IMG/VR virus record: IMGVR_UViG_2778261393_000005
Coordinates: 1 to 37,935 of that record
Origin: a virus
Taxonomy: Duplodnaviria > Heunggongvirae > Uroviricota > Caudoviricetes
Direction: 5' to 3' (one strand)
DNA: 37,935 nucleotides
In this document: piece after piece, positions 1-37,935 of the stretch
Numbering within the stretch: the first letter of the stretch is position 1
How the letters are laid out: each line of letters starts with the position of its first letter
Made by a program: the position numbers and the translations under genes
Notes under the pieces: generated by a model
Databases searched by the model: none
What the model was told of the DNA's origin: nothing
Seen by the model: only the letters and a program-made list of their open reading frames with translations

Positions 1-201
1 TTACCCATTGGCGCGGCTTAAGAGCTTATTTTTGAATTCACAATGGTCACGATATAACCATCTTGCTCGTCCGTGGATAACTTTGGCTTTAGGCAGGTCG
101 CCGGACTTAATCCGGTCATAGATGAAGGTCTTACCGAAGCCAGTATCAGCCATGATGAATTTCAAATCAACCAGTGAATCAGGTTGTAGTTCGTGTTGCA
201 T
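1..201 (-). CDS. xis: Excisionase / recombination directionality factor (TorI/AlpA-like small DNA-binding protein), 66 aa
   Basis: Minus-strand ORF MQHELQPDSLVDLKFIMADTGFGKTFIYDRIKSGDLPKAKVIHGRARW...; ATG at 201-199, stop at 3-1; directly upstream of int in the circular or prophage sense; recalled resemblance to TorI of E. coli KplE1. Confidence 0.7.
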   Translation of the reverse strand: MQHELQPDSLVDLKFIMADTGFGKTFIYDRIKSGDLPKAKVIHGRARWLYRDHCEFKNKLLSRANG

Positions 202-323
202 GAGTGCTATCTCCGAATATGGAATCGAACCTGCAAATCAGGCAATAAAAAGCCGCATTGATGCAGCAATGGTAGGTCTGGATATCTTGAGAAATGAACA
301 GACCTCATCGAGTGTGAGGCGGG

Positions 324-668
324 TTAGTCCTTGCGTAGCTCGCTGATTCTTCTGTAAGTCTCTGGTGCTTTGTTCCCGTACGTCTTCATTTCAGACTTCA
401 ACAGAGCAACGAGTGAATCCCATTCGTTGAGGATTCCTTTGAATGCCGGAACGCGCTTTGCAACCTTGTCGAATGAATCTCTGATTTCTGGAATCTGCTC
501 AACAAGTGCAACGCATCGCCGAAAGTCTGCTGCGTCATGGGGAGCGCCGAAGTGATGACCATAGATATTCTTTTTCAGGCCACATGCGATTGAGGCAAGA
601 GTTGCGCTACTGATGCCGACATCGCCAGTCGATTGCCATTTCAAAACCTTCATAGCCAAATCTGACAT
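324..668 (-). CDS. Hypothetical protein, 114 aa (early-left accessory gene)
   Basis: ORF MSDLAMKVLKWQSTGDVG...; ATG 668-666 preceded by GGAGA SD; sits just after tandem terminators; no family recognised. Confidence 0.5.
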   Translation of the reverse strand: MSDLAMKVLKWQSTGDVGISSATLASIACGLKKNIYGHHFGAPHDAADFRRCVALVEQIPEIRDSFDKVAKRVPAFKGILNEWDSLVALLKSEMKTYGNKAPETYRRISELRKD

Positions 669-680
669 TTCTTGTCTCCA

Positions 681-737
681 TAAAACAAAACTCGCCGTAG
701 CGAGTTCAGATAAAAGAAAACCCGCACTCTGCGGGTT
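681..737 (-). terminator. Tandem rho-independent terminators for leftward transcription
   Basis: Minus-strand hairpins AACCCGCA-GAG-TGCGGGTT followed by TTTTCTTTTAT (plus 711-737) and AACTCGC-TACG-GCGAGTT followed by TTTGTTTTAT (plus 681-706). Confidence 0.55.
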
Positions 738-1016
738 CGCATTCGTTCAAATTGCGTTTACTTCTTGGCGTTCTGTTCATCCATATCGATATACCATGGG
801 TTGCTTCCCTTGGGCATGTTTAACGACTGCTCGCGATAGTATCTGATGCGCTCCATGAAATACTCGCGTGAGTGCTCAGGTTGCTCTCATGATACCTGCT
901 CAGTGATAACAGGTATGTTAAGGCGCTCTCTGTACTCCATGCCTGATGCTGCAAGGTCAACGTTTATCTTGTTCTGTTTTTCTTTCGATTTCTCGGCGAT
1001 GTTATGCCTGACATTG

Positions 1017-1301
1017 TCAACCCGCCTCCTTCTGAACATAACGGTTATAAATCAGTCCCTGAGGGCCATAAGGAAGCGGGATGTGCAACTCCTCTGGTTC
1101 AGAAACTATCCATTCTCCGGCCATCTCCGCTGGAGAGGTAATGATAAGTTGTTTGCTAATAAAAGGACCACTCCTCTCAACAACAAGCTTACCATCTTCA
1201 TTAATAAAAGCTTGGATGTCAGGTGTGCTTCCACACTTGGTGATGCAGCGTTTGAACATTTTGTGTCCCCCCATTTTATGTACGGGGTAATTATAACACA
1301 T
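1017..1301 (-). CDS. Hypothetical protein (94 aa from ATG at 1301; alternative start MFKRC... near 1259 with GGGGGA SD)
   Basis: Protein-like minus-strand ORF, co-oriented with the early-left operon; the opposing plus ORF 846..1304 is Cys/Ser-rich and looks like a reverse-frame artifact. Confidence 0.4.
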   Translation of the reverse strand: MCYNYPVHKMGGHKMFKRCITKCGSTPDIQAFINEDGKLVVERSGPFISKQLIITSPAEMAGEWIVSEPEELHIPLPYGPQGLIYNRYVQKEAG

Positions 1302-1385
1302 TGAAATATAGTAATATTTGACGTAGATTTCTTTTGATCTATAAGCGATTTTTTAATGCTTTTAAGTTATAAATACTTGTTTTCA

Positions 1386-2042
1386 TCACCCATCTTGCTG
1401 CGGTGCTACTATTGAAAAGTGCTCACACCCTTTAGCCCAAATAGTTTTGATAGTTGTCCAACTGACTGGAACCTTGATTTCGATTCTCCCGCTACAGTCA
1501 CAAGTTTCGCAATCATCATCACCAAAGCATTCCGGGCAGCTTATAAACGTAGTTTCTGAAAATTCACCGGATAGCACACCCTTAGCGCCGTTCTCGGCTG
1601 TTAGTCTCTTCGGCACCATGACCCAACCATCCGGAGTTACCGGAGAGTTGCCCGACAGCTCGTTCAACTTGTAAGTTTGGCTTACAGGTTCGGCTTCCAG
1701 TTCTGCTATGCGCTTTTTTGCTGCTTCCAGCTCAACACGCAGCTTCCCTACCGTTAACGCAATATCCTCGTTCTCCTGGTCGCGGCGTTTGATGTATTGC
1801 TGGTTCCTTTCCCGTTCATCCAGTAGTGCCAGCACGGTAGCCGGATTAGCCTTGGCAACAAAATCCCGGACTGGCTTACAATCAATCTCCGCAATGGGTT
1901 GATACGATGTGTAGCCATGCTGTCTTGTATAACTACCGTGACGAATAACGAAAAAATCACCATTTATTTTTTTAGCCTGCCACTTATCTTCACCGGCTTT
2001 CTCTGCCGCTTCACGCAGTGCCTGATAGTCAATCTTGTTCAT
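1386..2042 (-). CDS. Ead/Ea22-like early-region protein, 218 aa
   Basis: ORF MNKIDYQALREAAEKAGEDKW... with central coiled-coil LEAAKKRIAELEAE and a Cys-rich C-terminus (CPECFGDDDCETCDC); family assignment from memory only. Confidence 0.5.
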   Translation of the reverse strand: MNKIDYQALREAAEKAGEDKWQAKKINGDFFVIRHGSYTRQHGYTSYQPIAEIDCKPVRDFVAKANPATVLALLDERERNQQYIKRRDQENEDIALTVGKLRVELEAAKKRIAELEAEPVSQTYKLNELSGNSPVTPDGWVMVPKRLTAENGAKGVLSGEFSETTFISCPECFGDDDCETCDCSGRIEIKVPVSWTTIKTIWAKGCEHFSIVAPQQDG

Positions 2043-2043
2043 G

Positions 2044-2343
2044 TCACATCACCCTGAATCCGTTGCATTTACGTAAGAAATCGCAGATATAGCCCTTCAT
2101 TTTTTCATGCCAATCTCGATCATTCCCATTGCACCAACCATCAGGTGGAGTCCAGTTTTCTATCAGATCAGCAATTTTCTTTGCTTTCGCCGGAGTAGCT
2201 GTTGCGGTATCGCAGTAATGACGAGTGTCAACCAACGTATCCATACCATCGATATCAAGTACGCAAAACCATGTGTGATTCGGCATTTCAACAGATGGTA
2301 TTTGTTGCCCACGTCGACGTTTATCAATAAGACATACACTCAC
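2044..2343 (-). CDS. Hypothetical protein, 99 aa (GTG start)
   Basis: GTG at 2343-2341 preceded by AAGGAGG SD with 6-nt spacer; GTGA overlap with upstream stop; stop 1 nt before the downstream ATG. Confidence 0.45.
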
Positions 2344-2525
2344 TGCTTGCCTCCTTTACGCCACATCGCATTCAGATATTTGTTTTGATTCACTGACGGA
2401 AAAGAATTTCTCTTAAGTAATTCCTCTCTCGATGGCATTGGCTTTACTCGTTGGCGAATAATCATTTCTGCCGGAAGAATGCCGGGATTGTATGCAAGTC
2501 CTCTCATGGTAAATTCCTCAGTCAT
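2340..2525 (-). CDS. Hypothetical small protein, about 61 aa
   Basis: ATG at 2525-2523 (MTEEFTMRG...) overlaps the stop of the upstream gene in an ATGACTGA arrangement; the longer ORF-track form 2340..2657 overlaps the upstream CDS and is less likely. Confidence 0.3.
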
Positions 2526-2811
2526 TACTGATAGCGCCATAGCGTGAGCGGTAATTACGCAGGCGCGGGTCAATTTCAGGGAAGTGGGTATATGTGGCTT
2601 TGCGGAATGGTCGGATTGATGTCTGGTAAATTCGATCGCGTTCTTCTTTCTCTGCAAGCCATATACAGTGGCGAAATTCCTTTTCCTCTTTCGTTTCCTG
2701 CGGTAGCGACATTATCCGATCGTAGTTTTTTCTGAATTTATCCAGCACCTCCGATACGGAATTGCCGGAACAGCGGCGCGGGTCATCCGCACCATACAAA
2801 GGCGCTGGCAT
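2518..2811 (-). CDS. Hypothetical protein, 97 aa
   Basis: ATG 2811-2809 with AAGGA SD; sits immediately downstream of ssb in the same operon. Confidence 0.5.
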
Positions 2812-2834
2812 AATTAAATCCTTATTTTTCTAAA

Positions 2835-3218
2835 TCAGAATGGGATGGAATCGTCGTATACAGGAGTGTTCTGCTGGTTACTACTTTGCTGCTGCGGGCC
2901 ATTTCCTGAAGCTGCAAATCCAATCTTTGCATTCAGTAATTCAAGAGTGATTGATTGACCATTTTTCCCCTGATAAATATCAACCCTGATGTTTTCTCCG
3001 GTAATTTCAACAATGCCACCTTCAACAAGAACACTACGGTAGTAATCCGCTTGCGCTCCCGGCTTGGCAAATACAACGGCGCTGTAGTTTGTCCATTCTT
3101 TCTTTTTTGTCTGGCGTTCGTAATACTGAACGCCAGCACGGATGTTGAATCCGATATTTTCCCCGGTCTGAAACTCTCTTGCGGGCTTGTTTAGTCTTAC
3201 AGTAATCGAATGTGCCAT
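2835..3218 (-). CDS. ssb: Single-stranded DNA-binding protein (phage SSB)
   Basis: MAHSITVRLNKPAREFQ... ending in acidic tail ...PVYDDSIPF (SSB C-terminal motif); ATG 3218-3216 overlaps erf stop (TAATG); the ORF-track N-terminal extension is discounted. Confidence 0.75.
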   Translation of the reverse strand: MAHSITVRLNKPAREFQTGENIGFNIRAGVQYYERQTKKKEWTNYSAVVFAKPGAQADYYRSVLVEGGIVEITGENIRVDIYQGKNGQSITLELLNAKIGFAASGNGPQQQSSNQQNTPVYDDSIPF

Positions 3219-3823
3219 TAAGCAGCAGCTCCTTCTAATTCGTCTCGTCTGATGTTGTAAACGTCCTGCGCTTTGTGCTGCTCCGGTGTGCCTTCGAGCA
3301 TCTTCCACGCTTTGGCGAACGCCTGTTTAAGCTCTTCTACGGTGTTTTTCTGCATTGCTGCGTCAGTGAATGCTTTTAGAACCTGTTCAGGTGTAGGTGA
3401 TGGTTTTGATTGCTTTGCTGCTGCGTTCTGCTGATGTTTATGCTCGTCGGTATCTGCATCTTTCGCATCATCAATGCCGAATAAACCATTGAGGCAATAC
3501 TTGCGTGCATAAGAGCTTGTAGCTCCCGTAACTTGTGCAGAATCCATTCCTTTCTTGCTTTCTTCCTCTCGTGCAAGAGCGGTTGCCGTATGACTGTTTT
3601 CGCCATCGGTAATAGTTGCCGTGGCTTTCACGTAATACCGATCACCAATCAACACAACTTCATCGCTGATTGATAAAAACAGGCCATTCAGTAGCGGCTT
3701 AACGCCTTCAAGAATGTCTTCGCAGCTTCTGTATTTATATTTACCGAATGAGTTGTACTGATTCTTTGGCGCGTTCAGATTCTCCTGAATAGCTGCCAGT
3801 CTTGCGTAAAATTCTTTGCTCAT
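3218..3823 (-). CDS. erf: Erf single-strand annealing recombinase (P22 Erf-like)
   Basis: MSKEFYARLAAIQENLNAPKNQYNSFGKYKYRSCEDILEGVKPLL... matches recalled P22 Erf N-terminus; ATG 3823-3821; the ORF track begins at an upstream TTG. Confidence 0.85.
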   Translation of the reverse strand: MSKEFYARLAAIQENLNAPKNQYNSFGKYKYRSCEDILEGVKPLLNGLFLSISDEVVLIGDRYYVKATATITDGENSHTATALAREEESKKGMDSAQVTGATSSYARKYCLNGLFGIDDAKDADTDEHKHQQNAAAKQSKPSPTPEQVLKAFTDAAMQKNTVEELKQAFAKAWKMLEGTPEQHKAQDVYNIRRDELEGAAA

Positions 3824-3833
3824 ATGTTTGTTC

Positions 3834-4004
3834 TCAGAATGGACATTCCCCAAGGAAATAACGCTGATTTAATACTTCGACTCGGGACAAATTAAGGCAT
3901 ACCCGCATTCCTTCGCGGTCGCCATTATGGCGATACCAGAGAGCTTTCTGCGTGTACATGCGTCTCTGTAACTTGCTCTCCTTCACTGTGGTTGCAAGTG
4001 ACAT
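3834..4004 (-). CDS. Small ORF, 56 aa, in the arf position between kil and erf
   Basis: ATG 4004-4002 preceded by AAGGAG SD with 7-nt spacer; MSLATTVKESKLQRRMYTQKALWYRHNGD...; an alternative overlapping frame (3925..4083, ATGA-coupled to kil) also exists. Confidence 0.3.
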   Translation of the reverse strand: MSLATTVKESKLQRRMYTQKALWYRHNGDREGMRVCLNLSRVEVLNQRYFLGECPF

Positions 4005-4079
4005 GAATATCTCCTTCGTTACCGATTAATTCTTTCATCTGACGAATGAATTCTTCGTCTGACCAGTTATCTGTAAAAC

Positions 4080-4232
4080 TCATTTCCTGCGATACCACGG
4101 AAGGTTGATAGCTGATTTCATCGCTTTATTTGCTTCAAGCCACATTTTGGAATCACCAATAAATCTGGCTATTACTGCTTTGTTTTGTGCAGCACGAAGC
4201 ATCTGGTGATTGATGGCTATTTCATTGCGCAT
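4080..4232 (-). CDS. kil: Kil-like host cell-division inhibitor peptide, 50 aa
   Basis: MRNEIAINHQMLRAAQNKAVIARFIGDSKMWLEANKAMK...; the FIGD.KM..EA motif and position after cIII resemble lambda/P22 Kil as recalled; GAGG SD. Confidence 0.5.
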   Translation of the reverse strand: MRNEIAINHQMLRAAQNKAVIARFIGDSKMWLEANKAMKSAINLPWYRRK

Positions 4233-4348
4233 AATAAGACCTCAAATCTTTTCCATCCGTCACGTAATTTACGGGTGATTCGTTCAAGTAAAGATTCATT
4301 TAATTGGAAGGCACCCATGCGAGCGCCTCCCGCGATTGCGTAAATCAT
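4217..4348 (-). CDS. cIII: CIII-like FtsH inhibitor, 43 aa
   Basis: MIYAIAGGARMGAFQLNESLLERITRKLRDGWKRFEVLLCAMK; ESLLERITRKLRDGWKR matches the recalled lambda CIII core; AAGGAA SD; overlaps kil start. Confidence 0.6.
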   Translation of the reverse strand: MIYAIAGGARMGAFQLNESLLERITRKLRDGWKRFEVLLCAMK

Positions 4349-4372
4349 GGGTGGTTCCTTATGTTGGTTTTA

Positions 4373-5341
4373 TTAGTAGGTTATTTTTGTTGCGAATACT
4401 TCGCCTTTTACGATGGCTGTTATGATATTTTTAGCAACATCTTCTGATGCACCAACCTTGATAAGGTCAGCAAGTATTTTGTTATTTACTTCTTTCCGGT
4501 GAGCTTTATCCTTTGCTCTACGCTCTTCTTCTTCCTTGATTCTTTTTTCTTCTGCTATTCTGGCTTGCTCTTTTGCTTCAGCCTCGCGCCGGATTCGTTC
4601 AGCCTCCTCCTGTGCTTTTCGGCGTTCTGCTTCAATTGCCGCCTGCTTTTCTCTTTCAGCTCGTTCTGCTGCCTCTTTTGCTTCGCGCTGTGCTCGTTGC
4701 TCGGCTTCAATGCGTTCACGCTCTGCACGTTCCGCTGCGGCCTTAGCTTCTGCTTCTCGCCTTGCTGCTGCTTCAATTTCGGCTTTTGCCTTTGCTTCGG
4801 CTTCTGCTCTGGCTCTCTCTTCAGCTTCTCTTTTTAAGCGTTCTTCATGCTCTCGCTTTTCCCGCTCCGCTTTGAGTCTTGCCTCTTCTCTTTGGCGGTC
4901 AAATTCGCGATCCATCAAAATCGCTATTTCATGGTCAGACTCAATTTGCTTTGCGAGAGCTTCAGCTGCTGCCTTAGCTTCTTCTTCGGCTTTAATCCGT
5001 GCCTGTTCCTCCTCATAATCAGTAAGAGGCTGGCGCGCCTTGGCTTTCAGCTCATCAAGGCGATCACGCACTGTCTTGCGGTTGGCATCAATTAGCTTTG
5101 GAATTTCCTTCAGTTCAGCAACAAGGTCTTTGCCAAGACCATCGAGATATGTTTTCGTCTGCGCAACTTTATACGCCAGAGAAGCGATCTCCTTTCTGCC
5201 CTTTGCCGTTGTGATATCAGGCACAAAGGACATAACTTCACGTTCAACCCTTTGAAGGATTTCTTCAATCTGGTCGGCAGACTGAAATACAGTCATTGCA
5301 TTTGCTTTTTCAATAACAACTAAATCTGTTACTTCACTCAT
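4373..5341 (-). CDS. Hypothetical coiled-coil protein with long E/A/R/K-rich low-complexity repeat
   Basis: ATG 5341-5339 (MSEVTDLVVIEK...) with GGAGGA SD; about 150 aa of near-pure EAKR repeats; underlying DNA is repetitive (gcttc/gctgc). Confidence 0.55.
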   Translation of the reverse strand: MSEVTDLVVIEKANAMTVFQSADQIEEILQRVEREVMSFVPDITTAKGRKEIASLAYKVAQTKTYLDGLGKDLVAELKEIPKLIDANRKTVRDRLDELKAKARQPLTDYEEEQARIKAEEEAKAAAEALAKQIESDHEIAILMDREFDRQREEARLKAEREKREHEERLKREAEERARAEAEAKAKAEIEAAARREAEAKAAAERAERERIEAEQRAQREAKEAAERAEREKQAAIEAERRKAQEEAERIRREAEAKEQARIAEEKRIKEEEERRAKDKAHRKEVNNKILADLIKVGASEDVAKNIITAIVKGEVFATKITY

Positions 5342-5353
5342 ATATCCTCCGTC

Positions 5354-5382
5354 AAAAAAATTGCCCTCACACTGGAGGGCAA
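5354..5382 (-). terminator. Rho-independent terminator (leftward), between ral and the coiled-coil gene
   Basis: Minus-strand hairpin TTGCCCTC-cagtgt-GAGGGCAA followed by TTTTTTT. Confidence 0.5.
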
Positions 5383-5516
5383 AGAAGATTTCCAATAATC
5401 AGAACAAGTCGGCTCCTGTTTAGTTACGAGCGACATTGCTCCGTGTATTCACTCATTGGAATGAATACACAGTGCAGTGTTTATTCTGTTGTTTATGCCA
5501 AAAATAAAGGCTACCA

Positions 5517-5717
5517 TCAGGCAGCCTTGTTATTCTGTTTACCAAGTTCTCTGGCAATCATTGCCGTCGTTCGTATTGCCCATTTATCGACATATTTCCC
5601 ATCTTCCATTACAGGAAACATTTCTTCAGGCTTAACCATGCATTCCGATTGCAGCTTGCATCCATTGCATCGTTTGAATTGTCCACACCATTGATTCTTA
5701 TCAATAGTCGTAGTCAT
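5517..5717 (-). CDS. ral: Ral restriction-alleviation protein
   Basis: 66-aa ORF MTTTIDKNQWCGQFKRCNGCKLQSECMVKPEEMFPVMEDGKYVDKWAIRTTAMIARELGKQNNKAA, recalled as lambda Ral. Confidence 0.8.
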   Translation of the reverse strand: MTTTIDKNQWCGQFKRCNGCKLQSECMVKPEEMFPVMEDGKYVDKWAIRTTAMIARELGKQNNKAA

Positions 5718-5795
5718 ACGGATAGTCCTGGTATTGTTCCATCACATCCTGCGGATGCTCTTCGAACTCTTCAAATTCTTCTTCCATATATCACC

Positions 5796-6122
5796 TCAAA
5801 TAAGTGGTTTGCTGCCTAATTTCATTTTCTGGCGACCAACACAAGTCACCCCCATTTCACTGCGTGGCTTGCTGTACCATGTGCGCTGATTCTTGCGCTC
5901 AATACGTTGCAGGTTGCTTTCAATCTGTTCGTGGTATTCAGCCAGCACCGTAAGGTCTATCGGATTCAGTGCGCTTTCTACTCGTGATTTCGGTTTGCGA
6001 TTCAGCGAGAGAATAGGGCGGTTAACTGGTTTTGCGCTTACCCCAACCAACAGGGGATTTGCTGCTTTCCATTGAGCCTGTTTCTCTGCGCGACGTTCGC
6101 GGCGGCGTGTTTGTGCATCCAT
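5796..6122 (-). CDS. N: Antitermination protein N
   Basis: MDAQTRRRERRAEKQAQWKAANPLLVGVSAKPVNRPILSLNRKPKSRVESALNPIDL... (arginine-rich motif, lambda N-like); ATG 6122-6120 with AGGAG SD; the ORF-track N-terminal extension is discounted. Confidence 0.85.
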   Translation of the reverse strand: MDAQTRRRERRAEKQAQWKAANPLLVGVSAKPVNRPILSLNRKPKSRVESALNPIDLTVLAEYHEQIESNLQRIERKNQRTWYSKPRSEMGVTCVGRQKMKLGSKPLI

Positions 6123-6279
6123 CTGGATTCTCCTGTCAGTTAGCTTTGGTTGTGTGTGGGAGTCGTAGTCCTGAACGAAAACACCCAGCAATGGCACATT
6201 GACAGCTAATCCGGATTCGCACTTCCGGCCAATGCTTCGTTTCGTATCACACACACCAAAGCCTTCTGCTTTGAATGCT

Positions 6280-6310
6280 GCCCTTCTTCAGGGCTTAATT
6301 TTTAAGAGCG
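6280..6310 (-). promoter_or_regulatory. nutL: nutL site (boxA CGCTCTTAA + boxB GCCCTGAAGAAGGGC)
   Basis: Minus strand reads CGCTCTTAAAAATTAAGCCCTGAAGAAGGGC between pL and N; matches recalled lambda nutL. Confidence 0.8.
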
Positions 6311-6350
6311 TCACCTTCATGGTGGTCAGTGCGTCCTGCTGATGGCTTAA

Positions 6351-6396
6351 AATATACCTACAGGTAAAGCCCCTGTCTATACCTGTAGGTAAATAA
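6351..6396 (-). promoter_or_regulatory. pL promoter with OL operators
   Basis: Minus strand -35 TAGACA, 17 nt, -10 TATATT; two TACCT-N2-AGGTA palindromes (plus 6356-6367, 6381-6392) overlap the -35 and -10; a third half-site lies near 6409-6417. Confidence 0.6.
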
Positions 6397-6452
6397 AATT
6401 GATGTGAGAGTTTACCTGCTTGAATTTTCAGGTAATTAATTTTTTGGATTGA

Positions 6453-6477
6453 TATAAAAAAGCCCGCTTTGCGGGCT
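6453..6477 (-). terminator. Rho-independent terminator ending the cI operon (leftward)
   Basis: Minus-strand hairpin AGCCCGC-AAA-GCGGGCT followed by TTTTTTAT, 11 nt after the stop of ORF 6489..6803. Confidence 0.6.
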
Positions 6478-6488
6478 GAAAGGAGATG

Positions 6489-6803
6489 TCAGAAGCTATT
6501 TGGATTGCTTGGCCATTGCGGCAATTTTGATTCTACTGGGGTGTGTTTGGGTTTGAGTCCGTTTAAGTAGTCAAGGCGCTCAATGGCGCATTTATACATA
6601 GCAATCTGCTCTGATGACATGTCGTCGTATGACATGCCTTTGAACTTTTTAATTATCGATTCTGCCTCATGTATAAGATTCTTCTTCCTCATGAGTTCAG
6701 CTGTATGCTTAGAGCTTACAGGAGATAACTTTGCCCATATGAAGCAGATGATTACAACAGCGACTACTATGCCGGGTATAAACATTTGCTGCTTTATCCT
6801 CAA
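6489..6803 (-). CDS. Small single-pass membrane protein co-transcribed with cI (candidate exclusion/immunity-region moron), 104 aa
   Basis: ATG 6803-6801 overlaps cI stop 6802-6800 (ATGA); N-terminal hydrophobic helix IPGIVVAVVIICFIWA; occupies the rexAB slot between cI and pL. Confidence 0.55.
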   Translation of the reverse strand: MRIKQQMFIPGIVVAVVIICFIWAKLSPVSSKHTAELMRKKNLIHEAESIIKKFKGMSYDDMSSEQIAMYKCAIERLDYLNGLKPKHTPVESKLPQWPSNPNSF

Positions 6804-7486
6804 ACTTTTGGCAGATCGTCCTGGTCTACGTACCTGGTGTGTTTCACAATAGCTGAAACAAAATGCATTTTATCAACTTCTTCAACAGGAAGAGTGATTG
6901 GGCGGTGATCACTGTTTATGCTACTAAACTGATAATCACCGTCTCTTGTTTTGTTCATGATCTTTATCATGTTGTGACCGTCTTTGGTCCTTACAAAGAC
7001 TTCATCACCTGGATGTACTGGCGTATTTGGTTCAATAACAACATATTCTCCTGACTGAATCCTTGGCCACATGCTGTCACCCTTAACCTTCAGACCGTAA
7101 GCATCTTTATCGCCGCTGTAGATGCTTAACCAACCGGATCTGAATTCAATCATATCCACTGAGCCATCAACTCCCAAAACGGCTTCACCAATTACCGGAA
7201 CAAAACCCGCACGAACGTTACCCGCAAACTCAAGATGGTCCGTAGCTCCAGCTTTACCATCTGCAAGCATGTCCATCCATCCGCGTGGGAGATTAAAAGA
7301 TTTTTCAATTAGTTCCATCATATCGTCAGCAATGCGTTTTTTTCCGCTTTTTCCTTCCGGATACAGCATTCTGGAAACGTATGATGGTTCCCTTTCTATT
7401 CGACGAGCCAACTCTGAGGCCTTTCCATTACAGAATCGGTCTCTTATCTCTATCAGCCTTAGTCGTCTTTGTTCGTATTTATCCAT
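6800..7486 (-). CDS. cI: CI repressor (HTH N-domain plus LexA/S24-like autocleavage domain)
   Basis: 228-aa ORF with Ala-Gly site (DGKAGATD), catalytic Ser context GDSMWP and downstream Lys; start about 20 nt from OR3; divergent from cro. Confidence 0.85.
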   Translation of the reverse strand: MDKYEQRRLRLIEIRDRFCNGKASELARRIEREPSYVSRMLYPEGKSGKKRIADDMMELIEKSFNLPRGWMDMLADGKAGATDHLEFAGNVRAGFVPVIGEAVLGVDGSVDMIEFRSGWLSIYSGDKDAYGLKVKGDSMWPRIQSGEYVVIEPNTPVHPGDEVFVRTKDGHNMIKIMNKTRDGDYQFSSINSDHRPITLPVEEVDKMHFVSAIVKHTRYVDQDDLPKV

Positions 7487-7506
7487 GATTTAATTCTATC
7501 TTTGAT

Positions 7507-7562
7507 TACCTGCCGGTAAATAACCTATGGGTATTGATTTGCTTTTTACCTACAGGTAAACT
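7507..7562. promoter_or_regulatory. OR1-OR3 operators with divergent PR and PRM promoters
   Basis: Palindromes TACCTGCCGGTA (7507-7518), AACCTATGGGTA (7522-7533), TACCTACAGGTA (7547-7558); PR -35 TTGATT (7534-7539), 17 nt, -10 TAAACT (7557-7562); cI ATG lies right after a TAGAAT-like PRM -10, suggesting a near-leaderless cI mRNA. Confidence 0.65.
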
Positions 7563-7594
7563 CATCTTATTCAACAACGGGAAGGAGATAGCAA

Positions 7595-7825
7595 ATGGAA
7601 GAACTCCGCTTGTATCTGAACTCCCTTTCACTGGAAGAGCAGAGAGAATTTGCCACCAAGTGCGGAACTTCTATCGGCTATTTGAGGAAAGCACTTAGCC
7701 GTAATCATGAATTGGGCGCAGCACTTTGTGTTCTGATTGAGAAGTTCAGCAATGGTGAAGTGACTCGCAAAGACCTTCATCCGGTTGATTGGGAAAGCAT
7801 CTGGCCTGAATTAATGGCCGCTTAA
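7595..7825 (+). CDS. cro: Cro-like repressor, 76 aa
   Basis: First gene right of OR with GGAGA SD; HTH-like segment TKCGTSIGYLRKAL. Confidence 0.75.
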   Translation: MEELRLYLNSLSLEEQREFATKCGTSIGYLRKALSRNHELGAALCVLIEKFSNGEVTRKDLHPVDWESIWPELMAA

Positions 7826-7833
7826 GTTATTAA

Positions 7834-7865
7834 CGCTCTTACACATCCCCGCCCTGAAAAAGGGC
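7834..7865 (+). promoter_or_regulatory. nutR: nutR site (boxA CGCTCTTAC + boxB GCCCTGAAAAAGGGC)
   Basis: CGCTCTTACACATCCCCGCCCTGAAAAAGGGC just downstream of cro; matches recalled lambda nutR. Confidence 0.8.
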
Positions 7866-7891
7866 ATTACCAGAAACAAATCTCTATGGTT

Positions 7892-7905
7892 TTGCGTTTC
7901 TTTGC
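7892..7905 (-). promoter_or_regulatory. CII-binding direct repeat TTGC-N6-TTGC (pRE -35 region candidate)
   Basis: TTGCGTTTCTTTGC located 37 bp upstream of cII ATG; pattern of the lambda CII box. Confidence 0.5.
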
Positions 7906-7941
7906 GAAGCCAACTCTATCTAATCATTAAGGAAATTATCT

Positions 7942-8223
7942 ATGGGTACTATTGCAACTAAAAGCAAGAAAGCGGCTCGCATCGAGTCAGCCTTGCTGAA
8001 CAAACTGGCACTGATGGGGCAGAAGGCATTCGCTCGAGCAATGGGGGTTCCTGAATATCAGGTAAGCCGATGGAAGAATGGTTTCTTCTCGCAGGTAAGC
8101 ATGATGCTGGCTGTTCTGGAATACGGAATCGAAGACGATGAAATGGCTGAATTGACTAAGCGGATTGCCGATTACCTGACAAAAGAAAAAGCCCCGAAGA
8201 ACGGCGAATTCTTCGAGGCCTGA
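7942..8223 (+). CDS. cII: CII transcriptional activator
   Basis: ...ARIESALLNKLALMG...QVSRWK...MLAVLEYGIEDDEMAEL... resembles recalled lambda CII (RIESALLNKIAMLG...QISRWKR...MLLAVLEWG); AAGGAA SD. Confidence 0.85.
   Translation: MGTIATKSKKAARIESALLNKLALMGQKAFARAMGVPEYQVSRWKNGFFSQVSMMLAVLEYGIEDDEMAELTKRIADYLTKEKAPKNGEFFEA
8181..8215 (-). terminator. Minus-strand rho-independent terminator inside the cII 3' end (oop-like antisense RNA terminator candidate)
   Basis: Minus-strand hairpin CGAAGAA-ttcgccg-TTCTTCG followed by GGGCTTTTTCTTTT; antisense to cII C-terminal codons. Confidence 0.4.
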
Positions 8224-8257
8224 TGTAGAAAGACTGGATCAATCCACAGGAGTAATT

Positions 8258-8419
8258 ATGACAAAACGTCGTAAGAAATACCAGGAAAAAGAAGAGATTC
8301 GACACCCTGATTCACCTGAGGGATTAGTGGTAGCCGCAGCAAATAACAGGGCGTTCGCAGAGCGCCTTGTTGGTGTTTACAGACTAGCCAAAGCAGGAGT
8401 GAAACATGGGCGTCGTTAA
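8258..8419 (+). CDS. Hypothetical small basic protein, 53 aa
   Basis: ATG 8258 with AGGAG SD (7-nt spacer); MTKRRKKYQEKEEIRHPDSPEG...; lies between cII and O. Confidence 0.35.
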   Translation: MTKRRKKYQEKEEIRHPDSPEGLVVAAANNRAFAERLVGVYRLAKAGVKHGRR

Positions 8420-8468
8420 GTTAGCTGATTACAGGCATAACCCTGTACAACATCAGGAGGCATCCAGT

Positions 8469-9296
8469 ATGGGGTATGTCTCTATACACCGCCAGTTTAT
8501 GGACAGCAGGCTCTATAAGGACTCTCAGGCAGTACATCTTTGGCTTCACTTAATCCTCAAGGCTAATCACGAATCTACTGTCGTCAATACGGATATCGGG
8601 CCGATAACTGTTGATCGCGGTCAGATGATAACTGGACGCCCGTCGCTGGTCAGAGAAACATTCATCCCCGACAACAAAGTTCGGAGCTTATTGCGGACTT
8701 TTGAGTCGAAAGGGATGCTTAATATTTGCTCGATGGGGAAGAAATTTAGCCTGTTTACAATCGTTAAATATGACGATTTTCAGGCAAAAAATTGTCCAAC
8801 GGTTGTCCAACGGTTGTCCAACGCAAACACCAGTAATGGCGCGGCTCTCAGCGGAGATTGTCCAACGGTTGTCCAACGGTTGTCCATAAACAATAATATA
8901 AATAATATCTCTAATACTGACGTATTAGAGAGTACCGCAGCAGACAAAAAGTCTGACAAGAAAAAACCTTCCGTTAGCTGTCAGGATGTTGTCGATGCTT
9001 ACCACGAAATCCTTCCTGAAGCGCCAAAAATCCGCGCACTGAATGACAAGCGTAAAAACCAGATCCGAACGTTCTGGCGCAAAGCCGGAGTGATAACCCG
9101 CCAGCTTGACGGGCATGGGTTCACGATGCAGGACTGGAGAAATTATTTGAGCTACGTAGGCGAAAATTGCCGATGGATGTTCGAAGAGCGCCCAAACCAT
9201 CAGCGCGGAACCGTCTGGCACAAAAAGGGATTTGATTTCCTGCTTAACGATAATACCTACCTGAAAGTTCGTGAGGGTGAACACGATGACCGATAA
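8469..9296 (+). CDS. Replication initiator protein (lambda O / P22 gp18 analogue)
   Basis: ATG 8469 with AGGAGG SD; ori iterons lie inside the coding sequence; followed by an overlapping helicase gene; the ORF-track start 8406 is discounted. Confidence 0.75.
   Translation: MGYVSIHRQFMDSRLYKDSQAVHLWLHLILKANHESTVVNTDIGPITVDRGQMITGRPSLVRETFIPDNKVRSLLRTFESKGMLNICSMGKKFSLFTIVKYDDFQAKNCPTVVQRLSNANTSNGAALSGDCPTVVQRLSINNNINNISNTDVLESTAADKKSDKKKPSVSCQDVVDAYHEILPEAPKIRALNDKRKNQIRTFWRKAGVITRQLDGHGFTMQDWRNYLSYVGENCRWMFEERPNHQRGTVWHKKGFDFLLNDNTYLKVREGEHDDR
8792..8920. repeat. Replication origin: two clusters of three 11-bp iterons (TTGTCCAACGG) plus an AT-rich region
   Basis: Iteron clusters at 8792-8823 and 8857-8888, then AAACAATAATATAAATAATATCTCTAATACTGA; inside the initiator gene as in lambdoid ori. 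Confidence 0.65.
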
Positions 9297-10722
9297 TTTT
9301 TATGCGCCGCCCCATAGCATCGAGGCAGAGCAGGCGGTGATTGGTGGATTGCTTCTGGATGATGACTGCAGTGAGCGCGTCCAGAAAGTTCTGGCGATGC
9401 TGAAGCCTGACTCATTTTACAGCCGACCACACAAAATCCTTTTCGAAGAAATAACCAGAATGCACCGGGAGCAAAAGCCAGTAGATGGCCTGACGCTTTT
9501 CGATGAACTGGAGCGTAAATCGTTAACGGCGTCTGTTGGCGGTTTTGCTTATATCGCTGAGATCGCAAAGAACACGCCAAGCGCAGCAAACATCGTTGCC
9601 TATGCAATGCAGGTTCGTGAAACCGCAATGGAACGCTACGCCATCAACCGCATGACTGAAGCGACGGAATTGCTCTATTCCCGCAACGGAATGACTGCAA
9701 CACAGAAGTACGAAGCTATTCAGTCGATTTTCACGCAACTGACAGACCATGCAAAAACCGGATCGCGTCGCGGCCTTCGTTCATTTGGTGAGGTCATGGA
9801 AGACTGGGTTAGCGACCTTGAGAAGCGATTTGACCCGTCAGGCGAACAACGAGGAATGAGCACAGGGATCCCATCGCTGGACAGGATGCTGTCACCGAAA
9901 GGTCTGGTGAAAGGCTCTCTGTTTGTCATTGGCGCTCGCCCTAAGATGGGGAAAACGACGCTATACAGCCAGATGGCAATCAATTGCGCAGTGCATGAGA
10001 AAAAGCCCGCTCTGATGTTCAGCCTTGAAATGCCAGGTGATCAGATACTGGAAAAACTGGTAGGGCAGAAGTCTGGTGTTAACCCGAATATTTTTTACCT
10101 TCCGGCGACAAATGACGCCGATGACGGCTATCAGGGTGATTACGATGGTGACTTCAACAGGGCGATCGAAACAGCCAATCGCTTGAGTGAAATCGACATG
10201 CTTTACATCGACGACACGCCGGGATTATCTCTGGCTCAAATCGTCAGCGAAAGCCGTCGAATCAAGCGAGAAAAAGGATGTGTTGGCATGATTCTGGTCG
10301 ATTACCTGACACTAATGACCGCTGAGAAGGCCGATCGCAACGACCTTGCTTACGGCATGATCACCAAAGGACTGAAGAACCTTGCCAAAGAGCTTGATTG
10401 CGTTGTTGTGCTTCTGACGCAGCTTAACCGCGCACTGGAAAGCCGAACCAATAAACGCCCATTACCAAGTGACTCACGAGATACAGGGCAGATTGAACAG
10501 GATTGCGATTATTGGGTGGGGATCCATCGTGAAGGTGCTTTTGATGACAGTGTTCCACCTGGTGAAACCGAACTAATCCTTCGTCTCAATCGTCATGGCA
10601 ATACCGGCACGGTGTATTGCATTCAGGCAAATGGCGCTATTTATGACACAGACCAACAGTCTGCTGAAATGCGCCGCCGTGAACGCGAGGAGCCGCAGTC
10701 CAAGAAGAAAGGAGGATTCTGA
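9286..10722 (+). CDS. Replicative DNA helicase (DnaB family; P22 gp12-like)
   Basis: Walker A GARPKMGKTT, Walker B-like MILVDYLTLM; ATG 9286 overlaps the initiator stop; the ORF track begins at GTG 9271. Confidence 0.85.
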   Translation: MTDNFYAPPHSIEAEQAVIGGLLLDDDCSERVQKVLAMLKPDSFYSRPHKILFEEITRMHREQKPVDGLTLFDELERKSLTASVGGFAYIAEIAKNTPSAANIVAYAMQVRETAMERYAINRMTEATELLYSRNGMTATQKYEAIQSIFTQLTDHAKTGSRRGLRSFGEVMEDWVSDLEKRFDPSGEQRGMSTGIPSLDRMLSPKGLVKGSLFVIGARPKMGKTTLYSQMAINCAVHEKKPALMFSLEMPGDQILEKLVGQKSGVNPNIFYLPATNDADDGYQGDYDGDFNRAIETANRLSEIDMLYIDDTPGLSLAQIVSESRRIKREKGCVGMILVDYLTLMTAEKADRNDLAYGMITKGLKNLAKELDCVVVLLTQLNRALESRTNKRPLPSDSRDTGQIEQDCDYWVGIHREGAFDDSVPPGETELILRLNRHGNTGTVYCIQANGAIYDTDQQSAEMRRREREEPQSKKKGGF

Positions 10723-10751
10723 TGACCATCTACATCACTGAGCTAATAACA

Positions 10752-10781
10752 GGGGCTATTTACACAGTAGCCCTTTTTTAT
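10752..10781 (+). terminator. Rho-independent terminator after the replication genes
   Basis: GGGGCTA-loop-TAGCCC followed by TTTTTTA, about 30 nt after the helicase stop. Confidence 0.55.
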
Positions 10782-10806
10782 TGGATTAAGAACGAGGGGG
10801 ATCCTG

Positions 10807-11019
10807 ATGGACACCGTTAACGGAATGTGTTCAGACGCACCGCGTGCCAAAAAATGTAAATGCGGAAAATCACCGACAATATTCGACATGGAGAACGGGT
10901 GCCAAATCTACTGCGCTAACCACGCCGCTGTGGCGGCCGCGAATTATCGCAGTGCGGTAACGGAGTGGAATAACCTGAAATCTGTTAGAGAGGGAAGTCA
11001 TGAAAAAACTAACCTTTGA
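10807..11019 (+). CDS. Hypothetical Cys-rich small protein, 70 aa
   Basis: GAGGGGG SD; CxC...C...C pattern (KCKCGKSP...NGCQIYCANH) suggests a zinc-binding fold. Confidence 0.4.
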   Translation: MDTVNGMCSDAPRAKKCKCGKSPTIFDMENGCQIYCANHAAVAAANYRSAVTEWNNLKSVREGSHEKTNL

Positions 11020-11440
11020 AATTCGATCCCCAGCACATCAGCAAAACGCTATTCACGCGGTACAGCAAATTCTTCCAGACCCAACCAAACCAATCGTAGT
11101 AACCATTCAGGAACGCAACCGCAGCTTAGACCAGAATCGAAAGCTTTGGGCTTGCCTTGGTGACGTCTCTCGTCAGGTTGAATGGCATGGTCGCTGGCTG
11201 GATGCAGAAAGCTGGAAGTGCGTTTTTACAGCAGCATTAAAGCAGCAGGATGTTGTTCCTAACCTTTCCGGGAATGGCTTTGTGGTAATAGGCCAGTCAA
11301 CCAGCAGGATGCGTGTAGGCGAATTTGCGGAGCTATTAGAGCTTATACAGGCATTCGGTACAGAGCGTGGCGTTAAGTGGTCAGACGAAGCGAGACTGGC
11401 TCTGGAGTGGAAAGCGAGATGGGGAGATCGGGCTGCATGA
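11000..11440 (+). CDS. ninB: NinB (Orf) recombination mediator
   Basis: MKKLTFEIRSPAHQQNAIHAVQQILPDPTKPIVVTIQERNRSLDQNRKLWACLGDV..., recalled as lambda NinB. Confidence 0.85.
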   Translation: MKKLTFEIRSPAHQQNAIHAVQQILPDPTKPIVVTIQERNRSLDQNRKLWACLGDVSRQVEWHGRWLDAESWKCVFTAALKQQDVVPNLSGNGFVVIGQSTSRMRVGEFAELLELIQAFGTERGVKWSDEARLALEWKARWGDRAA

Positions 11441-11964
11441 CTATCAAATCAAATACGCCAGCACACGACAAGGACTGCTGGCAAACGCCGCTTTGGCTTT
11501 TTGATGCACTGGATATTGAGTTTGGATTCTGGCTGGATTCGGCAGCGAGCGACAAAAATGCTCTGTGTGCTCACTGGCTAACTGAGGCCGACGACGCGCT
11601 CAATTCTGAGTGGATAAGCCACGGTGCAATCTGGAATAACCCACCGTACAGCAATATCAGGCCGTGGGTGGAAAAAGCCGCTGAGCAGTGCATACAACAG
11701 CGACAGACGGTAGTGATGCTTGTGCCAGAGGATATGTCAGTCGGATGGTTCAGCAAGGCTCTGGAGAGTGTCGACGAAGTTCGTATTATCACTGATGGAC
11801 GGATTAATTTTATCGAACCATCGACAGGGCTGGAGAAGAAGGGAAACAGCAAAGGCTCCATGCTGCTGATTTGGCGACCGTTCATCAGTCCTCGACGGAT
11901 GTTTACCACCGTATCCAAAGCGGCATTGATGGCGATCGGGCAGGGCGTCAGGAGGGCTGCATGA
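11437..11964 (+). CDS. Phage DNA N6-adenine methyltransferase (Dam-like, orphan)
   Basis: ATGA-coupled to ninB; catalytic NPPY motif (IWNNPPYS); no adjacent restriction endonuclease ORF. Confidence 0.75.
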
Positions 11965-12137
11965 GACGACAGCGACGAAGTATCACCGACATCATCTGCG
12001 AAAACTGCAAATACCTTCCAACGAAACGCTCCAGAAATAAACGCAAGCCAATCCCAAAAGAATCTGACGTAAAAACCTTCAACTACACGGCTCACCTGTG
12101 GGATATCCGGTGGCTAAGACATCGTGCGAGGAAATGA
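11961..12137 (+). CDS. ninE: NinE protein
   Basis: [51 protein letters not shown]..., recalled as lambda NinE; ATGA overlap with the methyltransferase stop. Confidence 0.75.
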
Positions 12138-12139
12138 CA

Positions 12140-12541
12140 ATGCTTTTAATTCAACCTGGATTTGGACTTAGCATCAAAAAAGGCCACATGTTTGGCGAGA
12201 AAGAGTCACAACGAAAAATGGTGTCTATCCGGTTGCCATTTATCAGTATTTATTGGCTAAACAAGGAGGCAACAAATTATTGGTATACATGCGCCAGAGC
12301 AGCATTTAACGACCCTGACTGGTTTGTGAAAAACCACCACGCAGTTCGTCAGGCAAAGAGAAAGGCCAATACGACATACATGAAGGCGTATCGAAAAGCA
12401 TGGAAAGAACACCGCGATCGATACCAGCAAGACATGGAAAAGCTTGAATCAGAAAACATGGAATTAAGACGAAAGCTTGGTGAAGCAAAACGAGACATTG
12501 ATGCTTACAAGCGACTTTTTAATGGTGAAAGCCATGCTTAG
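12140..12541 (+). CDS. Hypothetical protein, about 133 aa (nin region)
   Basis: ATG 12140 after GAGGAA; C-terminal coiled-coil (QQDMEKLESENMELRRKLGEAKRDIDAYKRL); start uncertain. Confidence 0.4.
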   Translation: MLLIQPGFGLSIKKGHMFGEKESQRKMVSIRLPFISIYWLNKEATNYWYTCARAAFNDPDWFVKNHHAVRQAKRKANTTYMKAYRKAWKEHRDRYQQDMEKLESENMELRRKLGEAKRDIDAYKRLFNGESHA

Positions 12542-12710
12542 CCCATCCCAATCCCTTCAATACCAGAAAGAAAGCGTCGAGCGGGCTTTAACGTGCGCTA
12601 ACTGCGGTCAGAAGCTGCATGTGCTGGAAGTTCACGTGTGCGCCGATTGCTGCGCAGAACTGATGAGCGATCCGAATAGCTCAATGTACGAGGAAGAAGA
12701 CGATGAATGA
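12534..12710 (+). CDS. ninF: NinF protein
   Basis: MLSPSQSLQYQKESVERALTCANCGQKLHVLEVHVCADCCAELMSDPNSSMYEEEDDE, recalled as lambda NinF. Confidence 0.7.
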   Translation: MLSPSQSLQYQKESVERALTCANCGQKLHVLEVHVCADCCAELMSDPNSSMYEEEDDE

Positions 12711-13425
12711 GTTAATAAATGGCAATGCCATCAAAATGACAAGCATTGAAATCGCTGAGTTGGTGGGAAGTCGTCCAGATAACGTAAAAATATCAATAGA
12801 GCGCCTGGCTAAATCTGGAGTTATTCAACTTCCTGCATTGCAGGTTTTCGAAAAAATCAATAACTTAGGACTGCGCCGTAGTGTCGAGGCTTACGTCTTC
12901 GAAGGCGAACAAGGTAAGCGCGACAGCATTATTGTCGTTGCCCAGTTGTCGCCGGAATTCACCGCTCGCCTTGTTGACCGTTGGCGAGAGCTTGAAGAAG
13001 CTGCGGTTAATATCCCCAAAACGTTACCGGAAGCGTTGCGCCTTGCTGCTGATCTTGCTGAGCAGAAAATGCAACTGGAAAACCAGCTCGCAATTGCCGC
13101 ACCTAAAGTTGAGTTTGCCGATCGAGTTGGCGAGGCCAGCGGAATTTTGATTGGAAACTTTGCAAAGGTTGTTGGAATTGGTCCAAACAAACTGTTTGCG
13201 TGGATGCGCGATCACAAAATCCTTATTGCTTCAGGTTCCCGGCGCAATGTGCCAATGCAGGAATATATGGATCGCGGCTATTTCACAGTGAAAGAAACAG
13301 CGATCAACACAAATCACGGGATACAGATATCGTTCACCACAAAAATCACCGGGCGTGGTCAACAGTGGCTGACCAGAAAGCTGCTCGATAACGGAATGCT
13401 GAAAGTAACAGGGGAGGCTGCTTAA
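12703..13425 (+). CDS. Antirepressor-like protein (Rha/Ant N-terminal region plus KilA-C/ANT domain)
   Basis: 240 aa; N-terminus MTSIEIAELVGSRPDNV..., C-terminal ...FADRVGEASGILIGNFAKVVGIGPNKLFAWMRDHKIL... (KilAC-type); domain call from memory. Confidence 0.5.
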   Translation: MNELINGNAIKMTSIEIAELVGSRPDNVKISIERLAKSGVIQLPALQVFEKINNLGLRRSVEAYVFEGEQGKRDSIIVVAQLSPEFTARLVDRWRELEEAAVNIPKTLPEALRLAADLAEQKMQLENQLAIAAPKVEFADRVGEASGILIGNFAKVVGIGPNKLFAWMRDHKILIASGSRRNVPMQEYMDRGYFTVKETAINTNHGIQISFTTKITGRGQQWLTRKLLDNGMLKVTGEAA

Positions 13426-13715
13426 TGGCTAACCTACGCAAAGAAGCACGCGGCAGAGAATGCCAGGTACGTATTTACGGCGTATGCAATGGCAACCCTG
13501 AAACTACAGTTCTGGCACATTACCGGATGGCTGGAATTTGCGGAACGGGAATGAAGCCTGACGACCTGATCGGTGCATGGGCTTGTAGTGCGTGTCACGA
13601 TGAAATCGACCGACGCACCCATAATCTCGACAACAAAGACGCCAGACTTTACCACCTCGAAGGCGTGATCAGAACGCAGGCGATACTGCTGAGGGAGGGG
13701 AAGATTAAGTCATGA
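13425..13715 (+). CDS. DUF1364/YbcO-like Cys-rich protein, 96 aa
   Basis: MANLRKEARGRECQVRIYGVCNGNPETTVLAHYR...CSACHDEIDRR; TAATG overlap with upstream gene; nin-region position. Confidence 0.5.
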   Translation: MANLRKEARGRECQVRIYGVCNGNPETTVLAHYRMAGICGTGMKPDDLIGAWACSACHDEIDRRTHNLDNKDARLYHLEGVIRTQAILLREGKIKS

Positions 13716-14074
13716 ACGAATATCAGTTTGTGCTTCCATACCCGCCGTCGGTGAATACCTACTGGCGAAGACGGGGAAGCCAATATTACATAAGCGATAA
13801 AGGCCAGAAATACCGAAAAGACGTTCAGCAAATCATCCGCCAACTTAAGTTAGACATTTTCACCAAATCACGACTCCGCATCAAAGTCATCGCAGACGTT
13901 CCAGACTCCCGCCGCCGCGACCTCGACAACATCCTGAAAGGTTTACTCGACTCTCTTATCCACGCCGGATTTGCGGAAGACGACGAGCAATTCGATGACA
14001 TTCGCGTAATTCGTGGCGTGAAAGTACCAGGCGGAAGGCTTGGAATAAAAATCACCGAACTGGAGAACGTATGA
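13712..14074 (+). CDS. rusA: RusA Holliday-junction resolvase
   Basis: ...RRRDLDNILKGLLDSLIHAGF..DDEQ...RLGIKITELE; conserved acidic residues; 120 aa. Confidence 0.8.
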   Translation: MNEYQFVLPYPPSVNTYWRRRGSQYYISDKGQKYRKDVQQIIRQLKLDIFTKSRLRIKVIADVPDSRRRDLDNILKGLLDSLIHAGFAEDDEQFDDIRVIRGVKVPGGRLGIKITELENV

Positions 14075-14259
14075 ACGCCACAATTCAAACGATACCAGAG
14101 CTTCTTATCCAGACACGAGGCAATCAGACCGAAGTGGCGAGGATGCTTTCCTGCGCAAGAGGAACGGTGCTCAAGTACAACCGAGACAGCAAAGGCGAAC
14201 GTCACGTAATAGTTAACGGCGTCCTGATGGTCAAACAGGGCAAGAGGGGAAGACGATGA
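14071..14259 (+). CDS. ninH: NinH-like protein
   Basis: ...GNQTEVARMLSCARGTVLKY... resembles recalled lambda NinH (GNQTEVARRLKCSRGTVRKY). Confidence 0.7.
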   Translation: MNATIQTIPELLIQTRGNQTEVARMLSCARGTVLKYNRDSKGERHVIVNGVLMVKQGKRGRR

Positions 14260-14879
14260 GACTCGAAAGCGTAGCTAAATTTCATTCGCCAAAAAGCCCA
14301 ATGATGAGCGACTCACCACGGGCTACGGCTTCTGACTCTCTTTCCGGTACTGATGTGATGGCTGCTATGGGGATGGCGCAATCACAAGCCGGATTCGGTA
14401 TGGCTGCATTCTGCGGTAAGCACGAACTCAGCCAGAACGACAAACAAAAGGCTATCAACTATCTGATGCAATTTGCACACAAGGTATCGGGGAAATACCG
14501 TGGCGTGGCAAAACTCGAAGGAAATACTAAGGCAAAGGTACTGCAAGTGCTCGCAACATTCGCTTATGCGGATTATTGCCGTAGTGCCGCGACGCCGGGC
14601 GCAAGATGCAGAGATTGCCACGGTACAGGCCGTGCGGTTGATATAGCCAAAACAGAGCAGTGGGGGAGAGTTGTTGAGAAAGAGTGCGGAAGATGCAAAG
14701 GTGTCGGCTATTCAAGAATGCCAGCAAGCGCCGCATATCGCGCTGTAACGATGCTAATCCCAAACCTTACTCAACCCACCTGGTCACGCACTGTTAAGCC
14801 GCTGTATGACGCTCTGGTGGTGCAATGCCACAAAGAAGAGTCAATCGCAGACAACATTTTGAATGCGGTCACACGTTAG
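14256..14879 (+). CDS. Q: Late-gene antiterminator Q (lambda Q type)
   Basis: 207-aa ORF MRLESVAKFHSPKSPMMSDSPRATASDSLSG...CRDCHGTGR...CGRCKG; recalled as near-identical to lambda Q. Confidence 0.9.
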   Translation: MRLESVAKFHSPKSPMMSDSPRATASDSLSGTDVMAAMGMAQSQAGFGMAAFCGKHELSQNDKQKAINYLMQFAHKVSGKYRGVAKLEGNTKAKVLQVLATFAYADYCRSAATPGARCRDCHGTGRAVDIAKTEQWGRVVEKECGRCKGVGYSRMPASAAYRAVTMLIPNLTQPTWSRTVKPLYDALVVQCHKEESIADNILNAVTR

Positions 14880-14921
14880 CAGCATGATTGCCACGGATGG
14901 CAACATATTAACGGCATAATA

Positions 14922-14950
14922 TTGACTTTTTGAATAAAGTTGGGTAAATT
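14922..14950 (+). promoter_or_regulatory. Late promoter PR' (with overlapping qut region)
   Basis: -35 TTGACT (14922-14927), 17 nt, -10 TAAATT (14945-14950), as recalled for lambda PR'. Confidence 0.7.
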
Positions 14951-14956
14951 TGACTC

Positions 14957-15149
14957 AACGATGGGTTAATTCGCTCGTTGTGGTAGTGAGATGAAAAGAG
15001 GCGACTCTTACTACCGATTCCGCCTAGTTGGTCACTTCGACGTATCGTCTGGAACTCCAACCATCGCAGGCTGAGAGGTCTGCAAAATGCAATCCCGAAA
15101 CAGTTCGCAGGTAATAGTTAGAGCCTGCATAACGGTTTCGGGATTTTTT
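14957..15149 (+). ncRNA. 6S-like short late transcript ending at tR' intrinsic terminator (terminator at 15091-15149)
   Basis: From inferred PR' start to hairpin AATCCCGAAAC...GTTTCGGGATTTTTTAT; matches recalled lambda tR'. Confidence 0.6.
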
Positions 15150-15566
15150 ATGTCTGTGCAACAGGTAAGAGTATTTGTAGAGTTCGACTCTCTACCGTGG
15201 GCTTTTTCCCGCGATGCGAGCCATAAATGCTCTTTCCGTTGTGCTGAATTAAGCGAATGCCGGAAGCAGAACCGGATCACCAAATGCGTACAGGCGTCAT
15301 CGCCGCCCAGCAACAGCACAACCCAAACTGAGCCGTATCCACTGGCTATCCTGAATTCATCAGTGATAGTTATGCTGCGGCCTTCTACACATGATCTTCG
15401 TGAAAGCGGGTGACAGGAGGTCGCGCTAACAACCTCCTGCCGTTTTGCCCGTGCATATCGGTCACGAACAAATCTGATTACTAAACACAGTAGCCTGGAT
15501 TTGTTCTATCAGTAATCGACCTTATTCCTAATTAAATAGAGCAAATCCCCTTATTGGGGGTAAGAC

Positions 15567-15890
15567 ATGAAGATGCCAGAAAAACATGACCTGTTAGCCG
15601 CCATTCTCGCGGCAAAGGAACAAGGCATCGGGGCAATCCTTGCGTTTGCAATGGCGTACCTTCGCGGCAGATATAATGGCGGTGCGTTTACAAAAACAGT
15701 AATCGACGCAACGATGTGCGCCATTATCGCCTGGTTCATTCGTGACCTTCTCGACTTCGCCGGACTAAGTAGCAATCTCGCTTATATAACGAGCGTGTTC
15801 ATCGGCTATATCGGCACTGACTCGATTGGTTCGCTTATCAAACGCTTCGCTGCTAAAAAAGCCGGAGTAGAAGATGGTGGAAATCAATAA
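15567..15890 (+). CDS. S: Holin S (class I, dual-start MKM motif)
   Basis: [62 protein letters not shown]..., recalled as lambda S. Confidence 0.9.
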
Positions 15891-16350
15891 TCAACGTAAG
15901 GCGTTCCTCGATATGCTGGCGTGGTCAGAGGGGACTGATAACGGACGACAGAAAACCAGAAATCATGGTTATGACGTCATTGTTGGCGGAGAGCTATTCA
16001 CTGATTACTCCGATCACCCTCGCAAACTTGTCACGCTAAACCCCAAACTCAAATCAACAGCAGCAGGACGTTACCAGCTTCTTTCCCGTTGGTGGGATGC
16101 TTACCGTAAGCAGCTTGGCCTGAAAGACTTCTCTCCCAAAAGCCAGGATGCAGTTGCATTGCAGCAGATTAAAGAGCGTGGCGCTTTACCGATGATTGAT
16201 CGCGGTGATATCCGTCAGGCAATCGACCGTTGCAGCAATATCTGGGCTTCACTGCCGGGCGCTGGTTATGGTCAGTTCGAGCATAAGGCTGACAGCCTGA
16301 TTGCAAAATTTAAAGAAGCAGGCGGAACGGTCAGAGAGATTGAGGTATGA
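15874..16350 (+). CDS. R: Endolysin R (lytic transglycosylase)
   Basis: [49 protein letters not shown]..., recalled as lambda R. Confidence 0.9.
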
Positions 16351-16784
16351 GCAGAGTAACCGCGATTATCTCCGCTCTGGTTATCTGCGTCATCGTCTGC
16401 CTGTCATGGGCTGTTAATCATTACCGTGATAACGCAATCGCCTACAAAGAGCAGCGCGATAAAGCCACATCCATCATCGCTGATATGCAGAAGCGTCAAC
16501 GTGATGTAGCAGAACTCGACGCCAGATACACAAAGGAGCTTGCTGATGCTAACGCGACTATCGAAAGTCTCCGTGCTGATGTTTCTGCTGGTCGTAAGCG
16601 CCTGCAAGTCGCCGCCACCTGTGCAAAGTCAACGACCGGAGCCAGCGGCATGGGCAATGGAGAAAGCCCAAGACTTACAGCAGATGCTGAACTCAATTAT
16701 TACCGTCTCCGAAGTGGAATCGACAAGATAACCGCGCAGGTTAACTACCTGCAGGAGTACATCAGGACGCAATGCCTTCGATGA
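16347..16784 (+). CDS. Rz: i-spanin Rz
   Basis: [39 protein letters not shown]...; N-terminal TM helix plus coiled-coil; Rz1 embedded in +1 frame. Confidence 0.8.
16540..16731 (+). CDS. Rz1: o-spanin Rz1 (lipoprotein embedded in Rz)
   Basis: Signal peptide with lipobox ...LLVVSAC, then Pro-rich [13 protein letters not shown]; fully inside Rz in another frame. Confidence 0.6.
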
Positions 16785-16959
16785 TAGCGATAATTTTACT
16801 CATCATCCTTCACATCTGGCTCTGTAGACAGGGTGGTGATCACTTCTGGAGTGAATCCAGATTAAATATCTCATTGCTGATGCTTGATATTGAGCATCTT
16901 GCGCGCAGTAAGGGGCTGCGTTGAGATAAGAGCCAGTTCATTACAAATACCAGGATTTA

Positions 16960-16984
16960 GCCTCGCATTCGCGGGGCTTTTTAT
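16960..16984 (+). terminator. Candidate rho-independent terminator downstream of the lysis cassette
   Basis: GCCTCGC-attc-GCGGGGC (one G-U pair) followed by TTTTTATAT. Confidence 0.45.
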
Positions 16985-17126
16985 ATCTGAATTTCACAGC
17001 GCATCTCACGCGCATATTAACGAGAGCCTTTCAGTAAGCGAGCCTGAGAAATGCCGTTATAGGTGGCGACCTCTCTCGGGCGGCTTTTCTGTGAGACAGG
17101 CTCACTTTCTAAAAGGTAAAGACGCT

Positions 17127-17744
17127 ATGAATCATCAATTGGCTAATCTCGATTTCCGGGACATGGTGGTTGTTTCTGGTGATCGCGTGATCACAACCTC
17201 CCGCAAGGTAGCAGCTTACTTCGACAAGCAGCATCACCACATCATTCAGAAAATCGAAAAGCTAGACTGTTCGGATGAATTTCTAACCAGCAACTTTTCG
17301 CGGGTTACCTATGAACACAAGGGTAATCAGTATGTTGAATATGAAATTTCCAAAGACGGCGCGATGTACATCATCATGTCGTTTACCGGCAAAAAAGCTG
17401 CCGCCATCAAAGAGGCGTTTATCAAAGCATTTAATTGGATGCGTGACAGGCTGATGGAGATGGCTCACTCATACCAAAGAGAGCACAACGAGTTAATGCT
17501 GGAGTTCATGAAGGAAAAGGATGTTGCCAGTATGTCAGGACGCTTGCTGAACCGCTGGGGCAGGATCAAAAAACCGCAACTCATAGCAAGAATCGAAAGG
17601 CTTGAGCAGCAGGCGCAAATATCGATCCCCGGACTGCCAAAGCGACCATTCCAAAGCCCATCTACGGGTGGGCTTGATAATGAAACCGGAATTTATTCTG
17701 GGCAACCAGTTACGGCAGTACCGCGAAACAACCCAAGCCAGTAA
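17127..17744 (+). CDS. Rha-family phage regulatory protein
   Basis: MNHQLANLDFRDMVVVSGDRVITTSRKVAAYFDKQHHHIIQKIEKLDC...YIIMSFTGKKAAAIKEAFIKAFNWM; pattern typical of Rha as recalled; ORF-track upstream extension discounted. Confidence 0.6.
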   Translation: MNHQLANLDFRDMVVVSGDRVITTSRKVAAYFDKQHHHIIQKIEKLDCSDEFLTSNFSRVTYEHKGNQYVEYEISKDGAMYIIMSFTGKKAAAIKEAFIKAFNWMRDRLMEMAHSYQREHNELMLEFMKEKDVASMSGRLLNRWGRIKKPQLIARIERLEQQAQISIPGLPKRPFQSPSTGGLDNETGIYSGQPVTAVPRNNPSQ

Positions 17745-17870
17745 GTGGGGAAATAACACTGGCAGCCACTGAAAGATGAACCTCCAGCCTTATGGCAAAA
17801 AAGATTCTTTGTGGTGGCGGACTGATGGAAAGACATCCTAATCAAGCAACCACTCCACAGGGTCATAATT

Positions 17871-18242
17871 ATGAACGACCAGCAAATCGAAAAAGAAATC
17901 GTTGAGAAAGGCAAAACGGCACCGCGCGTTACGCCAGACCATATCGAAGGAATTATTGCTCAGGAGGCATATTTCACAGCAGAGGATGGTGCCTTTGGCA
18001 AAGCCATAAAAGCGAAACATACTGGCGGAGAGGTAAACTACCAGCCGCACGAATCACTTTCTCTGCTGACGTTCTGCGTCCTGGTGCTGCGCAACGGCTT
18101 CACCGTCACCGGAGAGAGTGCCTGTGCAAGCCCGGAAAACTTTGATGCAGAAATTGGTCGGAAGATTGCCCGGCAAAATGCTGTAAACAAAATCTGGATG
18201 CTCGAAGGTTACTTGCTGAAGCAGAAGCTAAGCGAACAGTAG
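17871..18242 (+). CDS. Hypothetical protein, possibly N4 gp49 / Sf6 gene 66 family
   Basis: 123 aa; position just before terS as in Sf6-type genomes; family assignment from memory, low certainty. Confidence 0.45.
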   Translation: MNDQQIEKEIVEKGKTAPRVTPDHIEGIIAQEAYFTAEDGAFGKAIKAKHTGGEVNYQPHESLSLLTFCVLVLRNGFTVTGESACASPENFDAEIGRKIARQNAVNKIWMLEGYLLKQKLSEQ

Positions 18243-18345
18243 TTATTACAAAAGCCATTCCCTACAGAGTGGCTTTGATAATGACTTATACCCTACACGG
18301 GATAACTTAACTGATATCCCTTTTAACGGATAAACGGAGCCAACA

Positions 18346-18588
18346 ATGGCAGAGATTATTCCCATGACTGAAGAACAGAAATTCCAGTTAGAGATTTACA
18401 AACTGGTCATGAACCAGAACGCAGCCGCAGAAGAAGCATTTCAATTCATTGGCACTGACGAGCTGAAGCTTGAGCTATTCAAAATTCACTTCCAGTCAGG
18501 TGGCGCTAATTCAGATATCACGACCCGCACTATCGAAGCGGTGCGTAAATCGAAGGAAGCGTTAGACCTGTTCACCACCGGAGCATAA
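18346..18588 (+). CDS. Hypothetical protein, 80 aa
   Basis: ORF immediately upstream of terS; no family recognised. Confidence 0.4.
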   Translation: MAEIIPMTEEQKFQLEIYKLVMNQNAAAEEAFQFIGTDELKLELFKIHFQSGGANSDITTRTIEAVRKSKEALDLFTTGA

Positions 18589-18590
18589 AT

Positions 18591-19031
18591 ATGGCGCGCC
18601 CAACGAAGTATCAAGAGGCGTATGCCGAACAGGCACGCAAACTGTGCTTGCTGGGCTATACAGACGCCGAACTCGCGGACTTCTTTGAAGTGAGCGAGGC
18701 AACAATCAACAATTGGAAATTGGAATATCCGGAGTTTTTAGAGTCCATAAAAAAGGGTAAGGCCGTCGCTGATGCAGAAGTTAGTGATCGTCTTTATCAA
18801 CGCGCTATGGGCTTCGTGGCTCCAGACATCGATATTCGTGTTATTGAAAACAGAATTGTCGAAACTCCGCTTGAGAAGTATTACCCGCCTGATACAACCG
18901 CCGCCATCTTCTGGCTTAAGAACCGACAGAAGGATAAATGGCGCGACAAGGTTGATCACGAGCTAACAGGCAAAGACGGCGGCGCAATTCAGATTGAAAC
19001 ATCACCGATGAGCACTCTATTCGGAAAATGA
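18591..19031 (+). CDS. Terminase small subunit
   Basis: 146 aa; GGAG SD; HTH-like N-terminus (LLGYTDAELADFFEVSEATINNWK); ATGA-coupled to terL. Confidence 0.6.
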   Translation: MARPTKYQEAYAEQARKLCLLGYTDAELADFFEVSEATINNWKLEYPEFLESIKKGKAVADAEVSDRLYQRAMGFVAPDIDIRVIENRIVETPLEKYYPPDTTAAIFWLKNRQKDKWRDKVDHELTGKDGGAIQIETSPMSTLFGK

Positions 19032-20440
19032 CCTCGATTAATCCTATCTTTGAACCGTTCATTGAGGCGCATCGCTACAAAGTTGCCAAAGGCGGTCGAG
19101 GTAGCGGTAAGTCATGGGCAATTGCGAGGCTGCTTGTTGAAGCGGCGCGTCGGCAGCCTGTGCGTATTCTCTGCGCTCGTGAACTGCAAAACAGTATCAG
19201 CGATTCGGTAATCCGGTTGCTTGAAGATACCATCGAGCGTGAAGGGTATTCGGCTGAGTTTGAAATTCAGCGTTCAATGATTCGTCATCTCGGAACGAAT
19301 GCTGAATTCATGTTCTACGGCATCAAAAACAACCCGACGAAGATTAAATCGCTCGAAGGTATTGATATCTGCTGGGTGGAAGAAGCGGAGGCGGTAACGA
19401 AGGAATCATGGGATATCCTGATACCAACCATCCGTAAGCCGTTCTCTGAAATATGGGTGAGCTTTAACCCGAAGAACATCCTCGACGATACCTATCAGCG
19501 ATTCGTCGTAAATCCTCCCGATGATATTTGCCTGCTGACGGTGAACTACACCGACAACCCGCACTTTCCTGAAGTTCTCCGTCTGGAGATGGAAGAGTGC
19601 AAACGCAGAAATCCGACACTGTATCGTCATATCTGGCTTGGTGAGCCAGTAAGCGCAAGTGATATGGCAATCATCAAACGTGAATGGCTTGAAGCTGCAA
19701 CCGATGCGCACAAGAAACTCGGATGGAAAGCGAAAGGCGCGGTTGTTTCTGCACATGACCCGTCAGATACAGGGCCAGATGCTAAAGGTTACGCATCGCG
19801 TCACGGTTCGGTAGTTAAGCGCATTGCCGAAGGTCTGCTGATGGACATCAACGAGGGTGCTGACTGGGCTACTTCGCTGGCGATTGAAGACGGCGCTGAC
19901 CATTACCTGTGGGATGGTGATGGTGTTGGTGCCGGGCTACGCAGACAGACAACGGAAGCGTTCTCCGGCAAGAAAATCACCGCCACGATGTTCAAGGGCA
20001 GCGAATCGCCATTCGATGAAGATGCGCCATATCAGGCCGGAGCATGGGCTGATGAAGTCGTACAGGGCGACAATGTTCGCACTATTGGCGATGTATTCCG
20101 CAATAAGCGAGCGCAATTCTATTACGCGCTGGCTGACAGGCTGTATCTGACATATCGGGCGGTTGTTCACGGTGAGTATGCAGACCCAGACGACATGCTG
20201 AGTTTCGACAAAGAAGCGATAGGCGAGAAGATGCTGGAGAAGCTGTTTGCAGAACTGACGCAGATTCAGCGCAAATTCAATAATAACGGGAAGCTGGAGC
20301 TTATGACTAAGGTCGAAATGAAGCAGAAGCTCGGTATTCCATCTCCTAACCTGGCTGATGCGCTGATGATGTGTATGCATTGCCCGGCATTGGTCCGCGA
20401 AGAAACAGAAATATACGTTCCCTCATCCTCCGGTTGGTAA
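19028..20440 (+). CDS. Terminase large subunit (Sf6 gp2-like ATPase/nuclease)
   Basis: 470 aa; Walker A KGGRGSGKS; Walker B-like DICWVEEAE; same length as Sf6 TerL. Confidence 0.9.
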   Translation: MTSINPIFEPFIEAHRYKVAKGGRGSGKSWAIARLLVEAARRQPVRILCARELQNSISDSVIRLLEDTIEREGYSAEFEIQRSMIRHLGTNAEFMFYGIKNNPTKIKSLEGIDICWVEEAEAVTKESWDILIPTIRKPFSEIWVSFNPKNILDDTYQRFVVNPPDDICLLTVNYTDNPHFPEVLRLEMEECKRRNPTLYRHIWLGEPVSASDMAIIKREWLEAATDAHKKLGWKAKGAVVSAHDPSDTGPDAKGYASRHGSVVKRIAEGLLMDINEGADWATSLAIEDGADHYLWDGDGVGAGLRRQTTEAFSGKKITATMFKGSESPFDEDAPYQAGAWADEVVQGDNVRTIGDVFRNKRAQFYYALADRLYLTYRAVVHGEYADPDDMLSFDKEAIGEKMLEKLFAELTQIQRKFNNNGKLELMTKVEMKQKLGIPSPNLADALMMCMHCPALVREETEIYVPSSSGW

Positions 20441-20442
20441 AC

Positions 20443-22569
20443 ATGGCAGAGACATTAGAGAAAAAACATGAGCGGATCATGCTCAGGTTTGACCGCGCCT
20501 ATTCTCCACAGAAGGAAGTGCGCGAAAAGTGCATTGAAGCTACGAGGTTTGCTCGTGTCCCCGGAGGTCAATGGGAAGGAGCAACGGCGGCTGGAACTAA
20601 GCTTGATGAGCAGTTCGAGAAGTATCCTAAGTTTGAAATCAATAAGGTAGCAACTGAACTTAACCGCATCATTGCAGAATACCGCAATAACAGAATCACC
20701 GTTAAGTTTCGTCCTGGTGACAGAGAGGCAAGCGAAGAGTTAGCCAATAAATTAAATGGTCTGTTCCGTGCTGACTACGAAGAAACTGATGGCGGTGAGG
20801 CTTGCGATAATGCATTTGACGACGCTGCTACTGGTGGTTTCGGTTGCTTCCGTTTGACGTCGATGCTGGTCAATGAATACGACCCCATGGACGATCGTCA
20901 GCGTATTGCTATTGAACCAATATACGACCCGTCGCGCTCTGTGTGGTTTGACCCTGACGCTAAGAAGTACGACAAATCTGACGCGTTGTGGGCGTTCTGT
21001 ATGTATTCGTTGTCACCTGAAAAATATGAGGCTGAATACGGAAAGAAACCTCCTACTTCTCTGGATGTAACGTCTATGACCAGTTGGGAATATAACTGGT
21101 TTGGTGCAGATGTTATTTACATAGCGAAGTATTACGAAGTTCGTAAAGAGTCTGTTGACGTCATCAGTTATCGACATCCAATCACTGGAGAGATTGCAAC
21201 ATACGACAGTGATCAGGTTGAAGATATTGAAGATGAACTGGCAATAGCTGGATTTCAGGAAGTGGCAAGGCGCTCAGTGAAGCGCCGTCGTGTGTATGTA
21301 TCCGTAGTGGATGGTGATGGTTTCCTTGAGAAACCTCGACGTATTCCTGGTGAGCATATCCCCCTCATCCCGGTTTATGGAAAACGCTGGTTCATTGATG
21401 ACATTGAGCGTGTCGAAGGGCACATTGCAAAAGCAATGGATCCACAGCGTTTGTACAACCTTCAGGTTTCAATGCTGGCTGATACTGCAGCGCAAGACCC
21501 CGGTCAGATCCCTATAGTTGGCATGGAGCAAATTCGTGGACTTGAGAAGCACTGGGAGGCTCGCAACAAGAAACGCCCAGCGTTCTTGCCGTTGCGCGAA
21601 GTGAGAGATAAATCTGGCAACATTATCGCTGGAGCTACCCCGGCAGGATATACACAGCCTGCGGTTATGAATCAGGCATTGGCTGCATTACTACAGCAAA
21701 CCAGTGCTGATATTCAGGAGGTTACAGGCGGCAGTCAGGCCATGCAGCAGATGCCAAGTAATATTGCTCAGGAAACGGTTAACAACTTGATGAACAGAGC
21801 AGATATGGCTTCGTTTATCTATCTGGACAATATGGCGAAAAGTCTTAAACGCGCTGGTGAAGTATGGCTGTCAATGGCGCGTGAAGTGTACGGTTCAGAA
21901 CGTGAAGTGCGCATCGTTAACGAAGATGGAAGTGATGATATCGCTGTCCTGAGCGCACAGGTTGTTGACAGGCAAACAGGGGCTGTTGTTGCGTTAAATG
22001 ACCTTTCTGTCGGTCGATACGATGTGACGGTTGATGTTGGACCAAGCTACACAGCACGACGTGATGCAACGGTTTCTGTACTGACAAATGTCCTTAGCTC
22101 TATGCTTCCAACAGACCCAATGCGCCAGGCAATTCAGGGTATTATTCTGGACAATATCGATGGCGAAGGCCTTGATGACTTCAAAGAGTACAACCGAAAC
22201 CAACTGCTGATATCTGGTATTGCAAAACCACGCAATGAGAAAGAGCAGCAGATTGTTCAACAGGCGCAAATGGCAGCACAAAGCCAGCCAAATCCTGAAA
22301 TGGTTCTCGCTCAGGCGCAAATGGTAGCAGCGCAGGCAGAAGCGCAAAAAGCAACTAACGAAACCGCTCAAACTCAAATCAAAGCATTTACTGCCCAGCA
22401 GGATGCGATGGAGAGTCAGGCAAACACTGTCTATAAACTGGCTCAAGCCAGAAACATCGATGACAAAGCAGTGATGGAGGCAATACGCCTTCTGAAAGAT
22501 GTCGCCGAGTCACAACAACAGCAATTCCAGTCACCACCACAGTCACCGGCAGACTTAATGCCGAGTTAA
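20443..22569 (+). CDS. Portal protein (P22 gp1 / Sf6 gp3-like)
   Basis: About 708 aa from MAETLEKK; ...KRRRVYVSVVDGDGFLEKPRRIPGEHIPLIPVYGKRWF... resembles recalled P22 portal (RRRVYKSII...GEHIPIVPVFG); Gln-rich C-terminal helix. Confidence 0.85.
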   Translation: MAETLEKKHERIMLRFDRAYSPQKEVREKCIEATRFARVPGGQWEGATAAGTKLDEQFEKYPKFEINKVATELNRIIAEYRNNRITVKFRPGDREASEELANKLNGLFRADYEETDGGEACDNAFDDAATGGFGCFRLTSMLVNEYDPMDDRQRIAIEPIYDPSRSVWFDPDAKKYDKSDALWAFCMYSLSPEKYEAEYGKKPPTSLDVTSMTSWEYNWFGADVIYIAKYYEVRKESVDVISYRHPITGEIATYDSDQVEDIEDELAIAGFQEVARRSVKRRRVYVSVVDGDGFLEKPRRIPGEHIPLIPVYGKRWFIDDIERVEGHIAKAMDPQRLYNLQVSMLADTAAQDPGQIPIVGMEQIRGLEKHWEARNKKRPAFLPLREVRDKSGNIIAGATPAGYTQPAVMNQALAALLQQTSADIQEVTGGSQAMQQMPSNIAQETVNNLMNRADMASFIYLDNMAKSLKRAGEVWLSMAREVYGSEREVRIVNEDGSDDIAVLSAQVVDRQTGAVVALNDLSVGRYDVTVDVGPSYTARRDATVSVLTNVLSSMLPTDPMRQAIQGIILDNIDGEGLDDFKEYNRNQLLISGIAKPRNEKEQQIVQQAQMAAQSQPNPEMVLAQAQMVAAQAEAQKATNETAQTQIKAFTAQQDAMESQANTVYKLAQARNIDDKAVMEAIRLLKDVAESQQQQFQSPPQSPADLMPS

Positions 22570-22582
22570 CCAGGAGTAATCA

Positions 22583-23467
22583 ATGGAAAACGAACTGATC
22601 ATCGACGGTCAGGTTATTGACCTGTCTGAAACACAGGAAAATGCAGAAGAAACCATCATCCAAACAGAGTCACAGCCTGAGAATGAAAGCCAGGATGACA
22701 ACGGAAAAGAGATGGCAACTGATCCTGAAAAAACCGAAGAGACACCAGAAGATTACGCCTTGCGTATTGGTGATGAAGAAATTCAGCTTAACGCTGACGA
22801 TGATGATCACATTGACGGGCAACCTGCACCGCAATGGGTGAAAGATCTTCGCAAAGGCTTCAAAGAAACACAGAAAGAAAACCGTGAGTTGCGCCGCCAG
22901 CTTGAGGAAGCATTAGCCAAGCCTGCGGAACATCAGCAACCACAACCAGACGCTATTCCACCAAAACCGACTCTTGAGTCGTGTGATTATGACGAACAGG
23001 CGTTTGAACAGGCATTGACTGATTGGCATGAGAAAAAAGGCCGTGTCGAACAGCAGCAGCAACAAAAACTACGTCAGCAACAGGAATACCAACAGCGTTT
23101 CCAGCAAAGGGTAGAAGCGCATAAACAACGGGCAGCCAAACTTCCTGTGAAAGATTATCAGGAAATGGAGGCCATTGTTCTTAGTGAGCTACCACCAATT
23201 CAGCAGGAAATCATCATTCACTGTGCAGACGAAGGCTCTGAACTACTCGCCTATGGCTTAGGTAAGAGCCAGCAATTACGCCAGCGTGTAGCCGCTGAGA
23301 CAGATCCAATTCGCGCAGCATTCCTCTTGGGGCAGATTAGCAAACAGGTAAGCCTTGCTCCAAAACCAAAGAAAGCCATCAAGCCAGAGCCGGAAGTACG
23401 TGGTGGCGGTGCTGATGCGAAACAAGACGAATTCAACAAATTATGCCCCGGCGCAAAAATCGAATAA
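22583..23467 (+). CDS. Scaffolding protein
   Basis: 294 aa acidic, Gln-rich coiled-coil protein between portal and coat; AGGAG SD. Confidence 0.7.
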   Translation: MENELIIDGQVIDLSETQENAEETIIQTESQPENESQDDNGKEMATDPEKTEETPEDYALRIGDEEIQLNADDDDHIDGQPAPQWVKDLRKGFKETQKENRELRRQLEEALAKPAEHQQPQPDAIPPKPTLESCDYDEQAFEQALTDWHEKKGRVEQQQQQKLRQQQEYQQRFQQRVEAHKQRAAKLPVKDYQEMEAIVLSELPPIQQEIIIHCADEGSELLAYGLGKSQQLRQRVAAETDPIRAAFLLGQISKQVSLAPKPKKAIKPEPEVRGGGADAKQDEFNKLCPGAKIE

Positions 23468-23478
23468 GGAAAAGATAA

Positions 23479-24750
23479 ATGCCTAACAATCTCGACAGTA
23501 ACGTCAGTCAAATCGTTCTGAAAAAATTCCTTCCGGGTTTTATGTCAGATTTAGTTCTGGCGAAAACCGTAGACCGTCAGTTGCTGGCAGGTGAAATCAA
23601 CTCCAGCACTGGCGATAGCGTTAGCTTTAAACGTCCGCATCAATTCTCATCCCTCCGTACTCCCACTGGTGATATTTCAGGGCAAAATAAAAACAACCTG
23701 ATCTCAGGTAAAGCTACGGGGCGTGTAGGTAACTACATCACTGTTGCTGTTGAATATCAGCAACTGGAGGAAGCGATCAAGCTTAACCAACTGGAAGAAA
23801 TTCTCGCGCCGGTTCGCCAGCGAATCGTTACCGACCTTGAAACAGAGCTTGCTCACTTCATGATGAATAACGGTGCGTTGTCACTTGGTAGCCCCAATAC
23901 TCCAATCACCAAATGGTCTGATGTTGCGCAGACGGCATCTTTCCTGAAAGACCTAGGCGTTAATGAAGGTGAAAACTATGCTGTAATGGATCCATGGTCT
24001 GCACAGCGACTTGCTGATGCGCAGACTGGTTTGCACGCTTCAGATCAATTGGTTCGTACTGCATGGGAGAATGCGCAGATTCCAACCAATTTTGGCGGCA
24101 TTCGCGCACTGATGTCTAATGGGCTTGCCTCTCGTACGCAGGGGGCATTTGGCGGAACACTGACAGTCAAAACACAGCCAACTGTTACCTATAACGCAGT
24201 TAAAGACTCATACCAGTTCACTGTAACATTGACCGGAGCGACAGCCAGCGTTACAGGTTTTCTGAAAGCTGGTGATCAGGTTAAATTCACCAATACCTAC
24301 TGGCTGCAACAGCAGACCAAACAGGCGTTGTATAACGGAGCCACACCAATTAGCTTCACTGCAACGGTTACTGCTGATGCTAATTCAGACAGCAGTGGCG
24401 ATGTGACGGTTACGCTTTCTGGAGTTCCGATTTATGACACTACAAACCCGCAGTACAACTCTGTAAGTCGTCAGGTGGCGGCAGGCGATGCCGTATCTGT
24501 GGTAGGCACTGCTAGCCAGACAATGAAGCCCAACCTGTTCTATAACAAGTTCTTCTGTGGCCTTGGCTCTATCCCACTACCGAAACTGCACAGTATTGAT
24601 TCTGCTGTTGCAACATATGAAGGTTTCTCCATCCGCGTACATAAATACGCAGATGGCGATGCCAACGTGCAAAAAATGCGCTTCGACTTACTGCCTGCAT
24701 ATGTGTGCTTTAACCCTCACATGGGCGGTCAGTTCTTCGGTAATCCGTAA
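23479..24750 (+). CDS. Major capsid (coat) protein
   Basis: 423 aa (Sf6 coat length); strong SD; followed by a strong intrinsic terminator. Confidence 0.8.
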   Translation: MPNNLDSNVSQIVLKKFLPGFMSDLVLAKTVDRQLLAGEINSSTGDSVSFKRPHQFSSLRTPTGDISGQNKNNLISGKATGRVGNYITVAVEYQQLEEAIKLNQLEEILAPVRQRIVTDLETELAHFMMNNGALSLGSPNTPITKWSDVAQTASFLKDLGVNEGENYAVMDPWSAQRLADAQTGLHASDQLVRTAWENAQIPTNFGGIRALMSNGLASRTQGAFGGTLTVKTQPTVTYNAVKDSYQFTVTLTGATASVTGFLKAGDQVKFTNTYWLQQQTKQALYNGATPISFTATVTADANSDSSGDVTVTLSGVPIYDTTNPQYNSVSRQVAAGDAVSVVGTASQTMKPNLFYNKFFCGLGSIPLPKLHSIDSAVATYEGFSIRVHKYADGDANVQKMRFDLLPAYVCFNPHMGGQFFGNP

Positions 24751-24753
24751 TAA

Positions 24754-24779
24754 CAAGGGGCTTCCGCCCCTTTTGTTTT
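24754..24779 (+). terminator. Rho-independent terminator after the coat gene
   Basis: AAGGGGCTTCCGCCCCTT followed by TTGTTTT. Confidence 0.7.
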
Positions 24780-24790
24780 AAGGAAACAAT

Positions 24791-24976
24791 ATGGATCGCA
24801 TGAGTGTATTCCTTGCCGCAGATAACGAATCCGGGCATGTGCAGGCCGTTATCGCAGAAAAAGACTTCCAGTTTTTCGAAAAGTTGGGCTTTGTTGCCTC
24901 AGTTGATGAATTGAAACCGACCAGTAAGCGAGGTCGTAAGGCGGCAGACAATGGCAACAGTACTGACAAAGGGTGA
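24791..24976 (+). CDS. Hypothetical small protein, 61 aa
   Basis: ORF MDRMSVFLAADNESGHVQAVIAEKDFQFFEKLGF...; overlaps the gp4-like start by 26 nt; weakly supported. Confidence 0.3.
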   Translation: MDRMSVFLAADNESGHVQAVIAEKDFQFFEKLGFVASVDELKPTSKRGRKAADNGNSTDKG

Positions 24977-25433
24977 GATCGTCCTTTTTGCGCTTCGTAA
25001 GTTTGCTATTGCTTCTAATGCATCGCTGACTGAGGTTGAGCCGCAATCAATTGAAGATGGTGTAAATGATCTGGAAGATATGATGTCCGAGTGGATGATT
25101 AACCCCGGCGACATTGGTTACGCTTTCGCAACTGGAGATGAGCAGCCATTACCAGATGATGAGTCTGGTCTTCCAAGAAAATACAAACACGCAGTAGGCT
25201 ATCAGTTATTGCTGAGAATGCTATCTGATTACAGCCTTGAACCAACTCCGCAAGTTCTCAGTAACGCCCAACGCTCATTTGATGCCTTGATGACCGACAC
25301 TCTGGTTGTTCCTTCAATGCGACGACGTGGAGATTTTCCTGTAGGACAGGGTAATAAATATGACGTGTTCACATCTGACCGATATTATCCAGGCGATCTC
25401 CCTCTGATTGATGGCGATATCCCAAACGCATAG
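24951..25433 (+). CDS. Head-to-tail adaptor / tail accessory factor (P22 gp4-like)
   Basis: ...LTKGEIVLFALRKFAIASNASLTEVEPQSIEDGVNDLEDMMSEW... resembles recalled P22 gp4 ([42 protein letters not shown]). Confidence 0.7.
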   Translation: MATVLTKGEIVLFALRKFAIASNASLTEVEPQSIEDGVNDLEDMMSEWMINPGDIGYAFATGDEQPLPDDESGLPRKYKHAVGYQLLLRMLSDYSLEPTPQVLSNAQRSFDALMTDTLVVPSMRRRGDFPVGQGNKYDVFTSDRYYPGDLPLIDGDIPNA

Positions 25434-25441
25434 GTGAATAA

Positions 25442-26860
25442 ATGCCTATTCAGCAACTTCCGCTTATGAAAGGTGTCGGCAAAGACTTTCGAAACGCCGA
25501 CTATATCGACTATCTGCCAGTGAATATGCTGGCTACACCTAAAGAAATCCTGAACAGCAGCGGATATCTTCGCTCATTCCCTGGCATTGCCAAACGCTCT
25601 GATGTGAACGGTGCATCTCGCGGCGTCGAGTACAACATGGCGCAGAATGCTGTTTATCGCGTATGTGGTGGCAAGCTGTACAAAGGAGAAAGCGAGGTCG
25701 GTGATGTTGCCGGAAGTGGTCGCGTATCAATGGCGCATGGTCGGACATCACAGGCGGTAGGCGTTAATGGTCAACTGGTCGAGTATCGCTATGATGGCAC
25801 GGTTAAAACCGTCTCAAACTGGCCTACAGACAGCGGATTCACGCAGTATGAGTTAGGCTCAGTCCGCGATATTACGCGCTTACGTGGGCGTTATGCGTGG
25901 TCAAAAGACGGAACTGATTCATGGTTTATCACTGACCCTGAAGACGAATCGCATCCTGACCGCTACAGCGCACAATATCGTGCCGAGTCGCAGCCGGACG
26001 GCATCATCGGTATCGGCACATGGCGAGACTTCATCGTCTGCTTTGGTTCATCGACGATTGAATATTTCTCCCTGACTGGTGCAACCACCGTTGGTGCTGC
26101 TTTGTATGTCGCCCAGCCATCGCTGATGGTGCAGAAAGGCATTGCCGGGACTTACTGCAAAACGCCGTTTGCTGATTCGTATGCGTTCATCAGCAATCCG
26201 GCAACGGGTGCGCCGTCTGTGTATATCATCGGCTCTGGTCAGGTGTCACCAATTGCCAGCGCGAGCATTGAGAAAATCCTCCGCTCCTACACTGCTGATG
26301 AACTGGCTGATGGTGTGATGGAATCGCTGCGATTTGATGCTCATGAGTTGCTGATTATCCACCTTCCGCGTCACGTCCTCGTGTACGACGCATCTTCAAG
26401 CGCCAATGGCCCACAATGGTGTGTGCTGAAAACAGGTCTGTATGACGATGTGTACCGCGCTATCGACTTCATTTACGAAGGCAATCAGATAACGTGCGGC
26501 GATAAACTGGAGTCCGTGACCGGGAAATTGCAATTCGACATCAGCAGCCAGTACGACAAGCAACAGGAACACCTGTTGTTTACTCCGTTGTTCAAAGCAG
26601 ATAACGCCAGAGTTTTCGACCTTGAAGTTGAATCTTCAACTGGCGTTGCGCAGTACGCTGACCGCCTGTTCCTATCGACAACCACTGACGGCATCAATTA
26701 CGGACGTGAGCAGATGATTGAGCAGAATGAACCGTTCGTTTACGACAAACGCGTTTTGTGGAAGCGTGTCGGGCGCATCAGGAAAAACATTGGCTTCAAA
26801 TTGCGCGTTATCACGAAGTCACCTGTCACTCTGTCTGGCTGCCAGATAAGGATTGAGTAA
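25442..26860 (+). CDS. Tail hub protein (P22 gp10-like)
   Basis: 472 aa (same as P22 gp10); conserved synteny gp4-gp10-gp26. Confidence 0.75.
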
Positions 26861-27708
26861 TGGCGGATTCGAATCTCAATGTGCCGGTAATCATCCAGGC
26901 TACGCGGCTCGATACATCAATCCTTCCACGCAATATCTTCTCGCAGTCGTATCTGCTTTACGTTATCGCACAGGGCACTGATGTTGGTAACGTGGCGAAC
27001 AAAGCCAACGAGGCCGGACAGGGCGCTTATGATGCACAAGTCAGGAACGATGAGCAGGATGTGATTCTCGCTGATCATGAGCAACGAATTTCTGCTGCGG
27101 AAGCAACACTTGTTAATCATGAGGAGCGAATCAGCCAGGCAGAATCAACTCTTCAGGAACATGAAACGCGAATCGCTCATAATGAAAGCGATATTGCGTC
27201 GCTTGATACCAGAGTTCAGTCGCTGGAGTCGCAGGTTTCAGACCATGAATCGCGCATCGATGCTCTGGAGTATGCCACTACTCGCAAGAAGTCAGAGGTT
27301 GTTTACTCTGGCGTATCAGTAACCATCCCGACAGCGCCGACCAACCTTGTTAGCCTGCTGAAAACGCTAACGCCGTCATCCGGCACGTTGGCACCATTCT
27401 TCGACACTGTTAACAACAAGATGGTTGTGTTCAACGAGAACAAAACCTTGTTCTTCAAGCTGTCGATCGTCGGGACGTGGCCCAGCGGAACCGCCAACAG
27501 GTCAATGCAGCTAACATTCTCCGGCTCTGTTCCTGATACGCTGGTCAGCAGTCGTAATGCGGCGACAACAACCGACAACATCCTGTTAGCTACGTTCTTC
27601 AGCGTGGATAAAGACGGCTTTCTTGCCACAAATGGCAGCACGTTAACCATTCAGTCTAATGGTGCGGCGTTTACTGCCACAACCATCAAAATCATTGCGG
27701 AGCAGTGA
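26860..27708 (+). CDS. Tail needle protein (P22 gp26-like with C-terminal knob)
   Basis: [43 protein letters not shown]...[16 protein letters not shown] matches recalled P22 gp26 N-terminus; HE.RI heptad repeats; 282 aa as in Sf6. Confidence 0.8.
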
Positions 27709-28175
27709 TGGAAATAAAGCTCATCGATAATCCGGTGAAGCTTGCAGAATTCCTCAACAACCCAGAAAACACGGGAAATATCGTAGACAGTGGAGACAAA
27801 TACTACATCAAGCCTGATGCGGTATATCTCGGCATCTACGAAGGATTAGTGCTGGCTGGCGTTCATGAAGTGCGTAACTTCTGGCATAGCGTTGTTGAAT
27901 GCCATGCGGTGTACGACCCCGGATTCCGTGGTGAATATGCACTGCAAGGGCATCGATTATTCTGCAAATGGCTTCTCGAAAACTCACCATTCCTTAACAG
28001 CATCACCATGGTTCCTGACACAACGAAATACGGACGGTCAATTATCCGTTTGCTTGGCGCTACCCGTGTTGGTCACCTTGATGATGCGTACATGAGTAAC
28101 GGAAAACCGGTTGGAATCACCCTCTATCAATTACCTCGTTCGAAATATGAGGAGCTATTAAATGTTAGTACTTAG
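27708..28175 (+). CDS. P22 gp14-position protein (unknown function)
   Basis: ATG 27708 with GGAG SD; synteny after the needle gene. Confidence 0.5.
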   Translation: MEIKLIDNPVKLAEFLNNPENTGNIVDSGDKYYIKPDAVYLGIYEGLVLAGVHEVRNFWHSVVECHAVYDPGFRGEYALQGHRLFCKWLLENSPFLNSITMVPDTTKYGRSIIRLLGATRVGHLDDAYMSNGKPVGITLYQLPRSKYEELLNVST

Positions 28176-28821
28176 CGAAAGCTTCAAGAATAAATTGCTT
28201 CCCATGAATGGGTATATGAAAGGCGGCAGCGACTCCGGCTCAAAAGCCCAGGCACGCGCAACTGAAAAGGGTATCGAATTGCAGCGTGAAATGTGGCAAA
28301 CGAACATGCAAAACCTTGCACCGTTCACGCCACTCGCTCAACAGTACGTATCAGAGTTGCAGAATCTTTCCTCTCTTCAGGGGCAAGGTCAGGCGCTTAA
28401 CCAGTATTACAACTCCCAGCAGTACAAAGACCTTGCTGGACAGGCGCGTTACCAGAGTCTGGCAGCAGCAGAGGCAACGGGTGGATTAGGCTCTACAGCA
28501 ACAGGAAACCAGTTAGCAGCAATCGCACCTACGCTCGGTCAAAACTGGCTGTCAGGTCAGATGAACAACTACAACAATCTGGCAAATATCGGCCTTGGTG
28601 CTCTTACAGGTCAGGCAAACGCCGGACAGAACTACGCTAACAATGTCAGCCAATTGTATCAACAGCAGGCGGCAGCATCTGCGGCTAATGCGAATAAACC
28701 ATCAGGATTTCAGAGTGCCTTGGGTGGAGCGGCGGCAGGTGCAGCTGCAGGTACTGCAATCATGCCTGGTTGGGGTACAGCAATTGGTGCTGGCGTCGGT
28801 CTTCTTGGTTCACTTTTTTAA
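28162..28821 (+). CDS. Ejection (internal virion) protein, P22 gp7-like
   Basis: 219 aa, Gln/Ala/Gly-rich with hydrophobic Gly-rich C-terminus; synteny. Confidence 0.6.
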   Translation: MLVLSESFKNKLLPMNGYMKGGSDSGSKAQARATEKGIELQREMWQTNMQNLAPFTPLAQQYVSELQNLSSLQGQGQALNQYYNSQQYKDLAGQARYQSLAAAEATGGLGSTATGNQLAAIAPTLGQNWLSGQMNNYNNLANIGLGALTGQANAGQNYANNVSQLYQQQAAASAANANKPSGFQSALGGAAAGAAAGTAIMPGWGTAIGAGVGLLGSLF

Positions 28822-28833
28822 TGGAGGTGTCTC

Positions 28834-30135
28834 TTGGCTACATGGAAACAGGCTGGTAATTCAGGCGCGCTTCTTGCCGGGTTAGGCGGCATGAACTCCA
28901 ACGCTCCAAGAGCAAGTGATGCAGACGCCACGCTTGCATACATTCGACAGAATAACGAGATGGAGCGTTCAGGACGTAATAACGTTGGCTTGCAGGCTTT
29001 GCAGGGCATTTCATCTGTCATGGATATGTATAAGCAGATGGATCAGCAGAAGCGACAGCAAGAGTTTCAGCAGGCTTATGCTGATGCATATACATCTGGT
29101 GACCGCGATGCAATGCGAAAACTGGCATCACAGTATCCTGAGCAGTTTGACGCTGTAAGAAACGGCATGAAATTTGTCGATGAAGACCAGCGTTCCACTG
29201 TCGGTACACTGGCAGCAAGTGCCAGACTCGCAGCTTCATCTCCAGAAGCCATGATGTCATGGTTGCAGAACAACTCATCTGAGCTTACTCGTGCCGGAGT
29301 AGACCCTCTGGATGTGGCGAAAATGTACCAGCAAAATCCACAAGGTTTCACAGAGTTTGTTGATCACCTTGGGATGGCTGCGCTTGGTCCGATTGATTAC
29401 TTCAATGTTCAGGACAAGATGGCTGGTCGTGAAATTGACCGAGGCAGACTGGCAGAGACAATCCGCAGCAATCAGGCTGGAGAAGCACTAACAGCTCGAG
29501 GTCAGGACATCCAGATACGTGGACAGAACATCAGCGCACAGAATGCTGCTCTTTCCCGAGAAATACAAAGAGCAGAATTACAAGAAAAGGCTCTGGACAG
29601 ACAGATAGCAAGAGAAAGCAATCAGTTAAAGCTTGAAGAGCTAAAACAGAAACAGGCAGATGTTCGGCAAAAGGCTGACATAGCCCGCGCTGACAGGCAG
29701 GCCGCCGCTCAGGGTGCAGTTGATACGTTCAGCACCGCGCTTGATTCTCTCAACGAGATAGAGCAAAGCCCCGGCCTTCCAAAAGCAGTAGGAATTCGCT
29801 CAGCGTTTCCGACAGTTCCTGGCTCTGATGCGGCTAACTTTGAAGCAAGGCTCGACACCTTTAAAGCTCAAACATTCCTTCCTATGGTGCAGTCCCTGAA
29901 GGGTATGGGCGCTCTTTCAGATGCTGAGGGTAAAAAATTATCCGATGCGGTTGGTGCCCTAAGCCCCAAAATGAGCGAAAAGGCTTTTCGTGACTCTATC
30001 GGAAAGATTCGAAATCAGCTTGAAAGCAAGTTGAGCACTGTTAAAAAACAGTTTGATTATCAGGAGCCAGTGCAGAATATGCCAGCGCAACAACCTACTA
30101 CTGGCAGTAATTTTTCTTCACTATGGGGTGATTAA
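28834..30135 (+). CDS. Ejection protein, P22 gp20-like
   Basis: 433 aa; apparent TTG start at 28834 with GGAGG SD 6 nt upstream; synteny. Confidence 0.6.
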   Translation: MATWKQAGNSGALLAGLGGMNSNAPRASDADATLAYIRQNNEMERSGRNNVGLQALQGISSVMDMYKQMDQQKRQQEFQQAYADAYTSGDRDAMRKLASQYPEQFDAVRNGMKFVDEDQRSTVGTLAASARLAASSPEAMMSWLQNNSSELTRAGVDPLDVAKMYQQNPQGFTEFVDHLGMAALGPIDYFNVQDKMAGREIDRGRLAETIRSNQAGEALTARGQDIQIRGQNISAQNAALSREIQRAELQEKALDRQIARESNQLKLEELKQKQADVRQKADIARADRQAAAQGAVDTFSTALDSLNEIEQSPGLPKAVGIRSAFPTVPGSDAANFEARLDTFKAQTFLPMVQSLKGMGALSDAEGKKLSDAVGALSPKMSEKAFRDSIGKIRNQLESKLSTVKKQFDYQEPVQNMPAQQPTTGSNFSSLWGD

Positions 30136-32132
30136 TGGCTAAAGCATGGAAAGATGTTATCGCCTCTCCACAGTATCAGGCGTTAGCACCAGAACAAAAA
30201 GCGCAGGCTCAGGAGCAATACTTCAATGAAGTCGTTGCCCCGCAAGCTGGAGAAAATGCAGAGCAGGCCAAGCAAGCTTTCTATGCTGCCTATCCATTGC
30301 CATCTGTGCAGCCAGTGGAGACACAGCAACCAGTAGCACAGCAACAACCACAGCAAAGTGGGTTTATGTCTGATCTTGGCGAAGCAGTAAAAGAGACTGG
30401 TCGCGGACTGGTGCAGGCTGGCGTGAACGTAGCAAACATACCTGCATCAGTTGCCGATGCTGTAACAAGTGCGGCGGCATGGGCCGGCGGTAAACTCGGT
30501 ATTGGCGATGGAACATACCAACCAGCGCCACGAGTAACAACGCAGGGATTAGAGCAGGATTTTGGCCTTCAGCAAGGCGCGCTGACTCCACAAACGACAG
30601 AGGGAAGGGTATTTGCTGAAGCATTGCCTTACCTTACCCCTGCTGGCATTGAGAGAGCGGCAACACAGGCACCAACACTCGCTGGTAGAATCGCTCAGGG
30701 TGCAACTCGCCTTCTCGCTGAAAACGCAGTCGGGTCACTTGCTGCAAATAGTGCGAAAGATGATGCGGAAGCACTCGCTACCGATTTAGGCGTTGGCGTT
30801 CTGGCTGGCGGCGCTATTAACGCTGCCGGACGTGGATTAGGTGCTGCTTATCGTGGTGTTCGTGGTTCGATAGCACCAGAAGCGCAACAGGCTATCAGAT
30901 TTGCAGAGCGTGAAGGAGTTCCTCTGCACACCACAGACCTGTTACAACCCACTTCCCGCGTCGGAAAAATGGCGCAGACTACAGCAGAAAATATCCCTCT
31001 GGCTGGCACAAGCGGAATGAGAGCAACGCAACAAGAAGCGAGAAGCCAGTTGGTGCAGAGATTTGCCGATAAATTCGGTGAGTATGATCCAGCGGTTGTT
31101 ATTGACAGCCTTAAAGCGAAAACATCAGGAATTCGTCGTGCCGCCGGTAATCGACTGGAGCAGGTTCAGAATGCTATGGCTGGAGTAAACATTCAGCCTG
31201 CGCGAGCAATTCAGCAGATTGATACAGAAATATCTAACCTGCAGAAGCTTGGTAAGGTTGCTGATAACGAGACTATTTCAAAACTTCAGTCCTATCGTGA
31301 TGAGCTTGTTCGCAATGCTGGCCCTGATGGTCCGGTAAATCTGGATTTGAAGCAATTAAGCGATCTGCGCAGCCAGTTCAGAATGGACGTGAAGGGTGAG
31401 CGACCAGTGTTACCAAACCGTTCCGATGCTGCCATTCAGCGCGTTTACAAGGCAATGACTGACGATATCAATGGTGCCATTGGTCAGAATCTTGGCAACG
31501 ATACTCTCCGTAAATATCAGCAGGCCAATGCCGTCTACGCTGACGAAGCGGCAAAACTAAAGAATACCAGGCTGAAGAATGTTCTCATGAAAGGCGACCT
31601 GACGCCGGAAGTTGTCAACAACATGCTATTCAGCAAGAACAAATCGGAAATTAAGACTCTGTATAACTCAGTTGGTCGTGTTGGCAGGGCGCAAATGCGC
31701 AATGGCATCATTGGAAAGGCGATGGAGAAATCAGGTGGTTCACCTGACCAGTTCCTTCGACAGCTTAACATCCTGCAAAACCAGACTGGCATCACATTTA
31801 AAGGTCAGGATGCTGCTTATCTGAAAGGATTGAAAAACTACCTGCAATCTACGCAACAGGCTGCAAAAGCAGCAGTAACAACACCAACAGGGCAGCAAAC
31901 CATCCCGTTCATTATCGGGTATGGGACGGCAATGAACCCGGCGACAACTGGCGCAGCAGTAAGCTACGGACTTCTTACTCGCGCCTATGAGAGCGAGCCA
32001 TTCAGAAATGCAATGCTCCGAATGGCAAACACCCCACGCGGATCAACATCTTTTGAGAAAGCCATGCAGCAGGCACAAAAGGCTATTAACGCTATGGCGC
32101 AGGGGGCTAAGTCTGATGTGTTGTCAGAATAG
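30135..32132 (+). CDS. Ejection protein, P22 gp16-like
   Basis: 665 aa; last gene of the ejection-protein trio by synteny. Confidence 0.65.
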   Translation: MAKAWKDVIASPQYQALAPEQKAQAQEQYFNEVVAPQAGENAEQAKQAFYAAYPLPSVQPVETQQPVAQQQPQQSGFMSDLGEAVKETGRGLVQAGVNVANIPASVADAVTSAAAWAGGKLGIGDGTYQPAPRVTTQGLEQDFGLQQGALTPQTTEGRVFAEALPYLTPAGIERAATQAPTLAGRIAQGATRLLAENAVGSLAANSAKDDAEALATDLGVGVLAGGAINAAGRGLGAAYRGVRGSIAPEAQQAIRFAEREGVPLHTTDLLQPTSRVGKMAQTTAENIPLAGTSGMRATQQEARSQLVQRFADKFGEYDPAVVIDSLKAKTSGIRRAAGNRLEQVQNAMAGVNIQPARAIQQIDTEISNLQKLGKVADNETISKLQSYRDELVRNAGPDGPVNLDLKQLSDLRSQFRMDVKGERPVLPNRSDAAIQRVYKAMTDDINGAIGQNLGNDTLRKYQQANAVYADEAAKLKNTRLKNVLMKGDLTPEVVNNMLFSKNKSEIKTLYNSVGRVGRAQMRNGIIGKAMEKSGGSPDQFLRQLNILQNQTGITFKGQDAAYLKGLKNYLQSTQQAAKAAVTTPTGQQTIPFIIGYGTAMNPATTGAAVSYGLLTRAYESEPFRNAMLRMANTPRGSTSFEKAMQQAQKAINAMAQGAKSDVLSE

Positions 32133-32201
32133 CTTCGCAAACACCAGGAACGTGCAAAAACCAAATATGTAGAACGCAATATTCAGCATATCTCTTTGCA
32201 T
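32124..32201 (-). CDS. Candidate 25-aa hydrophobic peptide downstream of mnt
   Basis: GGAGGA then ATG (3-nt spacer) MQRDMLNIAFYIFGFCTFLVFAKLF; overlaps gp16 3' end on the opposite strand; speculative. Confidence 0.2.
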   Translation of the reverse strand: MQRDMLNIAFYIFGFCTFLVFAKLF

Positions 32202-32220
32202 AAATCCTCCGTAACTGAGG

Positions 32221-32481
32221 TTAGCTGCTGTCTTTTTTATATAGCTCCTTGAGCGTATCAAAGACAATTTTCTTAACCATATCAGATTGTTGTTCTGCCA
32301 TACGCTCTGCATCGTCAATGTAAACTGATGCAGAGCTTTGTTTAGCCAATGATTCTTCAATCGCTGCAATTATCTCTGAGTTCAGCGACCTGTTATTCAT
32401 CTTCGCGCGCTGTTTAATTTTCGCGTGGAGTTCATGCGGAAGTCTCAAGTGAAACTGCGCCTCGTCGTATTTGCTGTACAT
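32221..32481 (-). CDS. mnt: Mnt-like ribbon-helix-helix repressor (Arc/Mnt family)
   Basis: ...AQFHLRLPHELHAKIKQRAKMNNRSLNSEIIAAIEESL...DAERMAEQQSDMVKKIVFDTLKELYKK matches recalled P22 Mnt (PHFNFRMP...NGRSMNSE...DAERLADEQSELVKKMVFDTLKDLYKK); alternative upstream ATG at 32514. Confidence 0.7.
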   Translation of the reverse strand: MYSKYDEAQFHLRLPHELHAKIKQRAKMNNRSLNSEIIAAIEESLAKQSSASVYIDDAERMAEQQSDMVKKIVFDTLKELYKKDSS

Positions 32482-32602
32482 CCTTGATGCCTCACCAGTT
32501 GGGTGGAATGGCATCGTAACCTACTGGATAAATACTCAATAGTACCATTTCGGTATGCAATCACATCATGGTTGCATCATATCATTCGTCTGGAGCAATG
32601 AA

Positions 32603-34546
32603 ATGTCAGATATCACCGCAAATGTTGTGGTAAGCATGCCTTCGCAACTCTTCACTATGGCTCGTTCTTTTAAAGCCGTAGCCAATGGCAAAATTTATAT
32701 CGGTAAAATTGACACTGACCCTGTAAATCCTGAAAACCAGATTCAGGTTTATGTGGAAAACGAAGACGGCTCTCACGTTTCTGTTGCACAGCCAATCATC
32801 ATTAACGCTGCTGGATATCCGGTATATAACGGGCAGATTGCCAAATTCGTAACTGTGCAAGGCCATTCTATGGCTGTATATGATGCGTATGGCGCGCAGC
32901 AGTTCTATTTCCCTAATGTGCTGAAATATGACCCTGATCAATTTCAGGAAAGATTGCTATCTGAAAATGGGCCATTATTAGTTGATGATTCAGTTGTTCG
33001 TGTAAAACAACCCCTCTCTATGGCAATCGAGAGAGCACAGCACGATAAAAATGCAGATTTTGTGAGCGCGAAAGACTTTGGGTTTAAAGGTGATGGCACG
33101 AATGATGATGCTGCGGTGCTCAAACTTAAAGATTACGTTAACACAAGACCTAAATATTCTCCACCAGTATCCGTGTACTTTCCAGATGGAAATTATCTTA
33201 TTAGCGAGTCATTGAATTTAATTAGACCTGTTACTTTATACTCTTTTAAAGGAGCAACAATAAACTATACTGGAACTGACGCTGCAGTTAAGTGTGGAGA
33301 TCCAACTGACGAAGATCAACCAACAGCAGATAATTTTTATCAAGGTGATTATGTAATTTATGGAATTAGATTCACTGGTGGTCAAAATGCAAAGTTTGGA
33401 ATAATGGTAAAGAGCTTTGTTTTTACACCAAAAATACAATATTGTGATTTTATTGATTATGGCAATAAGGATTCTTATGATATATATGCTCAGTTTGAAA
33501 ACTGGGATATCCTTATAGAAGGATGCTATAAAAAAACATTTTTTAGTGATATTGCAATAGGTAGTTTCATTTCTTTACCTGGTAAAAAAACGGATGGCAG
33601 TGCATATGATGGTGGGAACTCTAGAGTTACAATAAGAGATTGCTCCATGACAGCATATAACAATCAAGATTTAGGATATTTTGCCTATATTAACTGCGTT
33701 AAGGGGCGAGTAATTGGAGGTAGTGCGCATCACTCTACAGGTGGAATACTACTTGGACCAGCGGCATCTGGAACGCTTATTGATGGATTTTATTGTGAAG
33801 TAAGTACTCAACACAGACCTTGGGTAATATCTGTTTTAAGTGATAAAACTAATCCTGATAATTATTTGTTCCCTCAGTCTGTTACGGTAAGAAATGTGTA
33901 TGTAAATATGCATAAAGAAAAAATTGGTAATGCTGGTAAGCTTATTGGTGTCATGGATGCTGATGTGAAGTTAAGAGACTGGAGTGTAACAGACTGCCAG
34001 ATTTCAAACTTCGAAAATGGTCAAGTTCTTATTGATAGAAATGATCTTAATGAGCAGATCGGTAACACTTATGCAAGAATAAAACCAATTTTTGTTCCTT
34101 ATAATTCTGGTGGTGGAAGTAAATTTATTGTTACTGGAAAACTAACAACAGCAGAAGACTGGTCGTGTGGTGATATAGAAACTGGAGTTTGGATTCCGAC
34201 TGTAGGCGGAAATGCCTCCTACTATAAACAAGTTGGAAGTTATACAAGAACTGGTGATGTAGTGACCGCAAGTTTTCACATAGGGATAACGATTATTGGA
34301 AGTGGAGATGGTTATAGGATAGGTGGATTACCTTTTTTGTCACGACCAGGGGCTACTTCTGTTGGATCTATTGGGTATTACAATAACTTAACTACGGCTG
34401 TGGCTGCGCTATTGCCTAGGGTTGATGCTGAAAGTAATTACATAACATTTACAGGAGCTACATCTGTCGCTGGTAATATGAATGTACAACTAAATGTTCT
34501 AGGTAATAATGCTGAGATAATTGGTTCTGTTACTTATTTTATATAA
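32603..34546 (+). CDS. Tailspike protein: P22-type N-terminal head-binding domain plus divergent beta-helix receptor-binding domain
   Basis: [59 protein letters not shown]...[10 protein letters not shown] matches recalled P22 gp9 N-terminus; GGAG SD 8 nt upstream; C-terminal two-thirds visibly AT-rich; ORF-track start 32555 discounted. Confidence 0.9.
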
Positions 34547-34578
34547 AAACAGCGGCGAAATTGCCGCTGTTTTTTTAG
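34545..34578. terminator. Bidirectional rho-independent terminator between tailspike and acetyltransferase
   Basis: AAAAAC-AGCGGC-gaaatt-GCCGCT-GTTTTTTT: hairpin flanked by an A-run and a T-run. Confidence 0.65.
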
Positions 34579-34606
34579 TATTGATAATGTTGGTGGACAA
34601 AATAAA

Positions 34607-36607
34607 CTAATTAATTACAAAGCCGTTATCATTAAGTATTTCTTTAACACCAGATTTAGATAAGTGAAAACCAACATTATATAATCCGCCGTTATGGTCA
34701 ATTATTCTACAACCATTGTCATCACATAAAGTTTTTATAGGTTTTATCTTATGCAATCCTTTCATGTCAGGAATATATTTATCTAATATATCGGATTGTT
34801 GTTTTGCTAAGTTAAGCCCATTTCTGCTGCTTGTGTATGTTGTCTCAAACTTATAATTGATAGATCTTAGTTTTGAGAATACTATGTTGGCAACATCTTC
34901 AGACGGATTAGGGGTTGGGTATACAATATATACATCATGCCCCTTGGACACGAGTTTCTTAACATTATTCGATAGAGAGATATATGCCTGCTCGCCACCT
35001 AAAAAATCTCCGCCACTAAAATTTTGCTTCGCCATCTCTAAAGGAGATGACACAGGAGCCTTAGCAAGCGGGAATTGATCATAATTAGCAGCTATAAAAA
35101 TAGTTTTCTTACCCTTAAGAGAATCAATGGCTTTCCATCTTTGCTCATTGACAACCACACATTCAGGAACATTGCCAAACCACATATCACTCACAAATGG
35201 ACATTGCTCATACGTGAGAGATAACATCCCTTTGTTATTTTCTTTTGAGTAATCTAAAATTGTTGGTGCATATTGTCCAGCATAGCTATCTCCTAATACG
35301 ATGATGTCATCACCGCCAAAGCTACACGGGTTATCAAGAGAACGTAAACCACATAAATAACTATCAGGTTCACCTCTTAAACTTTTACCAATATTTGAAT
35401 AATCTGCCAATTTCCTGAACTCTGGTTCTTTGTACATTTCATAGGTTTCTTTCAGAATGCCTGCAAGACGCCACTGAAAACCCCCATCGGCCTTTGCATA
35501 AATAGAGAAAGCAAGCAATGCTGACAGAGATGTTGCTAATACTATTGTATTCTTACTTTTAACATGTTTTGCTCTATATGGTTTTTCAATAAAAAAATAT
35601 GAAAAAGACGAAATAACAATTGAAATTGATGCTAATACTACACAGTAATAAGGAGTGATATTTTCACTAAATAATATCCTGTAAAAAACAAAAACAGGTT
35701 GATGCCATAAATATAGAGAATATGATATCAAGCCAATAAAGACAATCGGACGCAAGGATAATATTTTAGATATTAAATCGGCACCATTTGCAAATGCGAT
35801 TATCAAACATGAACCAGCTACAGGTATTAGGGTGATAAATGAAGGGTGTTTGATGTTATTTCCAAAAAACAACATTGAATAAACAATCATCAACATTCCA
35901 ATTACTGGCAGAAACGAAGTTAAAGATGATTGGTCTTTATGTATATTGCTTCTTCTTTCTTTTACAAAAAAAGACACAATTCCACCAAGAATTAATTCCC
36001 ATGCCCTTGGTAGTAGCGTATAGAATGCTAAGTCAGGGTAACTGCTAACTATAATATTTGCATACACAATAGATGAAACAGAAATCAATATAAGAAGTAA
36101 TACTCTGTATTTCTTAATAAATTTATTTATAAAAATCAATAAGAATGGATAAAATACGTAGAATTGCCATTCAACAGCAAGACTCCATGTATGAAGGAGT
36201 GGTTTAAATATACTTGCATTTGATACATAGCTATCTTCACCAAGAAAATAATAATTAGAACCAAAATAAATAGCAGAAATGAGAGATTCAGAGAATTTTA
36301 CTAAGTCATTTGGTAGAAGAATTTTATAAGCCACTATCGATGTAACTACAAGCATAGCAATAAGAGCAGGAACAATTCTCTTTATGCGTCTCCAATAGAA
36401 GTCAGTTAGTGAGAAAGAGCGGCTATCAAGTTTATTTATAATGATATCTGTAATTAAATATCCTGAAAGAACCAGGAAGACATCAACTCCAAAGAATCCG
36501 CCTTTGAATATCTTTACTCCAAACAAAGAAATGCCAGAGTGATAAATGATGACAGCCATCACTGCCAAACAACGCAATCCATCAAGCTCTTTCCTATACT
36601 TAAGCAT
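34607..36607 (-). CDS. oac: O-antigen acetyltransferase, acyltransferase-3 membrane domain fused to SGNH-type domain (Oac/OafA-like)
   Basis: 666 aa; multiple TM helices; N-terminal acyltransferase-3 pattern (RKELDGLRCLAVMAVIIYH...FFGVDVFLVLSGYLIT); C-terminal soluble region with GDSY (VLGDSYAGQY); very AT-rich. Confidence 0.75.
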   Translation of the reverse strand: MLKYRKELDGLRCLAVMAVIIYHSGISLFGVKIFKGGFFGVDVFLVLSGYLITDIIINKLDSRSFSLTDFYWRRIKRIVPALIAMLVVTSIVAYKILLPNDLVKFSESLISAIYFGSNYYFLGEDSYVSNASIFKPLLHTWSLAVEWQFYVFYPFLLIFINKFIKKYRVLLLILISVSSIVYANIIVSSYPDLAFYTLLPRAWELILGGIVSFFVKERRSNIHKDQSSLTSFLPVIGMLMIVYSMLFFGNNIKHPSFITLIPVAGSCLIIAFANGADLISKILSLRPIVFIGLISYSLYLWHQPVFVFYRILFSENITPYYCVVLASISIVISSFSYFFIEKPYRAKHVKSKNTIVLATSLSALLAFSIYAKADGGFQWRLAGILKETYEMYKEPEFRKLADYSNIGKSLRGEPDSYLCGLRSLDNPCSFGGDDIIVLGDSYAGQYAPTILDYSKENNKGMLSLTYEQCPFVSDMWFGNVPECVVVNEQRWKAIDSLKGKKTIFIAANYDQFPLAKAPVSSPLEMAKQNFSGGDFLGGEQAYISLSNNVKKLVSKGHDVYIVYPTPNPSEDVANIVFSKLRSINYKFETTYTSSRNGLNLAKQQSDILDKYIPDMKGLHKIKPIKTLCDDNGCRIIDHNGGLYNVGFHLSKSGVKEILNDNGFVIN

Positions 36608-36777
36608 TAAGTTTTCTCTCTACATATAATGCGAAATTTCGCGTGATTCTATCACATTCATTCTAAAAGTTGTTCCGAGCCATAAAATTGAGTCAACACA
36701 TTGTATGATACTGAAATGTAAAATTTGTTTGTGTCGATCTACAAAATTGTGCATATCTCTTAGGTTGGATATGAGGA

Positions 36778-37935
36778 TTACAGCACACTTTCATCAAGCC
36801 AGTCCGCCCACCACTGCATCATTTCTCTGCGCTTATCGAGATACTGAGCATGGTTGTAAATACCGCGCACAGATCCTCCGTTGGCATGTGCCAGTTGCAC
36901 TTCAATAGCGTCAGCAGGCCATTCGTGCTCGTTCATAATCGTGCTGAATTCATGCCTGAATCCGTGACCGCTTTCCAGACCTTCATAGCCGATTTGTTTG
37001 ATCACAAGCAGTACCGCGTTCTCGCAGATTGGCTTCTTCTTATCGTTGCGTCCGGCAAAAACAAACTCTGATACTGGTTTAGTGATTGAGCTTAGCGTAG
37101 TGAGAAGTTCAACCACCTGGTCTGACATAGGAACAACATGAATCTTGCGGCCCTTCATCACACTGGCGTCGATAGTGATAATCCTGTTTTCAAAATCGAC
37201 GTTCTTCCATTGCATGGAACGAAGCTCTTTTGTTCTGAGGGCTGTGTAGCGTAAAACTTTGGTCGCAATGAGCGATACGATACTTCCTGAAAATGTTGCC
37301 AGTGCTTTGTTGAATGCCGGGATCTGGTCTGCAGGAAGAAACGGGAAGTTCTTCTTGCGGTATCCCTTCATGGCGTCAGCAAGGTCAGGTGCCGGGTTAT
37401 ATTTAGCCCTTCCGGTGACAATAGCGTAACGAAAAACCTCGCCGCATCTTCTGCGGGCTTTGTTGGCTCGCTCCATTGCACCGCGATCTTCAAATCTGCG
37501 GATTACTTCCAGCAGTTGCATCGGCTCAATATCCTGAATCTCAAGACCGCCGATGATGGGTAAAATGTCGTCATCAAACATTTTGGCAAGTTCAGTTGCA
37601 TAGCCTACTGACCAGACTTGCTTCTTGTGCTCGTACCATTCCTTGTAAATCGCACTAAATGAATTGTTGTTAGACGAAGCCTTTTTCGCCTTTACCGGAT
37701 CGATGCCAACCGAGATGTCTTTCCTCGCAGTCCATGCCTTATCCCTTGCTTCCTGCAAAGTCATAAGCGGATATTTTCCGACGGTCAGGATTTTCTCTTT
37801 ACCGTCAATCTTGTAGCGAAGCTGCCATACCTTTTTCCCGGATACAGGAACATAAAGGTACAGGCCATTACCATCGAGAAGGCGGTATGGTTTTTCTTTC
37901 GGCTTTGCTGCTTCAATTTGCTTAACGGTGAGCAT
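36778..37935 (-). CDS. int: Tyrosine integrase (P4-type; IntS-like)
   Basis: 385 aa; P4-family N-terminus MLTVKQIEAAKPKEKPYRLLDGNGLYLYV; catalytic region ...HGFRHEF...VQLAHANGGSVRGIYNHAQY; ATG is the last three bases of the window. Confidence 0.9.
   Translation of the reverse strand: MLTVKQIEAAKPKEKPYRLLDGNGLYLYVPVSGKKVWQLRYKIDGKEKILTVGKYPLMTLQEARDKAWTARKDISVGIDPVKAKKASSNNNSFSAIYKEWYEHKKQVWSVGYATELAKMFDDDILPIIGGLEIQDIEPMQLLEVIRRFEDRGAMERANKARRRCGEVFRYAIVTGRAKYNPAPDLADAMKGYRKKNFPFLPADQIPAFNKALATFSGSIVSLIATKVLRYTALRTKELRSMQWKNVDFENRIITIDASVMKGRKIHVVPMSDQVVELLTTLSSITKPVSEFVFAGRNDKKKPICENAVLLVIKQIGYEGLESGHGFRHEFSTIMNEHEWPADAIEVQLAHANGGSVRGIYNHAQYLDKRREMMQWWADWLDESVL

Follow-up and report, generated by a model that had tools for sequence, protein, structure and literature searches.

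The early-left operons of P22-like phages consist mostly of genes without known function (PMC8022706). In phage Rec modules, in turn, the genes for annealing proteins, SSBs and anti-RecBCD functions stand side by side in one cluster (PMC12315714), and the Abc2 protein of P22 is known to bind RecC and to alter the response of RecBCD to Chi (PMC9836394; PMC12315714). The equivalent accessory stretch of the pL operon in lambda and the Stx phages is the exo-xis region, composed of ea22, ea8.5, orf60a, orf61, orf63 and orf73, which affects the lysis-lysogeny decision. Lambda Ea22 itself is pro-lysogenic and has a three-domain architecture, the NMR structure of its C-terminal domain having been published (PMC10834534).

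The window analysed here is a 37,935 nt stretch of phage DNA with P22-like virion genes, which also contains kil, cIII, a cI-like repressor gene and nutR. The interval from 324 to 2811 is very probably the early-left accessory region of a P22/Sf6/HK620-like prophage, a dispensable stretch in which cassettes are exchanged, and forms the distal part of a pL operon with lambda-type N/nut. In all likelihood, it is a mosaic of four units, namely abc2, the DUF2737-DUF7739-ead set, the orf80-hot cassette and orf114, and is the counterpart of both the 'ea' region of P22 and the exo-xis region of lambda. The eaA-eaI genes of P22, genes 17-24 of Sf6 and the hka genes of HK620 and CUS-3 occupy the same slot (erf/abc2 to xis/int), on the same strand of the same operon, and these 'ea' regions share with the block the families Ead (PF13935), Sf6 gene 22 (DUF7739), Sf6 gene 23 (DUF2737) and abc2. 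By contrast, the cassette of orf80 and a hot pseudogene, the HK97 gp40-type SSB and the lambda N/nut antitermination distinguish this locus, as does the rarity of the combination: at least 80% of it is found in only eight of 5426 complete E. coli genomes, whilst pieces of it are present in 3103. The features discussed below are as follows.

1-201, minus strand: TorI-type excisionase gene (xis), the boundary of the block
252-320, minus strand: two weaker terminator-like hairpins in the gap that separates orf114 from xis (fold z=-1.8 only)
324-668, minus strand: orf114, 114 aa (phrog_1229), one of a large family of early phage proteins that lacks annotation
666-1652, minus strand: recurrent mosaic module of 987 bp, comprising the Ead C-terminal domain, leader, orf80, hot pseudogene and tandem terminators
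688-738, minus strand: two intrinsic terminators in tandem, each a hairpin with a U-tract, beyond the end of the hot pseudogene (fold -26.3 kcal/mol, z=-3.7)
758-1039, minus strand: hot/holE-like pseudogene, homologous to P1 HOT and DNA polymerase III theta (PF06440, E=3.5e-15)
1017-1259, minus strand: orf80, 80 aa (phrog_9613, WP_000476264)
1260-1385, minus strand: AT-rich leader of orf80 (GC 0.40, against about 0.46-0.49 in the flanks)
1386-1652, minus strand: conserved Ead C-terminal cassette, GNSPVTPDGWVMVPKRLTAENGAKGVLSGEFSET..CPECFGDDDCETCD(G/C)SGRIEI...
1386-2042, minus strand: Ead/Ea22-like gene, 218 aa (PF13935, E=8.4e-28, residues 3-114 only)
2044-2343, minus strand: DUF7739 gene, 99 aa (Sf6 gene 22 / CUS-3 hkaH; PF24881, E=3.2e-21; phrog_1239, E=2.7e-55)
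2340-2507, minus strand: DUF2737 gene, 55 aa (HK97 gp38 / Sf6 gene 23; PF10930, E=4.6e-31; phrog_1117)
2518-2811, minus strand: abc2, anti-RecBCD protein 2, 97 aa (PF11043, E=1.8e-63; phrog_656)
2835-3218, minus strand: SSB-like gene, HK97 gp40-type, 127 aa (phrog_44, E=1.4e-26)
3218-3853, minus strand: erf, single-strand annealing protein (PF04404, E=2.4e-44; phrog_155, E=7.6e-58)
5796-6122, minus strand: lambda-type N gene, MDAQTRRRERRAEKQAQWKAAN..., starting at about 6122, upstream of the block and on the same strand
6280-6294, minus strand: nutL boxB, GCCCTGAAGAAGGGC, an exact match (0.01 expected by chance)

A preliminary description of this block had listed six tightly coupled minus-strand ORFs between ssb and xis. 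Four of these, of 114, 218, 99 and 97 aa, have exactly the extents claimed, each start is preceded by a Shine-Dalgarno (SD) motif, and the flanks are as described, with the SSB-like gene and erf upstream and the TorI-type xis at the far end. The remaining two had to be resized: the true start of the '94-aa' ORF is the ATG at 1259, giving 80 aa, and the ORF of 'about 61' aa has 55. In addition, a seventh gene had been overlooked, the HOT/theta homologue at 758-1039. Only a tentative Ead/Ea22 assignment had been offered and none of the other ORFs had been recognised; however, profile searches against Pfam and PHROG place every one in a recurrent protein family, the 97-aa ORF being Abc2 and others belonging to DUF2737, DUF7739, phrog_1229 and phrog_9613. 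Variable sites are concentrated at third codon positions in abc2, the DUF2737 gene, orf114, torI and the SSB-like gene.

The tight coupling proposed for the whole block holds for abc2, DUF2737, DUF7739 and ead, which are separated by 10, -4 and 1 nt, and the latter three genes are likely to be translationally coupled to abc2 and to one another. It does not extend to the remainder, where the gaps are 126, 89 and 122 nt, two of them holding terminator-like hairpins. Nor is the block a single unit, as one part of it resembles a moron, having a promoter-like motif and terminators of its own, and moves independently of the rest. The proposal that this is an accessory hotspot is borne out by relatives, in which the gene sets between abc2 and xis vary, the alternatives including DUF550, DUF551, HNH endonuclease and Lar restriction-alleviation genes.

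The module entering the block from upstream begins with erf, the true start of which is probably the ATG at 3823, rather than the listed TTG at 3853, since relatives annotate a 606-nt CDS. The ATG of the SSB-like gene overlaps the erf stop codon (TAATG), and its product ends in DDSIPF; the protein has neither a Pfam match nor a PDB sequence match. Gp35 of HK633 is annotated as 'similar to HK97 Gp40', a protein that has been described as a divergent 'SSB-1b' (PMC12315714). The product of the next gene matches PF11043 (Anti-RecBCD_p2) with 211.2 bits against a cutoff of 25, with positions 1-97 of 97 covered, and is identical to the P22 Abc2 chain 8b1t_A (PDB 8B1T) at 88 of 97 residues (approximately 91%; E=5.8e-58). 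Judged from its sequence, the 97-aa ORF is Abc2, a member of a structurally solved family of RecBCD modifiers, the action on RecBCD being known for the P22 protein, and its gene is the last of a recombination module made up of erf, the SSB-like gene and abc2. The likeness to P22 hence comprises a full-length family match, a near-identical chain in a solved RecBCD complex and the same genomic partners, whilst the differences are nine substitutions and the absence of abc1, with the SSB-like gene filling the slot between erf and abc2. By binding the Chi-recognition region of RecC, this Abc2 would re-programme RecBCD to the advantage of the phage. The window contains no Chi sites, but this is uninformative, as only 0.9 would be expected.

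The DUF2737 gene, which starts 10 nt past the abc2 stop codon, matches PF10930 with 106.9 bits (cutoff 25) over profile positions 1-51 of 53, and in 76 of the 79 related IMG/VR loci it comes after abc2. Given this near-invariable adjacency, DUF2737 could belong functionally to the recombination and anti-RecBCD module, rather than to the accessory set, and it is a possibility that it represents an unrecognised partner in the modification of RecBCD; no mention of 'DUF2737' was found in the literature searched. The DUF7739 match (PF24881) scores 76.2 bits against a cutoff of 27, spanning profile positions 2-92 of 98. The GTG start of this gene and the stop codon of DUF2737 overlap as GTGA, with AAAGGAGG ahead of the start, and the gene's within-clade variable sites (6, 6 and 11 by codon position) suggest constraint is weak. 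The likeliest role for the DUF proteins, by analogy with lambda Ea22, would be to modulate host physiology or the choice between lysis and lysogeny; an essential function is less likely.

In the case of the 218-aa protein, the tentative Ead/Ea22 call is upheld for the N-terminal half, which matches PF13935 (Ead_Ea22) with 98.1 bits against a cutoff of 27, but not for the C-terminal domain (residues 131-218, approximately), which is unrelated. A weak helical match to PspA_IM30 covers residues 64-118. The protein would have the build of the Ea22 family in the lambda and Stx exo-xis regions, composed of an N-domain, a central helical region and a variable C-terminal domain. The Ead/Ea22 N-domain is, however, the only part shared with the lambda region, the other exo-xis ORFs being absent here. 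The C-terminal domain is also unrelated in sequence to the solved one of lambda Ea22, the 218-aa protein having no match among PDB sequences at E<=1, and instead has a DnaJ-like cysteine cluster. This C-terminal cassette has 340 homologues, and other prophages carry it behind a wide range of N-terminal partners, Ead_Ea22 and PF04447/DUF550 among them. No Pfam family describes it, the best match being to Anti-TRAP (E=0.68). Its cysteine cluster, CPECFGDD...CETCD(G/C)SGR, may correspond to the paired CxxCxGxG of the DnaJ CR-type zinc finger, and hhalign aligned the cassette to zinc centre II of E. coli DnaJ with 75% probability, over 22 columns. The AF2 model of the domain was poor (pLDDT 52.5).

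Downstream of ead, the block changes in character. Morons are extra genes, with their own promoter and terminator, inserted between conserved genes of HK97/HK022-type lambdoid phages, and the segment containing orf80 and the hot pseudogene shares with them a presence/absence polymorphism, a lower GC content (0.40), an upstream promoter-like motif and strong downstream terminators. It differs in that the promoter is putative, and in that the mobile unit includes the 3' third of ead, so that one boundary lies inside a gene and not between genes. Of 5426 genomes, 84 carry the orf80-hot cassette, as does one of 79 abc2-linked loci. The full 987-bp module recurs at 93-99% identity in about 30 IMG/VR contigs, in which both the left and the right neighbours differ; its breakpoints are at the domain boundary inside ead and at the start of orf114. 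Hence orf80 and the dead hot/theta gene appear to constitute a horizontally mobile, moron-like cassette, lying between an AT-rich promoter-like leader and tandem terminators, which would travel with the C-terminal domain of the upstream ead as a single recombination module.

The leader contains an extended -10 motif, TGnTATAAT (TG at 1298-1297, TATAAT at 1295-1290), which is a match to the consensus only, having no recognisable -35, and no promoter was called there by a sigma-70 scan. The -10 hexamer is nevertheless invariant in 22 module copies and partly kept in L041, a locus at a different genome position whose orf80 homologue is 70% identical; about 110 nt of the leader, including TGTGTTAT, are kept there also. 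A 6-bp hairpin (1287-1282 with 1274-1269) overlaps the orf80 SD sequence. The 94-aa version of orf80 was rejected, as an upstream G-run that is polymorphic in length would frameshift it; furthermore, the PHROG alignment starts at residue 13 and PGAP annotates 243 nt in relatives. Also set aside were an antisense 152-aa ORF (846-1304, plus strand), which lies antisense to the hot homologue, has variable sites distributed 8, 8 and 1 over its own codon positions and lacks a Pfam match, and an rsmX match over the terminator hairpins in an Rfam scan of positions 1-4000, which at 27 bits falls below the gathering score of 56.

The second gene of the cassette is homologous across the whole fold to P1 HOT and E. 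coli HolE, yet its frame is interrupted and its usable start lost. The read-through translation of 758-1039 aligns through both halves with residues 5-77 of P1 HOT (PDB 1se7; E=4.2e-28), and the frame also matches theta (E=8.7e-15). An in-frame TGA lies at 889-887, at the conserved Arg of '(A/E)REQPE', and the ATG linked to an SD sequence (1014-1012) is out of frame, with a 1-nt gap relative to L034-type starts. The sole NCBIfam match in the block was to this hot fragment. To judge from its reading frame, the hot/theta gene is a decaying pseudogene, both here and in most related prophages.

At the far end, orf114 is likely to be a stand-alone early gene drawn from a large phage family, located just before xis. 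At 50% identity, this family comprises at least 2849 clusters. Its members come from phages of Proteobacteria and Actinobacteria, both temperate and virulent, and share the invariant signature SS / PxDxxDxxRC / W. The AF2 model of orf114 is confident and predicts an all-helical, seven-helix fold, for which no relative was found in the PDB. The context of distant homologues comes from short contigs only. When 32 long members were examined for fusion partners, only one had recognisable domains (a CCA-adding enzyme), and it lies on a 1.9-kb contig that is too thin to rely upon. We tentatively raise the idea, which we consider rather unlikely, that orf114 is the founding, unnamed member of a very large phage early family and might be a broad host-takeover or counter-defence effector with a conserved bacterial target. 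As for the boundary gene, its HK633 homologue, which aligns with positions 1-201, has the RefSeq name 'response regulator inhibitor TorI', E. coli strain 1223 has a TorI gene in the corresponding place, and the variant codons comprise 21 synonymous and one non-synonymous.

As both N and nutL are found upstream of the block in the same orientation, and no gene of opposite orientation intervenes, its expression from pL under N control is plausible, pL being placed by position only, between nutL and the cI-side genes. Following induction, N-modified RNA polymerase from pL would read through the internal terminators, such that all genes of the block would be expressed. In a lysogen, only the orf80-hot cassette could be transcribed, from its own candidate promoter.

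Not all of these ORFs need be what they seem. It is improbable, though worth weighing, that some of them, above all orf80, are not genes but arose by chance in a spacer that is regulatory or encodes an RNA: orf80 is an orphan, for which 5.8 billion proteins yield only nine clusters, nearly all of them E. coli, its within-clade variable sites (1, 8 and 8 by codon position) suggest weak constraint, and the leader upstream is as conserved as orf80 itself. However, relative to the L041 homologue, which keeps the frame at 70% amino-acid identity, its dN/dS is 0.12-0.19; it also has the SD sequence GGGGGGA 6 nt ahead of the ATG, the antisense ORF has the opposite codon-position pattern and no Rfam family scores above threshold in this region. 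We therefore take orf80, on these signatures of coding, to be a real gene. The converse question arises for hot, as the TGA could be functional, either through programmed read-through giving a low level of full-length HOT or by producing a deliberate 50-aa fragment that acts on the epsilon proofreading subunit. The TGA allele is indeed dominant, as 27 of the 35 IMG/VR loci have it, and so do 19 of the 22 distinct module copies, the downstream frame is open to the normal stop in most copies, and both halves retain strong similarity to P1 HOT. Yet the copies are 97-99% identical, so the open downstream frame may merely reflect a recent lesion, and independent further lesions have accumulated: L030 has a second stop, L037 has another, and L033, L039 and L040 are frameshifted, whilst two of the three CGA copies have frameshifts of their own. 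The SD-linked ATG is out of frame, the variant sites show no third-position excess in either half (5, 2 and 4; 4, 1 and 4), PGAP annotates a pseudogene with an 'internal stop' in relatives, and a TGA with G as the next base is not known to be particularly leaky. A functional TGA is hence highly improbable, and decay is the preferred explanation.

A wider alternative, suggested by the view of the region as a site of anti-defence functions, is that the block is an anti-defence island, in which, besides Abc2, at least one of DUF2737, DUF7739, the Ead C-terminal domain, orf80 and orf114 inhibits host immunity (restriction, abortive infection, CBASS or retrons) early in infection; we regard this as possible, but doubtful. 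Abc2, the one ORF with evidence of an anti-defence role, stands at the head of the block, relatives carry a Lar gene in the same slot, a Lar-like gene is found a few genes from an orf114 homologue in Vibrio phage D56, and orf114 homologues sit within arrays of small early genes in virulent and temperate phages. Small, quickly exchanged early genes are the classic hiding place of counter-defence genes (Silas et al., bioRxiv 10.1101/2023.04.06.535777). Against this, the ORFs other than abc2 match no known defence or anti-defence family: Pfam, NCBIfam and the PDB gave no anti-defence lead in sequence or fold, and PADLOC, the database of which models defence systems and not anti-defence proteins, returned no families at E<=1 for six ORFs. 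Peptide fragments of the ORFs were not found among the accessory genes in the supplements of two Silas et al. screens, Ea22, the sole family member with experimental data, acts on the choice between lysis and lysogeny and not on defence, and one of the block genes is a pseudogene. The preferred reading remains that of an ordinary accessory region, rather than a new one, as it comprises one well-studied gene (abc2), one dead copy of HOT/theta and five conserved small genes without known function; for DUF2737, DUF7739, the Ead C-terminal domain, orf80 and orf114, the label of ordinary accessory genes is a classification and not a mechanism.

What is new here is the mosaic combination, the parts being already known, and the outcome is accordingly of limited importance, adding another mosaic version of a region already recognised as variable and mostly unannotated. 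The practical gain is a corrected annotation, in which abc2 is named, hot/theta is marked as a pseudogene, orf80 is resized and the moron-like cassette is delimited. Three leads emerge: orf114, with its large unannotated family and confidently predicted new fold, the abc2-DUF2737 pair and the shuffled cassette at the Ead C terminus, with its putative zinc knuckle. Should any of these prove to target host defence or a replication factor, it would be relevant to thousands of phages.

The virion genes of the window are 95-96% identical to those of HK620, Sf6 and their relatives, and, taken together, the window is a prophage of the P22-like podovirus type. It is under lambda-type control, with kil and cIII found further along from the cI-like repressor. 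All four of the minus-strand ORFs of 114, 218, 99 and 97 aa reported in the preliminary description were found when ORFs were listed on both strands; these, and the elements that surround them, are as follows.

Features of the early-left block (324-2811), its borders and the control region
1-201 (-), TorI-type excisionase gene (xis), 66 aa, the downstream border of the block
122-nt gap between orf114 and xis, two weaker hairpins
324-668 (-), orf114, 114 aa
707-688 and 738-718, two strong hairpins with U-tracts, in the 89-nt gap after hot
1017-1301 (-), orf80 as listed, 94 aa
126-nt AT-rich spacer after ead and before orf80, GC 0.40
1386-2042 (-), ead, 218 aa
2044-2343 (-), 99-aa ORF with a GTG start
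2518-2811 (-), 97-aa ORF
2835-3218 (-), SSB-like gene, 127 aa, phrog_44 (E=1.4e-26), C-terminus DDSIPF
upstream of the block (-), erf, PF04404 (E=2.4e-44)
about 5796-6122 (-), lambda-type N gene, protein beginning MDAQTRRRERRAEKQAQWKAAN
6280-6294 (-), nutL boxB, exact match
6800-7486, cI-like repressor gene
7851-7865 (+), nutR

Other ORFs were also observed. A Cys-rich 66-aa ORF (CGQFKRCNGCKLQSEC; 5517-5717, minus strand) lies directly downstream of N, and an early-left 340-aa ORF (4373-5395, minus strand), at which the AT skew reaches -0.6, has a long repeat region rich in Glu, Ala, Lys and Arg; its relatives are named 'cell envelope biogenesis protein TolA' by PGAP. Where lambda has rex and P22 has sieB, the interval from the cI-like repressor to N contains a 104-aa ORF whose N-terminus forms a hydrophobic helix (6489-6803, minus strand), a candidate prophage-expressed exclusion gene.

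It had been stated that, a tentative Ead/Ea22 assignment aside, none of the block's ORFs was recognisable, which does not hold. The 97-aa ORF is Abc2, having a full-length match to PF11043 (211 bits, E=1.8e-63) and 88 of 97 residues identical to the P22 Abc2 chain in the solved complex with RecBCD (8b1t_A, E=5.8e-58); Abc2 binds to RecC at its Chi-recognition domains (PMC9836394). The SSB-like gene, which had no match by sequence in Pfam or the PDB, is of the type of HK97 gp40, described in 2025 as a highly divergent SSB fold, SSB-1b (PMC12315714); the acidic SSB-like tip DDSIPF is kept in its product. A contiguous 'Rec module' is known from lambdoid phages (PMC12315714), and the adjoining erf, gp40-type SSB and abc2 genes here are of the same kind, hence the 97-aa ORF is neither uncharacterised nor truly part of the accessory block. 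Two more of the ORFs fall into named families: the listed ORF at 2340-2657 contains the true product, a 55-aa protein starting at ATG 2507, which is DUF2737 (PF10930, E=4.6e-31; equivalent to HK97 gp38 and Sf6 gene 23), and the 99-aa ORF is DUF7739 (PF24881, E=3.2e-21; equivalent to Sf6 gene 22 and CUS-3 hkaH). The Ead/Ea22 call on the 218-aa ORF was right, for residues 3-114 only (PF13935, E=8.4e-28). Neither orf80 nor orf114 belongs to any Pfam or NCBIfam family, and their respective PHROGs, phrog_9613 and phrog_1229, are both of unknown function. PADLOC gave zero matches to the block's six ORFs, and across the Pfam, NCBIfam and PADLOC searches no link to anti-defence was found for any of them apart from Abc2.

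The tight coupling that had been described starts with the Rec module and reaches only as far as ead. The stop codon of erf overlaps the ATG of the SSB-like gene (a gap of -1 nt), and the following gaps are 23 nt to abc2, 10 nt to the DUF2737 gene, -4 nt to the DUF7739 gene (a GTGA overlap) and 1 nt to ead. Beyond ead the coupling is lost, with gaps of 126, 89 and 122 nt. DUF2737 comes after abc2 in 76 of 79 viral loci with a near-identical abc2, its start lying within 60 nt in 61 of the 78 with enough downstream DNA, whilst the presence of DUF7739, ead, orf114 and the orf80-hot cassette varies among them. As this sample is biased towards close relatives, the linkage does no more than hint at DUF2737 being an associate of abc2; it may be a functional pairing or just a result of shared descent.

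The distal genes form a mosaic. A 987-bp segment (1652-666) recurs in about 30 viral contigs at 93-99% identity, with varying left and right neighbours; its left breakpoint is residue 131 of ead, exactly where a conserved C-terminal domain starts, and its right breakpoint is the orf114 start codon. In one such contig (L006), the ead-type C-terminal domain is joined to another N-terminus, and a lambda-type xis and then int come directly after the module. At least 80% of 200-2900 is held by just eight of 5426 complete E. coli genomes, pieces of it by 3103, and the orf80-hot cassette by 84; the gene combination in this window is rare, and relatives carry DUF550, DUF551, HNH, Lar and other genes in the same slot. 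This supports the view of the region as an accessory hotspot. A 58-nt junction (666-723), comprising the second terminator hairpin and the orf114 ribosome-binding site, has matches by itself in over 1200 complete E. coli genomes, many more than the 84 cassette carriers, and looks like a shared boundary sequence for cassette exchange.

Overlapping the end of orf80 is a frame absent from the preliminary list of ORFs: hot (758-1039, minus strand), which encodes a close relative of HOT from phage P1 (PDB 1se7, residues 5-77 aligned, E=4.2e-28) that also matches the theta subunit of E. coli DNA polymerase III (E=8.7e-15). It has an in-frame opal codon (TGA, 889-887) at the conserved Arg position of '(A/E)REQPE', and is labelled a pseudogene with an 'internal stop' by PGAP in two E. 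coli chromosomes. The TGA is present in 27 of 35 IMG/VR loci; among 22 distinct module copies, 19 have TGA and three CGA, and of these three one has its own single-base deletion and another its own two-base deletion. A second stop interrupts one of the TGA copies, and a more distantly related copy has a different stop. Relative to distant intact genes, which start MSNHNIAAK, the clade to which the window belongs is one base short immediately 3' of the ATG that follows an AAGGAGG ribosome-binding site, hence ATG 1014-1012 is out of frame with hot; and variable sites show no third-position excess in either half. We conclude that hot is a decaying pseudogene and not a case of programmed read-through.

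The neighbouring orf80 truly starts at ATG 1259 and encodes 80 aa. The 94-aa version was rejected, as the PHROG alignment begins at residue 13, PGAP annotates 243 nt, and length polymorphism in an upstream G-run would cause a frameshift. The protein is nearly restricted to E. coli, with nine clusters among 5.8 billion proteins. Within-clade variable sites were uninformative (1, 8 and 8 by codon position); however, dN/dS is 0.12-0.19 against a homologue with 70% amino acid identity found at another genome position, after PerC and DUF977 genes, in locus L041, indicating a real gene. About 110 nt of upstream leader is conserved in L041, including TGTGTTAT(AAT/GCT), an extended -10 motif (1298-1290) not called by a sigma-70 promoter scan because there is no -35. 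The conserved leader with its -10 motif, the terminators (the 738-688 hairpin region folds at -26.3 kcal/mol, z=-3.7) and the low GC content constitute the anatomy of a moron with a putative promoter. Back-to-back with this minus-strand TGnTATAAT is a plus-strand promoter-like site (1301-1329: TTGAAA, 17 nt, TAGATT); both are kept in L041, and antisense transcription from the predicted plus-strand promoter would run into the 3' part of ead. The leader also contains a 6-bp hairpin (1269-1298, minus strand; CCCCGU with AUGGGG) covering the Shine-Dalgarno sequence, and L041 has one of other sequence (UGGUUC with GAGCCA) at the corresponding site. Its 5' arm in the window is downstream of the putative -10 but upstream of the predicted +1 (about 1283), such that the occluding arm would be present only on read-through transcripts from pL; that Shine-Dalgarno occlusion is limited to these is speculative, there being two sequence types only.

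Homologues of the C-terminal domain of Ead number 340 and come from E. coli, Salmonella, Klebsiella and Citrobacter; in them a nearly invariant core of roughly 85 aa is attached to N-termini of many unrelated kinds, Ead_Ea22 and PF04447/DUF550 among them. Lambda Ea22, which favours lysogeny, is built of an N-domain, a coiled coil and a C-terminal domain that varies (PMC10834534); the solved C-terminal domain is unrelated in sequence to that found here, for which the AF2 model has a pLDDT of only 52.5. The Cys cluster CPECFGDDxCxTCDGSGRIE aligned to the zinc centre of DnaJ (hhalign, 75% probability, 22 columns), which probably accounts for the name 'molecular chaperone DnaJ' given to some PGAP entries. 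Within its CxxCxGxG motif, most homologues have Gly (CETCDGSGR) where the window copy has Cys (CETCDCSGR; residue 183, position 1496, minus strand).

A profile search with orf114 retrieved 2849 clusters (50% identity) at E<=1e-3, and 653 at E<=1e-10; W11, S20, P43, D45, D48, R51, C52 and W83 are invariant. The AF2 model, built from an 11-sequence alignment, has seven helices (pLDDT 93.7), and Foldseek comparison with viral models matched only uncharacterised proteins (TM 0.70-0.95), among them a protein of Clavibacter phage CN1A and another of a giant virus. Homologues, annotated as 'hypothetical', have small early genes as neighbours in virulent phages of Klebsiella, Vibrio and Clavibacter; in a Mannheimia prophage the homologue precedes int by two genes. 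One of 32 long members, on a 1.9 kb Logan contig (SRR30503383), carries the domain as a C-terminal fusion to a CCA-adding enzyme, a tRNA nucleotidyltransferase with PolyA_pol, RNA-binding and HD domains; nothing is built on this single observation from a short contig.

The variable slot content, and the occurrence of the module beside different neighbours, support the description of the block as accessory and mosaic. As the distal accessory section of a P22-like early-left operon it is ordinary, such operons being composed mostly of genes of unknown function (PMC8022706), and we infer its expression from pL/N. What is new here is the mosaic combination, the component families being already known, with the large, structurally unplaced orf114 family as the one lead with some potential.

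Follow-up and report, generated by a model that had tools for sequence, protein, structure and literature searches.

Known relatives and comparable helices

In the GenBank record of phage phi80 (Lula), agt is annotated as 'anti-toxin for Gam; Mog (modifier of Gam)'. The gene lies 7 nt upstream of gamL, itself annotated as 'host RecBCD/SbcCD enzymes inhibitor; toxic without Mog'; recT and exo come after gamL. Functional information on the family consists of this annotation and the abstract of Rotman et al. 2012 (J Bacteriol 194:6802). Our literature search returned no paper naming gamL together with agt and no paper on Sf6 gp33 or PHROG 1376. In PHROG 1376, the products of Sf6 gene 33, D3 orf53 and PAJU2 gene 49 are all hypothetical proteins; the PHROGs label is unknown and the database names are often TolA.

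Long charged helices between two domains are present in the ER/K single alpha-helix (SAH) linkers of myosin VI/X, INCENP and other proteins (PMC4183817, PMC5347031, PMC4571873, PMC5378345). Such linkers are rich in E, R and K (with A), are enriched in potential salt bridges from residue i to i+4 and have no hydrophobic seam, as is the case for the linker described here. The KER region of CAF-1 is described as a DNA-binding domain made of one single alpha-helix that serves as a length ruler (PMC10335832). The KER resembles the phage linker in being a long, K/E/R-rich single helix, in a context of DNA metabolism, with a proposed spacer or ruler role. Domain II of TolA is likewise a long Ala/Glu/Lys-rich helical region of low complexity.

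A survey of lambdoid recombination modules covers annealing proteins, nucleases, SSBs and anti-RecBCD proteins, and the word 'Agt' does not occur in its text (PMC12315714). Abc1 and Arf of P22, located in or beside these modules, are non-essential and are modulators rather than catalysts (PMC12315714). Neither of them, nor Ea10 of lambda, has sequence or architectural similarity to the protein analyzed here.

The gene and its place within the leftward early operon

The window (the whole stretch of DNA analyzed, 37,935 nucleotides) carries on its minus strand, at 4373..5341, a coding sequence for 322 aa homologous to Sf6 gene 33 and phi80 agt. The ORF list and the sequence place the ATG start codon at 5341 and the stop codon at 4373..4375. 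A Shine–Dalgarno GGAGG (5346..5350, minus strand, by direct reading) is present 5 nt before the ATG. Further upstream, the terminator scan and the Sf6 annotation identify an intrinsic terminator (5354..5382, minus strand) with an 8-bp stem and a T7 tail; the hairpin spans 5382..5361, the T7 follows, and every base matches the annotated Sf6 tL2A. Since this terminator precedes the gene, transcription from pL antiterminated by N should be needed; by analogy with the biology of lambda, we infer that the gene would be expressed in this way. The N gene is found upstream at 5796..6131 (Pfam-based gene survey of the window) and Ral at 5517..5717 (Pfam).

Downstream genes of the same leftward operon occupy 2518..4348 on the minus strand (Pfam, in agreement with the Sf6 and HK633 annotations). 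All on that strand, they comprise cIII (4217..4348; Pfam Lambda_CIII), kil (4080..4232; Pfam Lambda_Kil), two small ORFs between kil and erf (at 3834..4098), erf (3218..3823; Pfam ERF), an HK97 gp40-like ORF and the anti-RecBCD gene abc2 (2518..2811; Pfam Anti-RecBCD_p2). In the window, erf is not adjacent to the 322-aa gene: cIII, kil and the two small ORFs stand in between. Rfam gives no match in the whole window or in 4200-5800. A preliminary description, made from the sequence, had placed a translated early protein of 322 aa between ral and cIII with a terminator ahead of it, and all of this holds, with dN/dS of about 0.05 in both end domains. The ORF is a genuine early gene of phages, and a conserved one.

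The gene is in essence gene 33 of Sf6 (98.5% DNA identity; 99.4% for mEp213, with other related phages in this range), with terminator and neighbors in common. Between ral and gene 33, however, Sf6 has one more gene, 34, that is absent from the window. The match to PHROG 1376 covers aa 1-322 (E 1.5e-109). With phi80 Agt (JX871397, PHI80_40), BLASTP gives 51% identity over the full length (E 5e-64; both proteins are 322 aa), but identity is only about 40% in the N- and C-domains. The two proteins share the architecture, an N-domain, a charged helix and a C-domain, and a place in the early left operon; in the window, in contrast to phi80, there is no gamL, and cIII, kil, erf and abc2 come after the gene. 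D3 Orf53 has the same architecture and is encoded directly upstream of Erf and an exonuclease. Members of the family occur in Alpha-, Beta- and Gammaproteobacterial prophages and amount to about 3,400-5,000 clusters at 50% identity.

End domains and their modularity

The protein has three parts, an N-domain, a long charged helix and a C-domain ending in I-x-Y. The N-terminal helical domain (aa 1-112; 5006..5341, minus strand), delimited from alignments, AlphaFold2 and dN/dS, contains the motif VPDxxTxKGRxxIAS...GKDL...D..R...R.PL..WE in invariant or near-invariant alignment columns. Its composition is ordinary (aa 1-115), as had been noted for the first ~110 aa. AlphaFold2 places helices at 12-20, at 22-38 and from 46 onwards with pLDDT of about 90. 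Mean identity is 51% among 55 diverse prophage and phage loci, and dN/dS is 0.05. A Foldseek search of the N-domain model against BFVD retrieves nothing beyond family members.

The C-terminal mini-domain (aa 281-322; 4376..4501, minus strand) is defined by alignment as a helix-turn-helix followed by a terminal strand. Its 42 non-repeat residues follow the consensus HR..IN..A..AL...G..E..AK....AIA.G.IP...I.Y, end exactly at the C terminus in 188 of 212 members and show dN/dS of 0.04-0.06; pLDDT is low in the AlphaFold2 monomer model. The preliminary description had overlooked this domain. Its profile, compared with PDB sequences, finds designed repeat proteins and weak, non-significant matches to RuvA domain III and UBA (E 0.2-1.8). 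Structural and profile searches find no homologue of either end domain outside the family; the full model gives nothing with E below 1 against the PDB (Foldseek), and Pfam has no family for the protein (no match at E <= 1), for 57 diverse relatives or for the set of C-domains.

The N-domain and the 42-aa C-domain are joined by an uninterrupted charged helix of ~170 residues. Domain HMMs (N, aa 1-112; C, aa 281-322) detect both end domains in 212 of 240 relatives. The two are also exchanged independently: in 33 pairs of proteins the N-domains are at least 80% identical and the C-domains at most 45%.

Recombination genes and a proposed role

Gene context was surveyed at 101 diverse loci of the family. 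In 44 of them, the start of an Erf or RecT gene is no more than 400 nt downstream, and in 59 no more than 3 kb; 75 loci have an annealing protein or a YqaJ exonuclease. Among the ORFs downstream in the remaining 26 loci are 12 matches to AAA_24 (Sak4-type), nine to DUF3799 nuclease and four to RecT. The gap to the next long ORF is at most 18 nt in 47 of 98 loci. Thus, in most relatives, the gene stands directly upstream of an Erf, RecT or Sak4 annealing module, with or without an exonuclease. The type of the neighboring annealing protein is not predicted by the end domains (1-NN accuracy of 0.73 for N and 0.64 for C, against a baseline of 0.78). Covariation of either domain with that type is therefore rejected, and there is no sign of a specific contact with the recombinase.

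The best overall explanation, to which we give an even chance, is that the Agt/Sf6-gp33/D3-Orf53 proteins are ruler-like adaptors modulating DNA-end processing for phage recombination. The window protein would be a cytoplasmic, delayed-early accessory protein in which each end domain binds a different partner, and the helix of 20-25 nm would fix the separation of the partners and their effective concentration. Its probable task would be to modulate DNA-end processing in favor of phage recombination, with host nucleases of the RecBCD/SbcCD type, or the phage's own inhibitors of them, as targets. This would be a generalized form of the role annotated for phi80 Agt, which is to temper an otherwise toxic GamL. 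As there is no GamL in the Sf6-like phage of the window, the partners would here be host proteins and/or the Erf–Abc2 module.

A more specific proposal can be put forward only tentatively. Agt/gp33 would be an unrecognized, widespread component of recombination modules, with a helix of ~25 nm between a host-directed N-domain and a C-domain for a second partner, and would bridge or gate machinery of the RecBCD/SbcCD class and phage recombination, whatever the annealing protein. If so, it would be the first length-selected ER/K spacer in a bacteriophage whose role in DNA transactions is defined. Should the family truly be a partner of the modules, their parts list is incomplete, and the phi80 observation that GamL needs a "modifier" becomes testable in many phages. 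A helix of conserved length also offers an experimental handle on the distance between the end domains.

An accessory gene unrelated to recombination, acting in host takeover, anti-defense or superinfection exclusion, is the alternative with the most substance, although we consider it unlikely. Synteny in the early left operon could reflect shared regulation and not shared function. The gene sits in the slot that ea10 has behind tL2a on the lambda map. On this alternative the slot is that of lambda ea10 or P22 gene 17 behind tL2, and proximity to recombination genes is a matter of early-operon layout only. The gene has its own terminator at a mosaic module boundary (the Sf6 'bsq4' boundary sequence), cIII and kil precede erf in the window, and the lack of covariation with recombinase type points the same way. 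Close relatives such as HK620 are absent among the matching phage records, and other genes fill this slot on the lambda and P22 maps, which makes the gene dispensable. Operon layout alone, however, explains poorly that, in Alpha-, Beta- and Gammaproteobacterial prophages, the gene tightly adjoins (often at 3-18 nt) recombinase or nuclease genes of four families that are not homologous. In addition, the sole activity annotated for a family member has to do with a RecBCD/SbcCD inhibitor, and PADLOC defense models give no match.

The charged helical linker

The linker comprises aa 113-280 (4502..5005, minus strand), as delimited from composition, predicted helix, salt-bridge pairs and family-wide length. 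The E/A/R/K content is 81% in aa 116-285 and reaches 87% in aa 160-285, in keeping with the E/A/R/K-rich middle region first described; 58% of the linker is charged and 25% is Ala. In the AlphaFold2 monomer model, one continuous helix extends over aa 46-295 (mean pLDDT 81). The entire linker would measure ~25 nm if fully helical, and the part that is purely ER/K and single-alpha-helix-like (about aa 148-280) about 20 nm.

The preliminary description had left the choice between a charged single alpha-helix and a coiled coil; the single helix is favored by the following observations. Opposite-charge pairs at i/i+3 and i/i+4 number 89, against 54.9 +/- 5.8 in shuffled sequences (none of 1000 shuffles reaches 89), and pairs from E/D to K/R at i+4 number 25, against 13.6 +/- 2.5. 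In the best register, hydrophobic occupancy of the a/d positions is at most 0.13 in aa 150-285 and 0.12-0.25 in aa 146-280. Charged pairs are thus enriched and a heptad hydrophobic seam is missing, as in ER/K SAHs. From these sequence signatures, aa ~148-280 are predicted to form a stable single alpha-helix and not a coiled coil. The resemblance to ER/K SAHs is physical and not one of homology: the linker is phage-encoded, contains 25% Ala, extends over ~130-170 aa and is known from sequence and model. Among 208 relatives, the salt-bridge-pair signature has a median z of 3.96 and z > 2 in 95%, and the family-wide median a/d hydrophobic occupancy is 0.18. Linker length in 212 diverse members has a median of 183 aa (IQR 168-201, with G+P below 1%). 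What the family conserves is the length of the linker and its salt-bridge pattern, rather than its exact sequence.

A homodimeric (or higher) coiled-coil protein with a structural or tethering role, for example an SMC/Rad50-like DNA bridge, is improbable. Some RefSeq copies are named 'coiled-coil domain-containing protein', and the AlphaFold2 monomer models fit either state. A heptad-like pattern does occur within the N-domain, in aa 48-100 (a/d hydrophobic occupancy of 0.62-0.75), and this segment could mediate dimerization. But the low a/d occupancy of aa 146-280 and of the family as a whole, together with a charge arrangement suited to intrahelical salt bridges, argues for the single helix, and no ATPase or DNA-binding head domain is found with Pfam or NCBIfam.

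The KER helix of CAF-1 is said to bind DNA through its basic face. In the window protein, by contrast, net charge amounts to -5, all 500 shuffles have a higher helical charge moment and there is no basic stripe. A KER-like DNA-binding stripe is rejected accordingly, and direct DNA binding by the helix is unlikely.

Relation to GamL

The preliminary description gave the function as unknown. This is correct only in part, since homology extends over the full length to phi80 Agt, whose annotation is that of antidote or modifier of GamL. A dedicated GamL antitoxin, the role given in the phi80 agt annotation and repeated in phage HF4s under the name 'antitoxin protein', is nevertheless very improbable. 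In 30 GamL loci, an Agt-like gene is found exactly 7 nt upstream of gamL. In the window, however, no GamL-like sequence is found (best tblastn E = 1.2), the next gene downstream is cIII, and with gamL absent the antitoxin reading is contradicted at this locus. GamL occurs at six of the 101 family loci and is absent from the other 95, and an Agt-like gene is missing at 44 of 74 GamL loci. Obligate pairing of Agt and GamL is rejected in either direction, and the annotated activity cannot be the general function of the family. A type II antitoxin is rejected as well: there is no toxin neighbor, and the protein of 322 aa has no HTH, RHH or AbrB Pfam match.

Composition and length of the gene

Two overlapping ORFs on the plus strand (4499..4837 and 4536..5018, together 4499..5018; ORF list) run antisense to the linker only. 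They are compositional artefacts, as had been suspected. The coding strand is 75% purine with 5.8% T, and aa 148-285 contain two Leu codons and no Ser codon; antisense stop codons are absent because the coding strand is T-poor and nearly devoid of Leu and Ser codons.

The DNA had also been described as a microrepeat, prone to slippage and to length variation. Neither claim is borne out. Tandem Repeats Finder returns a single weak 6-bp array (4746-4829, 63% matches, score 43), and repeated 8-, 10- and 12-mers, like the longest exact repeat (12 nt), do not exceed synonymous-codon or codon-order shuffles, the k-mer repeats lying at the shuffle means or below them; the bias is compositional. The comparison of repeat length across relatives, proposed at the same time, shows a length that is mostly fixed, with rare in-frame variants (245, 275, 290-309 and 333 aa). 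Among copies sampled from the 530 E. coli genomes that carry the gene, most have a length of exactly 969 bp, and of 66 close copies in IMG/VR, 58 code for exactly 322 aa. The top cluster of homologues (471 sequences) is at 322 aa, and homologues with 76-79% identity in Enterobacter, Cronobacter and Salmonella keep the same length. In phage HK633, a pairwise alignment shows the deletion of a 66-nt segment (22 aa; 4673..4738, minus strand) bounded by an imperfect direct repeat, GCAGCGGAACG / GCAGCAGAACG, with 10 of 11 nt in common. This deletion and the rare in-frame variants are what a hypervariable, slippage-prone gene of the contingency type, differing in length among prophages, would have in its favor; with DNA repeats within the shuffle nulls and lengths conserved as above, that reading is largely refuted and its chances are slight. 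The natural variants with shorter linkers (245-309 aa) weigh against a ruler.

A TolA-like cell-envelope protein, the reading of RefSeq, pharokka and IMG annotations ('cell envelope biogenesis protein TolA', 'colicin import membrane protein'), has practically no chance of being correct despite a composition akin to helical TolA domain II: the protein has no hydrophobic segment (maximum Kyte–Doolittle 19-aa mean of 1.03, at aa 293 and not N-terminal), no TolA match in Pfam or in NCBIfam (noise only, no TolA model) and a gene within a phage early operon, and membership is refuted by the absence of both the membrane anchor and the TolA C-terminal domain (domain III). The gene is common, being carried by 530 of 5,426 complete E. 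coli genomes (about 10%), and the family counts thousands of clusters, yet it has no Pfam entry and is misnamed TolA. At the minimum, this widespread misannotation is corrected and the idea of a slippage-prone repeat removed.

Gene, terminators, and surroundings

The gene lies on the minus strand, from an ATG at 5341 to a stop codon at 4373..4375, and encodes 322 aa, with a Shine-Dalgarno GGAGG 5 nt upstream of the ATG. A longer ORF starting at TTG (to 5395) would have its first codon within the terminator and lacks conservation. In the leftward operon, Pfam identifies N (5796..6131), Ral (5517..5717), cIII (4217..4348), Kil (4080..4232), Erf (3218..3823), and Abc2 (2518..2811). The order is N, Ral, the 322-aa protein, cIII, Kil, two small ORFs, Erf, an HK97 gp40-like ORF, and Abc2; the window overall is that of an Sf6/HK620-like P22-like phage.

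The terminator placed ahead of the gene in the preliminary description is recovered by a terminator scan as a hairpin followed by T7 (5382..5354, minus strand), identical to the Sf6 feature annotated tL2A. The 3′ end of ral overlaps a second terminator-like hairpin (5507..5528, minus strand), of 9 pairs followed by TATTTTT. As this one is upstream of the tL2A-like terminator, ral and the gene have two terminators in tandem between them. By analogy with lambda biology, the gene would be expressed delayed-early, once N-mediated antitermination lets transcription pass the tL2A-like terminator. Between ral and the gene, the 175-nt spacer (5342..5516, minus strand) aligns to a region of Sf6 with an annotated mosaic "boundary sequence", bsq4; Sf6 gene 34 is not present in the window. 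Within the spacer there is a 9-bp inverted repeat, GTGTATTCA-N10-TGAATACAC (5443..5470, minus strand), and Rfam gives no match to 5342..5516.

A biased but length-conserved coding region

As described earlier, a normal N-terminal part (aa 1–115, of ordinary composition) is followed by an E/A/R/K stretch (aa 116–285: 28% Glu, 25% Ala, 17% Arg, and 11% Lys). The final ~40 residues, previously unmentioned, are again ordinary, hydrophobics included. The DNA had been seen as a microrepeat prone to slippage and length variation, and neither property is borne out. Tandem Repeats Finder reports only a weak 6-bp array (4746–4829; 63% matches, score 43). The ER/K-coding part contains 30 repeated 8-mers, five repeated 10-mers, and one repeated 12-mer (longest exact repeat 12 nt), against ~35.5, 7.8, and 1.7 in synonymous-codon shuffles (longest 12.3) and ~33.4, 6.8, and 1.4 in codon-order shuffles (longest 11.9). 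Repeats being no commoner than in the shuffles, the DNA is biased in composition, not repeated. Its coding strand is 75% purine and 5.8% T, with two Leu and no Ser codons, which accounts for the long plus-strand stop-free frames (4499..4837 and 4536..5018) that had been flagged as spurious antisense ORFs.

The gene occurs in 530 of 5,426 complete E. coli genomes and measures exactly 969 bp in most of 60 E. coli matches sampled down the ranking. A length of 322 aa is found in 58 of 66 close IMG/VR copies, in the top protein cluster (471 sequences), in homologs at 76–79% identity (Enterobacter, Cronobacter, Citrobacter, Salmonella), and in phi80 Agt at 51% identity. In-frame variants (245, 275, 290–309, and 333 aa) form a minority. 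In HK633, 66 nt (window 4673..4738) are missing between direct repeats matching at 10 of 11 nt, GCAGCGGAACG and GCAGCAGAACG; repeat-mediated indels thus occur but are rare and not dominant. A contingency-type (slippage) locus is contradicted by both the repeat and the length tests.

The CUS-3 copy (locus L246, 301–1270) has one extra nucleotide following CDS nt 336 (about window 5005/5006), so that an N-domain ORF of 116 aa is separated from a remainder of 214 aa. This insertion is probably shared by UTI89 and three further E. coli chromosomes in the sample, whose copies measure 970 bp. Such halves probably explain the separate PHROGs 17211 (1–115) and 21365 (111–322) and the 116-aa BFVD entry A5VWA2. 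Very many of the database protein matches (P0001–P0080) are "partial", at 120–210 aa, and some of their contigs do not exceed ~1 kb. The ER/K-coding region or its vicinity may be a frequent break point in short-read assemblies, for instance because several prophages share it or through failure of coverage or assembly in purine-rich DNA.

A predicted single helix between two domains

The protein consists of an N-domain (aa 1–112), a charged linker (aa 113–280), and a C-terminal mini-domain (aa 281–322). An AlphaFold2 model built with a 30-sequence alignment has helices at 12–20 and 22–37, one continuous helix at 46–295, and a last one at 300–311. Its mean pLDDT is 81 (>90 for aa ~30–170, 65–75 over the remainder of the long helix, and low at the very C terminus); the N-terminal 150 aa modeled alone give the same picture (pLDDT 86.6). 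At aa 48–100, hydrophobics occupy 0.62–0.75 of heptad a/d positions, as predicted for an amphipathic helix that packs on helices 1–2 or dimerizes. From aa ~146 to ~280 occupancy falls to 0.12–0.25. Of the two structures first suggested, the coiled coil finds no seam in the latter region, its heptad-like pattern being that of aa 48–100, and the charged single helix is the one supported, by the low occupancy and by an excess of salt-bridge pairs. Opposite-charge i/i+3 and i/i+4 pairs in the linker number 89, versus 54.9 ± 5.8 in shuffles (reached by 0 of 1000), and E/D to K/R pairs at i+4 number 25, versus 13.6 ± 2.5. From its sequence, the residue order appears tuned for intrahelical salt bridges.

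The helical charge moment of the linker is below that of all 500 shuffles and its net charge is −5, so that the helix carries no basic stripe of the kind reportedly present on the KER helix of CAF-1. That KER helix is a DNA-binding domain (PMC10335832). With a rise of 0.15 nm per residue in an α-helix, the calculated span is ~20 nm for aa 148–280 and ~25 nm for aa 113–280. The linker shares the published hallmarks of ER/K single α-helices (SAH), semi-rigid elements that serve as spacers or springs linking two domains (PMC4183817, PMC5347031, PMC5378345).

These features hold across the family. Domain HMMs find both end domains in 212 of 240 diverse members. In these 212, median linker length is 183 aa (IQR 168–201; 140–220 aa in 180), the linker is 78% E/A/R/K/Q/D with <1% Gly+Pro, and the C-domain ends exactly at the C terminus in 188. 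Over 208 linkers, the median z for salt-bridge enrichment is 3.96 (z >2 in 95%) and a/d occupancy is 0.18. Against Enterobacter-type homologs, dN/dS is 0.05 for the N-domain and 0.04–0.06 for the C-domain; the linker has pN 0.23 and pS 0.82 (saturated). Linker identity is 62–68% whether end-domain identity is 93% or 40%, a value inflated by low-complexity alignment. This fits a linker apparently constrained in pattern and length and less in exact sequence.

The C-domain consensus is HR..IN..A..AL...G..E..AK....AIA.G.IP...I.Y. Weak profile matches to RuvA domain III and a UBA domain (E 0.2–1.8) offer a lead that it may be a small protein–protein interaction module. N- and C-domains are shuffled independently (33 locus pairs with N ≥80% but C ≤45% identity), as expected if the two ends bind different partners.

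A large family and its names

DNA identity is 98.5–99.4% to Sf6 gene 33, mEp213, mEp043, HK544, IME10, CUS-3, and several Stx1a phages. With the N-domain alone as query, tblastn matches 189 phage records (Pseudomonas 58, Vibrio 51, Escherichia 20, with Klebsiella, Yersinia, Erwinia, and others), including D3 orf53 and, at 40% identity, phi80 agt (full-length comparison with Agt, E 5e-64). An exhaustive N-domain HMMER search yields, in clusters at 50% identity, 4,959 at E ≤ 1e-3 and 3,429 at E ≤ 1e-10; in all cases the domain stands at the N terminus, and most of the proteins have 280–400 aa. No Pfam model matches the protein or any of 57 diverse relatives, and its PHROG, 1376, is labeled "unknown function". 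The names "TolA", "colicin import membrane protein", and "fibrinogen binding protein" are low-complexity artifacts; the protein has neither a hydrophobic anchor nor a TolA domain. A 99%-identical copy sits on a 3.9-kb contig (L087, JAFADF010000066.1) of a MAG labeled Actinomycetes, with further matches in MAGs labeled Coriobacteriia, Planctomycetes, Vampirovibrionales, and others; some such contigs may be mis-binned, the labels not being true hosts.

The phi80 record describes agt as "anti-toxin for Gam; Mog (modifier of Gam)" and the following gene, gamL, as "host RecBCD/SbcCD enzymes inhibitor; toxic without Mog". A 2012 study of phi80 is said to have identified gamL as toxic to E. coli and, close to it, agt as the antidote, "apparently encoding a modifier protein", with phi80 lysogens reportedly recD and sbcCD phenocopies. 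The gene is thus already catalogued, almost identical to Sf6 gene 33 and with a genetically described relative in phi80 agt, yet of a barely characterized kind. Our literature and database search found no record of the size of the family, of the conserved-length single-helix spacer, or of the family's near-constant place ahead of four recombinase types.

Recombination neighbors and the link to GamL

The comparison covered 101 diverse loci, 78 of them found by scanning one genome per GTDB species and the others taken from reference phages and IMG/VR contigs. They span Enterobacterales, Pseudomonas, Acinetobacter, Aeromonas, Xanthomonadales, Achromobacter and other Betaproteobacteria, and many Alphaproteobacteria. 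The first long downstream ORF (n = 98) matches in Pfam ERF (31), RecT (9), DUF3799, a PDDEXK nuclease (6), YqaJ (4), AAA_24 (2), Arf (2), or SSB (1), and in 47 it begins no more than 18 nt past the stop codon. HMMs built locally place the start of Erf or RecT no farther than 400 nt downstream in 44 of the 101 loci and no farther than 3 kb in 59, and detect an annealing protein or YqaJ exonuclease somewhere in 75; the next three ORFs of the other 26 include 12 AAA_24 (Sak4-type), 9 DUF3799, and 4 RecT matches. The order is orf53-Erf-exonuclease in D3 and homolog-GamL-Bet/RecT-Exo in Klebsiella phage Mulock and phi80. The family usually heads the recombination module, whichever non-homologous annealing protein is used.

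The association with GamL is loose whichever gene is taken as the starting point. Only six of the 101 family loci contain GamL, and it was not found in the window. An Agt-like gene lies upstream of gamL, at a distance of exactly 7 nt each time, in 30 of 74 GamL-containing IMG/VR loci (L171–L244) and is missing from the other 44. In ~40 of the latter, a short conserved leader (translated ...HPIQPIGLA..GRDLHIQISG), which in other phages stands ahead of agt, leads straight into gamL, so that agt looks like a cleanly present-or-absent cassette ahead of gamL. A GamL-specific antitoxin role for the 322-aa protein is contradicted by this loose pairing and by a window without GamL.

Proposed role

Membership in the family and the three-part architecture are near certain; the SAH sequence signatures, conserved linker length, purifying selection, recombination-module synteny, and lack of GamL here are established. 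We propose an adaptor whose two binding modules, parted by a semi-rigid helix of 20–25 nm, would modulate DNA-end processing by host RecBCD/SbcCD-type nucleases. Its targets could alternatively be phage proteins that inhibit or redirect these nucleases (GamL in phi80, possibly Abc2 here), and phage recombination would be favored. We consider this general reading about evenly balanced, and the modulation of recombination or DNA ends, taken as a part, perhaps slightly better placed. Neither N- nor C-domain similarity predicts an Erf or a RecT neighbor, which argues against contact specific to one recombinase and favors conserved partners, for example host proteins; the N-domain's unusually strong conservation (mean identity 51% among 55 diverse loci compared) agrees with this. 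What emerges is a widespread, mis-annotated family with a ruler hypothesis open to testing, the mechanism being a proposal only.

The recurrent place at the head of recombination modules might also reflect mere operon-sharing by an accessory function unrelated to recombination. This is the main competing explanation, and we think it rather unlikely. In its favor, the gene seems dispensable (HK620 is not in the list of matching phage records; lambda and P22 have other genes in its slot) and has a terminator of its own ahead of it, at a mosaic boundary. A dimeric coiled-coil tether, to which aa 48–100 would lend themselves and the seamless linker would not, is improbable.

Small ORFs within the recombination region

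Two overlapping small ORFs (56 and 57 aa; 3834..4098, minus strand) lie between kil and erf, inside the recombination region; they are counterparts of Sf6 genes 29/30 and HK97 gp42/42.1 and have no Pfam match. The ORF between erf and abc2 (2835..3218, minus strand), likewise without a Pfam match, ends in ...DDSIPF, like the acidic C-terminal tail of bacterial SSB. Its HK633 counterpart is annotated as similar to HK97 gp40, which is treated under single-strand DNA-binding proteins in PMC12315714, and it may encode an SSB-like protein.

Follow-up and report, generated by a model that had tools for sequence, protein, structure and literature searches.

In phage lambda, the rexAB genes are found between the repressor gene cI and the left operator OL, within the cI operon. 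The window analyzed here (the whole 37,935-nt stretch of viral DNA) holds at the same place a single small open reading frame (ORF), which raises the question of what it does in the lysogen. The original prediction was that of a membrane protein made together with the repressor and acting, perhaps, against other phages. We addressed the question through the anatomy of the locus, the family of the protein, the genomic contexts of its relatives, structure prediction and evolutionary rates. The window carries a lambdoid immunity region at 5.8-8.3 kb, in which cI, the ORF and N lie on the minus strand, with the following features:

7942-8223, plus strand: cII homolog
7595..7825, plus strand: Cro-type repressor gene, divergent from cI (PHROG 35, E=7.5e-16; Cro in the mEp043 annotation)
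7507-7518, 7522-7533 and 7547-7558, no strand assigned: OR, three operator copies related to TACCTGTAGGTA, from the operator scan
7493..7520, minus strand: PRM-like promoter TTTACC-16-TAGAAT (consensus match only)
6800..7486, minus strand: cI-type repressor gene, 228 aa, S24 peptidase/LexA-like (Pfam PF00717 Peptidase_S24, E=1.4e-17; PHROG 4, transcriptional repressor; cI/repressor in the mEp043 annotation)
6786..6803, minus strand: cI-ORF junction, with TTG 6803..6801 overlapping the cI stop codon TGA 6802..6800, then GAGGA 6801..6797
6489..6785, minus strand: coding sequence of a predicted membrane-anchored protein of 98 aa, from its likely start ATG 6785..6783 to TGA 6491..6489 (member of PHROG 10450; gp49 of phage mEp043)
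6451..6477, minus strand: intrinsic terminator AGCCCGC-AAA-GCGGGCT plus TTTTTTATAT, closing the cI-ORF unit (dG -12.6 kcal/mol, z=-3.5)
6351..6436, no strand assigned: OL/pL region, with two perfect operators, a pL-like promoter and a wider inverted repeat (same layout in L012, L020 and L021)
5796..6122, minus strand: lambda-type antiterminator gene N, first gene of the pL operon and left edge of the immunity region (Pfam N36, E=1.5e-26)

The ORF does occupy the rexA/rexB slot assigned to it, on the cI strand between cI and OL and bracketed by OL and OR. It also lies downstream of cI in one unit, as proposed: both genes are on the same strand, the promoter and terminator scan of the stretch from cI to the ORF returned no terminator and no convincing promoter, and a terminator follows. 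The hairpin of the latter (7 bp, G+C-rich, with a T-run; 6477..6461) begins exactly 11 nt after the ORF stop codon, the distance originally given, and precedes the operators and the pL-like promoter (6379..6351, minus strand, 10/12 match). This terminator is kept in the window/mEp043 and L020 lineages and is absent in L012 (4295-4320) and L021 (4295-4320), where OL comes almost directly after the ORF stop. At the head of the unit, the -10 element of the PRM-like promoter ends 6 nt 5' of the cI ATG, so that the cI mRNA would be leaderless or near-leaderless.

The 12-bp operator TACCTGTAGGTA gave 32 matches in the window versus 14.8 expected, its perfect and two-mismatch copies being confined to the OL and OR clusters; OL holds two perfect palindromic copies (6355-6366 and 6380-6391). 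Between the terminator and these two operators lies an inverted repeat, TTACCTG-N10-CAGGTAA (6412-6435), which is conserved in L012, L020 and L021 and consists of operator half-sites with a spacing 10 nt wider; it may represent an unusually spaced third operator or bind another protein. Elsewhere in the pL operon, a 340-aa protein (4373-5395, minus strand) contains a long, highly charged repeat region rich in Glu, Ala, Lys and Arg, and its mEp043 counterpart is annotated as 'TolA' or Sf6 gene 33-like. Scans of the window for Rfam families and tRNAs were empty.

The protein had initially been assigned to no family. This stands for the curated collections, in which sequence-profile searches of Pfam, NCBIfam and PDB gave no meaningful match for the 98-aa protein, and no PADLOC-DB 2.0 family was matched at E<=1 by the window protein or by any of three distant homologs. 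It does not stand for PHROG 10450 (labeled function unknown), to which the protein belongs: ORF residues 7-104 cover positions 1-98 of this 98-position profile with E=4.6e-54. The group joins mEp043 gp49 and ORF14 of N7, a P22-like phage, and N7 ORF14, P0009 and P0011 match its profile. A word-indexed protein search with the single sequence retrieved only relatives at >=94% identity, while an exhaustive HMMER search against 1.84 billion representatives reached relatives at 33-43% identity, and the profile search gathered 22 proteins, in E. coli, E. fergusonii and Salmonella. Members are 97-114 aa long and their alignment contains eleven invariant residues (H27, K34, I38, E40, A41, M56, C66, A67, L71, W91 and P92). 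The HMMER matches P0008, P0012 and P0015 (proteins of 1300 aa and 350 aa, each matched over several short stretches) were set aside as probable coiled-coil or low-complexity hits. Used as a query, P0006 matched no viral or metagenome contig, and in genome contigs its sole match was a fragment of 17 residues.

The relatives are found in two genomic contexts. Diverged members in L012, L020 and L021 lie 3-5 nt past a cI gene whose product is 84-87% identical to the window cI, and precede the same OL layout and N. The other subfamily, marked by the C-terminal motif WPxW[FY], is present at ten loci, which represent nine lineages since two loci encode the same protein; seven P22-like phages or prophages carry it, as do a short contig (L018) and a remnant (L007). 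All ten copies adjoin ejection-protein genes: at 9/10 loci the gene directly faces, in convergent orientation, the gene-16 homolog or a cut ORF in its place, and the L007 copy lies near gp7/gp20 remnants. This is the position of the sieA slot of P22, between genes 16 and 9, and tblastn with SieA types A and B found neither at the ten loci nor in the window. The gene is located downstream of mnt, on the same strand, at six of the ten loci (five lineages), and some P22-like loci have it without mnt upstream; in N7 the only promoter-like site on its strand lies upstream of mnt, with no intervening terminator. sieA itself is present in only 22/66 P22-like phages (Leavitt et al. 2024, PMC10883804). 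The P0009 copy in L007 (4449-5747) sits in a degraded P22-like remnant beside genes for a T6SS Hcp and a Tlde1-domain protein.

The window prophage likewise has a P22-type virion module, with the ejection proteins gp7, gp20 and gp16 and a tailspike:

28162..32132, plus strand: P22-type ejection-protein genes 7, 20 and 16 (Pfam P22_gp7, E=3.5e-91; Inj_translocase, E=7.2e-73)
32221-32514, minus strand: Arc/Mnt-like ribbon-helix-helix ORF, the sole ORF of the sieA/immI slot of the window (32133-32554)
32555-34546: tailspike gene
34607-36607, minus strand: AT3-SGNH O-antigen acyltransferase gene
36778-37935, minus strand: integrase gene

The prophage is thus a mosaic, in which a lambda-type N and an mEp043-type immunity region are combined with a P22-type virion (28162-37935). 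According to ORF calls and, for SieA types A and B, tblastn, its 32133-32554 slot contains no ant, arc or sieA. The immunity cassette and that of mEp043, a lambda-like siphovirus with a cor gene, share 98.7% identity; in mEp043 the ORF is gp49, annotated as hypothetical. As the same ORF is found in the lambda-like mEp043 and in the P22-like window prophage, it travels with the immunity module and not with the virion type.

Structure prediction agrees with the single N-terminal hydrophobic helix and charged C-terminal part that had been described. The hydrophobic segment FIPGIVVAVVIICFIWA has a mean Kyte-Doolittle value of 2.84 (17-residue window from Met1), and AlphaFold2 (AF2), run with the family alignment, returned a model (pLDDT 79.4, pTM 0.58) composed of a helix spanning residues 5-47 (anchor and stalk), a loop, a second helix spanning residues 58-76 and an ordered tail containing W91-P92. 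In Foldseek, no structure in PDB or BFVD matched the AF2 models below E=1, a null result that is expected for a simple helical hairpin and makes the fold search uninformative. Lys and Arg residues are absent before the anchor in all members except P0018, whose called start includes an N-terminal extension, and 1-4 of them lie within the 15 residues that follow; from the positive-inside rule, we infer a cytoplasmic C-terminal domain. The sequence of the anchor varies across the family and the conserved residues fall in the predicted cytoplasmic part. The product would therefore be a 98-residue inner-membrane protein with one N-terminal anchor helix (approximately residues 2-18), its N-terminus out and its C-terminus in. 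The cytoplasmic part of about 80 residues would comprise the stalk helix, a loop with a conserved S-[WY]-x-x-M, a second helix with a conserved C-A-x-x-R-L and a tail with the invariant W-P.

Across the four cI-linked lineages, three genes of the immunity region evolve at contrasting rates:

cI: protein identity 84-98%, omega 0.02-0.05
cro: protein identity 88-99%, omega 0.03-0.09
ORF: protein identity 40-70%, omega 0.24-0.28

The ORF protein is thus constrained, yet its rate of change is 5-10 times that of the neighboring cI and cro. Rapid change of a protein next to slowly evolving neighbors is the usual pattern for genes that face other phages.

From its position, architecture and evolutionary pattern, we tentatively propose that the ORF encodes a lysogen-expressed, single-gene superinfection-exclusion protein of the inner membrane, a reading we regard as a little short of an even call. 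Placed last in the repressor operon (PRM/PRE, cI, ORF, terminator), with a start 14 nt past the cI stop, the gene is predicted to be expressed constitutively at a low level in lysogens. The protein would disturb the last step in the entry of an incoming phage genome, as a functional analog of P22 SieA and HK97 gp15; by this analogy, the block would most likely occur at passage of the genome across the inner membrane. The earlier exclusion interpretation is partly supported, in that the distant homologs in the sieA slot strengthen it without proving it. Because the cI slot and the sieA slot also house genes with other roles, the argument from these slots is circumstantial. Moreover, only 1-2 residues are predicted outside the cytoplasm and the conserved residues are on the cytoplasmic side, so that direct contact with a periplasmic conduit would be impossible.

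None of the known exclusion or defense proteins compared showed homology to the 98-aa protein. P22 SieA (PHROG 7745) is also a small inner-membrane protein expressed from a prophage, lysogen expression and membrane location being predicted for the ORF product, and in P22-like phages without sieA one PHROG 10450 subfamily takes up the exact sieA slot (on the mnt side of immI and in convergent orientation to gene 16). SieA has been demonstrated to block DNA injection, and escape mutations map to gp16/gp20. Aligned with P22 SieA in hhalign, the family obtained a probability of 0.3%, PHROG 7745 was not matched by the ORF, and the SieA motif FxRYPxEAxxFNK is absent from the family alignment. SieA differs further by its size (164 aa or longer, about 160-210 aa) and its several transmembrane segments, against 98 aa and one for the ORF product, and the window copy follows cI instead of gene 16 although the window prophage is P22-like. 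The most conserved motif of SieA is also predicted to be cytoplasmic (PMC10883804).

HK97 gp15 has a comparable layout, with an N-terminal anchor from residue 2-3 preceded by no positive charge and followed by K/R and a charged helical tail, and its gene is likewise a single-gene module followed by its own terminator. There is no homology between the two in hhalign (probability 0.5%); gp15 has 62 aa as opposed to 98, and its gene lies inside the tail gene cluster whereas the ORF is in the repressor operon. The likeness to lambda RexA/RexB is one of location downstream of cI, inside the immunity region and with a terminator before OL, the transcription being presumably alike. Rex consists, however, of two genes, for a multi-pass RexB and a cytoplasmic RexA acting by abortive infection, while here a single gene encodes one transmembrane helix; Pfam gave no Rex-family match at E<=1 for the 98-aa protein. 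Sie2009 and T4 Imm are small membrane-anchored proteins too, and Sie2009 is encoded in the lysogeny module beside the repressor. Neither has a Pfam or PHROG cross-match with the ORF, and they differ in that the host of Sie2009 is Gram-positive and that T4 Imm belongs to a lytic phage and has two transmembrane helices. Sie2009 is cited as an injection blocker (PMC10883804).

It is possible, a shade less so than the assignment of the window protein itself, that PHROG 10450 as a whole represents a new, non-homologous family of single-gene superinfection-exclusion proteins at the cytoplasmic face of the inner membrane. Its genes would form a portable cassette joining any lysogeny-maintenance operon at hand, downstream of cI in lambdoid immunity regions and downstream of mnt beside the ejection-protein genes in P22-like phages, and may replace SieA in those P22-like phages from which it is missing. 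If these are exclusion proteins, the very few inner-membrane entry blockers known from Gram-negatives (SieA, HK97 gp15 and T4 Imm) would be joined by a further family, which could account for the content of the sieA slot in some sieA-less P22-like phages and would offer a small and tractable means of probing how phage genomes pass the inner membrane, a step that is poorly understood.

The predicted topology would be roughly as compatible with a sensor for abortive infection, or with a cytoplasmic regulator, as with an entry block. In the first of these cases, the membrane-tethered cytoplasmic domain would sense a component of the infecting phage and disturb the membrane or a host process, the cell dying or stalling without phage release. 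Lambda Rex works in this way from the very slot occupied by the ORF, and a defense gene next to a prophage repressor has a precedent in BstA; the conserved residues, which lie behind a variable anchor in what is predicted to be the cytoplasmic domain, and an evolution faster than that of the neighboring genes would also fit. We nevertheless consider such a post-entry defense unlikely, as one transmembrane helix and an 80-residue helical domain offer no recognizable effector or pore-forming feature, PADLOC and Pfam returned no match, and the placement of homologs in the sieA slot favors entry exclusion.

Just as doubtful to us is a role other than phage exclusion, in which the protein, anchored in the membrane, would modulate the induction or maintenance of the prophage alongside cI and Mnt, or would be a lysogenic-conversion factor modifying host envelope physiology. 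A cytoplasmic domain, as predicted, would be in keeping with such a modulator, and the gene does lie downstream of a same-strand maintenance repressor gene, namely cI in four lineages and mnt at six loci of five lineages. In E. coli, the ORF is moreover strictly linked to one cI allele: each was found in 52/5426 complete genomes, and their accessions coincide among the matches listed. A partner of cI and cro would, however, not be expected to diverge far faster than they do, nor is an accessory of one repressor easily reconciled with the presence of the family beside the unrelated cI and Mnt, and at some P22-like loci without mnt upstream. Pfam, in addition, detected no DNA-binding or regulatory domain in the 98-aa protein.

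Under the exclusion reading, the product is taken to start at ATG 6785..6783, and here the original prediction requires correction. It described a 104-aa protein whose start codon forms an ATGA overlap with the cI stop. The 104-codon frame is indeed open on the minus strand (6489..6803), but the overlap reads TTGA, an in-frame TTG (6803..6801) overlapping the TGA of cI (6802..6800), and the product is more likely one of 98 aa that starts 14 nt past the cI stop. ATG 6785 is the likely start because the PHROG profile begins at residue 7, because homologs share an N-terminus of the form M/V-[FYW]-I-[PS] in the family alignment, and because GAGGA (6801..6797), which overlaps the cI stop, lies 11 nt 5' of this ATG. 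The literal 104-aa model, with strict termination-reinitiation coupling and an MRIKQQ extension that would turn the topology to N-in, is improbable: the overlap of TTG with the cI TGA does exist and a 315-nt version is annotated in one mEp043 record, but TTG 6803 has no Shine-Dalgarno sequence before it, the profile and all homologs begin at residue 7, and the three other cI-linked lineages, with their gap of 3-5 nt after cI, lack an MRIKQQ-type extension. TTG 6803 is probably an alternative start that is not used.

Close coupling of the 98-aa ORF to cI translation is plausible with the 14-nt gap of the window. Its translation may be weak, given the long spacing of 11 nt between the Shine-Dalgarno sequence and the ATG and the replacement of this ATG by GTG as the probable start codon in both mEp043 records (L001/L002, at the position equivalent to 6785). 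GTG is also the start in the homologs P0007 and L012, which suggests that weak initiation is habitual.

The 98-aa ORF is a real gene under coding selection. Compared with the most diverged E. coli allele, it shows 11 substitutions, of which 7 are synonymous and 4 conservative in the ORF frame, while only 0/11 and 2/11 are synonymous in the two remaining frames. Its omega (Nei-Gojobori) is 0.13 within E. coli and 0.24-0.28 between deep lineages, at which synonymous sites are saturated; gene-wide dN/dS stays below 1 in this analysis, giving no support for positive selection. That the ORF is spurious or decaying, a non-coding spacer between cI and OL left open by chance, is a far-fetched reading, suggested by the lack of a RefSeq (PGAP) coding sequence in 28/30 E. 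coli genomes among the matches listed, including strain MB19, where the ORF is 100% identical to that of the window, and essentially excluded by the frame-specific substitutions, an omega of 0.13-0.28, homologs at 33-43% identity whose frames are intact and whose invariant residues are kept in both genomic contexts, and a confident helical AF2 model.

About 1% of complete E. coli genomes carry the allele of the window and about another 1% the N7-type allele of the sieA slot (57/5426), a gene that RefSeq mostly omits. Three of the places of the N7-type allele are on plasmid records, for example NZ_CP081694.1 (29.7 kb), perhaps a phage-plasmid of the P22-like kind or a phage genome that has not integrated.

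Follow-up and report, generated by a model that had tools for sequence, protein, structure and literature searches.

The stretch of DNA analysed here (the window; 37,935 nucleotides, IMG/VR record IMGVR_UViG_2778261393_000005) is, overall, an Sf6/HK620-like prophage of lambdoid layout, with CI and N encoded on the minus strand and CII, a 296-residue ORF, a DnaB-type P and Q encoded on the plus strand. The 296-residue ORF has no Pfam match and occupies the position of gene O in HK620. Between the replication genes and Q lies a co-oriented reading frame, referred to below as roi, that overlaps both of its neighbours: the ATG of roi overlaps the ninF stop codon, and roi in turn ends in a stop codon that overlaps the ATG of the following gene (Table 1). 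This following gene, called YbcO by Pfam, is labelled DUF1364 by RefSeq in E. coli genomes, and the Pfam matches to NinF upstream and YbcO downstream bear out the location between ninF and a DUF1364 gene that was given in the original prediction.

The gene order of the window, P-ninB-dam-orf-ninF-roi-ybcO-rusA-ninH-Q, matches that annotated for the P22-like Lederbergvirus HK620 (ninB-ninE-ninF-roi-HkbD-rus-ninH-Q) except for an inserted dam gene and a 147-residue ORF upstream of ninF. Since roi is flanked by a tR2-like terminator on one side and a PR'-like promoter on the other, it falls inside the rightward delayed-early operon; the early-right (PR) placement proposed for it, at a distance from the tailspike-proximal mnt gene, is borne out by its orientation and by its position between the replication genes and Q.

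Table 1. Positions of the genes and sequence elements discussed in the text (numbering of the window)
Feature	Coordinates	Strand	Basis and remarks
CI repressor, Peptidase_S24 domain	6800–7486	-	Pfam
tR2-like terminator, upstream of the nin region	10751–10775	+	Terminator/promoter scan; HK620 tR2 annotated at the equivalent place
ninF	12588–12710	+	Pfam NinF (PF05810), E 5.8e-13; start at 12588 estimated, mechanical ORF 12477–12710
roi	12703–13425	+	ORF with ATG start, 240 codons (240 residues) and TAA stop
Perfect 13-bp palindrome, CCTGCATTGCAGG	12832–12844	.	Candidate Roi operator; core of a looser dyad, 12818–12858
IHF core consensus WATCAANNNNTTR, exact match (AATCAATAACTTA)	12855–12867	+	Predicted site; preceded by an A/T tract
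ybcO/hkbD (DUF1364)	13425–13715	+	Pfam YbcO (PF07102), E 2.9e-44; HkbD of HK620 in the same position
Q	14256–14879	+	Pfam
PR'-like promoter	14922–14950		Terminator/promoter scan
rha orthologue	17127–17744	+	Pfam Phage_pRha, E 1.6e-23, and ORF11CD3, E 1.3e-23; NCBIfam TIGR02681
mnt-like repressor gene, alone in the 'ant moron'	32221–32514	-	Pfam Arc and Repressor_Mnt

The C-terminal part of the roi product matches the Pfam family ANT/KilAC (PF03374) over residues 126–228 with an E-value of 6.9e-33 (113.7 bits, against a cut-off of 25.3), which agrees with the 240-residue protein carrying a C-terminal KilA-C/ANT-type domain that had been predicted. The N-terminal part matches Phage_pRha over residues 12–99 (E 5e-4) with 21.0 bits, below the cut-off of 29.9. 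Roi of HK022 is likewise below this cut-off, with 25.2 bits, and precomputed PF09669 matches are present in many Roi relatives at 88–94% identity. The domain search thus supports the ANT/KilAC assignment well above the threshold, while the Rha domain of the same protein is found only at a sub-threshold score. PHROG 63, which bears the label 'anti-repressor Ant', matches the protein over its whole length (E 4e-97). Taken together, the Roi protein appears to consist of a Rha-type N-terminal domain, weakly but consistently detected, and a KilAC domain at the C-terminus that is closely related to its counterpart in P1 Ant1/Ant2.

An AlphaFold2 model of Roi calculated from 21 close homologues has a mean pLDDT of 40.6 and a pTM of 0.32 and supports the fold of neither domain; this poor result is attributed to the shallow alignment, in which no listed homologue is less than 88% identical. 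A search of the PDB with the Roi sequence identified no relative (best E 0.37), NCBIfam contains no model for Roi, and PADLOC matched none of Roi, Rha and their neighbours to a defence system.

Identity and distribution of roi

The reading frame is very probably roi, a known accessory gene of nin regions in lambdoid phages, at its customary site. Its product is identical to Roi of HK022 (ORF 34655–35377) at 217 of 240 positions (90%) over the full length (E 7e-161) and shares 91% identity with the protein annotated as Roi in HK620; the HK022 ORF lies between P and Q and gives the same two Pfam matches. A DNA search of a phage collection with roi returned 219 records with near-identical DNA, in which the gene is labelled 'roi', 'DNA-binding protein Roi' or, in re-annotated RefSeq copies, 'anti-repressor Ant'. 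The roi-bearing phages among these matches include HK97, HK620, HK633, HK140, CUS-3, Kapi1, phages of the H19B type and many Stx phages. In addition to the sequence identity over 240 residues, the window shares with the HK022 and HK620 type the two-domain layout, the position after ninF and before hkbD/ybcO or ninG, and an intragenic IHF core at nucleotide 153 of the gene. The difference lies in residues ∼22 to 65, where the window protein is a mosaic variant, here termed type A (...SGVIQLPALQVFEKINNLGLRRSVEA); HK022 and HK620 Roi are other variants in this segment, each with its own palindrome sequence.

Among complete E. coli genomes, 1046 of 5426 carry near-identical roi DNA; the neighbours in the E. 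coli matches listed are NinF and DUF1364. A first scan of IMG/VR identified 553 stretches that encode a Roi relative, and a second scan, seeded with a diverse alignment, gave at least 596 matches. In the 160 IMG/VR loci that were fetched, the gene immediately upstream is ninF in 125 and the downstream gene is ybcO in 134 or ninG in 23; at least 19 of the 160 have exactly the gene order of the window. The homologous protein clusters number more than 7000, and the C-terminal KilAC domain is almost invariant across hundreds of phages. More distant homologues occur in Edwardsiella phage Edno5 (59% identical) and Vibrio phage VPBES (50%), both between replication genes and Q or a resolvase gene. 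Found in roughly one-fifth of the complete E. coli genomes and in many Stx phages, roi is very widespread.

In the records of CUS-3 and Kapi1 roi also adjoins ninF, whereas P22 and Sf6 are without roi and ninF is followed directly by ninG. The presence of roi in HK620, CUS-3, Kapi1 and this prophage and its absence from P22 and Sf6 mark it as a mosaic accessory gene. The suggestion that the locus represents an unusual wiring for a P22-like phage is therefore not sustained, as HK620, CUS-3 and Kapi1 all carry roi beside ninF.

Relation to P22 Ant, mnt and Rha

The original prediction regarded the ANT/KilAC protein as an antirepressor relocated to the nin region from the site beside the tailspike. 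The part of this proposal that concerns the tailspike site is correct, in that only mnt is retained there: a gene with Arc and Repressor_Mnt matches stands alone, and with the tailspike ORF starting at 32555 its start codon is only ∼40 nt away, which leaves no room for arc or ant. A tblastn search of the whole window detected no P22-Ant-like sequence. DNA of the same mnt-only site is also found in phages IME10 and Sf101, and mnt-only 'ant morons' are known from the P22-like ST64T, ST104 and Para1 (PMC2629481). The moron lies 19 kb from roi, which belongs to the PR operon, and its mnt-only state is independent of roi.

The relocation itself can be rejected: the gene is roi in its normal place, and P22 Ant is a member of a different protein family. 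The only Pfam matches of P22 Ant are P22_AR_N and P22_AR_C (PF10547 and PF10548), with no KilAC or Rha domain, whereas window Roi has the Rha-like and KilAC domains and matches neither P22 family; the best BLASTP alignment between the two proteins scores 25 bits over 37 residues, which is not significant. As P22 Ant is not homologous to Roi, it cannot be the source of a relocation. Moreover, in 32 of the 160 viral contigs the gene immediately preceding roi is a P22-type ant, which ends ∼80 nt before it; over the 104 C-terminal residues of P22 Ant, the products of these nin-region ant genes reach identities of up to 91%. This side-by-side occurrence shows ant and roi to be distinct, coexisting genes, so that domains, sequence and co-occurrence all exclude a relocated P22 Ant. 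The arrangement is known from the Stx phage Phi24B, in which ant, an enhancer of lytic induction, adjoins roi and Roi is encoded by a separate downstream gene (PMC3430580, PMC3064807).

What P22 Ant and Roi have in common is the database label 'antirepressor' and their occurrence in P22-like or lambdoid phages; their settings differ, P22 ant being in a late-operon 'ant moron' under Mnt, Arc and sar and roi in the PR nin region. The 'antirepressor' label on roi stems from the naming of the domain family, and annotations such as 'ANT/KilAC' and 'anti-repressor Ant' should not be equated with homology to P22 Ant.

A second Rha-family gene had also been noted, and both Phage_pRha and ORF11CD3 are indeed found in its product (Table 1). 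This gene is flanked by the lysis genes and by the genes that precede the small terminase; its product is 45% identical to P22 Rha and has both of the P22 Rha domains, and the gene likewise follows Rz. By domains and position it is the orthologue of P22 rha in the usual place, separate from roi. Roi itself shows a short similarity to P22 Rha (29% over 51 residues by BLASTP, E 4e-4) that includes the motif EKINNLG. Roi and the Rha proteins of P22 and phi80 thus share a weakly similar N-terminal domain and, in the case of P22 rha, an identical 13-nt IHF core on the homologous EKINNLG codons; they differ in that Rha carries ORF11CD3 instead of KilAC and maps between the lysis genes and the terminase region. 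Both roi and rha were defined through the inhibition of phage growth when the host lacks IHF (PMC4936722, PMC3430580).

A palindrome and an IHF core within the roi reading frame

Two inverted repeats are present in the interval 12650–13450, and the one listed first, with the longest arms (20 nt, 70% complementarity), contains a perfect palindrome situated 10 nt upstream of an exact IHF core (Table 1). Palindromy is kept with other sequences in other roi variants, namely CCTCAAATTGAGG, which in one variant is lengthened to a 17-mer, ATCCTCAAATTGAGGAT, TCCTGCAATGCAGGA and, in the Vibrio homologue, CTCCAATGGAG; the palindrome of HK022 roi is CTGCATTGCAG. These changes of palindrome sequence between variants also alter amino acids. 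In comparison with synonymous-codon resampling, the palindrome arm length has P-values of 0.004–0.05 in six of the nine variants, and the looser 20-nt arms give 0.002–0.07. The outer 14 positions of the dyad taken alone are marginally above the resampled controls (P 0.03–0.33), and thus only the core palindrome is claimed.

Exact matches to the IHF core occur only twice in the 37.9-kb window, one of them in roi. The core is at the same position in HK620 and HK022 roi despite diverged flanks, and it is found at nucleotide 153 in 103 of 112 distinct roi sequences, where ∼6% would be expected under synonymous resampling. It is maintained by codons that are uncommon in the genes of the window (TTA, AGA and ATA). 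The palindrome is missing or imperfect in two variants (types C and D), and the IHF core is absent from type D and from the Edwardsiella and Vibrio homologues; since one or both are missing in some variants, the cis element is not universal. An explanation of the palindrome at the RNA level finds no support in Rfam, a scan of the whole window giving no match, and with its arms separated by a single nucleotide the palindrome cannot form a hairpin as drawn.

Overall, there is moderate evidence for a cis-acting element, composed of the dyad and the IHF site, inside the roi ORF. The dyad would most simply be a Roi operator that coincides with the segment encoding the variable N-terminal part of the protein. 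Work on HK022 by Clerget and Boccard in 1996 reportedly placed a Roi binding site inside roi itself, near an IHF site, with IHF stabilizing the binding; mutants able to grow on IHF-deficient hosts reportedly map in roi, and the C-terminal half of Roi was reportedly recognized to resemble P1 Ant1 and KilA. The palindrome and IHF core fit the Roi/IHF site reported inside HK022 roi. The element at 12818–12867 is a concrete target for footprinting and for mutagenesis of synonymous sites.

Possible functions of Roi

Drawing on the HK022 literature, roi would be a delayed-early gene read by N-antiterminated transcription through tR2, and its product would be a sequence-specific DNA-binding protein that binds within roi itself, adjacent to an IHF site; in the window the palindrome beside the IHF core is the best candidate for this site. 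The interaction of Roi with DNA would be modulated by IHF and, where IHF is missing, Roi activity would block lytic growth. Roi is treated as a DNA-binding protein with an IHF-linked phenotype on the strength of genetics cited in passages of PMC3430580 and PMC4587872.

The closest functional comparison for the C-terminal domain is with phage P1. Residues 59–234 of Roi are 57% identical to the C-terminal part of P1 Ant1/Ant2 over 179 residues, and everything before residue 168 of Ant1 and residue 59 of Roi is left unaligned; Pfam gives no domain other than ANT/KilAC for Ant1. According to the P1 record, Ant1 antagonizes C1 within an Ant1/Ant2/C1 complex, a predicted IHF site lies inside ant1, and KilA, another ANT/KilAC protein, is annotated as able to kill the host. 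P1 Ant1/Ant2 differ from Roi in having an unrelated N-terminal half and in their control by the C4 antisense RNA and icd in P1 immI, and P1 Ant, unlike Roi, is known to bind a repressor. The ANT/KilAC assignment is nevertheless sound and leaves room for a protein–protein function of Roi; because the domain is also present in P1 KilA, it does not by itself imply repressor binding.

DNA binding and a protein–protein function could be combined, such that the roi codons for the variable DNA-binding part carry their own operator (the palindrome and IHF site) and the KilAC domain acts on a host or prophage protein such as a repressor or RecA. This composite arrangement is unlikely as a whole. If it held, the operator and the recognition module would behave as a single mosaic unit in both inheritance and change, and Roi would be a PR-driven, IHF-gated switch that reinforces induction or provides cross-talk.

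It is improbable that Roi is a working antirepressor whose KilAC domain binds the CI-type repressor of its own phage or of a co-resident prophage. Roi made from PR after derepression would in that case lock in induction or cross-induce neighbours rather than start induction. The ANT/KilAC match (E 7e-33) and the PHROG label could be read in this sense, as could the similarity to P1 Ant1, a genuine C1 antagonist; the N-terminal part of Ant1 is, however, not common to Roi, and P1 C1 is not known to be related to lambdoid CI. The nin-region Ant of Phi24B does promote efficient induction (PMC3064807), although it is a P22-type protein, and the retention of an adjoining roi by phages with a P22-type ant argues for different jobs of the two genes. 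The CI of the window carries the S24 self-cleavage domain, so that RecA-dependent induction would not need an antirepressor. Our searches turned up no Roi reported to act as an antirepressor, and the Roi genetics as cited in the passages of PMC3430580 and PMC4587872 point instead to DNA binding. The ANT/KilAC domain, which KilA shares, has an exact function that is still unclear according to a study of Listeria (PMC9043618).

The same study supplies a further model. For AriS of Listeria phage phi10403S, the ANT/KilAC domain by itself is enough to block the induction of SOS genes, and AriS-like proteins carry an N-terminal AntA/AntB, Bro-N or pRha domain (PMC9043618), a definition with which the architecture of Roi, pRha (sub-threshold in the window protein) followed by KilAC, agrees. 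Roi could by this likeness be a dual regulator, with the KilAC domain damping the host SOS response, probably via RecA, and the N-terminal domain regulating phage genes. Such a role is very improbable for Roi, which is likened to AriS by domain architecture: the evidence comes from Firmicute phages, where SOS inhibition is established, and from overexpression, AriS at its native level having failed to reduce SOS (PMC9043618), and there is no known connection between E. coli Roi and RecA or LexA. A function of this kind would be compatible with the DNA-binding role rather than exclusive of it.

That roi is a decaying remnant without function, to which an in-frame stop in the roi of one IMG/VR contig, the tolerance of IS629 insertions in roi by some Stx phages (PMC4587872) and the lack of the gene in Sf6 and P22 might be taken to point, has a negligible likelihood in view of an intact 240-residue frame that overlaps both neighbouring genes, a near-invariant C-terminal domain and the thousands of homologues described above.

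A candidate cis element within roi

The candidate cis element in roi (see table) combines a palindrome with a core match for integration host factor (IHF), and both parts can be followed among roi homologs. Palindromy is retained with an altered sequence in other roi variants, and the IHF core is present in 103 of the 112 distinct roi sequences. In variant D (viral loci L147 and L161; …GVIQLPPMQKVENKQTISPNK…), the INNLG motif and the IHF core are missing and there is no perfect palindrome; this variant is a possible natural control for the element proposed here.

Coordinates of features in the window.
Feature	Position	Strand	Remarks
Candidate cis element in roi	12818-12867		Palindrome, then A/T tract, then IHF core; from sequence
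Perfect 13-bp palindrome	12832-12844		Within roi
Exact IHF core consensus match	12855-12867		Within roi, 3' of the A/T tract
147-aa ORF	12098-12541	+	Between dam and ninF
mnt-like repressor gene and overlapping ORF	32124-32514	-	Alone, adjoining tailspike
Acyl_transf_3 + SGNH protein, 666 aa	34607-36607	-	Between tailspike and integrase

An IHF core in P22 rha and a predicted IHF site in P1 ant1

The same 13-mer as in roi, AATCAATAACTTA, occurs in phage P22 at genome positions 39835-39847, within rha, where it falls on the EKINNLG codons at a site homologous to that in roi; the P22 genome has only four exact matches to the IHF core, of which this is one. An IHF-linked growth phenotype is common to Roi and Rha (PMC4936722, PMC3430580). 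A parallel to the intragenic core of roi is found in phage P1, the record of which carries an annotated, predicted IHF-binding site at 48945-48957, within ant1 and near the start of ant2; P1 Ant1 and the C-terminal part of Roi are 57% identical.

Ant-type, mnt and other genes

A P22-Ant-type gene lies directly 5' of roi in the nin region, about 80 nt upstream, in 32 of the 160 IMG/VR loci, the same ant-roi order as in Phi24B. The encoded proteins share at most 91% identity with the C-terminal 104 residues of P22 Ant. A tblastn search of the whole window found no P22-Ant-type gene. The ORF overlapping the mnt-like gene, downstream of mnt, encodes 81 residues, and DNA of this region also occurs in phages IME10 and Sf101. 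One possible role for Mnt where ant is absent is an effect on read-through that reaches the tailspike gene.

The Acyl_transf_3 and SGNH protein probably acts in lysogenic conversion as an O-antigen acyltransferase; it is roughly twice as long as Sf6 Oac. The 147-aa ORF gave no family match other than a weak one to CagS.

Atypical roi sequences

In one viral contig (L074), codon 50 of roi is changed from GAA to TAA, an in-frame stop located in the A/T tract that separates the palindrome from the IHF core; this copy is either a pseudogene or the product of a sequencing error. Two 304-aa Roi relatives (P0016 and P0017) carry 64 extra N-terminal residues and both additionally match PF25212; these longer N-termini may represent upstream-gene fusions or mis-called starts.

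Follow-up and report, generated by a model that had tools for sequence, protein, structure and literature searches.

In phage P22, the gene for the Mnt repressor is part of the immI region together with arc, ant, and sar, and the phage also carries sieA and orf59a. SieA of P22 is a hydrophobic, multi-pass inner-membrane protein of 164 aa for superinfection exclusion, which acts on incoming P22-like phages at DNA injection through gp16/gp20; it is expressed from its own promoter and encoded convergently with, and directly after, gene 16, and residues G532 and P546 of P22 gp16 are sites of escape from it (PMC10883804). An mnt-only region beside the tailspike gene has already been described for phages ST64T, ST104, and L (PMC2629481, PMC8022706), and this arrangement is known and not new. 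The published descriptions include neither an operator, nor a selection analysis, nor a small ORF (PMC2629481, PMC8022706), and for phage L the authors left open whether the mnt-like gene has a new function or is a remnant (PMC8022706). In phage BTP1, STnc6030 is a leftward, lysogen-expressed transcript that traverses the interval from the tailspike gene to gene 16 and enters the 3' end of the latter in antisense; STnc6030 alone excludes BTP1 and not P22, leaves induction unaffected, and has been explained by RNA pairing (PMC7067206).

The window, i.e., the whole stretch of DNA that was analysed (37,935 nucleotides of a Caudoviricetes virus, IMG/VR record IMGVR_UViG_2778261393_000005), resembles ST64T, ST104, and L in the order of gene 16, a small leftward ORF, leftward mnt, and a rightward tailspike gene, and in the absence of arc and ant. 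New in the present comparative sequence analysis are the selection on Mnt, its specificity class with a predicted operator, its linkage to the tailspike, and the small ORF family. The reading that we favour, at a probability of about 0.55, is that mnt and a 25-aa exclusion peptide would constitute a leftward operon that is expressed by the prophage and autoregulated by Mnt. The locus comprises the following features, of which the Shine-Dalgarno sequences and the rightward promoter candidate are readings of the sequence:

30135-32132, plus strand: gene for a gp16-type DNA ejection protein of 665 aa, of the Sf6/L/BTP1 type (PHROG 770 DNA transfer protein, 4.7e-238)
31911-31949, plus strand: gp16 residues 593-605, IIGYGTAMNPATT, aligned with the STnc6030-escape window of BTP1 and the SieA-escape residue P546 of P22
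32124-32201, minus strand: small ORF (sORF) for a predicted single-pass membrane peptide of 25 aa, MQRDMLNIAFYIFGFCTFLVFAKLF, 19 nt after the mnt stop
32205-32210, minus strand: Shine-Dalgarno sequence GGAGGA of the sORF
32221-32481, minus strand: mnt, for an 86-aa ribbon-helix-helix repressor with a C-terminal tetramerisation helix and beta-strand A-Q-F-H-L-R-L
32490-32493, minus strand: Shine-Dalgarno sequence GAGG, 8 nt upstream of the 86-aa mnt start
32508-32536, plus strand: weak and speculative rightward promoter candidate, ATGGCA-17-AATACT (8/12), of which the start would fall in the operator
32513-32518, minus strand: predicted P_mnt -10, TACGAT, assigned by homology from its alignment with the annotated P22 P_mnt -10 TATCAT
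32534-32539, minus strand: predicted P_mnt -35, TTGAGT, aligned with the P22 -35 TTGAGA
32541-32557, no strand: candidate Mnt operator AGTACCATTTCGGTATG, with core GTACC-N5-GGTAT at 32542-32556, at the position of P22 O_mnt
32555-32577, plus strand: tailspike-leader hairpin AUGCAAUCA-CAUCA-UGGUUGCAU (inverted repeat I2), overlapping the right edge of the operator
32603-34546, plus strand: tailspike gene (Pfam Head_binding, 9.8e-67, and a pectate-lyase-like domain), with Shine-Dalgarno GGAG at 32592-32595

An earlier note had recognised a Mnt-like repressor encoded divergently from the tailspike at about 120 bp, and this holds: the product matches Pfam Arc (PF03869, 7.5e-15) over its ribbon-helix-helix DNA-binding domain and Repressor_Mnt (PF11423, 3.4e-14) over its C-terminal tetramerisation helix, aligns with PDB entries 1mnt (3.4e-19, residues 6-79) and 1qey (1.7e-8), and is separated from the tailspike gene by an intergenic region of 121 bp (32482-32602). 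It shares its fold and the tetramerisation helix with P22 Mnt, at 49% identity. The ORF as a whole spans 32221-32514 on the minus strand (97 aa); translation probably starts at the ATG at 32481 and yields the 86-aa form that was also chosen by PGAP for strains M6 and ETEC4068, whereas the alternative ATG at 32514 lacks a Shine-Dalgarno sequence and lies within the predicted P_mnt -10. The absence of arc, ant, and sieA, likewise claimed before, was borne out by tblastn searches of the whole window with P22 Arc, Ant, SieA, and orf59a, none of which gave a match; no equivalent of Ant, Arc, or sar is encoded between mnt and the tailspike gene. Phage L differs from the window in its Mnt class, in another C-terminal tail of the protein, and in an extra rightward lipoprotein gene, orf62. 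The label 'orphan' that had been given to mnt is misleading, because mnt opens a predicted two-gene leftward operon.

The distribution and variation of mnt bear on the view, raised for phage L, that such a gene was left after deletion of arc and ant and is drifting without function. The absence of arc and ant agrees with that view, and so do the few disrupted copies (3 truncated and 1 extended among 157, and a Citrobacter copy with a nonsense codon). Against it, mnt is intact in 153 of the 157 copies, with a pN/pS of 0.15 for the whole gene and 0.03 for the DNA-binding domain (residues 1-45), and its variable sites fall at codon positions 1, 2, and 3 in numbers of 12, 11, and 33. Moreover, the exact protein sequence occurs on >1000 contigs, the operator and P_mnt are kept across genera, and in ~25 loci of the JEP4 type the same mnt occurs in addition to a separate and complete cassette that encodes an Arc-domain repressor, Arc, and a Bro-N/P22_AR_C antirepressor. 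These patterns indicate a conserved regulator under strong purifying selection and refute decay; the remnant alternative that the earlier note had kept in view can hardly be credited any longer. The stretch examined was matched in 469 of 5426 complete E. coli genomes, and over at least 80% of its length in 141 of them.

The control elements of mnt had been expected in the intergenic region, and alignment of homologous phages over 32482-32602 revealed both a P_mnt homolog and, at the position of P22 O_mnt, a conserved symmetric candidate site at 32541-32557 that is present in a single copy in the window. P22 immI likewise has a symmetric operator of 17 bp immediately upstream of the P_mnt -35, and the window retains the 'ATTGAG' sequence and a similar spacing between operator and mnt start. 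The 'ATTG' immediately past the operator is conserved across all Mnt classes, and the TAnGAT form of the -10 is kept in every Mnt control region compared. The P_mnt spacer measures 15 nt in the window lineage and 17 nt in relatives, and because of this 15-nt spacer the promoter is predicted to be weak in the window lineage. Homology among the modules stops at the outer edge of the candidate operator, which in ST64T, ST104, and L is also located at the module edge.

By its recognition strand Q-F-H-L-R, the window Mnt belongs to a distinct specificity class in this comparison. Strand Q-F-H-L-R pairs with GTACC-N5-GGTAY (GTACC-N5-GGTAT in the window), H-F-N-F-R, the strand of P22 Mnt, with the palindrome GGTCCAC-N-GTGGACC, Q-F-N-L-R, the class of phage L, with AGACCAC-N-GTGGTCT, and Q-F-N-F-R with ATATCAC-C-GTGATAT. 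In all four classes, a symmetric site of ~17 bp beside the gene's own promoter thus co-varies with the recognition strand. Every Q-F-H-L-R Mnt locus has kept the candidate operator, those of Buttiauxella, Serratia, and Citrobacter included, and some of its natural variants are perfect palindromes. Position, symmetry, and co-variation across the classes suggest that Mnt would bind at 32541-32557.

Such a site could also serve against other phages. The Mnt of a P22 prophage acts in trans on incoming phage, and a resident Mnt might repress the antirepressor promoter of superinfecting phages with the same operator and so protect the lysogen from induction by antirepressor; Mnt proteins of the L and Gally classes are found beside ant in some phages. 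For the Q-F-H-L-R class, however, a GTACC-N5-GGTAY operator with an adjacent ant was found in none of the loci searched (~150 viral loci, 9 genomes, and 4 phage records), and the phages with two repressors carry ant behind a different Arc-domain repressor. Within the window, no operator was found near the Roi/Ant-like and Rha-like genes (12703-13425, 16884-17744). Immunity in trans is therefore improbable for this class.

A further candidate target is the tailspike gene itself, which in the window, unlike in P22 immI, follows directly after the operator. A P_ant-derived promoter repressed by Mnt might drive the tailspike, which would be made early in infection when Mnt is absent and remain silent in lysogens. 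The candidate operator separates the control region from the tailspike gene, whose ATG is ~45 bp downstream of it, and precedes the predicted P_mnt start by ~43 bp. Each of the 78 window-type loci with sufficient flanking sequence, and almost every JEP4-type locus, has the tailspike divergent from Q-F-H-L-R mnt; in the genomes compared, this Mnt class is tied to the tailspike junction even beside the full antirepressor cassette. The start of the ATGGCA-17-AATACT candidate would fall in the operator, and a 5' hairpin with pairing restricted to the tailspike sense comes immediately after it. In tailspike-sense RNA, 97% of cells in the comparison are paired, natural variants keep the pairing as G-U, U-A, or C-G, one compensatory change from G-C to U-A occurs in Escherichia sp. 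E1V33, and non-homologous hairpins occupy the equivalent place in P22, L, Gally, and Sf6. In the Gally prophage, mnt RNA rises 40-fold and tailspike RNA 21-fold with gene 16 unchanged (PMC9928086), and the BTP1 tailspike has its own start sites; late-operon-independent tailspike transcription therefore exists in relatives. On the other side, the strong P_ant that overlaps O_mnt in P22 is lost from the window, where the hexamers are degenerate. No tailspike-adjacent mnt module compared has kept the -35 and -10 of P22 P_ant, and the -7 T of the homologous hexamer is absent from all relatives compared except P22. A promoter scanner returned no plus-strand promoter in the mnt-tailspike region, the ATGGCA-17-AATACT candidate falling below its threshold. 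Furthermore, the joint rise of mnt and tailspike RNA in Gally is unlike simple repression, and the tailspike signal could be read-through from the upstream plus-strand gene GALLYPH_14; deletion of mnt from that prophage gave no phenotype in the single assay tried (PMC9928086). Mnt control of the tailspike is possible, and repression of a dedicated tailspike promoter is a serious but on balance unlikely form of it.

Downstream of mnt, the reading that we favour turns on the 25-aa ORF, for which the earlier note had offered a small membrane peptide or a remnant; its first suggestion is upheld by a conserved coding gene with a hydrophobic product, and the second is ruled out. The ORF belongs to a family of 23-25 aa, defined here by the pattern M-x-R-D-x-L-N-x-x-F-x-I-F-G followed by a hydrophobic tail (GRAVY 1.2-1.6), with homologs in Sf6, L/ST64T, BTP1, HF4s, IME10, and Klebsiella phage phiKp_30. 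Its members are convergent with the Sf6/L/BTP1-type gene 16 and overlap its 3' end, in the window by the last 9 nt of the sORF. The sORF is intact in 214 of 306 loci overall and in ~124 of the 126 loci found by DNA pattern, a sample biased to conserved copies. Its pN/pS is 0.26-0.32 within the window type and 0.13-0.23 between types, where pS is near saturation, both values being based on very few codons. At least 6 distinct upstream contexts meet at or near the sORF ATG, mostly with a Shine-Dalgarno sequence, and the motif GAGG(A/G)TTT-ATG is kept at the start in the window-type, L, BTP1, and phiKp_30 contexts. By these comparisons the sORF is a conserved gene family for a predicted single-pass membrane peptide, although it is annotated in none of the records compared. 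The small membrane regulators KdpF, AcrZ, and MgtS have a similar length, one hydrophobic helix, and a short polar N-terminus. Mnt and the sORF do not always travel together: Sf101-type prophages keep Q-F-H-L-R mnt without the sORF, and in Sf6, BTP1, and L the sORF has no adjacent mnt upstream of it. As the two are separable modules, expression of the peptide cannot be the sole reason for the retention of mnt.

Toxins of the Ibs, ShoB, and TisB type have a size and hydrophobicity similar to those of this peptide, and the late transcript of the opposite strand covers the sORF completely, as would suit a type I toxin that is checked by late-operon RNA and serves prophage maintenance or abortive infection. 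The polarity is nevertheless wrong for a toxin-antitoxin pair, because the sORF has a strong Shine-Dalgarno sequence and its operon should be active in lysogens, at a time when no late transcript is made. The sORF start is not sequestered by any significant RNA structure, cloned STnc6030 is tolerated in Salmonella, and the context is that of a prophage late-operon moron with no evidence of toxicity. A toxin is thus very improbable here.

The evidence that links the peptide to exclusion comes from BTP1. Its homologous small ORF, MERDLLNFVFLIFGLVVGKLLFA, has a Shine-Dalgarno sequence, encodes 23 aa of which 9 of the first 14 residues match the window sORF, and is located (D23580 404250-404321) inside STnc6030 (403942-404727); it went unnoticed because only ORFs of >60 aa were considered. 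Unlike the window, BTP1 lacks mnt, and its transcript begins at a point 310 nt within the tailspike gene. All four SNPs that confer escape from STnc6030 are non-synonymous in gp16, the escape phages having been sequenced across a 787-bp amplicon only (PMC7067206). The escape window (BTP1 gp16 583-595) aligns with residues 540-552 of P22 gp16, which include P546, while G532 lies 8 residues before it; the window gp16-type protein is 74% identical to BTP1 gp16 and 34% to P22 gp16. SieA and the BTP1 locus are alike in that the infecting phage is excluded and the induced prophage is not, and in that escape maps to the same gp16 segment. The sORF resembles sieA in its position and in its hydrophobic, predicted membrane product, which in contrast to SieA would be a single helix of 23-25 aa; no similarity was detected between the sequences (25 versus 164 aa), and SieA and the sORF co-occur in none of the 306 loci.

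STnc6030 is abundant and confers exclusion when cloned, and the SNPs that allow escape map to sequence complementary to the 3' end as annotated (PMC7067206), which suits an RNA that pairs with incoming gene 16 and tailspike mRNA and carries the ORF only incidentally. The window locus could act likewise: no terminator was detected between mnt and the sORF, nor one after the sORF, and read-through of the mnt transcript antisense into gene 16 is therefore likely. No Rfam family was found for the RNA of the sORF region. A cis-antisense RNA is complementary whatever its sequence, so that action as RNA leaves unexplained why the peptide is conserved amid saturated synonymous change and why its Shine-Dalgarno sequence and ATG are kept in many contexts. 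It also fits poorly with the unaffected induction under STnc6030 over-expression, with escape SNPs that alter gp16 residues in all four cases, and with their coincidence with SieA-escape sites. Moreover, the Northern bands of BTP1 (~480-500 nt) match the 478 nt that separate the mapped start from a point just beyond the sORF stop, a span well short of the escape window, so that the main RNA species, if begun at that start, would be too short to reach it. Action as RNA is accordingly unlikely, though far from negligible. We propose, tentatively and at slightly less than even odds, that the 23-25-aa peptide is the true effector of the exclusion attributed to STnc6030, that it acts in the inner membrane by jamming the glycine-rich gp16 segment also targeted by SieA, and that Mnt is its autoregulated switch in window-type prophages.

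In the operon that we favour, P_mnt would transcribe mnt and then the 25-aa ORF leftward, from a position inside the late operon and antisense to it, with the gp16-type ejection gene on one side and the tailspike gene on the other. Mnt, which homology and selection indicate to be a functional tetrameric ribbon-helix-helix repressor of class Q-F-H-L-R, would bind its GTACC-N5-GGTAT site and autoregulate P_mnt; bound there, it would also cover the entry to the tailspike leader and could occlude rightward initiation or read-in, with the strong P_ant of P22 no longer present. The second gene would supply the predicted single-pass membrane peptide, abutting the 3' end of gene 16, which, as published experiments and the alignments suggest, may act on incoming gp16 at DNA injection in the manner of P22 SieA. 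In this way, mnt would form a promoter and regulator cassette that keeps an exclusion peptide expressed in lysogens, and the peptide family probably helps the resident prophage to block injection by incoming related phages.

For the question raised by phage L, i.e., new function or remnant, these data indicate an mnt under strong selection that keeps a predicted operator and promoter. The four natural pairs of recognition strand and operator can be used in studies of ribbon-helix-helix specificity. The micropeptide was missed in the heavily studied phages Sf6, L, ST64T, and BTP1, and E. coli prophages with a peptide of this type may number in the hundreds; its ORF lies within the only experimentally defined exclusion determinant of the region between gene 16 and the tailspike gene. 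If the peptide is the effector, the published antisense-RNA mechanism would need revision, and two puzzles would be explained, namely that induction is unaffected and that one missense change in gp16 suffices for escape. Unrelated exclusion proteins would then share a target in the gp16 segment around P22 residues 532-552, and the peptide encoded next to gene 16 would be the smallest phage exclusion protein known.

The locus had been described in the earlier note as a Mnt-like ribbon-helix-helix repressor encoded divergently about 120 bp from the tailspike gene, with a small ORF downstream and with arc, ant and sieA missing; this observation was confirmed in full, and the interpretation attached to it was partly supported. 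The window repressor matches the Pfam families Arc (7.5e-15) and Repressor_Mnt (3.4e-14) as well as solved structures of P22 Mnt (1mnt, 3.4e-19; 1qey, 1.7e-8), and a tblastn search of the whole window for P22 Arc, Ant, SieA, and orf59a returned no match. The tailspike gene starts at 32603, and the mnt-tailspike intergenic region is therefore 121 bp. The upstream ATG of mnt (32514) has no Shine-Dalgarno sequence and lies inside the predicted -10 element of the mnt promoter.

Features of the locus
30135-32132, plus strand: gp16-type DNA transfer protein gene (gene 16) to the left of mnt (PHROG 770, 4.7e-238)
32124-32201, minus strand: small ORF of 25 aa, MQRDMLNIAFYIFGFCTFLVFAKLF, 19 nt past the mnt stop, overlapping the last 9 nt of gene 16
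32205-32210, minus strand: Shine-Dalgarno sequence GGAGGA of the small ORF
32221-32514, minus strand: longest reading frame of mnt
32481, minus strand: likely mnt start (ATG, 86 aa), with GAGG 8 nt upstream
32518-32513, minus strand: predicted P_mnt -10, TACGAT, aligning with the annotated P22 P_mnt -10
32539-32534, minus strand: predicted P_mnt -35, TTGAGT, aligning with the annotated P22 P_mnt -35
32541-32557: candidate Mnt operator, AGTACCATTTCGGTATG, from homology to P22 O_mnt and symmetry
32603, plus strand: start of the tailspike gene (Head_binding domain, 9.8e-67)

Identity of the stretch is 97.8% to phage IME10 and, from the mnt stop onward, 99% to Sf101; it is matched in 469 of 5426 complete E. 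coli genomes, and the exact window Mnt protein occurs on more than 1000 contigs. In phages L, ST64T, ST104, Gally, and JEP4, too, mnt and the tailspike are divergent with no arc or ant, and a variable 'ant moron' has been described, of which ST64T, ST104, and Para1 have only mnt and one unknown gene (Villafane et al. 2008, PMC2629481). The arrangement itself is already in the literature. Mnt is widely mislabelled as 'partition protein ATPase' or 'chromosome segregation ATPase' in RefSeq phage records (NC_027398, NC_002371, NC_004348, and others) and in the PHROG 795 description. The window also encodes a Roi/Ant-like protein (PHROG 63; 12703-13425, plus strand) and a Rha-like protein (16884-17744, plus strand), and no Mnt operator was found near either gene.

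The earlier note had considered that the locus might be a decaying immI remnant. Among 157 copies of window-type mnt, collected from viral contigs and genomes, 153 are intact, three are truncated at residue 31, and one is extended. The 54 distinct 86-codon alleles have 12, 11, and 33 variable sites at the first, second, and third codon position, respectively. Overall pN/pS is 0.15, falling to 0.03 in the ribbon-helix-helix domain (residues 1-45) and reaching 0.23 in the linker and tail. The low pN/pS and the intactness of nearly all copies go against decay: window-type mnt is under selection. Apparent decay is rare. It was seen in a Citrobacter sp. locus (L215, 3501-3752) with a JEP4-type mnt, a related variant of the class with the beta-strand recognition residues Q-F-H-L-R, which carries a nonsense codon at position 5 and an operator half-site altered to GTACT.

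The region 32482-32602 had been proposed for an operator search by comparison with homologous phages. Alignment of intergenic regions to the annotated P22 record, in which O_mnt, P_mnt, P_ant, and O_arc are marked, yielded the candidate at 32541-32557, at the position of P22 O_mnt. A 17-bp symmetric site preceded by CTCAAT is found in P22 (AGGTCCACGGTGGACCT), L (AAGACCACCGTGGTCTT), Gally (AAGACCACAGTGGTCTC), JEP4 (CGTACCGTTTCGGTATG), and the window. Across about 110 distinct control regions compared, every Q-F-H-L-R Mnt is accompanied by GTACC-R-TTT-N-GGTA-Y, including copies from Escherichia sp. E1V33, Buttiauxella, Serratia, and Citrobacter, and perfect-palindrome variants of this site occur (e.g., CATACCATTTCGGTATG, ATACCATTTTGGTAT, GTACCATTTTGGTAC). 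The palindromes that accompany other classes are as follows.

Palindromes by Mnt recognition class
H-F-N-F-R: GGTCCAC-N-GTGGACC
Q-F-N-L-R: AGACCAC-N-GTGGTCT
Q-F-N-F-R: ATATCAC-C-GTGATAT

The conservation of the candidate site and of P_mnt is observed directly, and homology, symmetry, and co-variation with the recognition residues point to a function as operator and promoter, at which site Mnt would bind. The expectation that the intergenic region carries the mnt control elements is borne out to this extent. The candidate is the sole such site in the window, and its center lies approximately 43 bp upstream of the predicted P_mnt start. Homology between modules stops just after GGTATG, where at least four different sequences join to different tailspike leaders. 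No antirepressor under the Q-F-H-L-R class was found in any collection searched; a species-level genome scan gave nine loci only, which served to assess diversity and are too few for statistics.

The promoter motifs TTGnnn and TAnGAT are retained across all Mnt classes. The P_mnt spacer is 15 nt in the window lineage versus 17 nt in most relatives, which predicts a weak promoter. No conserved counterpart exists of the strong P22 P_ant (TTGACA-17-TATATT); the homologous -10 has no -7 T in any relative, and the window lineage has a weak rightward candidate (ATGGCA-17-AATACT, 8/12). The promoter scanner reported no plus-strand promoter; its single match CTGACA-17-AATGAT (32609-32581, minus strand, near the tailspike start) was rejected as within chance expectation and not conserved. 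A terminator scan found no terminators relevant to mnt or the small ORF, an Rfam search gave nothing above noise, and single-sequence folding of the tailspike leader (z -0.9) and the small-ORF mRNA (z -1.4) was no better than that of shuffled sequences.

A 9-bp hairpin (32555-32577, plus strand) adjoins the candidate operator, approximately 26 nt upstream of the tailspike ATG. This inverted repeat was itself evaluated as Mnt operator and rejected, because alignment with P22, L, Gally, and JEP4 puts the homologous operator at the adjacent 32541-32557; moreover, the repeat is lineage-specific and its variants pair only in tailspike-sense RNA (U-G, U-A, C-G, G-U). A compensatory G-C to U-A change is present in E1V33. 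At this position P22, L, and Gally have unrelated hairpins (CCGTAGC..GCTGCGG, twice in P22), as does Sf6 (CCGGACA..TGTCCGG), and no U-run follows the hairpins of the window, P22, L, Gally, or Sf6. The window hairpin might stabilise the leader, mark a processing site, or act as an attenuator. On the other side, an inverted repeat GATGCC-N18-GGCATC (32486-32515) brackets the mnt Shine-Dalgarno sequence and leader and overlaps the predicted P_mnt -10. L, Gally, JEP4, and Buttiauxella retain its outer arms, and the inner stems differ yet pair (CACC/GGTG in the window, CACTT/AAGTG in L, GTCC/GGAC in Buttiauxella).

A tailspike N-terminus is encoded divergently from mnt in all 78 window-type viral loci with enough flank and in nearly all loci found with the JEP4 variant. 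About 25 JEP4-type loci carry a second cassette between gene 16 and the tailspike-adjacent mnt, in which an Arc-domain repressor and an Arc homolog are encoded divergently, with a Bro-N/P22_AR_C antirepressor and additional genes next in order. As mnt coexists with this second cassette, it is not simply a leftover of arc-ant loss; the tailspike-adjacent mnt forms a module of its own, fixed at the junction with the tailspike, which favours a local role. In two JEP4-like contigs carrying two repressor modules of the Mnt/Arc type, L220 and L226 (3270-5567), a complete antirepressor cassette accompanies a tailspike-proximal Q-F-H-L-R mnt that is convergent with the end of the antirepressor operon.

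That Mnt controls the tailspike, as the earlier note suggested, may be the case, and the fixation of mnt at this junction even beside a separate antirepressor cassette agrees with it. However, simple repression is at odds with RNA-seq data on Gally, the LF82 prophage, in macrophages, where mnt was up 40-fold and the tailspike 21-fold with gene 16 unchanged (PMC9928086). Gally carries an L/Gally-class mnt adjoining the tailspike, and this pattern indicates transcription on both strands independent of the late operon, although the tailspike signal might alternatively stem from read-through from an upstream plus-strand gene. Deleting mnt from Gally left it viable and produced no phenotype in the single assay reported (PMC9928086). 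Convergent with the window tailspike lies a 666-aa AT3-SGNH acyltransferase gene (34607-36607, minus strand), probably an O-antigen acetylase for serotype conversion; other modification genes at this spot are a shorter O-acetyltransferase (Sf101) and a glycosyltransferase (ETEC4068).

The small ORF had been viewed as either a membrane peptide or a remnant. The latter view is not upheld, as the ORF is a conserved coding gene; the former is compatible with its hydropathy, which fits a single membrane helix. In 126 viral loci recovered by a DNA pattern from the middle of the ORF, approximately 124 keep the ATG and stop without indels, with 30 peptide variants. The ORF stands in several unrelated contexts, the homology of the neighbouring sequence ending at the ATG or slightly upstream of it, and distant homologs of 23 aa, each with GAGG or GGAGG 3-4 nt from the ATG, occur in other phages.

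Contexts and distant homologs of the small ORF
After mnt: ACGGAGGATTT-ATG
Behind a lipoprotein gene of 161/171 aa: CAAAGGTATCGCCT-ATG
Directly divergent from the tailspike, as in Sf6: GAGTTGAGTCT-ATG
Additional context: GGTGGAGGGTTGGCT-ATG
L, ST64T, and ST104 homolog: MNRDLLNFAFLIFGIVVGRLLFA
BTP1 and g341c homolog: MERDLLNF(V/A)FLIFGLVVGKLLFA
HF4s homolog: MERNLLNFAFLIFGICVGVALFT
Klebsiella phage phiKp_30 homolog: MERDLLNAAFLIFGIVVGMMLFA

Conserved residues are encoded by varied codons among phages (Arg AGA/CGT/CGA, Leu CTG/TTG/CTA, Gly GGT/GGC/GGA). Within the window type pN/pS is 0.26-0.32, lower than in the two other frames of its strand, and between types it is 0.13-0.23 with synonymous sites near saturation. 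Exact look-up of five variants did not find the peptide in a collection of 15 billion proteins, and none of the 38 phage records that encode the ORF, among them Sf6 and L, annotates it. The two genes can occur apart: Sf101-type prophages carry mnt and no small ORF, and Sf6, BTP1, and L have the small ORF without mnt directly upstream. No convincing promoter was identified for the Sf6 copy. In many relatives, genes for predicted lipoproteins, which have a lipobox signal peptide and match no Pfam family, lie between the small ORF and mnt (locus L004, 2724-3239, minus strand, and 3344-3763, plus strand; locus L010, 1624-2109, minus strand). In Gally, expression in this region is highest for these genes, and the Gally-type lipoprotein gene ends in the frame of the small ORF, its stop lying seven codons upstream.

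A function for the peptide is suggested by the P22-like prophage BTP1, which expresses a 786-nt leftward RNA, STnc6030, antisense to the tailspike gene's 5' end and the 3' end of gene 16 (Owen et al. 2020, PMC7067206). Cloned STnc6030 alone abolished infection by BTP1 and not by P22, prophage induction was unaffected, and all four escape SNPs (D23580 404041-404078) alter the gp16 homolog; only ORFs of more than 60 aa were considered in that study (PMC7067206). Mapping with the published supplement coordinates and the BTP1 record places the BTP1 small ORF (D23580 404250-404321) inside STnc6030 (403942-404727). Its stop lies 478 nt from the mapped RNA start, matching Northern bands of approximately 480-500 nt, and this endpoint is well short of the escape window. 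The latter corresponds to BTP1 gp16 residues 583-595 (ILGIGTVTNPALV), which align with P22 gp16 540-552 in a window/BTP1/P22 alignment; this stretch includes P546, and G532 lies 8 residues before it. P22 gp16 changes P546S and G532W allow escape from SieA, which sits in the inner membrane and blocks injection of DNA (Leavitt et al. 2024, PMC10883804). The P22 sieA gene is placed like the small ORF, convergent with and just after gene 16, and the two were found together in none of the 306 loci examined.

The STnc6030 experiments combined with this alignment of escape positions suggest that the peptide encoded at the BTP1 locus, and not RNA pairing, is the likely exclusion factor, a reading that, if true, explains both the unaffected induction and the escape by single missense changes. 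Action of STnc6030 as an antisense RNA is a less likely but still plausible alternative. No later reinterpretation of STnc6030 was found in the literature searched. The BTP1 ORF (loci L300, 1501-1572, and L301, 2012-2083) has the Shine-Dalgarno sequence TGGAGGG and a perfect TATAAT approximately 20 nt upstream, and a 7-bp hairpin (TTCGCTC-CCT-GAGCGAA) lies approximately 12 nt past its stop, near the expected end of RNAs of about 500 nt.

The identity of Mnt, the selection on its gene, and the small ORF's coding nature and its distribution stand apart from any mechanism. The most likely mechanism for the window would be that in lysogens P_mnt drives a single leftward transcript that includes both mnt and the peptide gene, that Mnt at 32541-32557 autoregulates P_mnt and occupies the entrance to the tailspike leader, and that the peptide, lodged in the inner membrane, interferes with gp16 of incoming phages that have the same type of ejection protein; transcript structure, direction of regulation, and peptide function are what we infer here. 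New with respect to the known arrangement are a defined candidate operator with its specificity class, and a mnt that is selected and tied to the tailspike. The main addition is a micropeptide gene that is conserved and unannotated and whose proposed link to superinfection exclusion can be tested.

Follow-up and report, generated by a model that had tools for sequence, protein, structure and literature searches.

A tailspike gene and a fused AT3-SGNH acyltransferase gene in an exchanged block at the integrase end of an Sf6-like Escherichia coli prophage: association with O7 hosts

In the viral DNA analysed here, a tailspike gene and a gene for a long acyltransferase converge on each other next to an integrase gene. 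Does the acyltransferase modify the O-antigen that the tailspike recognizes, and were the two genes acquired as one unit? We addressed these questions in the window, by which we mean the whole stretch of 37,935 nucleotides. The module forms the receptor and lysogenic-conversion end of a P22-like E. coli prophage of the Sf6/HK620/CUS-3 type that carries an IntS integrase; in the closest relatives, prophages of this type are integrated at argW (tRNA-Arg). The int gene adjoins tRNA-Arg, yfdC and mlaA in strains 81 and 2018-05-5CC. An earlier sequence-only reading had placed a tailspike and a 666-aa AT3/SGNH acetylase adjoining int at 32603-36607, and these genes and coordinates were correct on re-check. 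The tailspike starts at 32603 with the P22-type MSDITANV, and the mechanical ORF begins earlier, at 32555. The features are as follows.

32603-34546, + strand: tailspike coding sequence, 647 aa
32603-32944, + strand: head-binding (particle-attachment) domain of the tailspike, aa 1-114 (Pfam PF09008); conserved left flank of the exchanged block
32945-34546, + strand: AT-rich receptor-binding part of the tailspike, with neck, beta-helix and C-terminal beta-sandwich in the AF2 model
34545-34577, both strands: bidirectional intrinsic terminator between the convergent genes, overlapping the tailspike stop codon
34607-36607, - strand: fused AT3-SGNH acyltransferase, predicted O-antigen O-acetyltransferase, 666 aa (AT3 membrane domain at about 35612-36592, periplasmic SGNH domain at about 34637-35335)
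36608-36777, - strand: AT-rich (32% GC) region upstream of the acetylase, with a candidate promoter and a palindrome
36778-37935, - strand: IntS-type tyrosine integrase (Pfam Phage_integrase, Phage_int_M and Arm-DNA-bind_3); conserved right flank

The assignment of the module to the slot of Sf6 oac was borne out by the order and orientation of the genes. As in the Shigella phage Sf6, whose tailspike is gene 14, tailspike (+), terminator, acetyltransferase (-) with a promoter of its own (a candidate one here) and IntS integrase (-) follow one another, with attP upstream of int. The integrase matches that of Sf6 in 99.2% of its amino acids, and the DNA of the head-binding domain in 88% of its positions. 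The acetylase, however, was rejected as an ortholog of Sf6 Oac on account of its low identity (28.6% over 192 aa, E 2e-7) and its 666-aa architecture with an SGNH domain, Sf6 Oac being a 333-aa AT3-only protein. The receptor-binding domains have a common fold, but their sequences show no detectable similarity past aa ~183. The host antigen of Sf6 is the O-antigen of S. flexneri; here it is probably E. coli O7. CUS-3, a prophage of E. coli K1, has the same backbone and int (flanks 90% and 97% identical in DNA) and also carries a receptor-modifying acetyltransferase between tailspike and int, in the order endosialidase tailspike, neuO repeat region, int. We take its neuO to encode the K1 capsule O-acetyltransferase; NeuO itself is a soluble enzyme of the hexapeptide-repeat acetyltransferase type, and its substrate is K1 polysialic acid. 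In contrast to the present gene, neuO is co-directional with the tailspike and phase-variable via heptanucleotide repeats, and no such repeats are found here. A gtrABC glucosylation cluster of the P22, SfV and Hf4s type was also considered and rejected. There is no gtrA or gtrB beside the transferase, no other ORF of 50 aa or more in the tailspike-acetylase or acetylase-int gaps, and the Pfam matches are AT3 and SGNH only.

The tailspike had been read as a chimera of a conserved P22-type N-terminal head-binding domain of ~110 aa and a foreign domain diverging from about residue 150. The Pfam Head_binding family (PF09008) matches aa 1-113 (222.8 bits, E 1e-66); all Pfam matches of the tailspike and the acetylase were above the gathering score. 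In a sequence search of the PDB this domain matches those of Sf6 and P22. Its DNA is 88-94% identical to that of IME10, Sf101, HK620, CUS-3 and Sf6, with alignments ending at 32940-32956. The similarity to Sf6, HK620 and CUS-3 stops at 32943 (aa ~114), homology to the St11Ph5 spike sets in at aa ~142, and the GC change-point falls at aa ~173, so that residue 150 is approximately right. The reading as a chimera is supported.

The fold prediction proposed in the sequence-only reading gave a clear result for the C-terminal domain. The AF2 model of the receptor-binding part (pLDDT 84) consists of a short neck, a right-handed parallel beta-helix and a C-terminal beta-sandwich, and its top Foldseek matches are the Det7 gp208, Sf6, K2-2 and HK620 tailspikes (probability 1.0, 9-14% identity). 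Aa 153-258 give a pectate-lyase-like Pfam match, and invariant acidic residues are present in the beta-helix. The protein as modelled is thus built like a P22-like (Lederbergvirus-type) tailspike, with a head-binding domain, a beta-helix and then a C-terminal beta domain. Its closest characterised tailspike relative is St11Ph5 gp63.1, to which the receptor-binding domain is 57% identical in amino acids over 95% of its length. The latter spike differs in its adaptor and virion type (St11Ph5 is a G7C-like, N4-like virulent phage) and has no adjoining acetyltransferase. There are metagenomic relatives as well, and phages of different types carry the domain fused to N-terminal adaptors of another kind. 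When the module was compared by megablast with 50,697 phage records, its head-binding domain alone was matched; the module is therefore carried by no sequenced phage in that collection. The receptor-binding domain was acquired by recombination; its most likely ligand, which it probably also cleaves, is the E. coli O7 O-antigen.

The O7 assignment comes from the host genomes. Among 5426 complete E. coli genomes, 52 contain the receptor-binding domain and 97 the O7 wzy gene. The 60 O7 genomes listed include at least 31 of the 52 with the domain, where 0.6 would be expected by chance and about 32 if all 52 were O7. The O7 rfb cluster is present in each of the three genomes in which a tailspike of the family is full-length, and in every tailspike-bearing genome that could be checked, the E. 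coli B lineage included. What is new here is that this tailspike family is tied to O7 genomes; from this association we infer that O7 is the tailspike receptor. A sister allele in the O7 strain 2018-05-5CC lies at the same intS/argW site, with identities of ~84% at the DNA level and 85% at the protein level (about 70% at aa 150-300 and 550-647, about 96% at aa 350-500). It is likewise followed by a convergent acyltransferase, but this is a 381-aa AT3-only protein, 28% identical to ours, and the terminator hairpin is another one. E. coli B, also an O7 host, has a relic with a truncated tailspike in an element adjoining the bio operon.

The acetylase is a clear two-domain protein. Acyl_transf_3 (PF01757) matches aa 6-332 (122.8 bits, cut-off 31) and SGNH (PF19040) matches aa 425-657 (92.2 bits, cut-off 27), and over its full length the protein falls in PHROG 6705, 'O-antigen acetylase' (E 4e-144). 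In the AF2 model (pLDDT 88.7), about ten long helices are bundled in the N-terminal AT3 half and an eleventh leads to a C-terminal half modelled as an alpha/beta domain. The best Foldseek match of the model is 6SE1, a crystal structure of the periplasmic domain of OafB (TM 0.65 on the target). A single-sequence search against PDB chains gave no match, and a profile of 25 homologues matched the same OafB SGNH structure (E 6e-6). The AT3 motifs described for OafA are R/K-X10-H in TMH1, GG-F/Y-XGV-D, RXXR, a Ser in the TMH3-4 loop and a conserved Glu (PMC7448272). Here they are R12-X10-H23, G36GFFGVD42, R74xxR77, S117 and E341, invariant or nearly so among the 25 homologues, in which the SGNH catalytic G439-D440-S441 and H648 are invariant. 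Counterparts of all the residues found essential in OafA by Pearson et al. (R14, H25, D39, R69, R72, S112, S412 and H590; PMC7448272) are present and conserved.

One expected residue is missing. OafA and OafB keep the catalytic Asp of the DxxH motif, whereas the acetylase has Val (V645) in that position. Among 106 close homologues, 37 have the Asp and about two thirds do not. Since OafA D587A retains ~10% activity (PMC7448272), the Asp is helpful rather than essential. Both domains, the AT3 motifs and the catalytic Ser and His are those of the OafA/OafB/GtrC-BTP1 type of AT3-SGNH protein, and the DxxH Asp of that type is absent.

The sequence-only reading had set this long fused form apart from the ~333-aa Sf6 Oac. 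The length of 666 aa and the AT3 plus SGNH composition hold, but the form is not new, because BTP1, another P22-like phage, already pairs its tailspike with a convergent fused AT3-SGNH GtrC of ~640 aa (OafB family), with the same Pfam pair and in the same PHROG. The BTP1 group also covers g341c gp15 and the SPC32H/SPN9TCW Oac, all from Salmonella, and the acetylase is ~31% identical to each of BTP1 GtrC, g341c gp15 and SPC32H Oac. BTP1 differs in having gtrA upstream and int beyond further genes, and in its host and antigen.

The two genes are separated by a bidirectional terminator, as had been proposed. The sequence AAAAACAGCGGCGAAATTGCCGCTGTTTTTTT (34545-34577) holds a hairpin, at 34545-34574, with a 13-bp stem and with A5 and T7 on either side. 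The RNA folds at -18.9 kcal/mol (z -4.8) on the + strand, followed by U7, and at -19.1 kcal/mol (z -6.7) on the - strand, followed by U5; no shuffled sequence folded as stably. Upstream of the acetylase, no consensus sigma-70 promoter was found at the scan threshold, and a relaxed promoter scan gave an extended -10 candidate, TGaTAGAAT, at 36646-36654. The same region contains the palindrome GCGAAATTTCGC. A search for phase-variation signals (neuO-type heptanucleotide repeats, the gtr Dam/OxyR switch) found no notable tandem repeats and one GATC upstream of the acetylase, and thus gave no evidence for phase variation of the gene.

The best explanation of the module as a whole, with a probability of about 0.7, would be an O7 tailspike combined with an acetylase that modifies the same O-antigen, at the end of an Sf6-like prophage. 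The tailspike would attach to the virion via its conserved head-binding domain. The AT3 domain would take an acetyl group, presumably derived from acetyl-CoA in the cytoplasm, over the inner membrane, and the SGNH domain (Ser441, His648) would hand it on to an O-antigen sugar in the periplasm. In a lysogen, a promoter of its own would drive the acetylase, and the bidirectional terminator would shield it from late transcription. The O7 polysaccharide would then be O-acetylated, resulting in a serotype change and in blocked adsorption of the same and similar phages. Of this, the analysis itself shows which genes are present, their domain architecture and folds, the conservation of the motifs, the composition, the junctions of the mosaic and the link of the tailspike to O7 hosts. 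The O-antigen is the presumed acceptor and exclusion the presumed benefit. The explanation is favoured by the layout identical to that of Sf6, the near-identical Int, the analogies with BTP1 and CUS-3, the domains, motifs, structure models and O7 link, the receptor-binding neighbours or prophage-edge position of the nearest acetylase homologues, and the faster divergence of the periplasmic part. The restriction of the tailspike family to O7 genomes strengthens the inference that the acetylase modifies the tailspike's own receptor.

Several facts count against this explanation: the missing DxxH Asp, the lack of a strong sigma-70 promoter, the St11Ph5 host, the lack of co-inheritance, and a literature search that yielded nothing usable on an O7-specific tailspike or on an O-acetylated O7 antigen. 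We know of no O-acetyl group in the published O7 repeat unit. St11Ph5 has an O5ab host, in which infection appeared possible without O-antigen recognition (PMC5764931, PMC6393563).

As to co-inheritance, the tailspike and the acetylase are exchanged independently, in both directions. The six nearest acetylase homologues examined (44-61% identical; from Buttiauxella, Pragia, Cedecea, Proteus, a JGI isolate and another E. coli) all have a phage receptor-binding gene as neighbour or are located at the edge of a prophage. Where the acetylases are 60-61% identical, the accompanying tailspikes are unrelated; those beside the Pragia and Buttiauxella acetylases have no receptor-binding similarity to ours. 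Conversely, the 2018-05-5CC tailspike stands beside an unrelated acyltransferase. A single co-inherited cassette was therefore rejected, and the phylogeny gives no direct proof of matched specificity.

This independent exchange fits another interpretation, in which the gap between tailspike and int merely tolerates insertions, and the acetylase is a 'moron' that modifies the O-antigen for the benefit of the host (immune evasion, protection from unrelated phages) while recognition by its own tailspike is unchanged. In strain 81 the prophage is decayed, with an IS element and a frameshifted DNA transfer gene, but the acetylase is intact, which suggests host-side selection; E. coli B keeps two acyltransferases beside its truncated tailspike. 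Independent exchange would also be expected, however, if each pair were re-matched to the O-antigen of a new host. Moreover, the modification affects the phage's own receptor in the cases of Sf6 Oac, BTP1 GtrC, CUS-3 NeuO and Hf4s, as known in part from record annotations and papers. Lysogens of Hf4s are protected from superinfection (bioRxiv 10.1101/2021.06.09.447823). We consider the moron interpretation unlikely.

Slightly less likely still, in our judgement, is an acyltransferase that acts on some other envelope glycan (peptidoglycan as OatA does, LPS core, enterobacterial common antigen, colanic acid or capsule) and confers a general benefit unrelated to the tailspike receptor. Peptidoglycan O-acetyltransferases such as OatA share the AT3-SGNH architecture (PMC7448272), and database names include 'peptidoglycan/LPS O-acetylase OafA/YrhL' and 'OatA'. 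The 60%-identical acetylases beside unrelated tailspikes, in other genera with different O-antigens, and the failure of the literature search to find an O-acetylated O7 structure would also fit. On the other hand, the best family is an O-antigen acetylase family, the best phage relatives are the GtrC and Oac of Salmonella P22-like phages, and in structure the LPS acetyltransferase OafB, rather than OatA, matches best. The gene occupies the Sf6 oac slot, and a receptor-binding gene is consistently its neighbour. The acceptor-facing domains, in addition, diverge faster (SGNH 50-53% and linker 39-47% identity) than AT3 (65-70%), which fits acceptor specificity residing in the periplasmic part.

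If the preferred reading, an O7 tailspike with an acetylase acting on its own receptor, is correct, the tailspike could be useful as a reagent, for typing or as a depolymerase, with strains of serogroup O7, among which are extraintestinal pathogens such as O7:K1. A phage-written O-acetyl variant of O7 would then also have to be considered in serotyping and glycoconjugate work. The conceptual gain would be small, because the mechanism is textbook lysogenic conversion. A wider proposal has two parts, which we put forward jointly and tentatively, as somewhat short of an even chance. First, there may be unrecognised prophage-written O-acetylated O7 subtypes, with at least two unrelated acetylases (666-aa AT3-SGNH and 381-aa AT3-only) each going with a different allele of a single O7-specific tailspike; a fossil of the O7 tailspike/acetylase system would then survive in the laboratory lineage of E. 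coli B. Second, the AT3-SGNH lineage may be a mobile 'receptor-masking' gene that follows receptor-binding genes in podo-, sipho- and myovirus-type prophages of several genera, its periplasmic domain being re-tuned to the host glycan.

The sequence-only reading had judged the receptor-binding domain and oac AT-rich against ~50% GC elsewhere, and the GC content was indeed not uniform. It is 34.8% for 32945-36607, whereas all other segments of that size average 47.9% (sd 1.8) and do not fall below 44.0%. Two-boundary likelihood segmentation located the change-points to 33120 and 36780, with a gain in log-likelihood of 123. Codon usage is also shifted, with GC3 of 0.22 in the receptor-binding part of the tailspike (GC 36.4%) and 0.26 in the acetylase, lower than in the head-binding part (0.41), int (0.52) and the upstream genes (0.43). 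The block replaced relative to Sf6 and CUS-3, 32944-36790, coincides with the low-GC block and is occupied by other sequences in sister phages. It is extremely improbable that the low GC stems from local mutational bias, or from the amino acids of a membrane protein with much Ile, Phe, Leu and Tyr, rather than from horizontal exchange. The codons of the highly hydrophobic AT3 domain are AT-rich by nature, but this explanation is already contradicted by GC3 (0.22-0.26 vs 0.43-0.52 in neighbouring genes), by an equally AT-rich soluble beta-helix domain, by change-points that coincide with the Sf6/CUS-3 similarity junctions (32943/36791) and by the other sequences in sister phages. The exchanged cassette of the sequence-only reading therefore stands as a foreign block, but not as a single co-inherited unit. 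The whole tailspike-to-int block was swapped between conserved flanks and the acetylase alone was also swapped within it, so that the module is a clear case in nature of two-level exchange. On the right-hand side, similarity to other IntS prophages (L002 and L003) resumes at a junction at ~36741.

An imperfect 20-nt direct repeat (85%) is present around the region, at 32177-32196 and 36742-36761, probably by chance.

The sequence-only reading had regarded 32603-36607 as an AT-rich conversion module, in which a chimeric tailspike gene is paired with a gene for a long acetylase next to int. The GC content of 32945-36607 was 34.8%, compared with a mean of 47.9% (sd 1.8, minimum 44.0) across every other window of equal length. 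The region was thus not uniform when GC was computed in windows, and two-boundary likelihood segmentation placed the change-points at 33120 and 36780. The GC content at third codon positions was 0.22 in the receptor-binding part of the tailspike and 0.26 in the acetylase, compared with 0.41-0.52 in the neighbouring genes. Amino-acid composition was therefore ruled out as the cause of the low GC. The AT-richness described by eye was strongly confirmed.

Similarity to Sf6 and CUS-3 ends at 32943 and restarts at 36791. The stretch exchanged relative to these two phages, 32944-36790, thus matches the low-GC block. On its left the head-binding domain is kept, with 88-90% DNA identity to Sf6 and CUS-3; on its right int is kept, with 97% identity in DNA and, against Sf6 Int, 99.2% in protein. 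Homologous exchange would find its obvious substrates in these two flanks. The mnt, tailspike and acetylase genes are also bracketed by an imperfect direct repeat of 20 nt (32177-32196 and 36742-36761, 85% identity). Its right copy lies exactly where similarity to other IntS prophages restarts. The repeat is probably due to chance rather than a recombination boundary.

The genes and domains of the region are as follows.

32603-34546, + strand: tailspike CDS, 647 aa
Tailspike aa 1-113: Head_binding (Pfam)
Tailspike aa 153-258: pectate-lyase-like segment (Pfam)
34607-36607, - strand: acyltransferase (the acetylase), 666 aa
Acetylase aa 6-332: Acyl_transf_3, the AT3 membrane domain (Pfam)
Acetylase aa 425-657: AT3-linked SGNH domain (Pfam)
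36778-37935, - strand: integrase, three integrase domains (Pfam), ending exactly at the window edge

Both coordinates from the sequence-only reading were accurate; the longest mechanical ORF of the tailspike begins at 32555, and the P22-type start, MSDITANV, lies at 32603. The P22-type head-binding domain proposed for the N-terminus was recovered by Pfam. The 60-bp gap between the two convergent genes contains a 13-bp hairpin between A5 and T7, with about -19 kcal/mol on each strand (z of -4.8 and -6.7) and a U run following it in both directions. The hairpin is a bidirectional intrinsic terminator, as had been proposed.

The receptor-binding part of the tailspike was modelled with AF2 (pLDDT 84) as a parallel beta-helix followed by a C-terminal beta domain. 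Its closest structural matches, at 9-14% identity, were the O-antigen or capsule tailspikes Det7 gp208, Sf6, K2-2 and HK620. It falls in a small sequence family of about 30 clusters, in which the same domain is found on differing N-terminal adaptors in contigs of differing sizes, for example gp63.1 of the G7C-like phage St11Ph5 (57% identity) and a siphovirus-type contig. One receptor-binding domain on many adaptors is a classic case of domain shuffling among tailspikes.

The hosts of this family point to a receptor. Three genomes have a full-length P22-type tailspike of the family, and each of them carries the O7 rfb cluster (O7 wzx, wzy, vioAB and wbbD). Among 5426 complete E. coli genomes, the tailspike family (DNA identity of 80% or more) was found in 52 and O7 wzy in 97. 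Of these 97 O7 genomes 60 were listed, and they include at least 31 of the 52; the expectation is about 32 if every one of the 52 is O7, and 0.6 if tailspike family and O7 have no relation. In draft assemblies, the protein clusters comprise some 90-130 member sequences. The count of 52 is inflated by clonality, because many of these genomes are E. coli B derivatives, which carry O7 wzy; it also covers independent isolates from humans, poultry, pigs, turkeys and the environment. On the basis of this host association, the receptor of the tailspike is very probably the O7 O-antigen. St11Ph5, the source of the nearest characterised tailspike relative, infects an O5ab host, apparently with no need for the O-antigen (PMC5764931, PMC6393563).

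The acetylase showed a full-length match to PHROG 6705 'O-antigen acetylase' (E 4e-144) and 31% identity to BTP1 GtrC, g341c gp15 and SPC32H Oac. It had been described as a long fused form unlike Sf6 Oac, and its AT3-SGNH architecture agrees with this. Given BTP1 GtrC and the PHROG 6705 match, however, the fused form is not new for P22-like phages. The AF2 model (pLDDT 88.7) combines a helical half in the membrane with a periplasmic alpha/beta domain; the closest PDB match was the OafB periplasmic domain (6SE1), also reached by a profile built from 25 acetylase homologues, followed by human HGSNAT for the membrane part. The functional residues of OafA were defined by Pearson et al. (PMC7448272). 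Their counterparts are all conserved in the acetylase: R12-X10-H23, G36-G37-F-F-G40-V41-D42, R74-x-x-R77, S117, E341, G439-D440-S441 of block I, H648 of block V and the Cys pairs. The Asp position of the DxxH motif is Val645. The subfamily around the acetylase as a whole lacks the canonical Asp: its motif is LYN-x-G-x-HLS (aa 640-648; window 34670-34690), and Asp occupies the position in only 37 of 106 close homologues. Since the D587A mutant of OafA keeps about 10% activity (PMC7448272), Val645 was read as subfamily variation and not as inactivation. The alignment hints at an Asp-less SGNH domain using a Ser-His dyad, or another third residue such as Asn644. Identity to the closest relatives was 65-70% in AT3, only 50-53% in SGNH and 39-47% in the linker. 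This faster divergence of SGNH and linker fits the role in acceptor choice reported for the SGNH extension (PMC7448272).

The 170-bp region upstream of the acetylase gene is AT-rich, and its finds were limited to the following two elements.

36646-36654: candidate extended -10, TGaTAGAAT
36626-36647: perfect 12-bp palindrome, GCGAAATTTCGC, between the candidate -10 and the acetylase start codon

The palindrome could be an operator or a 5' UTR RNA hairpin. Signals of phase variation were not seen.

Exactly the same layout is found in Sf6: tailspike, terminator, oac (convergent, with a promoter of its own), intS, and attP upstream of int. In CUS-3, neuO lies between the endosialidase tailspike and int, and in BTP1 the tailspike is convergent with gtrC, which encodes a 640-aa AT3-SGNH protein. 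In the lysogen, the acetylase would be expressed from the 170-bp upstream region. By analogy with OafA/OafB and with Sf6, BTP1, CUS-3 and Hf4s, the AT3 domain would carry the acetyl group across the inner membrane, and the Ser441/His648 pair would hand it to an O7 sugar. The lysogen would then be serologically altered and resist adsorption by its own and similar phages. That the O7 O-antigen is the target of the acetylase is inferred from the same analogy.

The sequence-only reading had proposed a receptor-specificity cassette paired with a conversion gene; the two genes make up one cassette only in part. In strain 2018-05-5CC and E. coli B, the tailspike (about 84% DNA identity) is followed by a different terminator hairpin and by an unrelated 381-aa AT3-only acyltransferase, 28% identical to the acetylase; similarity to these loci is lost about 30 nt short of the tailspike stop codon and restarts 37 nt past the int stop. 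Conversely, the nearest relatives of the acetylase, in Buttiauxella (61% identity) and Pragia (60%), adjoin tailspikes whose receptor-binding parts are unrelated to that of the window. In Cedecea, a JGI isolate and Proteus, the relatives have tail-fibre or tailspike genes of myo-, sipho- and podovirus-type prophages as neighbours, and another E. coli has a relative (44% identity) that converges with a truncated gene at a contig end. Since partners are mixed on both sides, it is not the pairing that is conserved but the location at the prophage end, beside a receptor-binding gene. The two genes have been exchanged independently. With three qualifications (the fused form was known, the exchange was independent and the target is inferred), the proposed interpretation is supported. 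Added to it are the assignment to O7, a second acetylase partner, the E. coli B relic and the consistent linkage of the acetylase lineage to receptor-binding genes.

Identity between the two O7 tailspike alleles is 85% overall but patchy (window 33050-33500 and 34250-34546 against 4709-6658 of L003, the locus with the second allele), at about 70% for aa 150-300 and 550-647 and about 96% for aa 350-500. Such a pattern points to intragenic recombination, or to diversifying selection acting on some of the receptor-binding surface. More speculatively, the patches could be related to the different acetylases. In E. coli B (L002, the NEBExpress locus, NZ_CP053599.1, 6662-10600; also REL606, BL21 and other B strains), a decayed prophage adjoining the bio operon carries an N-terminally truncated O7-associated tailspike (445 aa) between two AT3-only acyltransferases of 341 and 381 aa. 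It resembles the fossil remains of a module with an O7 tailspike and an acetylase; O7 wzy is still present in B strains.

Over its first 25 kb the window is a mosaic that matched Sf6, HK620, CUS-3 and related P22-like coliphages at 96-98%, whereas the match of the module to sequenced phages was confined to the head-binding domain. The whole module was found in two of the 5426 genomes, those of the O7 strains 81 and Br_167_kylling (99.4-99.8%). In strain 81 it adjoins intS, tRNA-Arg (argW), yfdC and mlaA; one further assembly has identical intS/yfdC/mlaA surroundings, the tRNA being absent from its called genes. The strain 81 prophage (L001, NZ_CP088131.1, 1-11318) is decaying: it has acquired an insertion of the ISSen4 family, and its DNA-transfer gene is partial and frameshifted. 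Its tailspike, acetylase and intS are intact (99.3% identity). The intact acetylase is compatible with host-side selection for it.

The sole gene between the DNA-injection genes and the tailspike in the window (32221-32514, - strand) encodes a 97-aa Mnt/Arc-type repressor. In strain 81, arc-type genes, an antirepressor gene and an HNH endonuclease gene (L001 3800-5896) precede the near-identical module, and the immI-like region is therefore variable, or reduced here. Elsewhere in the window, a 340-aa ORF (4373-5395, - strand) is built mostly of repeats rich in Glu, Ala, Lys and Arg, which produce an extreme strand bias (AT skew -0.645 and GC skew -0.25 at 4501-5000). Its counterpart in related phages is annotated as 'TolA protein' or 'chromosome segregation ATPase'.
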